DNA of 64,000 nt from Lepidodermella squamata (taxonomy: Eukaryota; Animalia; Gastrotricha). The stretch covers positions 744,001-808,000 of the forward strand of contig JBLDXI010000023.1 in assembly GCA_047495785.1 (NCBI GenBank). The letters run 5' to 3'. Position 1 is the first letter of the stretch; each line of letters opens with the position of its first letter. The notes below the pieces were generated by a model that saw only the letters and a list, made by a program, of their open reading frames with translations, searched no databases and was not told where the DNA came from. The translations under genes and the position numbers were made by a program. Below are positions 1 to 64,000 of this stretch, one piece after another.

Positions 1-464
1 TATTTTGTAAAACTTCGAGACTATTTTCGCATCATGCGGCAATTCGAAACGAAAATTCAATTTAGGCAAATTTTATCATGGCGAATTAAGCGGCTTATTT
101 TCATTCATTTCTTAATGAGGGAGGAAAAAACGCTAATGAGCCCGTAACTAAACAAAGTTAAGAGACTGCAATCATGCCATTTTTATGGGGTAGCAATAAA
201 ACAGGTATGTTTGTGTGCTAGTGCGCGCAAACATGGAAGTGTTGGTCATATAATTTTGAAACGCACTGTATGAGTAAGCAGTGATACACGATTCGCTGCA
301 TCTCATCGTTTAAGGTGCAATGAAAACAGGTTTCGCGTACTTTGAACTTTTGAACTTGTTGGCTTTTCGAGATGATTCGTATTAGCTTTACATCCTTTTT
401 AATTCTAGCAGCTGTTCATCCGTTTGGTGTATGCAGGGCTTGCTCGCCTTCAACTTATGAAACT

Positions 465-600
465 AAATCAACTACGACTACAACAACTCGAGGAACGACA
501 ACGACAACAACAACAACAACGACTACTTCAGCAGCAGCGGGATCGACTTCGGCAGCGGTAGCGAGTTCAACGACAGTAAAGGCCACGACAAATGCTGCGG
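465..600 (+). repeat. (ACN)n low-complexity tract encoding a Thr/Ser/Ala-rich mucin-like linker
   Basis: Reads STTTTTTTRGTTTTTTTTTTTSAAAGSTSAA in exon 1 of SP-A. Confidence 0.85.
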
Positions 601-980
601 CATCAACACCAAGTGTTCCGACTGGAGGGCAGTGTGGTACTACCGTGTTTATGGTTGTTTCAAGAAACGCCTTGCAAATTAACGGCGGATCAACTGCGCC
701 TCTTTACGCGTAAGAATTCTGAACGAAATGTCTCATTTCAAATAATAAGCAATGGAAAAAGCAGGATAGTCATTTTCCGTACGAATTATGTTACACCTTG
801 TGGTATTTGTGGTTTTACACCCTTAGCCTTGCGAATTGGGCTATGACACCGGATTTCACCTCTGTGCTTTGCGCGCTGAGTCATCCTACATCCTATTATT
901 ATAAAAACATGATTTTTACGTGGCCTTGTTATTACTTCATAAGTAAAACTGTATAAATATATATATAATATGACAGTTAA

Positions 981-1735
981 CCCTTTCATGGCGGAATTAT
1001 TTATCTGCGGTAGACAAAATATTTGACGGCAGTGCTAGGGGTTTTCAAAAGCCCTGATCACGATTTTAAAATCCGTTTGTCGTTATCTATCACCGTTAAG
1101 GCTGTACAAAAGCTGGCCGAAATCGTCCTATCCGCCCAGCCGATTTCAGGCGATTTTTCGAGCACCCCGATTCCTGTGTCAGGTGCCCTCAGCCCTTCAG
1201 CTTTAGAATTTTAGATTATACATTACTCCCACGAATGTCCCTAACATTATCCCTCACTTATATCACCGAAAAAGTTTAGCTTGAAAAAGTGTTAGAGGCT
1301 CAGCTCTCAGATCTGAATTCAGCTTTTCCAGTTTTTGCTCGCGACAGTTTTTGCAGCACGAAATGCTCGCACTCCGCCTGTAAAAGTCTGGGCGGGAAGG
1401 GCGAATTTGGCCGGTTTGGTGTAATTTCAACAGCATCGTCGTTTTTCATTTCCCACTCGGGAAAATTTACACAGAGGTCAATAAGACTATGGCGGACAGA
1501 GAAACCTATGGAATTTCAAGTTGAAAAAATGGAAATTTCAATCTCAGGTTGACTATTTTCTATAGTATGTCTATAGTATGTCCTGACCATGCAAGATAAC
1601 AGTGTCCTGGTTTCAGAACCTTGTAGCCAGCATCGATAAGCAATATTCCTTAGAAGGGCGATGAAGAATTCAGCGAATTCAATTTTCTGCGAATTTTCAA
1701 AGTCAAAATTCCGAAATCGTCTCGCCGTGAAAGGG
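981..1735. mobile_element. piggyBac-type non-autonomous DNA transposon in SP-A intron 1
   Basis: TTAA|CCCTTTCATGGCG ... CGCCGTGAAAGGG|TTAA: inverted termini starting CCC with a TTAA duplication (977-980, 1736-1739). No transposase ORF. Confidence 0.85.
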
Positions 1736-3988
1736 TTAAAATTGTGGATTATAGCCAAAAATCAGACCCAAGAATTGGACCCAATTATTACACCTGAATT
1801 ATCGAAATTTCACTGTTTACAAGATGTTTTCTGTGCGTTCCTTGAATTCTTTCGCCACAAATTTGGTGTCAAACGAACCGCCGGGTCATGGCCTACACTT
1901 CGCCGACAGGCATTTTGCTCTACGGCGCATCGTCTTCAATTGCTTTGCCGTAAACAACTTGTAAACAGTGGATTCACTGCGCAATCCACCAATTAATTGA
2001 TATGAAAATTGTCACATGGTTTCCAATTACTATTACGGCTGTAAACCTAATTATGATCTAGGTTATCCTAACTCATTAAATCCTTCATTTTAATTTTTTG
2101 CCCTTCGAAAACTGGCAGGGATGATTTCTATCATTACTTCTATCATTACTATTCGCGAAGATAAGACTTGACAGGTTAAGCTAAACGAATGTTACTATTT
2201 TTGAAAGGTATCCATGGAACGCCCGACTTCGAATATCTTCGCCGATTAGCAGTTCAGTTACTGTTGCAAGCGCTTCCATCATCAGCGAGCGGTACTTGCT
2301 AACAACTGCTTACCCCTTATAGCAAGTTGAATAAACCATCTTAAATCTGACCGATTCTGACCTGATACCTTTCAGCAATGCGCTCAGTAACACGACAGGG
2401 GGCTATGCCAGCAACATTCTGGCATTTCTCGGCGATGTTAACATTGATGTGGTCGAAGCCACTGAGGTGTCGATTGTGGCCGAAGATTACACATGGCACC
2501 CAGCTTTCAACCCAATCACGATTGACTACGACTTCGCTCTCATCAGGCTGGCCAAAGCCATTGATTTTCGCAAGTCATGGGCGATTCAAAAGATATGTCT
2601 GCCCATTTCGTGCACTGATGCTTGCGCTACCGAAGGGACCGCAGTGAGCGTGCCAGGTAAGAACCGGGTGAAAGGGCCTAGTCAGTGGAATTTTCCATAG
2701 AATCATAATTCTGGGATGCAACTGCAATTAGCAATAATTCTCTACATCGCTACAGGATGGGGCTTCAATACGACCTCGACTTCTACTTTGCTGAAACAAG
2801 CAGATATGAAGATTGCCAACCTTGCAGACTGCAAATTGCAGTACAGCCGGACACAGACGCAGATCACGCGACAAAAGCTGTGCGCCACAACAGCAGGTGG
2901 CTTCCCGTGGGCCTCGGATCAGGGCGGTGGGCTCGTTAGCAGCAATAGCACGAGATTCACGCTATGCGGTGCCTTTTCATATACCGGCTCCTTGGATGCA
3001 TACTCAGTCTTGTAAGGGAATCATCAAATATGCTCACCACCTGTTTACCTTCAGCTCAAATTCAGCTCGAAAGTTTGCACTGTTTCATCTTGGATTCAGA
3101 ACGTTATGTCCCAGCTGAACCCGCCGCTTGCCAGCGAAACATCTGTCAAAAAGACATGCGGCCAGACAGTGTACTTCAACGGTTTAAATTCCGCCGCAAG
3201 CATCACTTGAGGCTCGATCGCCCTACCTTATGAGTTTCCATGGTGAGAGGACAAGAAAATCGATGAAGTTACTCCAATATCAGCTTGCAGGGTCGTTCGC
3301 CTTTTGGTATCAATGCGGAATACAACGAATTCACAATTGACCCAATTTCCGTGCGGCGGTAGCGTCATCAACGAAAAGTAATATTTTACAATACAGACAG
3401 CACTTGTATTTACTAGCGTTTTTCTAGGTATATCCTCACCGCAGCTAGTTGTGTAAGCATGGTTGGCTCGACATTTGTGTGAGTTACTTTTCTCAGTGGA
3501 TCTGAACCTATGACAACTTGCTTGAGAACTGCGAAAATTTTCCAAAATTCCTTAAAAATTCCCTTTTCACTAATAAGTACCTGGAGGCAAGATGCTGTTT
3601 GCTGTTTAGCAGTGCTTCTCAACGTTTTCCCGAAGTGGGCCATTTTCTAAGTAATTTTCCATCCCAGCGGGCCGCTACCACTGTATTGTAAGAACACAGC
3701 AGGCCGCAAATTTAGAATGTGAGTGAAATTCAACAGATATTGTTGCTGTTTAGTCGCTAATTCTATTGCGATGAAATTTGGAGCACAAAAAATGTAACAA
3801 AAATTGGGCATTCACGAGTAAGTACTGAGTATGTATTAAGAATTATCAAATAAGTTTCCAGTTTTATAAGCAATTTTTATGAGCTGACATTTCCGCTCAT
3901 CACAAAATGAAACTGGAACGGATTGGAACGTGAATAAAAGAATAAGAGAAAGATAGGCCTTATTAATAATATTAACAGCATTAAGCTC

Positions 3989-4390
3989 AGTGGCGTAGCC
4001 AGGATTATTGTTTGGGGGAGGGGGTGATGATTTTTCAACGTTAGCCTCGAAAAATTTTGCGGCCTAAAACCTACTTAAAATTGGTTCGCGAGCGAAGCGA
4101 GATTTAGCTGTCGCTTTTTCAGGCATTTTCAACCCGAAAATGGGTTAAAATGCATTAAAATATGGGTGATTCATAGGAACCCTGTAGTTAGACTTCCGGG
4201 CATCGCTTGTACCAAAGCTATCAGTGTGCGAAGTATGATCCGGGAGCTGAGGTGTTTACTACTTGTTTCCTAGGACCCAGCCGAAGAAACCAAAGGGTCC
4301 CCCTGTTGTTTTTTCAGCCTTCTTCTGTTTGAGGTCCCGTAGCTCGGGTGTTGCAACAACCTAGCACCCTTGTACTTCGCACCCTGAAAG
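3989..4390. repeat. Dispersed-repeat fragments in an SP-A intron (CAGTGGCGTAGCCAG-type MITE end plus a repeat shared with about 13000-13200)
   Basis: CAGTGGCGTAGCCAGG near 3989 resembles the termini of the 61130 element. CCAGCCGAAGAAACCAAAGGGTCCCCCTGT recurs at about 13085-13113. Confidence 0.6.
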
Positions 4391-5504
4391 CTATTCAAAA
4401 TGATTGGTAACAAGGCTTGCAGGCCGCAACCAATACAAGTTACCTAGTTGAGTGCTGGGCCGCACAAAATCGGGCTGCGAAAAAGGGAGGTTGAGAAGCA
4501 CTGCTGTTTAGTAACTAAACAAGAGCAATGATTTATGATTTGTGATATAACCAGGTCGGTGACAGTATTTTTCGGCGAGAGAAATGTCACAATTTCGAAT
4601 GAGGTTGGCGAGTACAACTTAAATTCAACATCAATCAATGTCCACCTTTCCTACGTCGCGTCGACAACAATCGGCGCTCCGAACGACATCGCCTTGATCC
4701 AACTTCCATGTAACTCTTTTGATCGATTGAAGCCTGTATTTTTCCAGACTATTTCTCCGCTATTGACCATAGCACCAATCGACCTCACCTCATGGTATGT
4801 GAAGTCTATATGTTTACCAACTGCTGCGAGTGACGATTGCACAGATGGCGATGTTGCAGTTGTAGCTGGTGAGCAATTTTCCAACTTATTTAATATTCTG
4901 AATGATACATGTGATATGAATGCATTTAGCTATTTCAAAGCTATTTCAAACTTAGAAACAAGTGCTAATCTCTTTCCATCTAATAGGTTGGGGTCTCACA
5001 AATGAAGTCGGGTCTGCGTCAGATGTGCTTCGCGTTGCCACGCTGTCGATAGTCAACAAAGCGAATTGCCAATCGCAGTATACAACAGCCACCATCACCG
5101 ATTCAATGATTTGCGCAGGTAGCCACTGTTTTTCCAGTTGATTCATTTATTAGCTGCATGAATGATGAAGGATATTCTGGATTCGGGCCGAATGCGTGCG
5201 CGGGTGATAAAGGCGGACCGCTGATGTCAAGCACACAAGGTTTCTACAAGCTGTGTGGCATCGCTAGTTTCAACTCGAGATGCGGTGAAGGAGCGACAGG
5301 CTACACTCGCATCACATCTTTTCTTTCTTGGATTAATTCCAATACTGTCTAGTTCCTAAGATTTCGTCTGGAGTAATATAAAAGTAGACATCGCTGTGAA
5401 TTCAGCCTATGAGTCTATATTATGCTAAATTGTAAATTAAACACATTTTTATGCAGTTGTTGGTAATGCAGTGAGCCGAGAAGGATTTTATCTGAGGTGG
5501 ATAA

Positions 5505-5917
5505 CAGTGCTTTGGATTTGATTTGATTTGATTTGAATTGATTTTAGACCCTATTTTCCCTGATTTAGATTTAAAATGTTTCAAATCTCTTCTCCTTTTA
5601 TTTCGATAATTTATTTCATTTTTAATAATTTTAATAATTTTTAATGATTCTAATATCTCTTCTCCTTTATGATGAAAATTTGCTATGGAAAGGGACGGTT
5701 ATTACGAATTCGTGCTATTTTATTCATTTCTTGAAACTTCGACGCCACCAGCTTACTGAAAATCCCGATGTTTCGCGATTTATTGTGATTTATGGTTGTC
5801 GATGATTTGATTTGATTGATTTAGTCTCGGAAAATTGGGACAATGATTGATTTTGATTGATTGAAGGAGGTCCCTGATTTGAGCCGTAAATAAAATCAAA
5901 TCAAATCCAATGATCTG
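5505..5917. mobile_element. hAT-like MITE with (GATTT)n subterminal repeats
   Basis: CAGTGCTTTGGATTTGATTTG ... CAAATCAAATCCAATGATCTG with an exact 8-bp TSD GTGGATAA (5497-5504, 5918-5925). Confidence 0.85.
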
Positions 5918-6749
5918 GTGGATAAGGCAATTATTTCAAATATTTCTTCGCCGAGCATTGATCCCTCATTCGGGAATGTTATAGCAGACATAGGGGGCTT
6001 CGAGCGTACATTTATAAATTTAAACTTAGCAGTTTTTAAGTATTAATCACTAAGGGCATTGTTGTAAGGAATTTCTTAACATTCGAACCATATAAGAGGT
6101 TAAGATATGAAACTCGGGACACTCTAATGTTGTAAAAATCTCGTCGTGCTAGAGTCACCATCTGCTAAGTGAACGAAATCGTGATTTTATTGAAGCCTAG
6201 ACTGAAGCATAATAAAAATAGCATATAAGTTCATTTTGTTTCGTTAAAAGACTGTCTGATAATCATAGATACTCATATCATAGATGCAAATAAATTATCC
6301 GAAATCCGAAAGGTGATTTCAGGCCACTTGGTTCCGCGACAGCACATCATTAGCTTCCGCTCGCCAAAATTTAGTTCCCGTACAACTAAGAGCTTAGGAT
6401 TATAATCTCGTTGCTTCACGCATCCGTGGTATTTCAAGCGACAACTTTGCTAATAACGACTTCAGGATTATCACGTGTTGAAAGCACGCAATCTCCTGTT
6501 TGAATAAAAAAACTGTACAATTATGTTTCAATGAGCGGTGAAACTTCATATACGTGTAAGAAGTTGGTTGTCTAAATCATCATTGCTCATAGTAAAAAAA
6601 GAGCCTAAAGATGAATCAAGTTTCTTATCCGCGATGCGAATTTTAATGAGCTTAACAATATGATTCATATTTTCATGCGGTTAAAGGAGAAAAAACTGAT
6701 TGTATAAGTATGATTATATTCCCCGAGAATTTCAACTGAATTCCCGCCT

Positions 6750-7036
6750 ATGCAGATCATTACGCAGAGTGCAATCGCAGTAGTATGGCTAATAGCAAGT
6801 TACAATCACTTGCTTGTTCGCCAACCACTGGCACAGCGTCAACGTTCAACGCCATCTCCAATCGCTGATGCTCTGAGTCGCGTGGAGGTTAGCAACGGTC
6901 CGGCAGTGAGGCAAATACAACTCATGAACACCTACGACAGCAGAATGGGCTCGTGCGGCTTGAACTACTTTCTCGCGAACAACATTACGACATCATCGGG
7001 CGGCATTGTTAGCGGCGATTACGCTGCCCTCGGCGC
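6750..7036 (+). pseudogene. Orphan first exon of a serine-protease paralog
   Basis: EVSNGPA..CGLNY..IVSG matches exon 1 of SP-C (EVNNGPA..CGVNI..VANG) and ends at the homologous GTAAG donor. The 'LACSP' motif is out of frame. No downstream exons were found before the next gene. Confidence 0.65.
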
Positions 7037-7272
7037 GTAAGCTATTTTCAAAGTTGAACAGAGGCAGTGTCGGAAGTACGCTAGTGGTGGTAGGGATCCA
7101 TCCTAGTCTCCGAGGGCGGCCGAGACAAAATAAAAAAGTTAAGAATATGACTAAAAGCCGACTAATCTCGCGTGATTATTCAGTTTTAGCGCACCCTGTG
7201 ATATTATAATGAGGCTGTTGCGCGGCCACAACTAGGCGCGCGCATAAACCGTGTTTTTAACGTTCATCGAAC

Positions 7273-7587
7273 CGCGCGCGCTCATGTCAAAGGGCTACTT
7301 ACGAATATCCTGGCGGCTTATATACCAAATTATAATTCAGACAATTCTCTTTCGATTGAATATAGGTTTCCTGGGTGAAAAATTCGATCTCAAATACATT
7401 TTGCGTGCGCGCTAGGAACATTTCCGCACTCAACTAAGTCAAAACTTGGCGTGCACTAGCAGGTATTTGAGATCGAATTTTTCACCCAGGAAACCTATAT
7501 TCAATCGAAAGAGAATTGTCTGAATTATAATTTGGTATATAAGCCGCCAGGATATTCGTAAGTAGCCCTTTGACATGAGCGCGCGCG
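7273..7587. repeat. 125-bp inverted repeat with a 65-bp spacer
   Basis: 7273-7397 is the reverse complement of 7463-7587; no mismatch seen by eye. Confidence 0.9.
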
Positions 7588-7654
7588 CTTCCTTCAAAAT
7601 TCCATCCCTGGATAAAAATCCTACTTCCGACACTGTTTTCGGTTTTTAGCGACT

Positions 7655-8440
7655 TGCTACACTCGACGCCTATGCTGACGATCTAACAGTCGTCGGCGAG
7701 GATGCGAATTTCCCGGAGGCCGAAGGCTGCACCCAGGCAGAGATCGATCGCATCTCGCGGTGGGCCCGCGAGTGGCGCCAGAAGTTTAATGCGTCGAAAA
7801 GCGAAGCTATGCCGTTTGCCTGGCGCTCTTACCAGACCCGTCTACACCTCGACGGCTCGGTGATCCCTCAAGTTGCCGCGATTCGTGTACTCGGCGTGCA
7901 CTTGACGCCAAGCTGACTTGGAAGTCGCACGTCGACCAGGTCACCAACCGCTGCGCCCGGAACCTGTCCCACGTTCGCCGTTGCACGACGACTGTCTGCG
8001 CAGCCTGCTAAACATCCGCCGCGATGACCGGGTCCGTGTCTCGGAGCTAGAACGCCGCTGTGGCGTGAAGAGCTTGCCTGCCTTCTTCGAACAGACCCAG
8101 CGCCGGTAAGCTGCGAATGCTGTCCGCTTCGTCCTCCCTCTTAGAGAAGAAATTGAGCGACGCCGCCTCTCCGCGAACCCGGTGCCCTGTTCCCCGCTGG
8201 CCTTGATCGCCAGCAGGCTTCCTCGGGGTCCCTTGCCCACTTTCGATGTCTGATCTTGCCGCCTCTCCCCCTCCCTCTATCCTTTGCTTTCTTTTCTCTC
8301 TACCCTTCTTCTCCCTCCCATTCTCCCTCGCTGTGTTTACATGTCTGTCTGCCTTCGATAAATACTCCATCACCCCGCCCACTTGTGTCCACAGCGCACT
8401 GCCGCCGGCAAGCGCATATAATCTTGCGACCCCGCGTCAT
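7655..8440 (+). mobile_element. 5'-truncated, degenerate non-LTR retrotransposon (RT C-terminal part)
   Basis: AYADDLTVV from 7668, then ISRWAREWRQKFNASKS, IRVLGVHL, LLNIRRDDRVRVSELERRCGV. Contains stops and frameshifts, is GC-rich, and has a pyrimidine-rich 3' UTR. Confidence 0.85.
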
Positions 8441-8667
8441 TGATATCTTTCACTTATTTCGTGAATTTATATCGGTAATTGTATTAGTTGCCTATTCAAG
8501 GTAGCTCATCTAGGCGTGTCATTATGTTTTTATTCGTGTGTTGGAACCATATCCTATCCAGGCTTTTGTCACGTTTCAGTAATTTAGTAAACAATGAATC
8601 ACAACATCTCATCATTTAAGGCTTGGAAAGAACAGCTCCACCTGTTTTAACTCATTGGATTTTCAGA

Positions 8668-11600
8668 ATGTATCTTTTTCGCTTCACATCCTTCTCAGCT
8701 CTACTAGCAGCTCAACTGTTGGGTGTAAGCAAAGCTTGCTCTTTCCCTGCATCAAATATTTCAAAAGTTACATTGGCTACAACAACAGCGAAAGCCAGTA
8801 CACTACCGGATGTTTCGAAAGGACGGCAGTGCGATACTAACATGTTTATGGCTGTTGCGGGAAGCGGATCGCAGGTTAATGGCGGGTCAACTGCGCCTCT
8901 GTACAAGTAAGCATTCTGAACGCAGTCAAGTCAAATGTATCAAGGTCTGCCTTCCCCCAAACCAGATATCCGTGGATGGTTCTTTTGAAAATTTATACCC
9001 CCTCCTCATCATTCAGATTCGGTGGGGTCATCTTGGACGAGCGTTACGTGTTGACTTCAGCTTCGCTTATTTCGTGAGCTGAGGTTTCATTTACCTTGAA
9101 TAGCAATTTAATTTATCTCAATACAGAAAATCTATTGCATTGACGTATTATTCGGCCATCAATGCGGGTGATATCACGGCAATTTTCTGCGATATTAACT
9201 TGACAAGCAAAGAATCGACCGAGTTTTCAATCAAGGCAGACGGCTTCACGTTGCATCCTCTCTATGACCCATCAGCGTTGAATTACGATTTCGCGGTCAT
9301 AAAGCTTTCTCAACCATTGAACTTCTCCAAAAGCTGGGCAGTTCAGAAAATAAGCCTGCCAACGACGTGCAGTGATGAATGCCCGCCTGGATCGCAGGCC
9401 ACAATCGCTGGTAAGCAAATTATTTCATCTCATATCGATCTTAATCAATCGTATTAGGTTGGGGAAATTCCGGCTACTCTGGTTACAATTACTCGTTACA
9501 AGTGGCGAATTTGCAGATTCAAAGCCGTGAAGCTTGCGCCACCGCACTGAAATCGGGGACTTTTACATTTTCTGAGGAGAAGCTGTGCACTCTCAATTCG
9601 ACGACAGTTAAAATGAGCAACGTCGATATTGGCTCGCCGCTGGTTTCAAACAACGGGGCAGCTTACAAGTTGTGTGGAGTTTTCTCGAAATATTTCTCCG
9701 ACACTGGGATTGCGTCTTTGTAAGTTACCTCAAAACTTGAATTTCACGCCATGGGAAACCCGAAATCTGAAAATATATCATCAAATCGTAATCAAATCGT
9801 ATATCATCATAATTAAGTTGAGTCGTTTCCTCCAAGTCTTTTGGACCGCAGTTTTCATCTAGGCTTTTCGATAACTGCCCTGAAATTTGCCGGGGGCTCG
9901 TGCTAAACTGAAGGTGAGCTATTCGGCATATTCGGCCAAACAATTATCAGGGTCTTTTTCTGTGTATTCATGTAACAAGGGAGTCGATGTACTTCTTGAA
10001 GAATAGGTATAGTTTTTTGTTTGTAAGAAATAAGTTATGTTTTTTTCTCCAATTCTACGCAAACACGCAGACATATAAGCCAACACGCTTAAGACTCGGA
10101 ATTACAACAACAAGCCGACAATTTATATAAAAATAGAAGTTAAAATAAAATCTATATTACTAAACGACGAAGGTCCTCAACGGTTAAATTTGAATTTTTC
10201 TTTGTATTTGGCGGCATGCTTAGATAGTATACTTCCACTCACCCGGTAGCCAAGTGCTTATAGTGTCATTAGATAGAGAATAAAAATGCCAGATTTCGAA
10301 TCCGTCAAATCCGCAGTGTCAAAAATGCCAAAAAACAAATAGAGCGCTTTCTGCTTTTGAACGCAATTTAATTTAAAATACGAAAACATTTTAAAACTGT
10401 TACTTATTACTAAATCAAATGTTTAATATTTTGATTTAAATACTTTCCATGGCGACGCGTTTGCGGGGAAATTCAAAAATTCCGGTCGCCGGGCGCCGCG
10501 TCGCCTGGCCCAAGGACACGTCCACGGGGTCGGGGCAACGTAAATTCGTGCCCAGCATGGTCGAAATGATATTTAAAGCATGAGAAAAGCAAATAAATCG
10601 AAAAATTCGGGGAGTAACCCATCACCCCAAGGAGTGAACTGATTCGACTTTTAGCGATGTTACAAGTTTTCTTGGCTATGCATTAATCAGATATGCTGAC
10701 CTTTTTATATAATCACATTTATATCTGGGCTTTCTAATCAAATCGACCATGCTAATCATGTGACGTAGATAGGACGCCGCACTCAGAGCACGCCGGTTGA
10801 CCAAAAGACGAGGTCACTTTTTAGCTCATGAATATTCAGAATAATTTGGAGCGTGAAAATTTAAAATGACGGGGCTTCATTCGAATTCGTTTGATAATTA
10901 AAATTTAAAAATTTAAAATTAATTAGTTCAAGTTCTAAAGATCGCAAAAAGTAGTGTTTTGGCGCGATTTCCGAGATGAGATGCATCTTTGAAGATGAAC
11001 TCAAATGATGGATGGCGGCATCTGCTCAAAATTTGATCAAAAGTCAACACAAATAGCACAAGAAAAATTTTGGAAAAATTGGGGTGGAAAATAATGACAT
11101 GATTCATCTCATTAAATTTGAAACGGTGAACTTTGCTCCTTATTAGTCTGACTTCAGTTTTTCGTGTCCGAAAACCTCTTAGTGCGGCGTCCTATCTACG
11201 TCACATGATGCTGATGACGAATCTTACGTGCGCTGACCTCAGCGACGTGTCTTTATATGAGATTTTAGAACCCCTCAGTGCAGTCTACGCGGTTACCAGT
11301 GATCCACAGTTTGAGAAATTTTACCGCGAGTATACATTGTTGTTTTACTAGTAAAAAATTAAAACAATAATTCCGCCAATTATTGTTTCATTTATAAAAC
11401 CCATAAAACCCATTTCGATGATGGTTCTGTTCGAACTTTTCTTTTTTGAAATAATTAGGTTTCGCTAAACGTAAAACCGATCATTTCTCTGCAGCAATCT
11501 AGCAATCTATCTTGGAAATGCGAAACAAGTTGACCTTTGAAGATCCTGCTTAGAGGGCCAAATTTCTCACTTTTTTATCCTATTCTGAATTTCAAAAATT

Positions 11601-14600
11601 GCTTAAGTACAGGGCGAAATTCCTGTGTTTTTCGAAGGCTGTTAATTAACAAATAATTTTCCTCAAATTTGCATTAGCTCGCGGGTATGTTCAGTTTTAC
11701 CGTGGATTCGAAGCATAATCAGCCAATCCAATCAACCAACCCTGCCGACCCCGACCACGCTAAGCTCATGCGGCCGGTCCAAGTACTTCACAAGCAACAA
11801 TGTGCCAGGCTCAGGAATAGCTGGCGGCTCAATCGCTCTCCCAAATCAGTTTCCATGGTAGGAGCTTTTCTGAAAAAAACAGCTATTATGAATGTTTTAT
11901 TGCTCATCCGGCAGGGTTGTACGGCTTGTCAGCTATTTTTCGTTTACCTACGCTTCATCATGTACAGGCAGCATCATTAGCGAAAAGTTAACATATATTA
12001 TCAATTGATCTTTCAAGGCTTAATTTTATTATAGTTACATCATCACTTCGGCCCATTGTGTCAAAAAAGACTCCCCTGATGACTTGAGGTTCGTGTCAAC
12101 TCAGCACCTTCCTAGCTACTGGATAAAATAATGTCGCAATACTAGTTACCTGGATGTATACATTGGCGAACACGATAAGACCAACAATTCAGAACCTGGT
12201 GAATTTGTTATGCGAGTCACTAGTTCGAAAAGCACGATCAAGCCGCATCCCGCTTACAATCCAATCTCTCTAAACAACGACATTGCGTTGATCAAGTTAC
12301 CAAGTAAGGATTCAACAGTAACTCTTGTACTCCAGTTTCACTCCGATTTGCTTCAACAGGGCCGCTAAATTTTACAACTTGGAATGTTCAAAAAGTGTGC
12401 CTGCCAACCTCGCCCAGCGACGATTGCAGTGTAGGAATGATGGGCGTTGCGGCCGGTAAGATGAATTTTTAGATCTTAGAATGTGCCTCCGCTCAGCCGA
12501 ATAATTTGTTGAAAATGGCAGGAAAAAAGGTCGGCAGGGCAATGACAAGCAAAAATTATCGGTCCTTAGTTGTTCATCCCCGTTGTTCCAATAGATATTT
12601 GACTCGAATTCGATCCTTTCTGCACATGACCGATAACAAAGGAGAAGCGGGCTATGGTGTAATTTCTAGATTTTCTAGAAAATGGAAAAACGTGTGCTGA
12701 CTTGAAGAGGGACGATTCTTGCATTTTTGAATGTTCTCAGTCAGTTTTTCTTGAGGATATAGAATTACTAGACATGGTTATTCCATAATATTTCTATTTC
12801 TAGCAAGATTCCTCACCTCAGATTGCCCTTAAAAATCTCGGCTGCTCATAAAACAATAATATCAGGAGAATTACTAATTGAGGCTATCATAACCTAATCT
12901 TTTAAGCGCGCATTTTAGCAATTTTTCACCATTAAGCATTGAAACCGAATTTCTCAGCACCTAATTTCACGGGTTCCGGAGACTCACTTGCCCATCTCAG
13001 GTTGTCACCGTGTTCCCTGAGATCCAAGCAGAGTGTGAAAGAGGATCCGGGAGCCGAGGTGTTTTCTACTTGATTTCTAGGATCCAGCCGAAGAAACCAA
13101 AGGGTCCCCCTGTCGGTTTTCAGCCTTTCTCTGGTTGGGGTCTCGGAGCGGGGGTGTCGCGACACCCCAGCACCCCTTCACTTCGCACCCTCGATCCAAG
13201 CTGTTAGTTGCATACTCTAGAGCCCGCCCGTCTTTCACCACCTGGTCACTCTGGGTTCCCAAAGTTCCCCAGAATATAGCATTCTGGCTGGTTTTAAAGT
13301 TTAGTTTCAGCCTAATTTCACGTGTTCCGGAGACTCAACCTGTTCCTTTAACTCTCCAAAAATGCTACGTAATACTGTGATAGCCCTGGAATAGCACTGC
13401 CGTAGTTGTGTTATTGAGTTTGTGCTACCAGTTTGTGCTACCAGTTTCGTATTATTAGACAATTAAATCCTACTTTTTTTTTGTCTCAGGATTTGGACTT
13501 GCAAGTGATATCAACGCAGTGATCAATGTCCTTCGCTACGCATATGTTCCTGTCGTGAGCAACGCCGAGTGCGAAGCAATTTACAGGGCACATTTGTAAA
13601 TCCCACCTAGAAACGTCCAGGGTAAAAATTCAAAAATTCTGCCTTTTCCCCCATTTTCTTCACTCAAGTTTAATAAAATAGATATTTATGTATTTGAATA
13701 ATTCAAATACAAACAATTTAATAATTTCTAAAATATTTTCCATGGCGACGCATTTACGGGGGGAATTTTGAATTTTCGTCAAGTCCGGTCGCCGCGTCGC
13801 CTGACCTTCCCTATGTTGCAGAGCAAAAACCATGATGGATAAATCGATTCTGTAAATTGCGCTGAACTCAGCATAGTCGAATTACCTAAGAACCGTTGAA
13901 AAAACAATAGGTCAGGAAAATCGACTTTTTTGCCACTCCGGCGCCTTAGTACCCCCTTAGGGGAGATCTTGAGTCATCTTATTCATCTTTCTGGATCTCT
14001 AACCGTAACTCCTGGAAGCTTCTAATATTGATTTTTGTACTCTACGCACTCGATTTAGTAAAGGAAAGATCTTTTTGAGAGATCATATGTATTCTGTTGG
14101 TCTCAGAAGATCTTCTTCCTTCATCCTAAGACAGGCTATCCTTAGTCACCACGCTAACTTGCCCTGCAAGCTTCTTAAATGACTTTGGGTTGATATGATC
14201 TCTCAAAAAGATCTTTCCTTTACTAAATCGAGTGCGTAGAGTACAAAAATCAATATTAGTTCAGCGCAATTTACAGAATCGATTTATCCATCATGGTTTT
14301 TGCTCTGCAACATAGGGAAGGTCAGGCGACGCGGCGACCGGACTTGACGAAAATTCAAAATTCCCCCCGTAAATGCGTCGCCATGGAAAATATTTTAGAA
14401 ATTATTAAATTGTTTGTATTTGAATTATTCAAATACATAAATATCTATTTTATTAAACTTGAGTGAAGAAAATGGGGGAAAAGGCAGAATTTTTGAATTT
14501 TTACCCTGGACGTTTCTAGGTGGGATTTACAAATGTGCATTTACAGGAGTGGAACCGATTCAATCATTTGTGCCGGTATGTAAATTTAGATGCAAAGTTC

Positions 14601-14815
14601 TCTTCCTAATAGTTTTAAATTTCGCCCGCTTAGGATATGCCGGATCAGGACCTAACATTTGCCGCGGAGATTCTGGTGGGCCACTCATGTCGACAGAGCA
14701 AGGCTACTACAAATTATGTGGTCTCAACGATTTTGCATATAAATGCGGTTATACATACGGCGGTTTCACACGTGTAACTTCCTTTCTCAGCTGGATAAAC
14801 GCCAATGCTATATGA
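8668..14815 (+). CDS. Secreted tandem two-domain S1A protease SP-B (dead domain 1; domain 2 with full His-Asp-Ser triad); one exon interrupted by a transposon
   Basis: ATG 8668 with signal peptide. Domain 1: VNGG..YPW, LTSASLI, NYDFAVI, NVDIGSPL. Domain 2: IAGG..FPW (about 11820-11857), TSAHC (about 12045), NDIALI (about 12275), VCLP, NICRGDSGGPL (about 14655), SFLSWI. GT-AG introns at positions shared with SP-A and SP-C. Confidence 0.85.
10370..10610. repeat. Diverged relative of the terminal repeat of the 13588-14538 element
   Basis: CCATGGCGACGC..GGGGAA..CGCCGCGTCGCCTG..CAGCAT..TCGAA at about 10447-10565 parallels about 13740-13881. Element ends not resolved. Confidence 0.55.
10757..11207. 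mobile_element. MITE, CATG-terminal family (8-bp TSD; hAT- or P-like)
   Basis: 27-bp TIR CATGTGACGTAGATAGGACGCCGCACT; TSD ATGCTAAT/ATGCTGAT. Confidence 0.85.
13588..14538. mobile_element. Mutator-like fold-back non-autonomous DNA transposon inserted in a coding exon of SP-B
   Basis: About 280-bp near-perfect TIRs (GCACATTTGTAAATCCCACC...), an inner inverted repeat of about 63 bp, and an exact 9-bp TSD ATTTACAGG (13579-13587, 14539-14547). Confidence 0.9.
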
Positions 14816-15574
14816 CACATAGCTCGAGTTGCAAAGAATTATTTTATATTATTGTTAATCAGAATAATTCTGAAAAAAACTTAATCGAGAATATTGCTGT
14901 GAACCTTTACCTTTTACTGACCTGGTTTGCTAACCAGCTACTCAAAACTCGAATCCCAAATGCTTGTAAGCGTGATTTTTAAGTAATTCGTTATCAGTGC
15001 TACCCCCGATATTGAAATCGTCGGCAAAAGCCAGTAAAATAGAAAAACCTTCAGAAAGTTGGCCAAAATAGCCAAAAGGGAAAAACTGTGTTCAGTTGAA
15101 TGACGGCGTAACTATGATTATATTATCGTTGCTTTACAGATATCGCTGTTGTTTCAAGCAACATTTTTGCGGCCGCAGGACTAAAACGCGTTGTAAGCAG
15201 ATTATCTTCAGTTTGATGCATGAAAAAATGGATAATTATACCGCAACAAGAGGCCGGGATTCACTGCTCTCATTCAGGAAATACCTGTTGGTTGCTTGAA
15301 TGATGGGGTTACGATAATTCTCATTCCCTGGTGTATAGTGCAACTTGTATAACAACTATACACCAGAAAAAATATCACCCTAATTTATCTACGGAATGCG
15401 TGCAATCAGTTTTGGTATCTGAATTCCTGCTCTCAGTAGATAAATAACTGCGTTTTTGTACATGAATTAGGGTGATTTTTGGCCTGAATTCAGAGATAAA
15501 TGTTGAAAATCGGTGAATTAGGATACTCACCTATATATTGGAACTTACACCGTTGTTTCCCTTTCCATCTGCTA

Positions 15575-15950
15575 GGTTGGGGTCTCACTAATCAAGCTGT
15601 GTCGTTATCAGACGTGCTTCGATTTACCACGCTGTCTATAGTCAGCAAAGCTACATGCCAAGCGCAGGATACAACTGCTACCATCAACCATCACCGATTC
15701 GATGATTTGCGCAGGTAATCAGTGATATTCCGAGTTTTTCATTTCTCAGATGCATGAATGATTAAGGTTATTCTGGATATGGACCAAATGCTTCCGTGGG
15801 TGATGCAGGCGGACCACTGATGGCAAGCACACTGGGTTTCTACAAGCTGTGTGGCCTCGTTAGTTTCGGCTTGAGATGCGGTGAAGCAGCAACAGGCTAC
15901 ACTCGCATCACCTCTTTTCTCTCCTGGATTAATATCAATGCTGTCTAGTT
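15575..15950 (+). pseudogene. Degenerate copy of the last two exons of SP-A
   Basis: GWGLTNQAVSLSDVLRFTTLSIVSKATCQ..., then GDAGGPLMAST..FYKLCG with frameshifts. Intron retained, so this is a DNA-level duplicate. Confidence 0.8.
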
Positions 15951-17299
15951 CTAGTTCTAGTTGAAATTTTCTGGAATGTAAAGAACATAAATGAGTGGCA
16001 CGAGCCAAACTACGCACTTTGCCAACCTTGTTTATAACGAACTTTTTATAGCGAACATTTGGCTATAACAAACGATTCTAAATGGCTCGGTGGCAGCTTT
16101 AAGATATTTACATTGTTTTATGGCGAACTTGGGTCTCGTGCGCGTTCATACTCGCGTTCATACTTCGTCAATTTTGGGGATTCGATGTTATGATTCATTG
16201 CGACTTAATCACGCTTCAGAAGAAGAAATATTTCGACGATTATTGAATTCAAATCGCTGCCTTGTGAGGGCACCTGGAATGAGATGAAATCGCTGGTACT
16301 TGCCGCGCCTGAAATGCCGGAATACCTCCTCGCAGTGAGCGAACTGCTTCTGAAAAGTGGAATGGAAAATAATTCATCGGAAAATCTCTATGGCACCTCT
16401 TTAGCGCTAATCGAAACTCTCAAGGCAAGATCGCACCTCTACGAATCCTAGCACTGAGGTGACTTTCATACCTTTAGTTCGATGGCACGATGCCAGCCGG
16501 CAGATCCTTACAATAAGTCGGAAAAGCTACAAGGCACCTCTACAGCGCTACTGTAACGATTGGTGTTACGGCGGCATCCCGGTCATGACTAATAAGATGA
16601 ATAACCATAGCTGTGATCTAGGACTTGTGATATATGATCATGTGATAACTAATTAGGCTGTGTAGTGCGTTCTATCAAACTAGTATTGTCAGTACTTAAG
16701 CTCTCAATTTGCCAGTGACTGGTGTTCAGTTTATTTTCAATGAATAAATCATTAAGGGTAGCAGTTGACTGTTTTATGATTCCGTGACAAAATAAACTGA
16801 ACCTAATTTCTTTTCTCGCGCGGTCAGCTGCTACCCTTACTTCGAGCTTAGCCAAGTCTTTGTTTAACGATTCTTCGGATTTTCCGGCACCAAATTCGGC
16901 ACCATTCTGCACCGATTTTCGACACATTTATTGGGCACTTCTGGCACCTGTTCTGCACCGATTCCGCAACGATTCCGCACGACGTTCAGCAAACCTGTTC
17001 CGCCCTTTCGGCACATCAATTCCGCACTTTCCGCACAATTTTCGAGGCATTCGGCACCCTCAATCCGCACGTACGGCGAGACCTTTCCGTACGTTCGACA
17101 AGGCCTTTCCGCACGTTCGGCACGGAGTTCCGCCCGAAATGCTATTTTTTACATTCATGAGAGTGACATAAAACAATTTTATTTTGCAAAAAAGTGTCAA
17201 AAACATGTATTTTGAATATATTTCCAGCAAAAACATCATATTGTCGTCATATTGTTTAGTGGCGCAATCAACTCATGCTTTCCATACTGCGGTTCTGGC

Positions 17300-17583
17300 G
17301 GTTCCAGCCTCGCCAATCTCTCAAATCGTTTGCAATCAAAAAACTAACCACATAGTCTTGTTCAGCGCGTGATTCTGCGTTAGAGACATTCGATTTAGAC
17401 ATCTACTGACAACAAAACAGAAGATCTGAGTGATCTCAAACTTTGGGTGAAACCAGAAAATTCCTGAATTTTGGTGGTTCCAGCCTCGCCAATCTCTCAA
17501 ATCGTTTGCAATCAAAAAACTAACCACATATTCTTGTTCAGCGCGTGATTCTGCGTTAGAGACATTCGATTTAGACATCTACT
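17300..17583. repeat. About 107-bp direct repeat, flanked by arrays of degenerate GGCACC(A/G)ATT units (16885-17130, 17973-18067)
   Basis: GGTTCCAGCCTCGCC...AGACATCTACT occurs at about 17300-17407 and about 17476-17583. Confidence 0.8.
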
Positions 17584-18098
17584 TACTGCTCAACGAAGTT
17601 GATAGCCGATGGCAAAGTTTGGAAATGCCGCTTAACCTGCACTGGCAACTCTGCCGGCGTGGCAATTAATTTTCGCGCCTGACCTCGAAAAAATATTTTT
17701 TTTTAAATAATTTTTAAATAGATATTACAATATTCATTTTTTTAAATTAATATTTTCTGCAAAATATTTGTATATTTAGTCGCAGGAAATTGATTAATAT
17801 TGATGTGCCGGTTATTTTTGGAAGTACCCCAAACAGCATTCATCCCCGATGATTCATCAGTAATGTCAAGTTCTTCTCATTCATTTCGGGGTTCTGTGTT
17901 CTCGTAAATGTTCGAATAAAAAAGTCGCCTCAATTAGAGTCAATTTTAATTAAAAATGTCTTGTTTCTCATTCGGCACCGATTGGGCACTGATTTTGCAC
18001 CAATTTGGCAACGGTTCAGCACCTTTTTGGCACTGATTTGGCACCAATTTGGCACTAATTCGGCACTATCCAGCAGTAAGTGCGGAAAAAATCGTATA

Positions 18099-19081
18099 CC
18101 GTATTTCTCGAAAATATACGACACACCTGTATATATCCCCGCTCCCTAATACAACCCGACGAAAAAATCGTTTGTTCATATTTAACCCAGGCCTCGAAAT
18201 TGTACCACAGCTATTTTAATTTGGGCGAAGCATGCGTTGGAACAAAAGAAAAGCCTTATTAATGACGCATTATCGTAATCAGTAATTAGCTATCGCGTAA
18301 GCAGCTTCGCAACGTCTGATCTTGGCACCATTCATAAGCCAGCAGAAAATGCCCATTCAGCATTCACTAGCTGAGACACAGAGTTTTATTTTAACATTTT
18401 CATATCCTTCTTAATCGTTTTAACCTTCTGGAATCGATGATGGCTGGCTCTCCTGATCGTCTTCAAGATTCCGTCCAGGTGTCCGAAGAAGACAAGCGAA
18501 AGCGGCACCGCAAGTATTCCCTCGCATACAAAATTCGTGTGGCTGATCATGCAAAAGCAATCTCAGCAAACGATGCCTCGAGAGTCTTCAAGGTCGATCG
18601 TCGATGCGTCAAGGAATGGCTACAACATCACCAACAGCTGCTGATTCTACAGTTCGCTGGCATGGAAAAGCGTCATCGTCGCACTCGATGGTTCCGAGGA
18701 TGATCAGATCTCGTGCTTCAAGGATGGAAAGCCGTGCGCTGCTGGCCGAGAGCTACTGGCTTCGAAGATGGCATCAAACGACACGTTCGATCAAGTCATC
18801 AGCCTGGATGATTTCAACGATGACGAAAGTGAACCTGACTTTTTTTTTATAGATAATTGATTTTGTTGGTTGATCAAAAAATTGTTAACTTTTTCACTTT
18901 TTCACTGAATCGACAAATAAAACAATCTAAAAACGTCGTCTTAATACGAATTGCTCGCGGCTTTTTGTGATGATTCGCAATTAAACAGCACACCCGTATA
19001 TATCCCCACTCCCTAATACAACCCGAATCAAAAATCATTTGTTCATAAATATAGCCCGCGGTAAATTTTCGAGAAATACGG
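18099..19081 (+). mobile_element. pogo/Tc1-mariner-type deletion derivative retaining an N-terminal HTH coding remnant
   Basis: TA|CCGTATTTCTCGAAAAT ... ATTTTCGAGAAATACGG|TA; subterminal direct repeats. ORF 18437-18703 reads RKYSLAYKIRVADHAK..ASRVFKVDRRCVKEW, resembling a Brinker-type HTH of pogo transposases. Confidence 0.85.
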
Positions 19082-20624
19082 TATTTCCGATCGCGCCGAC
19101 GCCTTGCTTTCTAGGCCTAGCCCTGGCTCGCGTTTGGTGCTCCGATTTGTCGACTCAATGTTCTCTGGCTTTGCGCTTCGCCGATCTACGTCCTTCTGTC
19201 GTTCGTCGCCGACTGTCGTGATCAATTTAGAAACCAGCGTCAAAAGGCTCTAGGTTCTGAACCGGCTCGCACGTCTGTTTTCTTGGTCGTTGGTTGGACA
19301 AGTCCTGTCTTCGCTCAATGGAAAATGGTCTTGGTTGATTTTCGCTGTAGTCGCTGCTGTCGGGTCGCCAGCCAATGCTCAAGGTCCGCCCTGGCTACGT
19401 TCTGGTGCTACGACAACTTCGAGGTGAATTGAAGCCTTGGCCCCGATGTGTTTCGTGAATTTCTGGAACCTGGTTGATTATCGCTGTAGTCACTTTGTCG
19501 CCTGGCCAAGTTATTGTGCTGTGACATTGTCGAGGTCCTGTGATTTGAAGCCTGGTAATTTCTCGCTCGGTTTAGCTGACTTCCACTGTAGTCGCTGTGT
19601 CGAAACGCCGGCTCAAGGAATTTCCTGGTTAAGCTTTGGCGCAACGTCATCTTCGAGGTCCAGTGGTTTGAAGCCTGGTAATTTCTCGCTCGGTTTTGCT
19701 GATTCTCCCTGCAGTCGCTGTGTACGCCGGCTCAAGCTTGTCTTCTTTACGCTTTGGCGCTACGACATCTTCGAGGTCCAGGGATTTGAAGCTTTGAACT
19801 ACGTCGAATTCGTGATTTTCGGACCCATGGTACTCCTGTCTCTTTCCAGCTTACGCATCAATTTGCCAATGCTGGTTTGATATCGGTTCATCTTGTGATC
19901 GTCTTCAATGTTCTTTCGGATCTCAATGCTTTGGATTTCTCAATTTTGGTCGATTTCCGGTTTTGAACACTACAACAACAGTTTTTAGGTTCCTCATCAA
20001 CTTCAGCCTCTTTCGAATTCATCAACTTCACTCTATCCTTCTGTTCGCCGGTCACTGGTCAACTACTTCACTTATTTGGTTCTTCCATATTCCTCAAAAT
20101 GTTATCAAGTGTACGCGGTCAGGAAATTTTGCTCCGGCTATGTCCAATGATTCGATGATTCTTTTTCACTCCACTCTGCCTTGCTCTCAGTGCCCTCGAT
20201 TTCGGCTTGCTGGCTTTCGTCTCGGCTGGAGTTCGCAATTCAGCTTATGATTCAAGGTTCAAGGCTCATGGTTTTCTATGGTTTCTACGATTTTTCGACC
20301 TGAATTGCCCTCTACGATTTTCGGTTTGCTCTCGCGGCGAAGAAGGGGCCTGAGGAGGGTGTGGTGTAACGATTGGTGTTACGGCGGCATCCCGGTCATG
20401 ACTAATAAGATGAATAACCATAGCTGTGATCTAGGACTTGTGATATATGATCATGTGATAACTAATTAGGCTGTGTAGTGCGTTCTATCAAACTAGTATT
20501 GTCAGTACTTAAGCTCTCAATTTGCCAGTGACTGGTGTTCAGTTTATTTTCAATGAATAAATCATTGAGGGTAGCAGTTGACTGTTTTATGTTTCCGTGA
20601 CAGCTACTCGCAATTCTCAGGCAA

Positions 20625-21059
20625 TCATATCGAACCTCGACGAATCCTAGCACTGAGATGACTTTCATACCTAAGACTTGCAGCCAGAAGCCGTGACTCT
20701 TCGATTAGAGCCTCATCCATTTTCGAGGATCGCTTTTGACATCTCCAATACAGAAAACCTTGCAAAAAGACCACCGTTCCGAGGAAAATAACGCCGCCGT
20801 ATAAACAAGCCCAGGTGCAGTAGATTTCCGTTACTGGGTCAATCTCAACTGGGGCTGTCGAATTCACTGGGCGTTTCTTGCGTTTCCTGAATTCGCCTGT
20901 TAAACTGTCGTTCAGATTTTGTAAATTGGCCAAGCGGCTCAAGCATTTGTACATCAAAAACAAGAAAGTGATTATAAAGAAGCTTGCTACGGGTACCCAA
21001 ATCCTAGCCGGAGTTCTGAATTTCGCCGAGGGACACTTGCCGCGGAAAAACTTGAGCAT
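20625..21059 (-). CDS. Orphan small protein with two hydrophobic segments (copy A, 144 aa)
   Basis: Paralog of 25871-26323. Most differences are synonymous. The stop comes 6 codons earlier and the LTR element is inserted just downstream. Confidence 0.65.
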   Translation of the reverse strand: MLKFFRGKCPSAKFRTPARIWVPVASFFIITFLFLMYKCLSRLANLQNLNDSLTGEFRKRKKRPVNSTAPVEIDPVTEIYCTWACLYGGVIFLGTVVFLQGFLYWRCQKRSSKMDEALIEESRLLAASLRYESHLSARIRRGSI

Positions 21060-21279
21060 TTCAGGGCTATTTCCTTGTTATATCGCCTTTGGGAGATGAG
21101 AAAAACATGGGTTACTCCAATCATATTGACAATATCGAAAACAGATTTCTGGTGCCTTGCAATTCTAACGATTTTTGATTAGAGGTGAACAAATCGCATA
21201 GAAGCTTAGCATCCGAGTCTCCATATGCAGTGTCAAGTGTCAAATAATTCTTCGGTAGTCTGCCTTAGAAGTCTGAGCT

Positions 21280-21578
21280 GTCTATAGTCAGCAAAGCTAC
21301 CTGCCAATCGCAGTTTACAACTGCTACTGTCAGCGACTCAATGATTTGCACAGGCAATCAATGTTTTTCCTCTTGTTTCATTATTATTCAGTTGTATGAA
21401 TGATCAAGTTTATTCTGGATTCGGGTCAAATGCTACAGGCGGACCGCTGATGGCAAGTACACAGGCCTTCCACAAGCTAGGAGGTATCGGTAGTTTCGGC
21501 TCGAGATGCGGCGAAGGAGCGACAGGCTAAACTCGTATCACCTCTTTTCTCTCATGGATTAATGCAAATGTCGTCTAG
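21280..21578 (+). pseudogene. Second degenerate copy of the SP-A terminal exons
   Basis: SIVSKATCQSQFTTATVSDSMICTG, then GGPLMASTQAFHKL..CGEGATG*TRITSFLSWINANVV, with a deletion across the catalytic loop and a stop. Confidence 0.8.
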
Positions 21579-21880
21579 TTCCTTAACATTCGTCTGGAAT
21601 GAAATAGCCGAAGTCTATTAGCCTACATTCTAAAAAAAGCAAATAAAAATATCTCTAGATCACTGAGATCTTCTAGCAGCACCCGATGCTTTTTACTTTT
21701 TTAACATTCACCAGTTGACCCTGAAATTTGAGATCGCACCCGTCATATTCTACTCATATTCTGGAAAGTTGTGAGTAAAAATTGTCCAACAGAGTTCTCA
21801 AAGGTGCGTGGATCGCATTCCTTCATTCTCTTAATTTGAAAAAAATTCACAAAATAAGTATGTAGTAATTATCAACAGAA

Positions 21881-24148
21881 TCACTCAAGCCGTGAAACTC
21901 GCCGTTTTCTCGACCAGGTTCTCCAAATGCGGACCGAAAAGGGCAAAATCCAAGTTGAAGAGATAGCAGACGAAATTGCAATCAAGCTCAAAGAAGCAGC
22001 GGTTCTTTGCTTCAATTGATTGTGAGCTGTTAGGAGAGCGATCAGAATCGAACTTGGGTACATCGTAGCCCCAAAAGCAGCACCGAAGCACATTAGCCAG
22101 AACTCCCTAGTTCTTCTTAGCCCACTGATTTGCTTGAGTTGATAGCAGAACATCAGCGATGCAAAGACGCAGGCCCCTTGTAGGGCGGCTGTAGTCGAAA
22201 GAAGCCCCCAACTCACCGCTGATAAGGACGAGCAATGCACCGCGTAATTTTCAATTTCAGCATCTAGCTGTTCATTGTAGATTGGCTCACCAGTGGTCAA
22301 ACGATTGAAGCATTTGATGTCTTGAGTAGCTAACCAAGCTACAGCTAACACACAGCATCCGCTGCTGTAGTAAGTAACTGCAGCGAAAAGGTGTCGATCT
22401 ACATGTAGCCAGCAGTCAGGGAAGAATGTAATTCGATCCTTGACAAGACGATTTCCCACGAATATGATGCCAACAGAGCACCTTTTCTTAGCTTGGATTG
22501 CGCGCATTAGAATTAAAGGACGCGCACTCACAACTGAAAGCACGATTGGTCCGCCCACTAAGAGCAGAAATATTGAGACGAGTGAGATTGATGAAGATCC
22601 TGGAACTAGCTCGATCGAAAAAGCTCCAGAAGACGAATTGAGAATCAAACATCCGAATAAGCCTAACGTTTTCGACAGGGGGAATTTCTTCGCGCTTTTC
22701 CGCAGTCCCACGTGTAAAAATGCGAACGAAATCTGAATGATTGACATAATCGTGATAAGGACCCAGGTTGTCACAAAAATCTGATTGGTAATATGCTGAA
22801 CTTGAACTATGATTGTTGGCTTGTCATTGGGCGGATGGCCAGAAATCCAGTCAATCTCCCTAGCCATTTGAATCTCAAAATTGTTAACATCATAAGTGTT
22901 AGAGGAGTTCCTCGTCGCTTTGGACCTCAACAGACCGGCATATATCAGGCCTAAACTTGGTCGGTAGATCAAGACGCTTAACAAATCGCCTTGAAACACG
23001 CCAGATGCACTATAAGACTTCTCGCCATACCTTAGACCGGAATACCTCAAATTAAGCACGGATTCATTAGCTATTCTGGCGATGAGTTGCGAGTTGTTTG
23101 GGTAATCTCGGAGGCTCAAGCCGTATTTTGACTTCAAACTAGATTCTGTCGAATTTAAAGCAAGGACTGCGGCTAAAACTGTATCGTGAACGATTGTAGG
23201 CGACGCGTATGTAACTAGAGTTCGATTAACGGCATTGTTGAGAAAATTATAGAACTGTAGATTCGAAATTCCTAACTCGCTGAATTGCGTGTAATTTTCC
23301 ATAATTGTCACCCCAAAGTAGAACGATTGCCGAAATTGAAGCAGAATGTCCGATGGAGAGCATGCGGTACTATGAAACGAAGCAGAAAATCCACCTTGTT
23401 GCGGCATGAAAACGTAACGGGGCCCCGATATTCCGGCTTTGTAGGCCTCGCAAAGGAATTTTAGGTAGGTCAAACCGTTCGAAACACTGACAAAAATGAT
23501 CCTGAGACCGCTTCGTTTGAAAGATTTGATGTCATCAGCGAAAACGTCGCTGGCTATGTTGAACCAAGGCACGGTAAATCCCGATGCCAAAGCTCGCTCC
23601 TGAAGGAAGAACCCCATTCCATAATCGTTGACATTGCCAGAATTTGCCCAGATGCCGAGCTGTGACCAACCGCCGATTTTACGCATGAAAAGCAGGATTG
23701 TCATAGCTGAGGCTTTATAGGTAGATACGGACAGATACAGATTCGGATTGGCGGATCTGTCTTCCAAAGCTGGAGCTGCGCAAGATTGACTGATAGCGAC
23801 CGTTGCGACAAAGTTCAAAAGTGGCCCGACGGCTTTGCAGCCCGACGAGAAAGCAGGTCCGATGATAATCGGAGATTGCAGGGTCGAGTTTGCGTTTTTG
23901 AATTCGAACAATCGGCGGACAGCTGCAATGCCCAACTCTTCGTCTGCTATTTCCAGCTCAAGGTGGTAATCATGTAAGATATCCGGCCGCAAATTGACTT
24001 GGTCGGCGACATATTTCGTGGACGAAGTGATCGCTTGGGCAGTCAATGGATCAACCTGACTCGTTGGAACCAAGTTGAGTAGCTTGAGTTTGTATTCTTT
24101 CATGCCAACGGCGATTCGAATCAAGAAGAATATGGCCATTCTGGACAT
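21881..24148 (-). CDS. Divergent intronless class C GPCR (Venus-flytrap + TM domain, GABA-B-like architecture), 755 aa
   Basis: Signal peptide; VNLRPDILHDYHLEL, IIIGPAFSSGC, LEDRSANPNLY, GWSQLGI, FLCEAYKAGISGPRYVF, W..GHPPND (ANF-receptor/VFT hallmarks). No cysteine-rich domain. About 7 hydrophobic segments and a short basic tail. Confidence 0.85.
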   Translation of the reverse strand: MSRMAIFFLIRIAVGMKEYKLKLLNLVPTSQVDPLTAQAITSSTKYVADQVNLRPDILHDYHLELEIADEELGIAAVRRLFEFKNANSTLQSPIIIGPAFSSGCKAVGPLLNFVATVAISQSCAAPALEDRSANPNLYLSVSTYKASAMTILLFMRKIGGWSQLGIWANSGNVNDYGMGFFLQERALASGFTVPWFNIASDVFADDIKSFKRSGLRIIFVSVSNGLTYLKFLCEAYKAGISGPRYVFMPQQGGFSASFHSTACSPSDILLQFRQSFYFGVTIMENYTQFSELGISNLQFYNFLNNAVNRTLVTYASPTIVHDTVLAAVLALNSTESSLKSKYGLSLRDYPNNSQLIARIANESVLNLRYSGLRYGEKSYSASGVFQGDLLSVLIYRPSLGLIYAGLLRSKATRNSSNTYDVNNFEIQMAREIDWISGHPPNDKPTIIVQVQHITNQIFVTTWVLITIMSIIQISFAFLHVGLRKSAKKFPLSKTLGLFGCLILNSSSGAFSIELVPGSSSISLVSIFLLLVGGPIVLSVVSARPLILMRAIQAKKRCSVGIIFVGNRLVKDRITFFPDCWLHVDRHLFAAVTYYSSGCCVLAVAWLATQDIKCFNRLTTGEPIYNEQLDAEIENYAVHCSSLSAVSWGLLSTTAALQGACVFASLMFCYQLKQISGLRRTREFWLMCFGAAFGATMYPSSILIALLTAHNQLKQRTAASLSLIAISSAISSTWILPFSVRIWRTWSRKRRVSRLE

Positions 24149-25479
24149 TTTTTAAACTTTGAACTGATAAGTTTTGAACTTTGTGAAGTTTCTTCTCGTA
24201 GGCGGCTTGCTGTTTGTGTTTCGTTGGAATTCAAGATAATTAATGCCTAAAACTGTCACAACCCAAGGCATAATTAGCAGAAAAGCACTCAGACAGTCAT
24301 GCCCACCTCTTTTTAGCGGGATTAGTACAGCGGTCTCTTTACGCATTGATGATGATCATGATATCATGAGATTTGAGATTAAAAATTAGTATGACCCACT
24401 CTCACCAATAAGTGTGACGACTGCGTACGCCTTTTCAGTCTAATGCGCTAGGTCATTTTTCCTTTTCTTGGAAATAATTGGAAATAAATATTCTTGGAAA
24501 TAAAACTGGGCCTCTTATTTTGATTCTCTATGAAATCAAATCTTCGATAGATAAAGTCTATCTTCTATTACGATCAAAATCGGCCACTTTTTTCGCATAG
24601 AGCACCAACAATTAAGGGACATTAGCTATTTATATTTATTATTTATTTTTTTAGGAGTTACGAGCCATTCTTCCATAGTGAGTTAGAAAGCTCAGCTGGA
24701 AAAAGGGACTTAGTGAATCGCGAAACTATACAACTATATAAACAGGCTACATTCACATCACCTTTTTCAGGGTTTTTTAAGGGGTTTACAGGTTTACAAA
24801 GTAAACAACAAAACAGTGAAGTGTAAAACACCAAAATGTTAGATTGCCCCTAAATGAGGAGTTGACGGGATAGTCACTGGTAATTTTGAAGCTTTGTTAG
24901 ACCATTTCCAGAGCTGAAATTTGGAGAAAATCGAGGAAGACAATTTTTCAAAATTGCAGGGTCTCGAGAGTCGCAGAACGTAATAATTTAATACAATGCC
25001 GTCTAGTTCCTCAGCATTCGTCTCGAGTGTAATACAGACATAAATCCGAATTCTATCAGCTATTAGGCTCTGGTAATTAGCAAAACAAAACAATAAAAGA
25101 TAAAGGCTCTTTAGATATAGAAATCGCTTATATTTATTTTAGATATTTTCTATTTTCGGTGAAAGTCCAGTCTCCGAGCTCTGATTACAGTTAAAGAGAC
25201 GCGAGATGGGCGAATGAAGCGAAATGCAGTGCTCCGAGTACGGGGGGGTAAGGGGGGTATTATTGTCGAATTTTCCCAAGTTTTCTCGATGTATTAGCAG
25301 CAGGGATATTAACATCGGCCACAATTTTGTAAATAAATCAGGATTTGCTTACAGTTCTACATATATAGGAAATTATCACGCAGAAAATCGCACGACAGAT
25401 TTTGAGTCAAATTTCTTTCTTTCGGCAGCAGCTCCATCGCTTCGCCGCATCGCACTTTTGATACTCTTGTCCATAGTTG

Positions 25480-26830
25480 TCAAATTCAAGTCACTGCCTT
25501 GCGAGGGTACCTGGAATGTGATGAAATCGCTGGTACTTGCAACGCCTGAAATGCCAGAGTACCTCCGCGCAGTGAGTGAGCTGCTTCTGAAAATTCAAAT
25601 TAGCAAGAATTTAATGTCAATAAATGTCAGGGAAACATCAAGACTTGGCCAGGCACTACTCTATACTTTATTGTGAATGAATCGAACATTGAGCATCTGT
25701 CATTCATGACCTTAAATATCATATAGAAATAACTACAGCGAACATGGCATTGCCTAATTGATGACCACATGACACGTGATTATTATCACAAGCTAGTTGG
25801 TTCGATGGCACGATGCCAGCCGGCAGATCCTTACAATAAATCGGAAAAGCTACAAGGCACCTCTACAACGCTACTCGCAATTCTCAGGCAGTATCGAACC
25901 TCGACGAATCCTATCACTGAGGTGGCTTTCATACCTAAGACTGGCTGCTAGAAGCCGCGACTCTTCGATTAGAGCTTCGTCCAATTTCGAGGATCGCTTT
26001 TGACATCTCCAATACAGAAAACCTTGCAAAAAGACCACCGTTCCGAGGAAAATAACGCCGCCGTATAAACAAGCCCAGGTGCAGTAGATTTCCGTGACTG
26101 GGTCAATCTCGACTGGGGCAGTCGAATTCACTGGGCGTTTCTTGCGTTTCCTGAATTCGCCTGTTAAACTGTCGTTCAGATTTTGTAAATTGACCAAGCG
26201 GCTCAAACATTTGTACATCAAAAACAAGAAAGTGATTATAAAGAAGCATGCTACAGGGACCCAAATCCTAGCCGGAGTTCTGAATTTCGCCGCGGGACAC
26301 TTGCCGCGGAAAAACTTAAGCATTTCAGGGCTATTTCCTTGCTACGTATATCGCCTTTCTGGAGGCACCAAATTAACACGAAGAGTTGATTGGAATCTCG
26401 GAACAGCTGTCCATCGCACTTCCGGTGATAAGAAACCGTAATTTCTCTTTGCGGAAATTGTGATATTACTCAGGCGATCCGATAGGATCGGAAATAAGTG
26501 CGGAGAAAGTTCATATGGCAACTACTGATTTTTGCTGCAGATTATTTTCATGGATAAGTATATCATACTGGTCGCTTTTACAAAAAAAAAGAATGTCTTC
26601 AAATGGAAAGAGTGCCTTTAATTAACACTATGAAAATCACGTGGATGAATAATGATAGTATCCCGTGAACTACGCCGGTTCGAATGGGCTGGAACTATAA
26701 TACCTATCTAAGATGAGAAAAACATGGGGTCCTCAAATCATATTGATAATATCGAAAACAAATGATGCCTCGAAATTTTATAGATTATTGATTAGAGGTG
26801 AACAAATTGCATAGAAGCGTTATTACTCAT
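25480..26830. repeat. Segmental duplicate of 16245-16551 plus 20603-21205
   Basis: Shared blocks such as AAATCGCTGGTACTTGC, TTCGATGGCACGATGCCAGCCGGCAGATCC and AGATGAGAAAAACATGGG. Confidence 0.85.
25871..26323 (-). CDS. Orphan small protein with two hydrophobic segments (copy B, 150 aa)
   Basis: IWVPVACFFIITFLFLMY and ACLYGGVIFLGTVVFLQGFLYW flank a loop containing RKRKKR. Reading frame conserved with copy A. Confidence 0.7.
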   Translation of the reverse strand: MLKFFRGKCPAAKFRTPARIWVPVACFFIITFLFLMYKCLSRLVNLQNLNDSLTGEFRKRKKRPVNSTAPVEIDPVTEIYCTWACLYGGVIFLGTVVFLQGFLYWRCQKRSSKLDEALIEESRLLAASLRYESHLSDRIRRGSILPENCE

Positions 26831-27155
26831 CGCCCACTTCAAGTGATGCCTCAACCAACCATCTCAAGAAATAATCGATTGCATGTTGTTGTCAGCTATG
26901 ATCTATTTCCTCTCGCTTAACTTGACCTTCGAAGCGGACCCACATATTGATGGTTGAACTGAAAGAAAAACAAGAAATCGGATATTGGCATCGAGCCCAG
27001 GCATAGACAAATATTCCAATATGCCTTGCTTTTAATCATAAATGTCCACAAAAACACATCAAATTCAAGGTAAAAGCAATATCCTGACTTGATTGGCAGC
27101 TAGATATAAGGTTATCCAATTGCACCGAAAGCCAATCGGGTTCTTTTTCATTTCA

Positions 27156-28476
27156 ATGTCTCCCCTGAAATCACTCTTTTATATGAATCTGCTGTGCGGA
27201 GTTTTAGCTATTGATAACTCCGGAGACTATGAGTACAATTTCAAGCCGACCCAGGCTATTCTAGACAACTGTCGCATCTCGCCAACAGTCAATTCGCCTA
27301 GCGAGCTAGACGGATACCCAACTGAACTGACAATCGCTCTTCAGCCGATGACATTTTTCCAAATCGATGATGTCGGCGAATCTTTCACCATGGATGCTAG
27401 TGTTATGCTGGCCTGGAACGTTTCTTGCGTCCGAAATCTCTATTACAACATCACAAGACGCAAGAGCGACGACTTTTACTGGCCTCCAAAGTTGAGGGGT
27501 CTAACAATGGAAGATCCAACTAACTATTGGCGGCCGCAGATTTTCTTGATGAACAGCATGATGAACAGTGGCATGGACGGCGAAGGGTTCAACAGCGTAC
27601 TTTCTATCGATGTGTCAATGGGAGGTTTCGCTGGGATTATTTATGGAACCTTCACGACTCATTGCTACTTGAAGATTGACAAATTTCCGTTTGATAGGTA
27701 AAATGAGCACTTCACGTGAGAATTCACTTACCCCACTGATTTTTGTTCCTAATTCCAGGCAAACTTGTGAACTGGAGTTCGTATTAAAACAGGACAGACG
27801 TTTCGCTAAATTTGCATCAGCTAAATACGTAGTGGTTCGAGAAAGCCAGCGGCAATTCATGCCTCAAAATGCTGGCTGGAAGCATCTGGTAGAATTGAAC
27901 AATGCCTCCTTCGTCACATCTGAGGCATTCTACAGCAAAGCCAATTTTCAGATGACATTCCAACGGCTACCCCACTTCTATATATTGAATTACTACGCTC
28001 CTAGTTTGATTCTCAGCCTTCTGGTTCTTTGTGCGTTTCTCATTCCTGGTGGAGCTCCAGACCGTCCTACTTACGCGTGCACTGTGATGCTATCGATTTT
28101 TGTCCTACAGGTGAGTTATATAACGTTAAAATGTTTTTAATTAAAATTCAACCCAGTTGAAGTTAAGTTAAATTACAATTCGATTCTTCATTTGCAGTCT
28201 AACGTTCAGGCTGCTTTGCCTCGGACACCGATACCGATAATTGCAGCGATTTACATGCTGTGCCAGACGCTTTTCGCAACTCTAATAGTTGTTTACTCTG
28301 GTGTTGTTTGCTGCTTTATCTCACTGTGGCCAACTGTAGCTAACCGCATGATCCGTTTGCGAGTGCTTCGCTTAAAGCGACCACTCTTCCGCGTAATCGA
28401 CTTTTGGTTCTTCATCGTTGCCGTAGCGATCCAAGTTATGATCAACGTCATTACGGCATCTCTTCTTGAAGTGTAG
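27156..28476 (+). CDS. Divergent Cys-loop ligand-gated ion channel subunit L1 (3 exons)
   Basis: Exons 27156-27697, 27759-28110, 28198-28476. YWRPQIFLMN, Cys-loop CYLKIDKFPFDR/QTC, FQRLPHFYILN, M2 PDRPTYACTVMLSIFVLQ, LPRTP, four TM segments. Confidence 0.92.
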
Positions 28477-28577
28477 TCTGTAGTTTGTTGGCAAAGCCAG
28501 TCCAGCAAAGCAGCCCCGAAACCAGCCACTTCGATCGATCTCGATGATCGATATTAAGCAAGTAGCTGGCCAGTAAA

Positions 28578-28600
28578 TAACCCTAACCCTAACCCTAACC
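28578..28600. repeat. Short interstitial (TAACCC)n telomere-type repeat
   Basis: TAACCCTAACCCTAACCCTAACC between the convergent 3' ends of L1 and SP-C. Confidence 0.6.
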
Positions 28601-28676
28601 TTTGTTTTCAATGTATACGTACCAGAAGTTATTCCGTTTACTGTATTTCGAATTTCTATTTCAATAAATGTAGCTG

Positions 28677-30965
28677 TTATAATACAATATTTTCATTAAT
28701 CCATCCGAGAAAGGAAGTTACTCGAGTGAATCCTGAATACAAGTACCCACAGCTGACAGCATAACTCGTGATCCCGCATAGTTTGTAGTATCCCCGATCA
28801 GAAGTCATCAGAGGACCGCCCGAATCCCCCTGACAAACACTGACGCCAGAATCTGGATAGCCTGTTAGAAGAATAAGGTTAGAATCTGTAGGAGTACATA
28901 TCCCGCTTCAGAATTACCTGCGCAAATCATCGAATCGACAAAAAAGCCAAATAGATTGTTGCAAGTAGTTGCAGTTTGAACTGGCAGTGCTGCGTATCGA
29001 AGAACGTCTGTTGTAGCTGAACCGGAGCTATATCTTCCCCAACCTTTGAAAGAAAGTTGACAAAACTGATTATACAGACTGAATCGGACTAACCAGCTGC
29101 TATTGCCATGGAGCCAACAGCGCAGTCATCTGAAGAAGAGGTCGGTAGGCAAAGCTTTTGAACATTCCAGCTTGTGAACGAAATCGCAGCTGAAGAAAAA
29201 ATATTTCAAATCTCAAAAATTGCTAAGCGTGCCTTGTTCTCACCTGGAAGTTTGATAAGAGCAATGTCATTAGCAAAGGATGATGAGTTGTACCCGGGAT
29301 GGGGCTTGATGTTTGCGGCCGGGGCGTCAATTGTGTACTCTCCAGTTTCAACTCTTGTCAAATTATGCTCGCCAATGTTTATTCGAACAAATCTTTATCG
29401 AATAAAACCGCTTTTTTGAAGCCTCATTGCGAAGTTTCAGAACTTACGATACGGCCACGGAGCCTACGACACAATGAGCAGCTGTGATTATGTAGCTGGA
29501 GGAAAATCGATGAAAAATTGAGTTTATCACATGGATTTAAGCATACCGATCACTGATTATCGACCCAGTACAGGATGAAGAGCCTCTGTTGACATATGTA
29601 GTCGTGAACCGTACTGCCCTATTTTTTGGTAAGTAATAACAAAATTGACGTGCTATCAGAGGCCTACCATGGAAATTGATTCGGCTGAGCATTGAATCCG
29701 CCAACGATTCCGACTCCAGGCAAATTTTGGTTGTAGTAGTAAGAGGAATGGCCACACGCACTGTTGACTGAAGTCGGAGCTGGCACAGGCCGGCTCACCT
29801 GGGATAATATGTTTTGAATCCACGGTAAAACACGGCAGACTCTAGTGCTAGAAAACACTTTCTAAGGCCCGAGGAAACTTTTGACAAACTTACTGTACAG
29901 AAAGATTAGATGCCAAATCTGTCGAGTTTTTCGTGTAGGAGAATGAGCCGCACAAATGGTACCGTCCAGTGTTGAAATTGACTAGCCCCGCACCCTGGTC
30001 GATACCAAAGGGGCCGAAGTTGAGATTGGGAACGCCAGCGCATTGTTTTTGATCAGTTATCCCCATTGTCCCACCGTATTGAAGAATGCATTGGACGGGG
30101 TCGGATATTTGAAGGCCAGCTTCAAGAAGGACCGGGGAAGAACCAGTCAACGAACCCCAGCCTGAGAATCCCAAACATTTCTGATTCCTGATCGTGATTT
30201 TTTTGCAAAATTCTCACCTGCAATACTGACGCTTGATCCAGCCTTGTAGCACGGATGGTCGCAGGAGCTTGGTAAACATATCTTTTTAACAGACCATGTT
30301 GTGAAATTGAGAGGGCTGGCCAATCGAATTAACGCAAAGTCGTAGTCGAGCGACGTTGGGCTGAAGAACGGATGCCAGTTGTAGTCCTCAGCTGCGATTG
30401 AAAATTCACCGGGCTCTTCGATTTGCGAATCGTTATCCGCAATATAAGCTCTAATGTTGGCTACTGATCGAACCCCCGCAAGGCTGTGCGATAAAAAAGA
30501 AAATGCTGAATATCCTTTCAAAATTAAGCGACATCTTACTATAAAGGATAAGCCGTTGTAAGCAGGTATCGTTCGCTTACAATCGTCGCACTGAAGTTCG
30601 AAATTCTGGTCGCTGATATTCGGATACTGATTCGAGCATTCCACGGGTACCTTGACGAAATGTTTTTGATGAAAGCTGAATTCATACCAAGTAAAATAGG
30701 AAAACTTATTAGGCTGCACTTGAACTCCGTTGGCTACATTTGAGCTGGTGTAGACTGAGTTATAGGTGTAAATATTAACGCCGCAAGCATCTAGGGCCTG
30801 TAATCGCTCGGCTTCTCTCTGAAGCGCCGCAGCTGGTCCATTGTTTACTTCAGCGGTGATGGCGATGGGCGAAGTAGACGGCTTGCAAGCTAAAGCGAAG
30901 ATCCGACTTGATGATTCGAGAACAATTATGTAGATGACAAGTCTTAAGTTGGTGGAAATCGACAT
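28677..30965 (-). CDS. Secreted tandem two-domain S1A protease SP-C (dead domain 1, intact domain 2), multi-exon
   Basis: Domain 1: VANG..YPW, LTTAYPL, DYDFALIRL, FGIDQGAGL. Linker RVCRVLPWIQ..CG. Domain 2: IVGG..FPW, TAAHC, NDIALI, LCLP, GWG, SVCQGDSGGPL, SFLGWINENIVL*. Confidence 0.9.
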
Positions 30966-31429
30966 TTTACGTGGATGTCAAACTTTCCTGGTTCATCTTT
31001 TCTGACCGCGTTTTAAGCATTGTAAAAAGTCACTACTCATGCATGGCTCGAATAAATTTCGTGGTAGAAAGCTGCGTTATGGGCAGCCAAATTAAAAAGC
31101 TTGCCGTGGCAGAGTTAGGTGTCGTAGAAACGCCCCGTGTTCGAATAATAGCTGCTTATGCGGAAAAAAACATCACCATTCTTAAAAACAAGTAGAATCC
31201 ATTACACCACGAAAACTATGAAGCAGGATGGCTGAAAAATTATGAAGAGCTGTTATTCCAGAATATGCAATTCTCGTAAAAGCTGCTGATAGCCAGAAAT
31301 CTTGCAGAACATATAAACAATTATTTTTAATTCTACGTTTGAGGGTTTGAACATTTGAAAAAATTCCGCAAACTTAGGTTTAATTTGGATATCCATTTAT
31401 TCAGGCTCAAGAAAAATCAATCGGCCGAA

Positions 31430-31596
31430 CAGGGTGCGATCTTGGATCCCGGAGCTGCCAGGGATGATCATCTCTTTCCTTCTTTTGCCAAACTTTTGAC
31501 TAAAAATTGACCAAACAGTGGGATAAATTCTCATTTTCTTGTCTGGCCCGGACGAGCTGGGGTGGGGATGACCCCCCGCCTGAAAGTCGCATACTG
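31430..31596. mobile_element. Short MITE (CAG(G/T)(G/A)TGCGA termini); second copy inverted at 48757-48967
   Basis: CAGGGTGCGATCTTGGATCCCGGA ... CCTGAAAGTCGCATACTG; TSD degenerate. Confidence 0.7.
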
Positions 31597-31870
31597 CAGG
31601 TGAAATTCAGGAAACAATTATTTTTAACAATTTGAGATCGAGTCCTAATTTCTATAAAAAATAATGGCCGGATATATTCGGCTAATTCCACGGCCCTATA
31701 TCGCTGCGAAGCTCATTTGAAGCTCGCTTAGAAGAATTTTGGCGCCACATGAAGAATAAAATTGGAAAATATTTGCCTTTATTCTGCGCTGAATTTCAAG
31801 TTCACTTATCCATTGGGAATCGATAAAATCAAGCTTGGAATAATTTCTTTGATTTCTAATATTCTGACAC

Positions 31871-34108
31871 TCAAGTTTTCCTCCGTTTTTTAAAATCTCC
31901 ACAGAACCATAGAAAGCAAACCAGTATCGTGGCTGTTACACATAGCACTGCTACAGCAATTTCCTGGCCAACCGGTTTACGAGCCAGAATAAGATAGATA
32001 AGCACGCCGGCCGCTTCGATACCAAGCGCGAAGGCCACCTCAAATTTTGCCAGTTGGAAATTTTTCTTCACAACGTTCTTCTGGGACACCTGGCGCAGAT
32101 GAATCGCCCAATTCGAAGCTTGAAGCAAGGGTAAAATTTGAATGGCCAACATGCTCATAACCCAAGCAAGCCTACTGCCAGTCGTGGAATGGCATTCGTC
32201 GCTTACGGTTTCAATCAGAGTGTCGTAGTAGTAGTCGTAGTATGTCTCGAAAGCCGCGGCCTTACATTCAGAAGGGTCTGCCGACTGCCAGGCCGCGAAA
32301 ACAGCCCCACTCACCGCCATCATCAACAGATGTGTCATGATCAAACTTCCCTGTGTCTGCGCCATGATTTGCTTCACGATTTTACGCCGTGTCTCTTGTT
32401 TTTTCACGATTAGACGAGTTTGGAGAGAGACGTGAAAGAAAAGAGCCATTCTTATGACTATACTGCTGTTCATAAGGGTTAGTCCACTCCATATTAGCCC
32501 ATGCTCGAGGTTCCAATGAATAACTGGAGTGAAAAGTCCGTTTTTCACGAAAAACATTGCGCCAACTTGCAGGACAACGCAACCAACTAGGCCGGAAAGT
32601 TTGAAGAACGGCGTGTCGATTACCTTAATCCTGGTTATGTAAAAAGCCGCCAGGAAAACCGTGAAAATGAGCGCCAGAAGAGCGTAGAATAAAACCGCTA
32701 AGCTTTGCCCAAAGCTCGGACCAGCAATTTGTGAGAAGTAAAGCTTAGAATCTCGAGGGGGATTTTTGTCTTCGGTTCTCCATATTGGCCCACTCATCGG
32801 TAGAATTTTCGCCAGGCTTTGATTCGCCTCTGAATTATCTATGACATAGACGCGTTGGAAACCTCTTTCGCGCGTGAAATACGTTAGAAACACCGGGATC
32901 CCTTTCAAGACGCCGTTTTCGTCATAGCGCAGGCGAGCAACTCGCAATCCGCGGTAATCGACCCGCTTCGCCGCTTCGTTGACAATTTGCGAAATTTCCC
33001 TCGGTTTCGCTACATATCGATCCAACGATGAGTTAATCATTTGTAATTGAGTCTCAGCAGCGTCCAACGAAATTACAGACTGAACAACTGCGTCGTGGCA
33101 AATGTACCGGAGCTCGTAGAAGGGACCTCGTGACTTGTTCGTGAACAGGTCGAATTCGTCATCAAATTCTGCCCTTGTGTAGCCGAATGAAGATTTCTGC
33201 CCTGGATCGATGTTCTCGTCGATATTCGTGAACCATAGCATGTACTTCATCTGTTCGATGACGGTGTCTCGTGTACAACCGGGTGGGAAGACTAACAAAG
33301 GGGTAGTCAGGGGGTCTAAAACAGTCGCATAGGCCATGAAAAGGTACCTACCCCCTGTCATCCCTATCGAATAGGTAAAACATAAAAAATGGGTCATGAG
33401 AAATGGATTCGACAGCAGAATAACAACGACACGAATATCAGTGGCTTTGAGGGATTTCACTACGTCCATATCGAACCTTCTCATCGCATCGAACCACGCT
33501 ACTTCTATTCCAACGAGATTTGCTCGTTTTCGAAACGTATCAGCTTCAGTCGCGAATTTGAACATTTCGTAATCGGTGATGATTCCGATTCGGGTCCATT
33601 GCCCGACTTCTTTCACGAACTTGAAGTAAGCCCAATGCCGGGATTCGGTCGCTTCCATCATCATAAAATAGTTCGGGAACCGTGTTTTGTCATTCAGATA
33701 GTCCGCAGGGCATCCCATTGAAATTACGGTAAAATTCATGTTATGAGCCATTAATCCCAAAGCTTTACAGCCGTCGTCGTTGAAAGGTCCAATAACAATA
33801 GGAGCTGGCAGTAGCCACGGCCTTTCCTCCATGAACCTTGTGTAGTTGAAGAATGAGCTTGTTCCAGGTCGAGTTGCTGCTAGATGAGTGTCCCCAAATT
33901 CAAGCTTGATTTTGTAGTCTGGCAAAAATTCCGCTTGATTATTCGCCTTTTTCTCGGCGATTTGAGCCGCTTGCATGCATTCTCGCATCACAGTGTTCTC
34001 CGGGTTTTTCGGCCATTGAAAATTCATCAGGATGTGCAGCGTTTTCGATTTGTCGCCATATGAAACCTGAAGACCTAATATAAGTATGAAACATTCGAGA
34101 AGCACCAT
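31871..34108 (-). CDS. Second divergent intronless class C GPCR (VFT + TM domain, GABA-B-like architecture), about 745 aa
   Basis: ATG at 34108 (MVLLECFILILG); ANNQAEFLPDYKIKL, IVIGPFNDDGC, LNDKTRFPNYF, WTRIGII, FLCFTYSIGMTGGRYLF, W....NPPRD; TM segments; no cysteine-rich domain. Confidence 0.85.
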   Translation of the reverse strand: MVLLECFILILGLQVSYGDKSKTLHILMNFQWPKNPENTVMRECMQAAQIAEKKANNQAEFLPDYKIKLEFGDTHLAATRPGTSSFFNYTRFMEERPWLLPAPIVIGPFNDDGCKALGLMAHNMNFTVISMGCPADYLNDKTRFPNYFMMMEATESRHWAYFKFVKEVGQWTRIGIITDYEMFKFATEADTFRKRANLVGIEVAWFDAMRRFDMDVVKSLKATDIRVVVILLSNPFLMTHFLCFTYSIGMTGGRYLFMAYATVLDPLTTPLLVFPPGCTRDTVIEQMKYMLWFTNIDENIDPGQKSSFGYTRAEFDDEFDLFTNKSRGPFYELRYICHDAVVQSVISLDAAETQLQMINSSLDRYVAKPREISQIVNEAAKRVDYRGLRVARLRYDENGVLKGIPVFLTYFTRERGFQRVYVIDNSEANQSLAKILPMSGPIWRTEDKNPPRDSKLYFSQIAGPSFGQSLAVLFYALLALIFTVFLAAFYITRIKVIDTPFFKLSGLVGCVVLQVGAMFFVKNGLFTPVIHWNLEHGLIWSGLTLMNSSIVIRMALFFHVSLQTRLIVKKQETRRKIVKQIMAQTQGSLIMTHLLMMAVSGAVFAAWQSADPSECKAAAFETYYDYYYDTLIETVSDECHSTTGSRLAWVMSMLAIQILPLLQASNWAIHLRQVSQKNVVKKNFQLAKFEVAFALGIEAAGVLIYLILARKPVGQEIAVAVLCVTATILVCFLWFCGDFKKRRKT

Positions 34109-34385
34109 TTTTCTTAATACTGAACGCAAAACAAATTGAATTGAGATTTATATCTTCCGAGCGTCAATCAGCATAATGCATCTTCTTTGTCACAGATTTC
34201 TAGTCTAACTTGTAGACGAAAAATCACGAAGCAATGAAATGTTGAATAAGAGCAATAAGATAATTAATGTCCGAAATTTGATAGATGGCATAATTTACTT
34301 CAAATCCATCAACAAATAATCTCCGAAAATAAAAGAAACCACTTAAGACTTAAGACATTTCATTAGCTAAGAGCGTGGCGATGGT

Positions 34386-35534
34386 TCATTGATTTTTACT
34401 AAGAATAAGGCAAAAGCACACCGCGTTTAGAAGAAACAGTAAAAAAACAGCGACGACGAACATTGAAATATCAATAATGAGGTACAGTTTTAAGCCTCTC
34501 CGCTTCCCCTGTAATAAAAGCTGCCGATTCGCTAGATCAGGTCTCAGCGTGATGAATGAGCATATCGCCCCGGCGTAGATTACGCAAAGCATCGCGAAAA
34601 CCATCTGGCCGAATGTGTAGTAAGCCGCGACAATGGGCCGCGGTGTTTTCGGCAGGCTATTTGTGATTTGATCCTGCAGGACGAAATACGACAGCATAAC
34701 AGTGCAGGAGAAAGTAGCTCGATCCGGAGTTTCAGCCGGGATTAGGAATGAGGCGAGGACTAAGACTGATAGGACGTTACTAGGTGCAAAAAGCTGAACC
34801 AAGTAATACTGTGGCTTTCGTTTAAAGGTCAGCCATAAATGAGCCTCTGAGACTGTATAGTTGAACCCTTCGTCTGTTTTCACAGTTTTGTTAAACGGGA
34901 AAGCTTCCGTGGCCAAAAGTACCCAATTAGAGTTATCGGGCAGGAAATTTTCAGAAATCTCGCTCAAAGTGACTGCTTGAAAATATACAACCTTTACAGG
35001 CTGGTTTTGGTTGAATATAACGACGCATTTTTGCTGGTCGAATGGGAAGGCGTATAGGTCCACGTCGCAAATCGACGCTAACCTCATGTATCTAGACACG
35101 ATGAACATGCATCTGGTCATATAGATGGTCAAAGCACCTCCTTGGGTTACTTCCAACGTTTCTGCAACATTATTTCTGTGAAATATGTTCGGTGTCCAAT
35201 AATCGGCGATGTCTTCAAGGTACAAATTTTGGATGATTTGCGGCCAAATTGATCGGTTGTTGTAGGTTTCGACCAGGCAAGGCTCGCGCCATTTTGCGAC
35301 GACCAGGGTGGAAATTTGAAACGACTCCGCAACATCGTCTAGGCCGAAGAATCGGTCCAGATTAAAACTGAACGAGAATTGTAAGGTATCGTTAATGCGA
35401 GGGGTGTCTATCCACGGGGCGACGTTGCATTGGCTCAGGATGACACTGCTCGCGCGAAAATTCATCGGCAATTCGATAGCTTGAACTCCGCCCACGAGAA
35501 AAATCAGAAAAAGGCTAGTTTCACAGAGCAGCAT
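34386..35534 (-). CDS. Divergent Cys-loop LGIC subunit L2 (intronless, 382 aa)
   Basis: YWTPNIFHRN, CDVDLYAFPFDQQKC, FKRKPQYYL, PDRATFSCTVML, LPKTP, 4 TM. Confidence 0.93.
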   Translation of the reverse strand: MLLCETSLFLIFLVGGVQAIELPMNFRASSVILSQCNVAPWIDTPRINDTLQFSFSFNLDRFFGLDDVAESFQISTLVVAKWREPCLVETYNNRSIWPQIIQNLYLEDIADYWTPNIFHRNNVAETLEVTQGGALTIYMTRCMFIVSRYMRLASICDVDLYAFPFDQQKCVVIFNQNQPVKVVYFQAVTLSEISENFLPDNSNWVLLATEAFPFNKTVKTDEGFNYTVSEAHLWLTFKRKPQYYLVQLFAPSNVLSVLVLASFLIPAETPDRATFSCTVMLSYFVLQDQITNSLPKTPRPIVAAYYTFGQMVFAMLCVIYAGAICSFITLRPDLANRQLLLQGKRRGLKLYLIIDISMFVVAVFLLFLLNAVCFCLILSKNQ

Positions 35535-35963
35535 GTTAGAATGCGAGTGGATAACGAACCAGTGAATGACAGCTTTACAGCATACTTATATTGCAGCATG
35601 TGATTTTCGATTGATAATTGAAACGCAAATAATGGCGCAATATACAGTGGGTAGTTCAAACAAGCTAGCGAATCTCTAGTTTCAGCTGCGGAAATACTTG
35701 TTTGCACTATTACATCAGGTTTGGGATGTGAAAAATTCATTTCATCAAATCGTCGAAGGGAGGGCGTTCCCCCACTATAAGTGGTCCAGGAAAGAAAACC
35801 CTTAACCCAGAGGAACCACAGGGGACCTTTTGGTCACATAAATTCTGGGCTGAATACTCTCCCCTCGGAGACCATACTTCGCCGACTGATAAACAGGTTA
35901 ATGTAGCAGATAAATTATGAATACGGCATATTTAGTTGGAAGAGGAAAGTTGAAATTTATACT

Positions 35964-36864
35964 TCATTCATACTTTATTTCGGAGAAACATCTGTCTATA
36001 TCGCATAGTTCATCGTAAAATGTGATATAATTACGGTCATTGGCAAAAAGATGGCGAAGTCTTGGTCCTAATTGTACCATGTTGGTTATAGACAACTTAA
36101 GATAGACGATATTTGGATAACTTTTAAAGTCGTTGTAAAAGTTGACGATTCTACGTGTCCACTGTTCACAATAACAAATAGATGCGCTCACATGAGGTAT
36201 GAAACCTCTATCATTTCCTTTGCGCTCAACATATTTTTCTCGTAGAAGCTGGATACATTCTCCTAGCTTGAAGAATTTGAACAGTGCGACAGAATTCAGG
36301 TTGCTCAAATCTTTTAACAGTTTCTTGGCATATTCGATAAGATCACTGGAGGAAAAGGATTTCATATCGATTTTGATATCACTGATACTAGAGCTAGAAG
36401 CATTCAAAGCACATTTACAAATTTTCAGGAATTTTAAGAGCTGTCCATCTGTTTGAATTAAATGTCGCTTACCATCCGGTCCCTTTTAAAAGAAATTTCA
36501 AGTTAGAAGAATGGCCAAAATGGGACAGCCTTACCATCATCATTGGAGTTGGAATTCTCTCGTTCCTTGGATTATCATTCAGCTTTCGTTTCCTATTACC
36601 TTTCTGTCGTTCAGTCGGCATCTCTTCGAAAAGAGTGGGAAGTTTTTTTGAAAGAGCTAAAATGGCTTCACATGGCTTCTTGGCTTGTTCCAGTTGATTT
36701 CTGACAGTTTCGCAAACATCGCCATTAGGCAAAGTTTTGATGGCCTTGTCACAGTTCGCAAGGCTAATTAAAAGGGAGAAGCTATTAATAAATATTCTGG
36801 AAACAAATAACAAAACTTACTGCTCCAGCAGGCTACCCTCACTATTCTGCGAAATTCTTCCCAT
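35964..36864 (-). CDS. Uncharacterised three-exon gene (soluble, helical, basic patch RKRK)
   Basis: ATG 36864 MGRISQNSEGSLLE, GTAAG intron, LANCDKAIK...PTPMMM, GTAAG intron, exon from 36482 GPDGKRHL... in frame with ORF 35964-36407. Splice phases are consistent. Confidence 0.6.
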
Positions 36865-37585
36865 TTTTCAGCCTTCTCATTTCTTTCTTCAATCAGGTCC
36901 AAACTGGCCATGGCTATATGCGTAAACTTAGTTGATCCAAGAATAAGAAGTCTCTATGAAGAGCAGAGATGGCGGGGCTTACATTTCTTAAGCACTTTTA
37001 CATTCGTCGTCCAATTCACTACATGCATAAATTCGTAGAATGCATGTTTTCGCTTTTCGCTACCGTTGCCATGGTGGAAACCCAGATCTATTGAAACATT
37101 TCAATAATCTGCCTATTCACGCTCATAAGCGCGAGAAATAGTCAAAACAGCAACGATGAATAAGTAGCCATAGACAGTGAAATGCTTCACGTCAAAATAC
37201 TCTGAGTTGAGGCAGTACGTGCTGTCTTCATTAAAACGAGATGTAGCCCTAGTACGGAAAATTCGGAGAATTGTTGTTTGGTTGAGGAGAAATATCTGGT
37301 CAGTTTCTCAGCCTTGAGGAATTCGAAAATTCAGGATAAAATCGTTCGGCTAGTAATTAGACACGACGCTTTCTTTTTAGCCTAGGACTAGTTTTTCAAT
37401 CCTGCTTCTACTCCAGCCGTACCTCAGTAAGCATGCGGGATATGCTGTGGATATCTGATTCACTCCAGTCATTTATTGAAAAGATGAACAACAACGCAGT
37501 TTGAAATCGAGAATTAGAAGGCAGAACATCAGTACGGCCAATATTTAGAATAAATGTTAAACTTCGGCTATTTTCGTTTCGTAGC

Positions 37586-38959
37586 TTAGACATCAAGCAT
37601 AGATGCTGCAATGACGTTGATCATAATCTGAGCCGTGATGGCAGCTAAAAAGAACGCGACGTCGATGATGCGATAGAGGGGTCGTTTCAGGTGTATGACC
37701 GGCATCGAAAGCATGCGGTTAGCTGTGGTTGGGCAAATTGAGATGAAACAACACAGTGCCCCCGAATAGACAACAATTTTAGTCGCGAACAGCGTCTGAA
37801 CCAGCATGTAAACTCCGGCGGTCATTGGCTTCGGTGTTCGAGGCAAAGCTGCTTGAACGTTTGACTGGAAAATAGAAGTAATTGATTTTATTTAATTTTT
37901 TCTGAAATCATTTCATTGAAATCAAAGTTTCATTTTATTTGAATTTTAATTATAACTGAGAACTGAGGTGAATTTTAATTAAATTTTGTATACAAACGGT
38001 CAAAAGCTCACCTGGAGGACAAAAATCGATAGCATGACAGTGCAAGCATAAGTAGGACGATCTGGAGCTTCCCCAGGAATGAAAAACGCGCACAGAACCA
38101 GAAGGCTGAGAATCAAACTCGGGGCATAGTAATTCATTATGTAGAAATGGGGCAGCCGTTGAAACGTCATGTCGAAACTTGCTTTGCTGTAAAAGACGTC
38201 AGCTGCGAAGAAGGAGGCGTTGTTCAAGTCTTTGAGATGCTTCCAGCCCGCATTTAGTGGCATGAACTGTCGGGTGTTTTCTTTAGCGCTCATGAATTTA
38301 GCTGCGTCAAATACAGCGAAGTGCTTGTCTTGTTTCAACAGAAACTCGAATTGACACGTTTGCCTGCGAATTGAAACAAAAAGTTTGAAGGACAAATTCT
38401 TCGACCGATGTCAATACCTGTCAAATGGGAATTTGTCGATCTCCAAGTAGCAATGAGTCGTGAAAGTTCCGTAAATCATCGTGACGAAATTTCCTGTCGT
38501 CATATCAACTGAAAGGATACGGTTGAAGTCATCACCTTTCATTCCACTATTCGACATGCTGTTTATCAAGAACAGTTGCGGGGACCAATAGCTGGCTGGA
38601 TCTTCCATTGTTAGAGCTTTCAGCCTTGGAGGCCAGTATACGTCGTCACTCTTACTTCTCGTGACGTTGTTGTAGAGATTTCGAACGCAAGAAACGTTCC
38701 AACTCATCATGATACTGGCATCGATGGTGAATGATTCGCCGATATCGTCAATTTGAAAAAACGTCATAGGTTGGAGGCCGACTGAAAGTTTGGTCGGGCA
38801 GCCTTCTAGCTCACTAGGAGAATTCACTGTTGGTGAGATCCGGCAGTTGTCAAGGATAGCCTGTGTAGGGTTGAAATTGTACTCATAGTCTCCGGCGCTT
38901 TCCAGAGCTACAACTCCGCACAGCAGATTCAAAAAAGTGAACAACTTGAGTGAAGACAT
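37586..38959 (-). CDS. Divergent Cys-loop LGIC subunit L3 (3 exons; close paralog of L1)
   Basis: Exons about 38959-38418, 38363-38012, 37865-37586. CYLEIDKFPFDR/QTC; PDRPTYACTVML. Confidence 0.92.
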
Positions 38960-39360
38960 TTATTGAAACAAATTCGATTATAATGCTTGACTGCAGTTGA
39001 GCAGCTTCAAATTCAGTTGCCTATCAAATCAGGAAATTTTGGCGAAAAAAACAAGTAATATTAACATTTTTTGCTCGCATTGGTTCTGCGCTTAATTTCC
39101 GATGTCGTGCATTTTTCTGCATTTCCCCAAAACATTGAATACTGGCTCGGTGGGAGCTTTCATCGAATTTGGTATATTATTGCGGACGATCGTGGCAAAA
39201 AACAAGATATATTGGAGTTTCTGGGCCCTAGGGCCGATGCCAATTTCCGTTTCCATGATTTTTCTCTGTCAAACACCAACATATTTTTCGCTCCAAGAAG
39301 TCTCTTTTCGAAGGCAACAGGCAAGACCTTCGAGAGAAGGACTTGGTTTAATTAAAAAAT

Positions 39361-40676
39361 TCACGTTGTGTTGGCGATAATTGTCGTAGTGACATTCAGC
39401 ACAATCAAATAGCCAACGGCCATGCAAAATACGGTGCAATCAATGACTTTATATAAGGCGTGTGAAGTTTTAAAACAGCAAATTTGAATCCGCTTTTTAG
39501 CTTGCCTCTGGTATATGTTAACAAATCCGCACATCGCAGCGCTGTAGATGACGCAAAGTGTTGCAAACAGGATTTGAACCAGGCTGAAGTACGAAGCTAG
39601 AATAGGCTTCGGCGTTTCGGGTAGGCTCGCACTGATGTTGTCCTAACAATGGGAAAAATCGAAGAAGTATACAAATGATTTGACTACCCAATAACGCGGT
39701 ATTTGATTGTTGATAAACCAACCTGAAGAACAGAAATTGACATGAGAACCGTACATGCGAAAGTTGGTCGATCCGGCATTTCGGCAGGAATGAAAAACGC
39801 CGAAACAATAAGAACTGAGAGGATCACACTCGGAGCGTACAACGTCAGTAGATGATACTGTGGCAACCGCTGGAAATGAATTTCGAAGATGGCCGAGGTA
39901 AAATCGTAGGGTCTCTGCAACTTGACTGCAACATCGCGCCCAACAATTACCCAATCCGAGTTTTTTGGCATTAAATGAAAACCGATGTCGAATTTATTCA
40001 TATAATCTGCCGCAACTATTTGCGCGAAATATTTGTTCTGCTGGAGCGTGAATGACAAGTGGCAGGATTGCCTTGAAAAAACTCAGCTGATTGCTGATTT
40101 CATAAATTGCATATTTACAAACTTATCAAATGGGAAATACGTGACATCGATGTCGCAGTGAGATTCGAATTTTCCAATGATATTTGCAAAGAAATAGCCG
40201 CCATTAGCCACGTCGATCATTAGATTTCGCCCGTAACCGTCGCGCATGGATTGGTCACCCTTGCTATTACTGTGGAAAACAAGTGGCCACCAATAACTGG
40301 CGGGGTCCTCGAGGCTAAGAAATTTAACCATCGGCGGCCAGTAATCGAAGGTCGAGTTGGGATTTGCGGTGATGTTGTTGTACAAATCAGCGATGCAAGG
40401 GACGGACCAAGAAAAGCTAAGGGCCCCGCTTATAGTAAGCGATTCTTGAACATCGTCGATGCTGTGGAAGATTAGAAGGTCCAAATTGACTGATACATTC
40501 GTCGGCAAACCATCCATCTCACTCGGTGAATTAACCGAAGGGAATAGTCGACAATTATCGAGAATGACATCCTGAGGCTTGAATTTGAGTAGATACGGGT
40601 CTTTGGTTGCCGTGCAGGATAGAATCGGTAGCAAGACAAATTTAACTAGGCAGTGAAGCAGAAATTGGGGCATCAT
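39361..40676 (-). CDS. Divergent Cys-loop LGIC subunit L4 (3 exons)
   Basis: CDIDVTYFPFDK/QSC; PDRPTFACTVLMS; last exon DNISASLPETPKP...IIANTT* with TGA at 39363-39361. Confidence 0.9.
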
Positions 40677-41435
40677 TTTTTGCACGTAGGTCTAATCGAT
40701 AGTGATGTTTTTACAGACACAAGGCCATCTATGAGTACTACTGACGATTCGAGACCAATGCTGCCGAATGTTTTTGGGGATAATCGATAAAACAAACGGT
40801 GAGCTCTCACCCACAGCAGTTGTTCATATCCGCCGTCACCATGGTTTAATGATGCGAGAATGAAATTCAGGCATAGTTATTTATTGCCGCTACCTATCAG
40901 TCAAATCTTTTATTCCCAGAAGGGTAATCCCATGCAAATTCGACCGATGACGAAACCGGAAACCGTCCACAGTAATTTATCTCGAATACAGCAACAGAGG
41001 CACGCAAAATGGGCAATGGCAAGGCGACAAATTCACGCCATATCGTTCTTCGCTCTCAATACTTTTAAGGTTATCTCGATTTTATGGGTGATTTTGTGAT
41101 TCGAGCGGTGAATGGTGAATCATATCCAATGGAATTCAGTTGCGCGATCGCTATCACTCAAAGCACCTTTTCATTCAAATCCACGCGAACAAGAGGTAAC
41201 AGGTACTTGGCATGCGTTTCATATATTTACCGCCCTAAACCCTAAAGGTTCACAACAGCTTGTTGAATTGTTTCATCAGTGTCTTCACTTGATTTTGTTG
41301 TATAAAGCTTGCTGATACGTACGCCGTCTCGTTTTGTGATACTGCGAACAAAAAGCAATATTCACTATGTAAACATGTGCCCGGTGGCTTTCAATAATAA
41401 AATTTGCAGGTCGCAGGAAAAACAGGAAACAATGG

Positions 41436-42849
41436 TTACTGAGGAGCGTTACTAGCTATTATAACAGCCGCGATATTGGCTAGCACCAATAAGCCAACAT
41501 GAATAATGAAAACTATCAAGTCTACGACCCGATACAGCGCGACTTTTTGACCTGTGAACAGCAATCTGACAGGTTTGTTTGCTAGCCGAGGGTATCCGGA
41601 TATGAAGCCATTCATGGCAGCTGCATGCATCACAATCAACATAGCCAGCAACGTGAGAGCAAGCGAAAAATGCGCCGCGAAAATTGGCTTCGGCGTTTTC
41701 GGTAGCATCGCAGATATCATAGTCTTATAAATTGAAGAAACAAAATTGAAATATCCCCTTCGCCGTGAAAAAGCAAAACCTCTTGATATGTTATAGACAG
41801 CATAACCGTGCAGGCAAATGCTGACCTATCCGTAGCATCGGCTGGCATGAAGAATGACGAAATTGCCAGGATGTTGAAGAGTAAACTGGGAACGTAGAGA
41901 TTGAGGAGGTAATGCTCTGGTCGTCGGCGCCAGGTAAAGAAATAATCAGCTTTAGAGAAGTTCCTCGGCGGGCCGTCTACTTTGAAGGCTGATCGTTTGC
42001 GTACAAATTTCCACTCAGTGTTCACGGGATAGTTCACGAACTGCGTGATTCCTGCGTCGAAATCGACTTTGCTAAACTTGACGAATTCACTGCTGTGTTG
42101 CAGCGTGAACGCTATGCGACATTCGTGTCTAAAATCGGAAAGAACGGTTGTAAAGATAGAAACTACAGCCCCCACCTGGAGGATCCTAGTTCATCTACTG
42201 ATTGCGCTTAAAGATTAGGTAATAAACAATTAAGCTTTAAGAAATGTGGGTTGCTCAATTCATGAAAACGAATTTCGAAACGTATTTCATATCAGTTAGA
42301 AACTTACTGATCAAATGGGAAATAGGTCATATCCAAATCGCATCTTGTATCAAACGAGCCGTAGTAAGAAAACATGAAGAGGCCATCATTCGCTAAATTG
42401 ATTTCTAGCGCCTTTGTAATTGTTTCTCCCGTCATCGCTTTGTCATACATCGCATTGCCTTGCGTTAAAACTGGTCGCCAATAATTATACGAATCTTCCC
42501 TAGACAGCACTCTCAATTGCGGCGGCCAGTAATGGAAATCGCCTGGAATTTCTGATACATTTCGATACAAATTGTGCACGCAAGGGACGTTCCAAGTTAA
42601 AGTGAACATGGCGTCGTACGTGAAGTACTCGGCTACGTCGTCCATTTTAGCGAATAATATCGGCCGCATCGACAGTGAAATGTTAGTTGCGAAATCCTCC
42701 AGGTCTGATGGGGAATTCACAGTTGGCTGAACGCGGCAGTTGCTCAGTATGGTCTGGGTAGGATTGAATGTCCTAAGATACACAGTGCTGTTACTGTACA
42801 GGCCGTTGACAGTCGTGAAAAGAAAAACAGTGCTCAAAAACTGCAGCAT
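41436..42849 (-). CDS. Divergent Cys-loop LGIC subunit L5 (3 exons)
   Basis: CDLDMTYFPFDQ/HEC; WRRRPEHYLLN; TDRSAFACTVML; LPKTPKP; introns at the same positions as L1, L3 and L4. Confidence 0.9.
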
Positions 42850-43844
42850 TGATAATAAACTTTTAAACTGAATACTTATTGCAATATTGCAAATATCTCA
42901 GCCCGATTCTCTGACGCCTACCTGCAGGGCAGAGTTATCATTTTTCGCAATATCCATACTCCCGGATCAATAGGCTTGACAAATAACCCTTCTATATCAA
43001 AATAGCTCTACCATTGCAGGAGTAAGCTTATACTTATAAGGCCATAGCAGCCCTTATAAGGCCACAAACTAACCAGACTACAAAACCACTGATGTAGGTA
43101 AAACGATGTATTTATATTGACAAATCCGATGGCACCTATTTACATTGCTTTTTATTTTAATGGTAGCTTCAGTTTACATTGCGTCGTTCCTTGCAGTACA
43201 GTATGCTGTGTTTAGCTTTCGAAGTTGATAGCCAACATTGCCAATATACAAAAAAGAAAGATATCTCTATTGCCAGTGGTGAGAAGCCTGCTGAAACTGG
43301 TGTTAGTGCGATAACTGCCGATCCATTACGTGATCTGATAAAACACGGTTGTTGATTTTAATAAAACAGTTAATATTGCAGAATTAAACTTCAGAGCCTC
43401 GAACCCCTTGAAATTTGATTTATTCATGCTTTTGAAAAGCCACATTTTGACAGATTTTATCTGCTCAATTTACAAATACAAAATCGCTACGTGACTCAAA
43501 CGGTTAACCGGTTGACTATATAAATGTCAAATGTCATAGAATGACTACCTATGAGAATTTCGGTTACAGGACTTATATTTATTTTGAACTAGAGAGCCAG
43601 CGGTACATTCCTACGCTGTACATTATGCGGCACTTTTACGGTAGAGACGTGACTGGAGATCGCGTCATTGTGCTTTATGCTATAGATTACTTTTCAAGTC
43701 AAATTAATAATTTAGATATAAAATTACTTACTAGCATGAATGAGTATACTCCAGTAAATGAGATCGAGATTATCATATATCCGATAAAGTACAGAAAAAT
43801 CGTATCATGAACAGTTTCCATTGGAACATACATATTCAAAATAT

Positions 43845-45007
43845 TCAATCTTGGCTATAAATTCCGAGAGTCGCGAGATTCAAGATTACCTGTAAGAGAA
43901 TGAAAGTGGTAGCAAACATAATTTCCAGCGTTGTTTGCAACGTGATTGTCGCACCGAATAAACATCGATTCATTCTAACGTTGTAATTGTTCGCTAAGAA
44001 GCAAATTACAGTCGAATAAATAACGATACACATGCCGAAAACAGTTTGGCAAAATATGTAGTATGAAGCTATAATCCTGCTTGGTGTTTTAGGTAAATTT
44101 TGTAGAACGGAATCCTGAATCACAAATATCGATACCATAACGGTGCAAGCATAGCCAGCCCTGTCAGGCATCTCTGGAGGGATGAAAAGAGCGCTGAGTG
44201 TTAGTAAACTCAATATAAGACCAGGACCGAGGCAGTTCAATAGGTAATAGTCAGCTTTTCTCTTAAATTTCAGGTGAAATGAGACTTGCTGGATCCATGG
44301 GCCATGACCTAAGCCCAAAACAGAAGCATTGTACAGTGTCGTCGACGTTTCCATTAGCTGCCAATTCGAATTGTGAGGCATGAAATTTTTAGAACCTACT
44401 GGCCAGTACTCAGCCGATCCAAACACTATTTTGTCCGGATGTTGATTATAATTGTTAGAGCACAACTTTGCTCGTCGAATGGGAATTTCCAGAAGTTCAA
44501 ATCGCAGTGCGTTGCGAACAATCCCATGAACATGGATTGAAAAGCACCTTCACTGGGATATATATAGAAAAATCTGGCGTGGTCCGACGAATCGTCCAAA
44601 GCTGAGCCGCGAATATTGTTTCTAAGGGAAACACTGGGCCGCCAGTATAACTTGGGGTCTTCATGATCAAGTACTGATATGTGGGCTGGCCACCATTTTG
44701 AAGATGCATTGTAGACCTCCGCAACACATGGGGCAAGCCACTCTAGAACAACAACGCCGATGAGGCTTAAGTACTCGCCGACATCGTTAATTTCAAGAAA
44801 TCTATCCAACTCGAGATATGCTGTGATATTAGTCGGGATATTTTCAAGCTCTTGTGGAGAATTTACTCCTGCGCCTATTCGACAATTCTGTAGCAGAGTA
44901 TCGGTAAAGTTTGATGGTGAAATCGCTTGTGCAACTCCGGATAGGTGGGTAGCCATGTTGAAAGTAAGCGTGAGATTTATAAGAGCGGAAAGGCGTTTCC
45001 ATTTCAT
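43845..45007 (-). pseudogene. Intronless Cys-loop LGIC L6, frameshifted
   Basis: Split into ORFs 44426-45007 and 43845-44465 by a deletion of about 4 nt near 44450, just after CDLNFWKFPFDEQSC. Confidence 0.85.
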
Positions 45008-45360
45008 AATTTTTAGTTTCTACTATATTCCCTAACGAAAACTATTACTAAAACCTCCGAAGCCGAAATTATCTGACCACAGGCTCCCCCAGTGGTTTTG
45101 CCTGTTTTCTTGCCTGGACCTCTCTAGGTGGAGGGGGGTATAATTTTCTATCGCTATCAAGACGTAACACGCGTGAAAATACCAACCTTAAATAGAAATG
45201 TAGGCAAATTTGCTTAGCTCAACAGCTGCGTAAGACGTAAGATCCGTGAGTATTTTTTTATATAGGTATTGAACATATTTACGAATTCAATACGAGTCAA
45301 ATATCTATGTACATGTTCTAATATTTACATATTCGTTTAGATACTTATTGCAAATTATCT

Positions 45361-45420
45361 CGGTGGGCGCAATCGGTAGTATGTCTCACAGCACAGCAAA
45401 CAGTAGTTCGACTCGAGCAT
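45361..45420 (+). repeat. Possible tRNA-derived SINE head
   Basis: A-box-like TGGGCGCAATCGG and B-box-like GTTCGACTC at Pol III spacing; no cloverleaf. Confidence 0.35.
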
Positions 45421-46712
45421 TTTCCCCCGAAATTACGTTTCTCTAAAGTTTGTTTTATCGACCTTCCAAATATTTTGAGCTAGCTGTCATGTGCCCGAAT
45501 GAAAAACACCCGAATGTTATGCAAGCGATGACATGTTGTAGCCGTTTGTAGCTGTTTATACAAGTGCAACTGAATTCCTGAAAGTCAAATCCTGAATGTC
45601 AAACACACGAATGTTTCTTTAGTTACGTAATCACTGAAACTGGGTGAAAATCAACATTTATTACATCAGAGGCGATATTGATCGATCCTGTCAATGAATT
45701 TCGCGGGTGCCGGGCAACCACTGCTTGCATTTCTCTGACAAACAGAAGTTACCCGCTGATTGTCAGTCTTCACCTGTCGGCGCCGTAAAGCCAACCATCA
45801 AATTCGAACGCGGATTTGTGCGGCTGAACCTGAACCCTTCGGTACGGCCTGATGACACCAGAAACCAGAAGCAACGTTGGCTATAGCTATAACTAACATC
45901 AACAAAATCGTGAATAAGATTGAGTGTTCGCGAAATGAAATAGCAAAGAGCATCGGCATTTGAGCGATTAAAATTTTAAATGGAACCGGAAATGTTAGTG
46001 AAGGGACTGGTTTTCGGGGCTTGAATGGGATCTCGAAACGTTATTACGCTTTGGGGTTCTTACAGCAGCGTTATCCAAGCATAACAGAATGCCTGGTGTC
46101 TGCGATCGATTTAACGATTGATTTTCTGGTTTTTTTTATTTTTTAATTTATAAACAATTTCTTCGCGTATTACTTGTGAAAAATCCCGATATTTCATTCG
46201 CCCAGATCATTTTCCATAGTTTTAATGATAATTTACTATCAGTTTCGGTGATTATGTAACTAAATAAATATTCGGGTGTTCGCTTTCAAGCGTTTGTCCT
46301 TTCGGGTATTAGCGTTCGGCTACGTGGCTTTCGGGTTTCGGGTGATAGACATTCTGTCATCGGTCATCTGCCTTAGGGTAGCCCCATCGATCTCCATAAA
46401 AAAACACCCCAGTTGTTTCGTACTCGTGAAGAGAACAAGGGACTTTTACATGAGCGTACTACCCCGAATACATTGATCGACAAGCTTATGAGGATGCGGA
46501 TAGTCGGAAAAGAACGGCAAATTATCCTACGATTAATCCTTCGCATTTAATTTCTTACTTAGTGTTCCTTCTCTCCTGTTTCGTGTCACAGCCACTACAG
46601 GAACTAATTAGTAGCATCATTTGTTATTCATTATTCAAAAACAAAATCAGCGGGCTGACCGTTATGTCTGGAAATTCTTTTTGGATTACTAGATATTTTA
46701 CTACGATAATTT

Positions 46713-46891
46713 AGTGTAAGTTCGTACCGGAAAATTCATATCGTGGTCATTTCGTACCAATACAAATTCATATCGTTATTCTAATCCTCGCATTGCTTTG
46801 GGTATGAAAAAATCACTAAAATATTATGAAAAGATCACCACTTTTGGTACGAAATGACAGCGGTACGAAATTGCGGTTACGAAGTTACACT
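46713..46891. mobile_element. Small MITE with internal (TTCGTACC)-like repeats
   Basis: Imperfect TIRs AGTGTAAGTTCGTACC ... GGTTACGAAGTTACACT. Confidence 0.6.
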
Positions 46892-47242
46892 TTACCGAAA
46901 TTTTTTTGTTCCTAACTTCATCCACCGAGATCAACAACAGTTTCATTGATTACTTTACTAAGAATACTTGATATATTTATTGAAAGGTCACTGCGTTAAA
47001 ATTTGTTAATAAAAATAGTTAAAAAATACAAAGAAGAAAAATTAACGTTAAATAAATCAGAAAACAGCGCAGAAAACACCGAAATACAGCTGAGTTTGAT
47101 GGCATTTTTATATGTATTAATGTTTACTGTGGTTTATAAATGGCTGATGGAGTACGAAACAACTGTGGGGTTTTTATGGAGATAACAGTAATTGGCGCTT
47201 GTTGACATGAACAATTCTCGGCTCTCAACAATTCAAAACATT

Positions 47243-48400
47243 TCAATCTTGCTGATAAAGTCCAACACTAACAATATTCAGTGCTATTTGCGCCGTAATG
47301 GAACTGATGCCGAATATAATTTCAACGGTTGTTTGCAAGGTTATTTTTGCACCGAAGAAGCATCGATTCATCCTTACGGTAAAGTTATTTGCTAAAAAGC
47401 AGATTAAAGCAGAATAAAGAACAATGCACATGCCAAAAACAGTTTGACAAAAAACGTAATATGAGGCGAGAACCTTGCTTGGAGTTTTAGGTAAATTTTG
47501 TAGAACAGAATCTTGAATGACGAAAATCGCCAACATAACGGTGCACGCATAGCCAGCCCTGTCAGGCATCTCTGGAGGGATGAGAAGGGCACTGAGCGTT
47601 AGCAAGCTCAGAATTAGACCAGGACCGAAGCAGTTCAATAGGTAATAGTCAGCCTTTCGCTTGAATTTCAAGTAAAAAGATACTTCAATAATTGACGGGT
47701 CATTTTTCAACTTTTCTCCGAAGCCCAGCGCAGTGCCATTGTACGAAGCTGTCCACTTTTCGGTCAGGTGCCAATTTGAGTTTTTAGGCATGAAGACGGT
47801 AGTCAACCCTGCCCCATATATAGCTGATAGAAAACTTATTTTGTCCGGAGTTTGATTTGTAATAAATGATACAGCACAACTTTGCTCGTCGAAAGGAAAT
47901 TTCCAGAAGTTCAAATCGCAGTAGGTTGCGAACGTTCCCATGAACAGGTATTGAAAATGACCCGATGTCGCGAATACATAGAACAATTTCCCGAGGTCCG
48001 CCGAATCCTCCAAAGTCGAGCCTCGAATATTGTTCCGCAACGTAATGCTGGGCCGCCAGTACAAAGTGGGGTCTTCGTGGTGAAGAACGGATACCTGCGC
48101 CGGCCACCATGTTGAGGATGCGCTGTAGGCCTCCGCAACACATGGGACTTTCCATTCTAGGGTAACAATGCCGATGAAACTGAAAGATTCGCCGAGATCA
48201 TTGATCTCGAGGAATCTATCCAACCCGAGAGTGATGTTGATCTTGGTCGGAATATATTCAAGCTCTTGCGGAGAATTCACTCCTGCGCCTATTCGGCAAC
48301 TCTGTAGCAGAGTATCGGTCAAGTTTGATGGGGGAATCGCTCGTGAACCTTCCCATAGACAGATAGCCATCATGGCAGCAAGCGTGGGATTCCAAGACAT
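47243..48400 (-). CDS. Intronless Cys-loop LGIC L7 (385 aa)
   Basis: ATG 48400 (MSWNPTLAAMM); CDLNFWKFPFDEQSC; FKRKADYYLLN; PDRAGYACTVML. Confidence 0.93.
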   Translation of the reverse strand: MSWNPTLAAMMAICLWEGSRAIPPSNLTDTLLQSCRIGAGVNSPQELEYIPTKINITLGLDRFLEINDLGESFSFIGIVTLEWKVPCVAEAYSASSTWWPAQVSVLHHEDPTLYWRPSITLRNNIRGSTLEDSADLGKLFYVFATSGHFQYLFMGTFATYCDLNFWKFPFDEQSCAVSFITNQTPDKISFLSAIYGAGLTTVFMPKNSNWHLTEKWTASYNGTALGFGEKLKNDPSIIEVSFYLKFKRKADYYLLNCFGPGLILSLLTLSALLIPPEMPDRAGYACTVMLAIFVIQDSVLQNLPKTPSKVLASYYVFCQTVFGMCIVLYSALICFLANNFTVRMNRCFFGAKITLQTTVEIIFGISSITAQIALNIVSVGLYQQD

Positions 48401-48756
48401 TTCGTTGGCGTAAGGGTATGAACCTTTCGAGTGAATCAAACGTCCAGAATTTTCTAGATTCTACTTGGAAAAACGGTAATATAACTCCAGTAGTAAAAGT
48501 GAGTAAAAGACTATGAGAAGTGGAAAGCTGAAGCGAAACCCTGTATAGATGGCTTTTTAGATTCCGGAAATTGAAAACCCCTGCGAGTGTGAGCTCACCG
48601 GCTTTTCCGTTCCGCAGCCTGGATGTCAAAGTAGGATGAGTGAAAAATATCTGGGCGAAAACCTTTTTCTTCACCATGCGCAGCTGGAACTATTGATTGG
48701 TAAATCAATTGTTTCCTATGACTCGGGCATGGATAATATCTTTGTGTTGTTTATAT

Positions 48757-48967
48757 CAGTGTGCGACTTTCAGGGGGGATGGGAGGGGATCATCCCCCCG
48801 CCCCCCTTCCCCGGAGATTTTGAAAGGTTCTGGAGCGTATGTTAGTTGAAAATCTTCGAAAATTTCTCGCTTCACTCGGTTTTTAGCCGAAATGACTAAT
48901 CATTTTGGCAAAAAGGGCAAAAAAGTTTTCCATCCCTGGCAGTTCCGGGATCCAAGATCGCACCCTA
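48757..48967. mobile_element. MITE, same family as 31430-31596
   Basis: CAGTGTGCGACTTTCAGG ... TCCGGGATCCAAGATCGCACCCT. Confidence 0.7.
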
Positions 48968-49562
48968 TTTACATCGAACATTTAAACTTTTAGGGTCGAT
49001 GTAATAATTTTTGCGCCACCTTCATTTTATCGTTCAAATTGTCGTTCGAGGTCATAGGTCGGGTCAAGCGTCATTTATCGAGTAAATGAAGTGAGTAAAA
49101 AGCAGGCTCAATCGTGAAGATCGCCGTATTTCAAAATACCAGTTCAAATTGGTTTTATTCATGAATTTGATACGAATTTAATACTAATCGAGCATTTTTA
49201 GCGACATTGGGTTTCTTTAATTTTTCTTCCAACTTCGAACTCTGTTGGGCACGGGGCACGGTCGCAGCTCTGTTGCATAATCATCCATTATAGACGACGC
49301 TGAATGAGTCCTGAATACGATTTTTCCTGTGAAACCGCAAAAGTGTTGAAAAAATTATAGATGTGAAAGGAATCAAGCTATAAGTAGCCGTAGATTCTAT
49401 TACGGAAATTTCACGTTCGAAGTTGGACATCGCAAACCTGAGAACCAACAAAATATAGGCAGGTTTATTAATACACTGAAAACTATATTTTTATTCATAA
49501 TGAACAACAACAGTTTGATTGATTACAAGGCTTTACTGTGGTGTGAATAATTGCTGAATAAT

Positions 49563-50711
49563 TCAATCTTGCTGCTGATAGAGTCCAACACTGACAATAT
49601 TCAGTGCTACTTGCGCGGCAATAGAACCGATGGCAAATACTATTTCCACGGTTGTTTGCAAGGTTATTTTTGCGCCAAAGAAGCCTCGATTCATTCTAAC
49701 GCTGAAATTGTTTGCTAGAAAGCAGATTAAAGCCGAATAAATAACAATGGCCATCCCGAAAACAGTTTGGCAAAATATGTAGTATGAAGCTATTATTCTG
49801 CTTGGTGTTTTGGGTAGATTTTGTAGAATGGAATCCTGAATCACAAAAAATGCGAGCATTACGGTGCAAGCAAAGCATGACCTATCTGGCATCTCTGGAG
49901 GGATGAGAAGGGCACTGAGCGTTAGCAAGCTCAGAATAAGACCTGGGCCGAGGCAGTTCAGCAGGTAATAATCCGCCTTCCGCTTGAATTTCAGGAAAAA
50001 TGCGACTTGACGGAAAGATGTGTCATTTTTTGATGTTTCTCTAAAGTCATTGTACAATTTTATCCACTTTTCAGTCAGCTGCCAATTAGAGTTTTTAGGC
50101 ATGAAGTTGAAAGAATATTCATCCAAATACTTGGCTGATCCAAGCGCTATTTTGTTCGGATTTTGACTTGCCATAAATGTTATAGCGCAAATTTGTTCGT
50201 CAAATGGGAATTTCCAGAAGTTCAAATCGCAGTACGTTGTGAACGTTCCCAAAAAAAAGTATTGAAAACGACCTGATGCGGGAATCAGACAGAACGATTT
50301 CCCGAGGTCCGACGACTCATCCAAAGCCGCTCCTCGGATACTGTTCCGCAGCGTAATGCCGGGCCGCCAATACAAATTGCGGTCTTCATTTTGAAGGACA
50401 GATATTTCCGCTGGCCACCAGTTTGAAGATGCGCTGTAGACTTGCGCAACACATGGGACGTTCCATTCCAAAACAACAACGCCAATGAAGCTAAAATATT
50501 CCCCTACATCATTGATCTCGAGGAATCTATCTAGCTCGAGTGAGACTTCGATCGTCGTCGGTGTATTTTCCAGCTCTTGGGGAGAATTCACAGCTGAGCC
50601 TATCCAACAACCCTGAAGCAGAGTTTCGGTGAAGTTTGAGGGCGTAATCGCTTGTAAACCTCCCAGTAGGCAGATAGCCATCATGGCAGCAAGCGTGAAA
50701 TTCCAAGTCAT
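49563..50711 (-). CDS. Intronless Cys-loop LGIC L8 (382 aa)
   Basis: CDLNFWKFPFDEQIC; PDRSCFACTVML; 4 TM. Confidence 0.93.
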   Translation of the reverse strand: MTWNFTLAAMMAICLLGGLQAITPSNFTETLLQGCWIGSAVNSPQELENTPTTIEVSLELDRFLEINDVGEYFSFIGVVVLEWNVPCVAQVYSASSNWWPAEISVLQNEDRNLYWRPGITLRNSIRGAALDESSDLGKSFCLIPASGRFQYFFLGTFTTYCDLNFWKFPFDEQICAITFMASQNPNKIALGSAKYLDEYSFNFMPKNSNWQLTEKWIKLYNDFRETSKNDTSFRQVAFFLKFKRKADYYLLNCLGPGLILSLLTLSALLIPPEMPDRSCFACTVMLAFFVIQDSILQNLPKTPSRIIASYYIFCQTVFGMAIVIYSALICFLANNFSVRMNRGFFGAKITLQTTVEIVFAIGSIAAQVALNIVSVGLYQQQD

Positions 50712-52162
50712 TTCGTAAATTCAAAAGTTTGAGCTGATAATTACTTGCTGGAGATTGAATTTATTTGAAAAAGAAAGTTCCAGATTGTTCTCTACTCGGA
50801 AAATCGCGATAAAACTCCAAAATCCATTGCTTCCATCTGATGTTCAAACAATCTGAAGGTTTTGAAAATTGAAAAGTTGCCAAGCTGAAGGGGAACCCTG
50901 TATAGATGGCTTTTCGGATTCCGGATATTGAAAACCCTTGCGAGTGTGAGCTCACCGGCTTTTCCGTTCCGCGACATAAATTTAAACGTAGGATGACTTA
51001 AATTTGTCGGAACAAAAGCCCGTCGTTGCTTTGCTCGGGATTCTGGAACCACGGATTGGTGGGGAAATTTGCGGTCATTATAAGATTCAAACAACGAAAT
51101 AATAATTGCGATTCGAGTTTTACCGAGGGGAATTGCAGAAGTGTAAAAACTGGCCATAATGGATAATATAAGGTTATGGAAATTTGTGTAGTTGGCACAT
51201 CCCAGAAATTTATAGCCCCTGCTAGTGTTTCTGCTGCTGTCATAGGCTTTTCCGTTCCGCGGCATAGATGTCAGTATCAAGCATGGTCCCAGTTTGCCTG
51301 CCTCAGTTTTCGCAATGTTGCTGATTTTTCACATTATTGAGCGTGTTCCTTGATCACCACCCGAGTCTGCTCAATCGCGTGCTGGACCTCTTCGGATGTC
51401 TGAGTCACGGAAAATTTGCTCACATTATAGCTCGCTGTCCACATTAGCCGATCCCCTATATTCCGAGGCGCCCCTTGAAACGGCCTCGGTACTGTTTCAC
51501 TAGCGTTTCAGTATAACTCTCCATAGATTATTTACCGCAAATAAAGAACAATTTAAGATTGAAGCTACCTTCAATCGAGATGAAGTTACCGTCAAATCTA
51601 ATCTTTGATTGGAATTGAGTGGTTTTTACGCATAATTTGTGGCTTATGGCTAGGTAAATGAAGATTTGTGACGATATCTAGAACCAACTCGGAGTGTTCT
51701 CAAGGGCTGTCCGTGGTATCCGCATTAAAGAGCCTAAAATATCCATTTAGGCAGTGCGACTGTAGCTGGGAAACTGGCCGTATTAGTATATGCCCGCAAG
51801 GGGCTGTCTGCCTTAACGAGCGCGGCTGTAGTACCCTGAGAGCCTAAGAGAGACAGATTCCGCGAACGGCGTAATTGGTTTCAAAAACTGATCGAGTATC
51901 GAGTAACACATGAGCAACGTCGACAGTCGACAGTCAGCGCAAGGACGCTACAACCGTCAAGCTTCATAGGGCCGACTGAACGCTTCGGCCAATGGGCCGG
52001 TGCCTGAGATTGCTGAGCATCAACTGGAGAATAATCGGAGTAAAAGCCGGCCCAGTCAGAGTGTACAGAATCACTAGGTGACTAAAATAACTCGTTTACT
52101 AAATATTCGATTTCACAGAGATAATTCTTTCTGATTGAATTAACCGGACGCCTTGCGCGACT

Positions 52163-52201
52163 GCCAACTAGTTTCGGTTTTATTTAAACCATCTTCAGGG
52201 C
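52163..52201 (-). ncRNA. Minimal type I hammerhead ribozyme (inverted copy)
   Basis: Reverse complement of 52895-52933. Confidence 0.65.
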
Positions 52202-52271
52202 CTAGACAACAATTAACAACAATGAACCTTTTGCTTGCGAGGCAAGTGACAGGAACAATACCTCATTTATC

Positions 52272-52658
52272 CATGAGACGTACTATAGGACGCCGCGGCT
52301 TCGAAGCTCCCGTTACATGGGCCTCATGAAGGCCGCGGACTGTGCATATCGGAATTTGCATACGAATTAAATTTTAGTCCAGTAATTTCGAAATTAAAGA
52401 AATTTTAATTTATAAAATTTTAATTTTTTAAATGTCAATAATTAAAAACTGATGAGAATTCTTTTACAGCAAAAGATCGGCGTGACACTGTGTAAAGATG
52501 TGTTGATCTCGTTGATCTTAAGCAAAAAAGAGACTTGAGATGATTGCAAAAAGTGCAATGAGATGATTCATTGGTCGAGCTGGACTTTGAACCTCATTAA
52601 AAATATCACGCTTTTTCTGATTCTCAGCAAGCCGCGGCGTCCTATAGTGCGTCTCATG
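52272..52658. mobile_element. MITE, CATG-terminal family
   Basis: TIR CATGAGACG(T/C)ACTATAGGACGCCGCGGCTT; exact 8-bp TSD CATTTATC. The empty site is visible in the opposite arm of the fold-back. Confidence 0.92.
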
Positions 52659-52894
52659 CATTTATCATCACCAGTAATCAAGCGGCGTAAATTCGAGATT
52701 TTACATTTTTAAGATATAAGACTACTTATAGATCAAATAGATCTATTTATCTATCTATTTGATCAATAGTCTTATATCTTAAAAATGTAAAATCTCGAAT
52801 TTACGCCGCTTGATTACTGGTGATGATAAATGAGGTATTGTTCCTGTCACTTGCCTCGCAAGCAAAAGGTTCATTGTTGTTAATTGTTGTCTAG

Positions 52895-52933
52895 GCCCTG
52901 AAGATGGTTTAAATAAAACCGAAACTAGTTGGC
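52895..52933 (+). ncRNA. Minimal type I hammerhead ribozyme (Penelope-associated type)
   Basis: GCC-CTGAAGA-T-GGTTT-AAATA-AAACC-GAAA-CTAG-TT-GGC: conserved core, 5-bp helix II, palindromic mini helix III (AACTAGTT), GCC/GGC helix I. Confidence 0.7.
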
Positions 52934-53085
52934 AGTCGCGCAAGGCGTCCGGTTACGTCAATCAGAATGAATATATCGATAGAACACCAAATAATCCGTC
53001 TGATAAAGAAAGATACAAAACATTATAAACCTTAACTCCGACGGTTCAACTCTACTTAAGAACAGTTCAAATATATTGAAAATAT

Positions 53086-54267
53086 TCAATCTTGTTGATA
53101 AATTCCGAGACTTACAAGATTCAAAATGATCTGTGAAAAAATAAAGGTGAAGGCAAATATCATTTCCATAGTCGTTTGCAGCGTGAGTTTGCTACCGAAA
53201 AAGCTTCGATTCATCCTAACGCTGAAGTTGTTCGTCAGAAAGCAAATTAAAGCCGAATAAATAACGATGCACATGCCGAAAACGGTTTGACAGAACACGT
53301 AGTATGAAGCTATCACCCTGCTAGGCGTTTTAGGTAAATTTTGTAGAACAGAATCTTGAATGACGAAAATCGCCAGCATTACGGTGCAAGCATAGCAAGC
53401 CCTATCAGGCATCTCTGGAGGGATGAGAAGGGCACTGAGCGTTAGCAAGCTCAGAATAATACCAGGACCGAAGCAATTCAACAGGTAGTATTCAGCCTTT
53501 CGCTTGAATTTCAGATGAAATGAGACTTGAACGATTGACGGGTCACTTTTTGCTAGTTCTCCGAAACCTAGCGCCGTGCCGTTGTACGAAGTTGTCCATT
53601 TTTCGGTCAGCTGCCAATTTGAGTTTTGTGGCATGAATGTGTTAGAGAAGGCTGGCCAAAACTCAGCTGACCCGAACACTATTCTTCTGGAGTTTTGATT
53701 TGCAATAATCGATATAGCACAACTTTGCTCGTCGAATGGGAATTTCCAGAAGTTCAAATCGCAGTACGTTGCGAACGTTCCCATGAACATGTATTGGAAG
53801 GCACCAACACTGGGTTTGATATTGAAAAATTTCGCGTTGTCTGACGAATCGTCTAAAGCTGATCCTTGAATGCTGTTCCGTAGAGTAACGATGGGGCGCC
53901 AGTAAAACTTGGGGTCTTCGTGTTCAAGAAGGAATATTTGCGCTGGCCACCATTTTGAAGATGCGTTGTAGACCTCCGCAACACATGGGACTTGCCATTC
54001 TAGGATGACAACGCCAATGAAGCTAAAATATTCGCCTACATCATTTATCTCCAGAAATCTATCCAATTCGAGCCACACCTTGATCTTGGTCGGGATATTT
54101 TCAAGCTCTTGCGGAGAATTTACTCCTGCACCAATCCGACAACTCTGCAGCAGAGTATCGGTGATGTTTGATGGTGAATTAGCTCGCGAACCTCCGGATA
54201 GGTAGGTAATAGCAATGGTGAACGCAAGCGTGAGTCGCTGAACAATCGAGAGGCATTTCCATTTCAT
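53086..54267 (-). CDS. Intronless Cys-loop LGIC L9 (393 aa)
   Basis: ATG 54267 (MKWKCLSIVQ) matches the starts of L6 and L12; CDLNFWKFPFDEQSC; PDRACYACTVML. Confidence 0.93.
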   Translation of the reverse strand: MKWKCLSIVQRLTLAFTIAITYLSGGSRANSPSNITDTLLQSCRIGAGVNSPQELENIPTKIKVWLELDRFLEINDVGEYFSFIGVVILEWQVPCVAEVYNASSKWWPAQIFLLEHEDPKFYWRPIVTLRNSIQGSALDDSSDNAKFFNIKPSVGAFQYMFMGTFATYCDLNFWKFPFDEQSCAISIIANQNSRRIVFGSAEFWPAFSNTFMPQNSNWQLTEKWTTSYNGTALGFGELAKSDPSIVQVSFHLKFKRKAEYYLLNCFGPGIILSLLTLSALLIPPEMPDRACYACTVMLAIFVIQDSVLQNLPKTPSRVIASYYVFCQTVFGMCIVIYSALICFLTNNFSVRMNRSFFGSKLTLQTTMEMIFAFTFIFSQIILNLVSLGIYQQD

Positions 54268-54619
54268 ATTTGTTGCGCGCCCTACCCGAAAACCACTAAA
54301 ATTATAGTATTCATATATAATGTGTATTTCCCTCTCGTTTGGAAAAGCTCGGAAAACTTCAGAATCGATTTCTACGGAGCGAGGTGCTGTAATGCTAAAT
54401 TTCACCAGCGATAGCCGTCGATATTCCGGAAGTTTATCCATGTTGCGATTCAAGTTCACTGACTTTGTAGATCTGCAGAACTCATAACGGTAATTGATCA
54501 ATATTCGGGCAAACAATTTCATACAAAACGCTGTTTTAGGCACGTGTGCTTTGATTCGTGAATATCTCTTATTTTTGAATGCCATTTTGATTTCATCTTT
54601 ATCTAACCAATTTATCTTA

Positions 54620-55770
54620 TTTGTTATTAAAAATTGAGAGATATTAACAATACCTAATGGTAATATTTTCATTTCCAAAGTAAATATCAAAATATCGAAC
54701 GAGTAGAAAATTTCAAATATTTAGGTAGCACGCTAACATCTGACGGTAGTTGCAGTGCTGATATTAGAAATCGAATAGAAAAGGCTAATATATCATTCGG
54801 AGCTATGAAAAATATATTTTCAGCAATACGAGCTTAAAAATCGAGTCGACTCCATCGAAGAAGTGTTCATGAGAGCTTTTGAACGATATGGAGGCCGCTG
54901 CTTAGCGGCTGATCTTGACATGGCGGAGTATATCAAATACGTCGCCGAAATCGCACCTTCGGATGAAAAAGCCCGTCAAAGCTTGGAGCAAAAATGCCCC
55001 GCCTGGCATTTGCGAAACAAAACCAGAACCGAAATAATCTCAGCTGATAACCGCGTATGGCTAGATATCGAATGCTAAGAACAAAATCAACGAAAAATCA
55101 ACAGAAATCAATGAAAAACGGCATGATGAAAAAAAACATATAAAAATATCCTGTTTTATATATAATTATAACATATGTGATGAAATATTGTTATGGCTTT
55201 TATATTTTTATGAAAGCACAGTGCGGGCATGAGTTAACGCGCCGCGAGTGCCGAGAGGCAAAGGTTGCAAAATAAAATCTTTTTCATGCCAGCTTAAAAA
55301 TCGAGGCCAAAATGAAATGCCTGGACGGCGTGATCGTACCAACCGTGATGTTCCGGTCCGAAGGATGGGCGATGACTCGTGAAGAAGAAAGAAGGCTAGA
55401 GTCTGCCAGATGAAATGTCTCAGGAACATTACCGGAATAAGGCTGGCTGATAGGGTCCGAAATGAAACAGTTAGGAAACAATTTAATACGCACAAATTAG
55501 CAACAAAGGTCGCTAGAATCAATTACGACGGTACGGACACGTAGCAGAGACTCGGAATCGCTATTGAAAATTGAAAGAGGTTAGGTAATGGGACCCACAG
55601 ACGATTCGTGGCAAAGACCCCAGGGCCGTCCCAAACGGCGCTACTCAGACTGCATGAAAAGACAGTTGAAGAAAATTAATATTGAGAATTGGGAAAACGC
55701 CGCTGTATTAGCTCAGAATAGAATTGAGTGGCGTACGAAATTGAAAAATATCACAGTAGTAGTAGTATCA
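54620..55770 (+). mobile_element. Degenerate RTE-clade-like LINE 3' fragment, interrupted at about 54830-55275
   Basis: VENFKYLGSTLTSDGSCSADIRNRIEKA, VIVPTVMFRSEGW, MKCLRNITGIRLADRVRNETVR, RPQGRPKRRY, AQNRIEWR, then a (GTA)n tail. Confidence 0.85.
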
Positions 55771-55771
55771 G

Positions 55772-56010
55772 TAAAGTCACCTAGCGGGGCGCACTGCCTC
55801 CTCGCATGCCCTCCTCCACTGGTCCCGGTCCCTGGCCGATCCCCAGCTCAGCTCCATGCTGCGCAGGTCACTTTCAATGGTGGCCTGCCATGTAGTTTTT
55901 GGCCGCCCCACCGCCCGGCTGCCCTGTGGCGTCCAACGAAGGGCAACTCGGGGAGTGCGCCTGGCATCCATTCGCAGCACATGTCCCAGCCAGCGAAGTC
56001 GACGGAATTC
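55772..56010 (-). mobile_element. 3' end of a second RTE-like LINE, tail-to-tail with the first
   Basis: RRLRWLGHVLRM..TPRVALRWTPQGSRAVGRPKTTW..ARDRDQWR; GC-rich. Confidence 0.85.
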
Positions 56011-56450
56011 ATAATTCATCTTGCACATTTTCGAGCACCATCATCATTCAGCCATGCTGGGTACACCGGAGTGACTTTTATTTCGTTATCTGTACAGGTA
56101 TTTTGTCTTTTTGTTCTAAAATCTTGAAACGAAATAAAGAAGATGTTCGGCTCAGAGCCTCGCCGCTCGGAACACATCAAGTCCCCTACAGTGTCTCAGA
56201 GGTAACCTCAAACTCTTGCGGGAACTGCGGCAACGAGGCTGACAGTGACAGCGAGTTCGAGCTTTGTAGCGACGAAGATGATATTTCTGCTGATGATGAT
56301 TAATGTGTTGAGGTGAATATGTGGCGTTAGGAATAAATTAATATCCTGCCTTGAATAAAAGCCCCCTCAAATAATAGCCCGATTTTTTTGACCATTTTTC
56401 GAGTTCGGGACAAAATAATATCCCCGGATACTATTAAATAAAATACGGTA
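56010..56450 (+). mobile_element. Right end of a pogo/Tc1-type DNA transposon abutting the truncated L10
   Basis: Acidic ORF tail DSDSEFELCSDEDDISADDD*, then AATA..GCCC subterminal repeats and a ...AAATACGG|TA terminus like the 18099 and 62694 elements. Confidence 0.55.
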
Positions 56451-56459
56451 AGTTTTGTA

Positions 56460-57368
56460 AAACAGAAAACGGAATCCAGAATCACAAAGATTGCCAACAT
56501 AACGGTGCAAGCAAAGCATGACCTGTCAAGCATTTCTGGAGGAATGAAAAGAGCCCTAAGCGTTAGCAAACTCAGAATAAAGCCAGGACCGAAACAATTC
56601 AATAGGCAATAATCAGCCTTTCGCTTGAATTTCAGGTAGAATGATACTTGAATAATCGCCGAAGCCCAACGCGGAGGCATTGTACAAAGCTGTCCACCTT
56701 TCCATTAGCCGCCAATTCGAATTTTTAGGCATGAAGGTGTTAGAGAATGCTGCCCAGTACTCAGCTGATCCGAAGAAAATTCTGCTTGGATGTTGACTTG
56801 TAGCAATTGATATGGCACAGGTCTGCTCGTCGAATGGGAATTTCCAGAAGTTCATATCGCAGTACGTTGCGAACGTTCCCATTAACATGGATTGAAAAAC
56901 GCCCATAGGTGGTTTGATGTTTGATTGAGAAAAATTTCTCGTGGTCCGACGAATCGTCCAAAGCTGATCCCTGAATGCTGTTCCGAAGAGCAACACTAGG
57001 GCGCCAGTACAACTTTGGGTCTTCATGTTCAAGATCGGATATTTTGTTGGCTGGCCACCAATTCGAAGATGCGTTGTAGACTTCAGCAACACATGGGACT
57101 TGCCATTCCAGGGTAACAACGCCAATGAAGCTAAAATATTCGCCAACATCGTTGATCTCAAGGAATCTATCCAACTGTAGCCAGAATTTAATATTGGTCG
57201 GGATATTATCGAGCTCTTGCGGAGAATTTACTGCTGGGCCTATTCGACAACTCTGAAGCAGAGTTTCGGTAAAGTTTGAGGGTGAAATCGCTAATGCACC
57301 CCGGATAGGTTGGCCATGCTGAACACAAGCGTGAGACGATGAACAATAGAAAAGCGTTTCTTTGTCAT
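56460..57368 (-). pseudogene. Cys-loop LGIC pseudogene L10 (multiple frameshifts, truncated after M2)
   Basis: Fragments in three frames: DRFLEINDVGEY, CDMNFWKFPFDEQTC, FKRKADYCLLN, LDRSCFACTVML. M3 and M4 are missing. Confidence 0.9.
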
Positions 57369-58327
57369 TTTATTGTGTTCTACCAAAAGCAACTACGAAT
57401 TTAAATCGGTATTCTCCTGTCGTTTGGAAAAGGTTGTATTAGCGATAGTTTTCGATGTTCCGGAAGTTTACCCATGTTACGAGTTTACGAGGCAGATCCA
57501 CTGGCTTTATAGACTACATAGCGCAGTACTTATAATTGATCAATATTCAAGCAAAAACTGGCAAATATTAAAGCTATTTCGGTCAAATTTTTCGAAGGGC
57601 TTGAATGAATCGGTCATTCGAAAATTCGAAATTTTCATCCAATGGCCAGAAAACAGTAACTGGAACAGTAACTTTGGAAATTTAAAATGTTTGCTAAGCA
57701 GTTCGGTAAATTTGGCAAATTATTCTACAACTGCTGGCAGAATACTACTTCCAGATGTTGCTTATTTCAGTGCTATCATTCAGTGACCAACCGAAAAGCA
57801 GTCCCGGAACCCGTGTAAATGGGTTAAACGTGCTGGAAGACCAAACTCTAAAATCAGCCAAACAGACTCGATACAGCGCCGTAGATCGTAGATGACCGGT
57901 CGTACCGGCGCCGTAGCAACGCCGTAGTTTGAGGAAATTGCAGAAAAATGCGAGGGCTATCATTTTGAGCTGATTAGATGCTGAAATTGTCATTCATCAG
58001 TTAAATTCAATTTCATACAAAAAACAGCGGATCTCTGGAAATTCATTTCAAGGGTACTTGATTTTTTGGCTTTTTTCACGCATTCATCAAGATAGTTTTA
58101 TTTATTACTGGTTCTCTGTGTTCACTGTGTGGAAACTTGTTTTACGAAAAACTATAATAAATAAATTAACGTTTCACAAATCAGAAAACATCAGTTGACA
58201 ACTCCGAAATACTCATTCATAGGTTTGACGACATTTTCATATGTAAGAATGTTTACTGTGGTTAATGTACGGCATGGTAATAATTGCCGAACTTGAAGAA
58301 TTGTCTGACTTATCCACAATCCCCAAT

Positions 58328-59484
58328 TCAATCTTGCTGCTGAAAAAGCCCAATACTAACAACATTCAGTACTATTTGTGTGGTGATGGAACCGATTGCG
58401 AATATGATTTCAACGGTTGTTTGCAAGGTTATTTTTGCACCGAAGAAGCATCGATTCATCCTTACGCTAAAGTTATTGGCTAAAAAGCAGATTAAAGCAG
58501 AATAAAGAACAATGCACATTCCGAACACAGTTTGGCAAAAAACGTAATATGAGGCGAGTACCTTGCTTGGAGTTTTAGGTAAATTCTGTAGAACTGAATC
58601 CTGAATCACAAAAATCGCCAACATAACGGTGCACGCGAAGCATGACCTATCAGGCATCTCTGGTGGGATAAGAAGGGCACTGAGGGTTAGTAAGCTCAGA
58701 ATAAGACCCGGACCGAAGCAGTTCAATAGGTAATAGTCAGCCTTTCGCTTGAATTTCAGATGAAATGAGACTTGAACGATTGACGGGTCATTTTTCACTA
58801 TTTCTCCGAAGCCCAGAGCAGTGCCATTGTACGAAGCAGTCCACCTTTCGGTCAGCTGCCAATTTGAGTTTTGAGGCATGAAGACGGTAGTCAATGCTGC
58901 ACCATATTTAGCTGATCCAAACGCTATTTCGTCCGGGGTTTGATTTGTTATAAATATCACAGCACAACTTTGCTCGTCAAATGGGAATTTCCAGAAGTTC
59001 AAATCGCAGTACGTTGCGAACGTTCCCAGGAAAAAGTATTGAAAAAGACCTGTTGTGGCGAATAGAACAATTTCCCGAGGTCCGCCGAATCCTCCAAAGT
59101 CGATCCTCGAATATTGTTCCGCAACGTAATGCTGGGCCGCCAGTACAAATTTAGGTCTTCGTGGTGAAGAACGGATATTTGCGACGGCCACCATTTTGAA
59201 GATGCGCTGTACACCTCCGCAACACATGGGACGTGCCATTCTAGGATAACAATGCCATTGAAGCTAAAATGTTCGCCTACGTCATCGATCTCGAGGAATC
59301 TATCCAACTGGAGTGTTATGTTGATTTTGGTCGGAATACTTTCAAGCTCTTGCGGAGAATTCACTCCTGGGCCTATTCGGCAATTCTGTAGCAGAGTATC
59401 GGTAAAGTTTGATGGTGAAATCGCTCTTGAACCTCCCAATAGGCAGATAGCCATCATGGTTGCAAGCATGAGATTCCAAGTCAT
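58328..59484 (-). pseudogene. Intronless Cys-loop LGIC L11, single frameshift
   Basis: TTCTATTCGCC versus L7 TTCTATGTATTCGCG: 4-nt deletion near 59062. Otherwise a full-length close paralog of L7. Confidence 0.85.
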
Positions 59485-59932
59485 TTCGTTAATCCAAATG
59501 TTGGAACTGATAATCACTAGCTAGAGGTCAAATTTTCTGACTAAATCAAACCTCCAGAATTTTCCAGATTCTACTTGAAAAAGCATTAATATAACTCCAA
59601 AATCGATTGCTCCCTTAACTGTTCAAATAATCAAAATTTTACGGAAAGTGGAAAGTTATCGAGCTAAAGGGGAACCCTGAATAGTTGGCTTTTTAGATTC
59701 AGGAAATTAAAACCCTTTGCAAGTGTGAGCTCACCGGCTTTTCCGTTCCACGGCATAGATGTCAAACTCGGATGAGTAAAACTTATCTGAGCGAAAGCCT
59801 GTCATTGCAATGTGCAGGATTCTGGAACGATTGATTGGTAATTCAATTGTACTATGCATGACCCAGGCATGAAACATCTTGGCCATGTAACGTGTAGAAA
59901 CCTTTTAGGGTCGATGTATAAATAACCTGTCG

Positions 59933-60701
59933 CATGAGACGTAGCTAGGACGCCGAAGCTTGAATCCCGCCATACAAAGTGACGTGTTGGCGTTATGCAT
60001 GCTTGAATATTCTGAATAATTTGCCTTTTGTAAAAATTAAATTTTCAGGGTTTAATAAAAATAATTATTTTATTAATCCCTGAAATTTAAAAAATATTAA
60101 TTTGAAAATTCAAAAGGTTTAAAATCGTAGGCGTCGATGGTTACAAAGCTAGAATCAGGTTCCAATAGTACATCTATTGATTTTAGTTTCATGCATTATT
60201 AATAGATAATTTTGAAAATTATTGGCTCGAAGCAGGTGTTGATATCATTTTTTACAATGTGTTGCATTGTAATTAATTATCGATTGATCGCGCCCGGATC
60301 AAGGGCACTTTTAACCTTATTTTGGACAACATGAAATAAGGATTAAAAGAGCGCGAAAATTTAATGAGGTGATTCATCTCATTATTTCCAAAAAGTGACC
60401 TTCATCTTAGTCTGGATATGCAGTGTCAAAGTCCAACTACTTGTTGCTGGGTCGGTCGCGATAGTGGGGCTGGTCGGGTTGGTGGGTGTGATTTTTTTTC
60501 ACACTATGTTAATCAATTGATAGAATCGCGTGCTGCCAAGCCCCCTTCATCCCATTAATGCTATCATATCGACCATCAGAGCAACACGTAGTTGGACTTT
60601 GACTCCGCAAAATCCGGCCTAAGATGTTTGACCCTAATTATTTCTGACAACACTTTTTTCTCGTAAACAACCCAGCTGCGGCGTCCTAGCTACGTCTCAT
60701 G
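59933..60701. mobile_element. MITE, CATG-terminal family (long variant)
   Basis: TIR CATGAGACGTAGCTAGGACGCCG(A/C)AGCT; exact 8-bp TSD ACCTGTCG. Confidence 0.92.
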
Positions 60702-61129
60702 ACCTGTCGTGCTCTCCTCTCCTCTTCACTAGGTCTTCATATGAAATCTGTAACGTTCAAATTTGAAGTCGTTCAGGGTCGCAGGTCGCGTCAAGCGTCA
60801 TTTGTCGTTTGTCGAGCAATGTAGCAGTCGATCGATAGTATACTACTAACAATCGTAATAAAAATCGCCGCTATGATTCTGACAACTGCTATAATGTTGG
60901 CGATTCGGATGCGGGAAATCGCAGGGAGATTCTGGAAATGTGAAGCTATGAAAGCACAAACAAATAAAATAATAAAAAGCATGCTCAACCGTGGTAGATC
61001 GCGGAATTGGTTTTATTCATGGATTTAAATCAACCACATTTCTACAGATTATATTTGTCGATTTTCTAAATATCGAAACTCTCAAGCGATCAACCAGTTC
61101 ACTATACCAAAGTTAGAATGAGTATCAGA

Positions 61130-61422
61130 CAGGGGCGTAACCAGGAACGTTTTAGGTAGTTGTTGTGTTTCTGAGAGGGAAATCTTCTTTATTCTCAAAA
61201 CCCAAGGTATAAACCTGCCGATTTTCGATAGGAGATCATCGATTCAGGAGTTTTCGCTATCGAGTTTTCGAGCGAAGCGATAACACTTTTGGCAATTTCG
61301 CAATCCTTTCCTCCACATCATAAGCAATTTGAGACTTTTTTTTATAGAAAATAGGCCGAAAAGGGGTTTTAGATTGTTCATTTCTGTAGCTGTTTGAGCA
61401 ACCAAAACTGGCTACGTCACGG
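61130..61422. mobile_element. Degenerate hAT-like MITE
   Basis: CAGGGGCGTAACCAG ... CTGGCTACGTCACGG; imperfect TSD GTATCAGA/GTACCAGG. Confidence 0.6.
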
Positions 61423-61484
61423 GTACCAGGTACCAGAATTTCGATAGGACTTATCTATAAGCAAATGTATACATATGAACATAT

Positions 61485-62639
61485 TCAATCTTGACGATAA
61501 ATTCCTAGAGTCACAATATTCAAGAGTAGTTGTGAGAGAACGAAGGTGGAGGCGAATATAATTTCCACGGTAGTTTGCAACGTGATTTTGGTTCCGAAAA
61601 AGCATCGATTCATTCTAGCGCTGTAAATGTTCACCAAGAAGCAGATTAACGTCGAATAAATAACAATACACATGCCGAAAAAAGTTTGACAAAACACGTA
61701 ATATGAAGCTATAATCCTGCTTGGAGTTTTTGGCAAGTTTTGTAGAACTGAATCCTGAACCACAAAGAATGCCACCATAACGGTACAAGCATAGCAGGAC
61801 CTGTCCGGCATTTCTGGGGGGATGAAAAGAGCGCTCAATAATAGCAAACTCAGGATGAGACCAGGCCCAAGGCAGTTCAATAGGTAATAATCAGCTTGTC
61901 TCCTGAATGTCAGGTGAAATGAGACTTGCATGATATATGGGTACTCGCCGAAGCCCAAAACGGAGGCATTGTACAATGCCGTCGATTTTTCAACCAGCTG
62001 CCACTTAGAATTATGAGGCATGAAGGTTTTAGAGGATACGGGCCAGTACTCAGCAGATCCGAATACTATTTTGTCTGGCGATTGATTTATAATAATTGAT
62101 ACAGCACAACTTTGCTCGTCAAATGGGAATTTCCAGAAGTTCAAATCGCAGTACGTTGCGAATGTTCCCATGAACATGGATTGAAACAGACCCGTAGGTG
62201 GTTTAATATAGAAAAATCTTGCGTGATCCGACGAGCCGTCCAAAGCTGATCCCTGAATGCTGTTTCTCAGGGAAACGCTGGGATGCCAGTATAAATTGGG
62301 GTCTTCATGATATAGTTCGGATATTTGGGCTGGCCACCATGGTGACGATGCGTTGTAGACCTCTGCAACACAGGGGACTTGCCACTCCAAAACAACAACA
62401 CCGATTAGACTGAGATACTCGCCGAGATCGTCGATTTCGAGGAATCTATCCAACTCGAGATAGGCTTTGATTTCGGTGGGGATGTTTTCGAGCTCTTGCG
62501 GAGAATTCACTCCTGGGCCTATTCGACAACTTTCAAGCAGAGTTTCGGTGAAGTTTGATGGCGACATCGCTCGTGCAATTCCGGATAGGCAGATAACCAA
62601 CGTTAGATTTTGAACAACGAAAGAGCGATTCCTTGCCAT
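61485..62639 (-). CDS. Intronless Cys-loop LGIC L12 (384 aa)
   Basis: CDLNFWKFPFDEQSC; FRRQADYYLLN; PDRSCYACTVMV. Confidence 0.93.
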   Translation of the reverse strand: MARNRSFVVQNLTLVICLSGIARAMSPSNFTETLLESCRIGPGVNSPQELENIPTEIKAYLELDRFLEIDDLGEYLSLIGVVVLEWQVPCVAEVYNASSPWWPAQISELYHEDPNLYWHPSVSLRNSIQGSALDGSSDHARFFYIKPPTGLFQSMFMGTFATYCDLNFWKFPFDEQSCAVSIIINQSPDKIVFGSAEYWPVSSKTFMPHNSKWQLVEKSTALYNASVLGFGEYPYIMQVSFHLTFRRQADYYLLNCLGPGLILSLLLLSALFIPPEMPDRSCYACTVMVAFFVVQDSVLQNLPKTPSRIIASYYVFCQTFFGMCIVIYSTLICFLVNIYSARMNRCFFGTKITLQTTVEIIFASTFVLSQLLLNIVTLGIYRQD

Positions 62640-62693
62640 TTTGTTAGTGTTGACTTGTTAGTTTTCGAACCGGAAACCACTATAACAGGGATA

Positions 62694-62880
62694 CCGTAAT
62701 GATGCAAATACTGACCCGTTTAGTAACCCACCTCATTTATTAACCCAGGCAAATTGATGAGCCAGATACATAACCCTACCCTCATTTAATAACCCGGGTT
62801 AAAGCTTAAGGGTTAATAATCCGTATGAGTTAATAATCGCAGTTAATAAAAAGCCCGGGTTAGTATTTGCAGCAATACGG
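62694..62880. mobile_element. Tc1/mariner-pogo-type MITE about 55 bp upstream of L12
   Basis: TA|CCGTAATGATGCAAATACTGACCCG ... CGGGTTAGTATTTGCAGCAATACGG|TA. Confidence 0.8.
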
Positions 62881-63029
62881 TAAATGTTTTAGAGTTTATG
62901 AGGTTCAAAATATTCCTGAAGAAACTCGAAAGCTCAAAACTCAAATCTAATGTCTACTTAGAGAGATGCTGGAATGTAAACTTTAACTAATGACAATATA
63001 TTATCTACGCGAGTATGTCGTCGGTGGAT

Positions 63030-63634
63030 CAGTGCTTTGGATTTGATTCGATTTTATTTAGATCCTATTTTCACTGATTTAGATTTAAATGATTGACTGA
63101 TTTTGACTTCCGTTAGGAATGCAATAGGAACGATATAGAAATATCGGATACCGCTAAACTAAGATCTTTCCGTCTTTTCTTCCGATAGGAATTTGCTAAA
63201 TAGAGGGGCGATAGAGGCATTGCATGAATTTTCAAAAACCCCAGATTTGAGAAAATCCTGATTTTTCGGGATTCCTTGGGATTTATCGGTGTCAATGGTT
63301 TGATTTGATTGATTTAGTTCTGTAAAAATGGGAAATTGGTTGATTTTGATCGATTCAAGGAGGTCAGTGATTTAAGCCGTAAATCAAATCAAATCTGACG
63401 TTCTGGGTTTTGGACAAGGGATATTAATAAGCCTGAAGGCTGAACAGCCATCGATATCCGATATCACCCGTTCATGGGTGCTATCTGGCGATAAATACCA
63501 GCAGATCAAAACGAATCCCTCACGGTGAATCAAAATCAATCAAATCAAAAGGGCATCCCGCGTAAATCAATTATTATAAATCTAAATCAGCAAAATTAGG
63601 GCCTAAATCAAATCAAATCAAATCCAAAGCACTG
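63030..63634. mobile_element. Composite copies of the (GATTT)n MITE family seen at 5505-5917
   Basis: CAGTGCTTTGGATTTG at 63030 and its complement ending at 63634; 63030-63405 aligns with 5505-5917. No TSD. Confidence 0.75.
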
Positions 63635-64000
63635 AATCCTACTTTATTTGTAAAACACACTTATCGAACATGAAATAAGGCGTAATAGTAAGAAAACTTG
63701 AAGATTCCATTGCTTTCTAGCGCATTTTAATTGTGTCTGCCGTCATATAGCTTTATCATACATTGTATTGTCTCGGTCGCCAATGAGACAAATATCGACC
63801 GTACTTTCAAACGCGACAGTCAACTATTGAAATCACGAGACTTTCTGTAAAGCATGTAAAATACAAAATTAGATGTTATATATTTACTCATGTGCATTTT
63901 TCTTTTTAATGGTTGCTTCGGTTTACACTAAGCCGTTTTTCTTGACAGCAGTAGATCTACCTCAAAGTGTATGTCAGCGGCGCGAAATTCAATATCCTCT

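Follow-up and report, generated by a model that had tools for sequence, protein, structure and literature searches.

We find a fold-back element of 951 bp (13588–14538, by sequence reading and repeat search) inside an exon of SP-B, a digestive-type gene in a fast-evolving tandem family of trypsin-like (S1) proteases, and we consider it probable that this is a young MULE/Foldback-like insertion allele of the gene, null or leaky, rather than a demonstrated Introner. All positions are those of the window, the whole 64-kb stretch of DNA that was analyzed. On this reading, the last coding exon but one of an expressed protease gene would have received a non-autonomous fold-back transposon by cut-and-paste. 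In the DNA, a stop closes the frame after three added codons, ahead of the catalytic Ser, and for this reason a null allele would be the default. If function were rescued at all, the host's generic pathways would be responsible, not a property that the element has evolved for making introns, and the rescue could take one of two routes: cryptic GT-AG splicing, from a donor 8 nt inside the element to any of three in-frame acceptors (adding 9, 36 or 6 nt), or hairpin-triggered, spliceosome-independent SOS splicing. For the RNA that carries the element we infer that either route would yield no more than a leaky allele, its product having a small loop insertion after residue 170 in chymotrypsin numbering.

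The exon model of the host gene was built from the sequence, from frame-by-frame translation and from the intron joints of cDNA contigs. The contigs come from public runs matched by search, here called X1 (cDNA), X2 (DNA) and X3, in the last of which no relevant sequence was found. Since the X1 contigs skip 11987–12034, 12304–12359, 12456–13489 and 14576–14633, all of them GT..AG introns, SP-B is transcribed and spliced as modeled, and two of its exons match the Pfam Trypsin family (PF00089) above the cut-off. When the element and one copy of its duplicated target are taken out, the reading ...CEAIYRSGTDSIICAG... is restored, and the joined model encodes a domain of 242 residues, from IAGG to WINANAI and a stop codon, in which TSAHC, DIAL and GDSGGP (the His, Asp and Ser of the catalytic triad) are all intact. 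The point of insertion falls between Arg and Ser in CEAIYR/SGTDSIICAG. Unspliced, the gene reads IYRAHL-stop, with TAA at 13597–13599, so that the protein would end short of the catalytic Ser, and ∼1 kb separates this stop from the last exon junction. At four paralogous loci (4986–5120, 15575–15716, 9496–9681 and, on the reverse strand, 29044–28901) there is no break at the homologous point, and an intron is absent there in the paralogs examined. The original prediction had placed a fold-back element in this very exon, with an immediate stop if unspliced, in a gene that had no other lesion and whose paralogs have no intron at this place, and the gene model bears it out in all of these respects.

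The element has an outer and an inner pair of inverted repeats (Table 1). Its outer arms, 281 nt each, are 100% complementary, its 9-bp target duplication is perfect on both sides, and on the left side a 153-nt piece stands between the outer arm and the inner repeat. The predicted RNA fold of the element, at −702.6 kcal/mol, includes a perfect stem of 281 bp. Within the 64-kb window the terminal 31-mer occurs at two places only, which are the two ends of the element (chance expectation 0), and a BLAST search of the element against the window returned the element itself and a 78%-identical fragment of 90 nt in intergenic DNA (10422–10507). Its coding capacity, by ORF check, amounts to short mechanical ORFs, and an exact look-up of a 57-residue ORF inside the inverted repeat gave no match; no related element with a transposase, nor an autonomous partner, was found within the 64-kb window, and no tRNA-like parts were found in the element. 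A match of the inner hairpin to the Rfam family MIR821 was rejected, being sub-threshold (83.9 bits against a cut-off of 249) and an effect of the long stem.

Table 1. Coordinates of the element, of the SP-B exons and of the candidate splice sites in the window
Feature	Position	Strand	Details
Left terminal inverted repeat	13588–13868		281 nt, starts GCACATTTGTAAATCCCACC; 100% complementary to 14258–14538
Right terminal inverted repeat	14258–14538		281 nt; repeat search
Target-site duplication, left copy	13579–13587	+	9 bp, ATTTACAGG, codes I-Y-R; single in the X1 and X2 empty alleles
Target-site duplication, right copy	14539–14547	+	ATTTACAGG; contains TTTACAG/G, AG at 14545–14546
Piece limited to the left arm	13869–14021		153 nt, CT at both flanks
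Inner inverted repeat, left arm	14022–14088		67 nt, 100%
Central loop of the fold-back	14089–14192		104 nt
Inner inverted repeat, right arm	14193–14259		Continuous with the right terminal repeat
Allele difference	14548–14553	+	Window AGTGGA (Ser-Gly), AGAACAATT (Arg-Thr-Ile) in X1 and X2; adjoins the insertion
Exon with IAGG start of protease domain	11732–11857	+	X1 cDNA, gene model; 5′ limit at or before 11732
Exon VVRLVSY...CTGSIISEN	11915–11986	+	X1 cDNA, gene model
Exon with catalytic His (TSAHC)	12035–12088	+	X1 cDNA, translation
Exon with catalytic Asp (NNDIALI)	12146–12303	+	X1 cDNA, translation, Pfam
Exon before the 1034-nt intron (12456–13489)	12360–12455	+	X1 cDNA, translation
Interrupted exon	13490–14575	+	13490–13587 plus 14548–14575, 126 nt without the element; X1 joints, translation
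Last coding exon, GDSGGP (catalytic Ser) and stop codon	14634–14815	+	X1 cDNA, translation, Pfam
Candidate donor ttt/GTAAAT	13596–13601	+	8 nt inside the inverted repeat; overlaps the in-frame TAA at 13597–13599
Competing donor agg/GTAAAA	13622–13627	+	Element position 35, after the stop codon
Element-borne candidate acceptor TTTCTAG	14513–14519	+	With GT13596, 36-nt in-frame scar

We infer this transposase-less element to be a non-autonomous DNA transposon of a Mutator/Foldback-like superfamily. Merlin elements, which make target duplications of 8–9 bp, are a further candidate superfamily. The likeness to Mutator and Foldback elements lies in the 9-bp duplication, the very long inverted repeats, the fold-back build, the short non-autonomous copies and the nested insertions, and the pairing of long inverted repeats with 9 bp of duplicated target is typical of Mu/Foldback elements (PMC2774946, PMC3169594). 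Maize Mu has repeats of ∼215 bp and a 9-bp duplication (PMC2774946), compared with repeats of 281 nt and a 9-bp duplication here. In Drosophila FB and nematode Tm1 (PMC3169594) the repeats consist of short tandem subrepeats, whereas those of the present element are not so built.

The same site is empty in two other data sets. In a cDNA contig from X1 and in a DNA contig from X2, position 13587 is followed by the nine letters AGAACAATT and then by 14554, and the X2 contig takes in the flanking introns. In both alleles the element is absent and ATTTACAGG is single, and since the empty alleles have one copy, the duplication of ATTTACAGG arose on insertion. The empty site being seen in cDNA as well as in DNA, SP-B is an expressed gene, and its insertion is recent, polymorphic or strain-specific. 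A search of the X1 run, which carries the empty allele, found none of the element's words, and X2 contains 72% of the words sampled from the element.

Read depth in X2 gives an indication of how widely the element has spread. The depth summed over the two arms is ∼435–560, against 50–90 for the single-copy flanks, which suggests that the element family has few copies only, summed contig depth being a rough measure. The 153-nt piece of the left arm reaches a depth of ∼2200–2700 and is a high-copy repeat in its own right, lodged within the element. A further repeat, in the 1034-nt intron of SP-B, is very high-copy, with a depth of ∼10 000. A 28-mer of the repeat end is absent from metagenome contigs. 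A 20-mer of the repeat end has four matches among such contigs, which were discarded as chance matches, only those 20 bases being common to them.

If the element is to be removed from the RNA by ordinary splicing, the sites have to come from its ends or from the duplicated target. Among 63 GT/AG pairs near the element ends, six are both in frame and stop-free. The GT at 13596 is in frame and stop-free with three acceptors: AG14546, which would add 9 nt, AG14519, which would add 36, and AG14549, which would add 6. It is the first of these splices that the original prediction had put forward, and its particulars are confirmed, with GTAAAT present 8 nt inside the inverted repeat at 13596 and the right copy of the duplication supplying TTTACAG, its AG at 14545–14546 and its setting (TTTACAG/G) that of a good acceptor. 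Removal of 13596–14546 would create the junction 13595^14547 (GCACATTT^GAGTGG), and the computed gain is exactly 9 nt, giving IYR-AHL-SGTDS in frame. To place this fit against a background, the element was inserted in a simulation at every position of the SP-B coding sequence, 687 sites in all: the product was in frame and stop-free at 73 sites (11%) with an AG inside the duplication, and at 132 (19%) with an AG within 20 nt. Since 11–19% of the simulated sites also fit, the in-frame fit of the 951-bp element is weak evidence of intron function and is not unusual. The ends of the element are symmetric, with a donor 8 nt in and an acceptor 19 nt in for either orientation, and the element-borne splice pair always leaves 8 + 19 + 9 = 36 nt, and none of the three frames of this scar is closed by a stop. 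For a 27-nt string we estimate that this would happen by chance about one time in four.

The consequences for the protein would depend on where the added residues fall. The insertion site lies in what we take to be the surface loop between the equivalents of chymotrypsin Cys168 and Cys182. This Cys-to-Cys loop runs from 12 to 16 residues across the paralogs, and the two SP-B alleles themselves differ by one residue; because the length of the loop varies among paralogs, an insertion of 3 residues here would probably be tolerated. A word search with the last exon for annotated or transcript-derived proteins with AHL gave no match at E ≤ 1e-8. Skipping of the interrupted exon was also considered, as its 126 nt would skip in frame, but both the Cys168 and the Cys182 equivalents would be lost, so rescue in this manner is unlikely. 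Non-canonical splicing of the kind seen in Fritillaria was set aside, as the gene's own introns are GT-AG in cDNA.

Two alternatives to the preferred reading concern the fate of the RNA. The element could already be a spliceosomal intron, with U1 recognizing GTAAAT at 13596 and the duplicated target providing TTTACAG; most transcripts would then carry the 13595^14547 junction and encode an active protease with AHL. Although the splice arithmetic is exact and stop-free and the loop is of variable length among paralogs, we regard this as rather improbable. Introners with one splice site of their own and the other from the duplication are documented, and an Aureococcus family adds 12 in-frame nt (PMC9860276). 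The organism also uses weak donors: the six of SP-B are tg/GTAGGA, aa/GTTAAC, ag/GTTCGT, aa/GTAAGG, cg/GTAAGA and cg/GTATGT, and since the weak aaa/GTTAAC is in use in X1 cDNA, ttt/GTAAAT falls within the organism's splicing range. However, ttt/GTAAAT has a G neither at −1 nor at +5, while the other five donors have one or the other, and it faces a competing donor at 13622 (agg/GTAAAA, a slightly better match, which would not rescue the frame because it lies downstream of the stop codon) and a second acceptor at 14519. Five of the six SP-B introns measure 48–58 nt, and the only other long one (1034 nt) combines a strong donor with a long T tract, which the candidate intron lacks. In addition, the candidate donor and the likely branch region are both buried inside the 281-bp perfect stem of the predicted fold. 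Splice sites are chosen during transcription, and U1 could bind the donor first, as the complement of the donor is transcribed only ∼930 nt later; the duplex would thus be an obstacle to splicing and not a bar to it. Lastly, X1, the one cDNA run, comes from an empty allele and has no junction read. The other fate would be SOS splicing, in which the paired 281-nt repeats are recognized and the RNA is cut at several non-GU-AG points and religated, yielding various small insertions and deletions, no more than a part of them in frame. By this pathway, mRNAs of C. elegans and of human cells are freed of exonic DNA transposons (Zhao et al., Nature 2025; PMC12779559), and exonic Tc1, Tc3, Tc4 and non-autonomous elements of C. 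elegans are removed with an efficiency of 90–100% (PMC12779559). Pairing of the inverted repeats is a necessary and sufficient trigger, the factors (AKAP17A, CAAP1 and RTCB, in worms and human cells) are conserved to humans, and the reaction is independent of the spliceosome, with varied non-GU-AG cuts near the repeat ends, so that only some products are in frame (PMC12779559). The case here is alike in that a DNA transposon stands in a coding exon of an animal gene, with perfect long repeats able to pair and a strong predicted fold, and the known products (removal near the repeat ends, small insertions and deletions, sometimes in frame) are comparable to the options predicted for this element; by this comparison, 281-nt perfect repeats in a coding exon would fit the SOS trigger at least as well as they would an Introner. 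The known substrates, though, are Tc1, Tc3, Tc4 and HSMAR2-type elements, whereas here the element is a fold-back, its repeats are five times the length of those of Tc1 and longer than any among the SOS cases in PMC12779559, and the pathway is known from C. elegans and human cells only. That SOS splicing is the main fate of the carrier RNA appears unlikely to us.

The remaining alternatives concern the element itself rather than its RNA. Introners are intron-creating transposons, some families of which carry one splice site and draw the other from the target duplication (PMC9860276), and in animals they are known from sea urchin, tunicate, sponge and copepods (PMC12130899, PMC9860276). Compared with the Introner literature (Huff 2016; Gozashti 2022 and 2025), the present element is likewise non-autonomous, with inverted repeats and a target duplication, has one splice site of its own and the other possibly from the duplication, is missing from this site in the other samples and on paper gains a few in-frame codons; it differs in its length of ∼1 kb, in having its splice signals buried by perfect repeats of 281 nt and in being apparently low-copy. 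Were the family a true Introner lineage, many near-identical intron copies would be spread over the genome. The symmetric ends, which offer the same donor and acceptor either way and 36 nt in frame, with an open scar, at any site, would suit such a lineage, yet the 64 kb hold a single copy besides the 78%-identical intergenic fragment, the X2 depth suggests few copies only, the element sequence is absent from the X1 transcriptome and a 27-nt scar open in three frames is common enough by chance; we therefore hold this to be very improbable. Of the ‘very recent transposon-generated intron’ that the original prediction had proposed, the recent insertion is upheld by the empty sites of X1 and X2 and the in-frame GT...AG exists on paper, while no mark of an Introner family is seen, with one copy in the window, few copies suggested by depth and a fit to the frame that is common by chance. 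A broader version of the idea is that copies of the fold-back family do no harm in exons by virtue of their design, the SP-B allele being an intron gain that exists as a presence/absence polymorphism. Because of the symmetric ends and the 9-bp duplication, such an element would always be removable in frame, and it would leave a 36-nt scar open in three phases, or a 9-nt one when the target has AG at positions 7–8; we think this reading quite unlikely. An assembly artefact, in which the element was wrongly joined into the exon, would agree with its absence from the site in both other data sets and with the difficulty of assembling long perfect palindromes, but real transposition, and not a misjoin, is what leaves 9 bp of host sequence perfectly doubled where the empty alleles have them once, and we consider an artefact extremely improbable.

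The reading that we prefer, a young MULE/Foldback-like insertion allele of SP-B, has parallels in the classical leaky transposon alleles. Maize Ds, dSpm and Mu and C. elegans Tc1 are known to give such alleles, which are spliced through cryptic sites. They are alike in having donors and acceptors in the element ends, an imprecise removal from the pre-mRNA and a partial function. Ds, for one, carries its own splice sites (PMC5395267). Those alleles rest on RNA and phenotype, whereas the one described here is known from sequence alone. On present evidence there is nothing exceptional about a young DNA transposon in one gene of a tandem protease family. The case is also a natural test, with a filled allele in the window, an empty allele in X1 and X2 and transcription of the gene, and the products predicted for it can be told apart: GT-AG junctions adding 9, 36 or 6 nt, scattered non-GU-AG junctions in the case of SOS splicing, or unspliced RNA. 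Transcripts from a carrier of the element would show by which route, if any, an exonic transposon is coped with outside worms and humans, which bears on whether exonic transposon insertions can start life as introns.

Apart from the element, we note several differences in and around this stretch of the gene. To the left of the insertion, X1 is identical to the window allele. To the right, beyond the six nucleotides that adjoin the insertion (Table 1), the window and the empty alleles show four more exon differences within the next 117 nt. In SP-C, a 7-nt tandem duplication (ACCATCA/ACCATCA, 15682–15695) lies a few bases from the homologous point and shifts the frame. With three lesions at one conserved spot, the site may be a transposon target that bears excision footprints, or the lesions may have come together there by coincidence.

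The allele carrying the fold-back transposon (the filled allele of the protease gene SP-B) differs from the empty alleles recovered in both the cDNA run X1 and the DNA run X2 by more than the insertion itself. At 14548-14553 the filled allele reads AGTGGA (Ser-Gly), whereas the empty alleles read AGAACAATT (Arg-Thr-Ile), which preserves the TITDS motif of the paralogues, and four further differences, among them Ile to Val and Arg to Tyr, follow in the exon shortly downstream (14657-14664). To the left of the insertion, the X1 sequence is that of the window with no differences. Allele differences are clustered on one side of the transposon.

The trypsin-like genes of the window form a tandem family in which several members are catalytically dead or broken. 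It is a birth-and-death family, and losing one copy may cost little. The paralogue SP-C is put out of frame by a 7-nt tandem duplication (ACCATCA twice, 15682-15695), which the paralogue at 5088-5100 lacks. This duplication lies within a few bases of the position equivalent to the SP-B insertion site, and may be either a transposon excision footprint or the product of replication slippage. The catalytic Ser of SP-C is also replaced by Ala, and the gene has probably become a pseudogene or encodes a dead protease.

Protease family members and repeats in the window
Feature	Position	Detail
Trypsin-like locus	2400-5350	
Trypsin-like locus	9250-9700	
Trypsin-like locus	11700-14815	
Trypsin-like locus	15500-15950	
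Trypsin-like locus	21400-21580	
Trypsin-like locus	28680-30970	minus strand
Dead/broken member	SP-A	NVDIGSPL
Dead/broken member	5170-5349	GDKGGP
Dead/broken member	SP-C	GDAGGP
Dead/broken member	21411-21575	fragment containing stop
Young inverted-repeat element	52124-52972	arms 148 nt, 98%
Young inverted-repeat element	7269-7591	arms 129 nt, 99%
27-nt direct repeats	12960-12986 and 13311-13337	in the long SP-B intron

Within the SP-B element, 153 nt with CT at both edges (13869-14021) occur in the left arm only. Since X2 DNA depth over this piece is roughly 30 times single-copy, it is either a short, high-copy repeat of separate identity that is nested within the element, or a piece lost from the right arm. 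A ~110-nt intergenic fragment at 10400-10510, with a protease gene on either side, has the motif CCATGGCGACGC...CCGGTCGCCGCGTCGCCTG in common with the inner part of the SP-B inverted repeat (78% identity), and is either a decayed relative or a shared binding-site module. The ends of the two young inverted-repeat elements are not related to those of the SP-B element.

SP-B has one long intron (12456-13489, 1034 nt), the others being 48-58 nt, and within it lies a very high-copy repeat, with an X2 depth of ~10,000 at 13021-13254. Bits of this repeat are also contained in the X1 cDNA.
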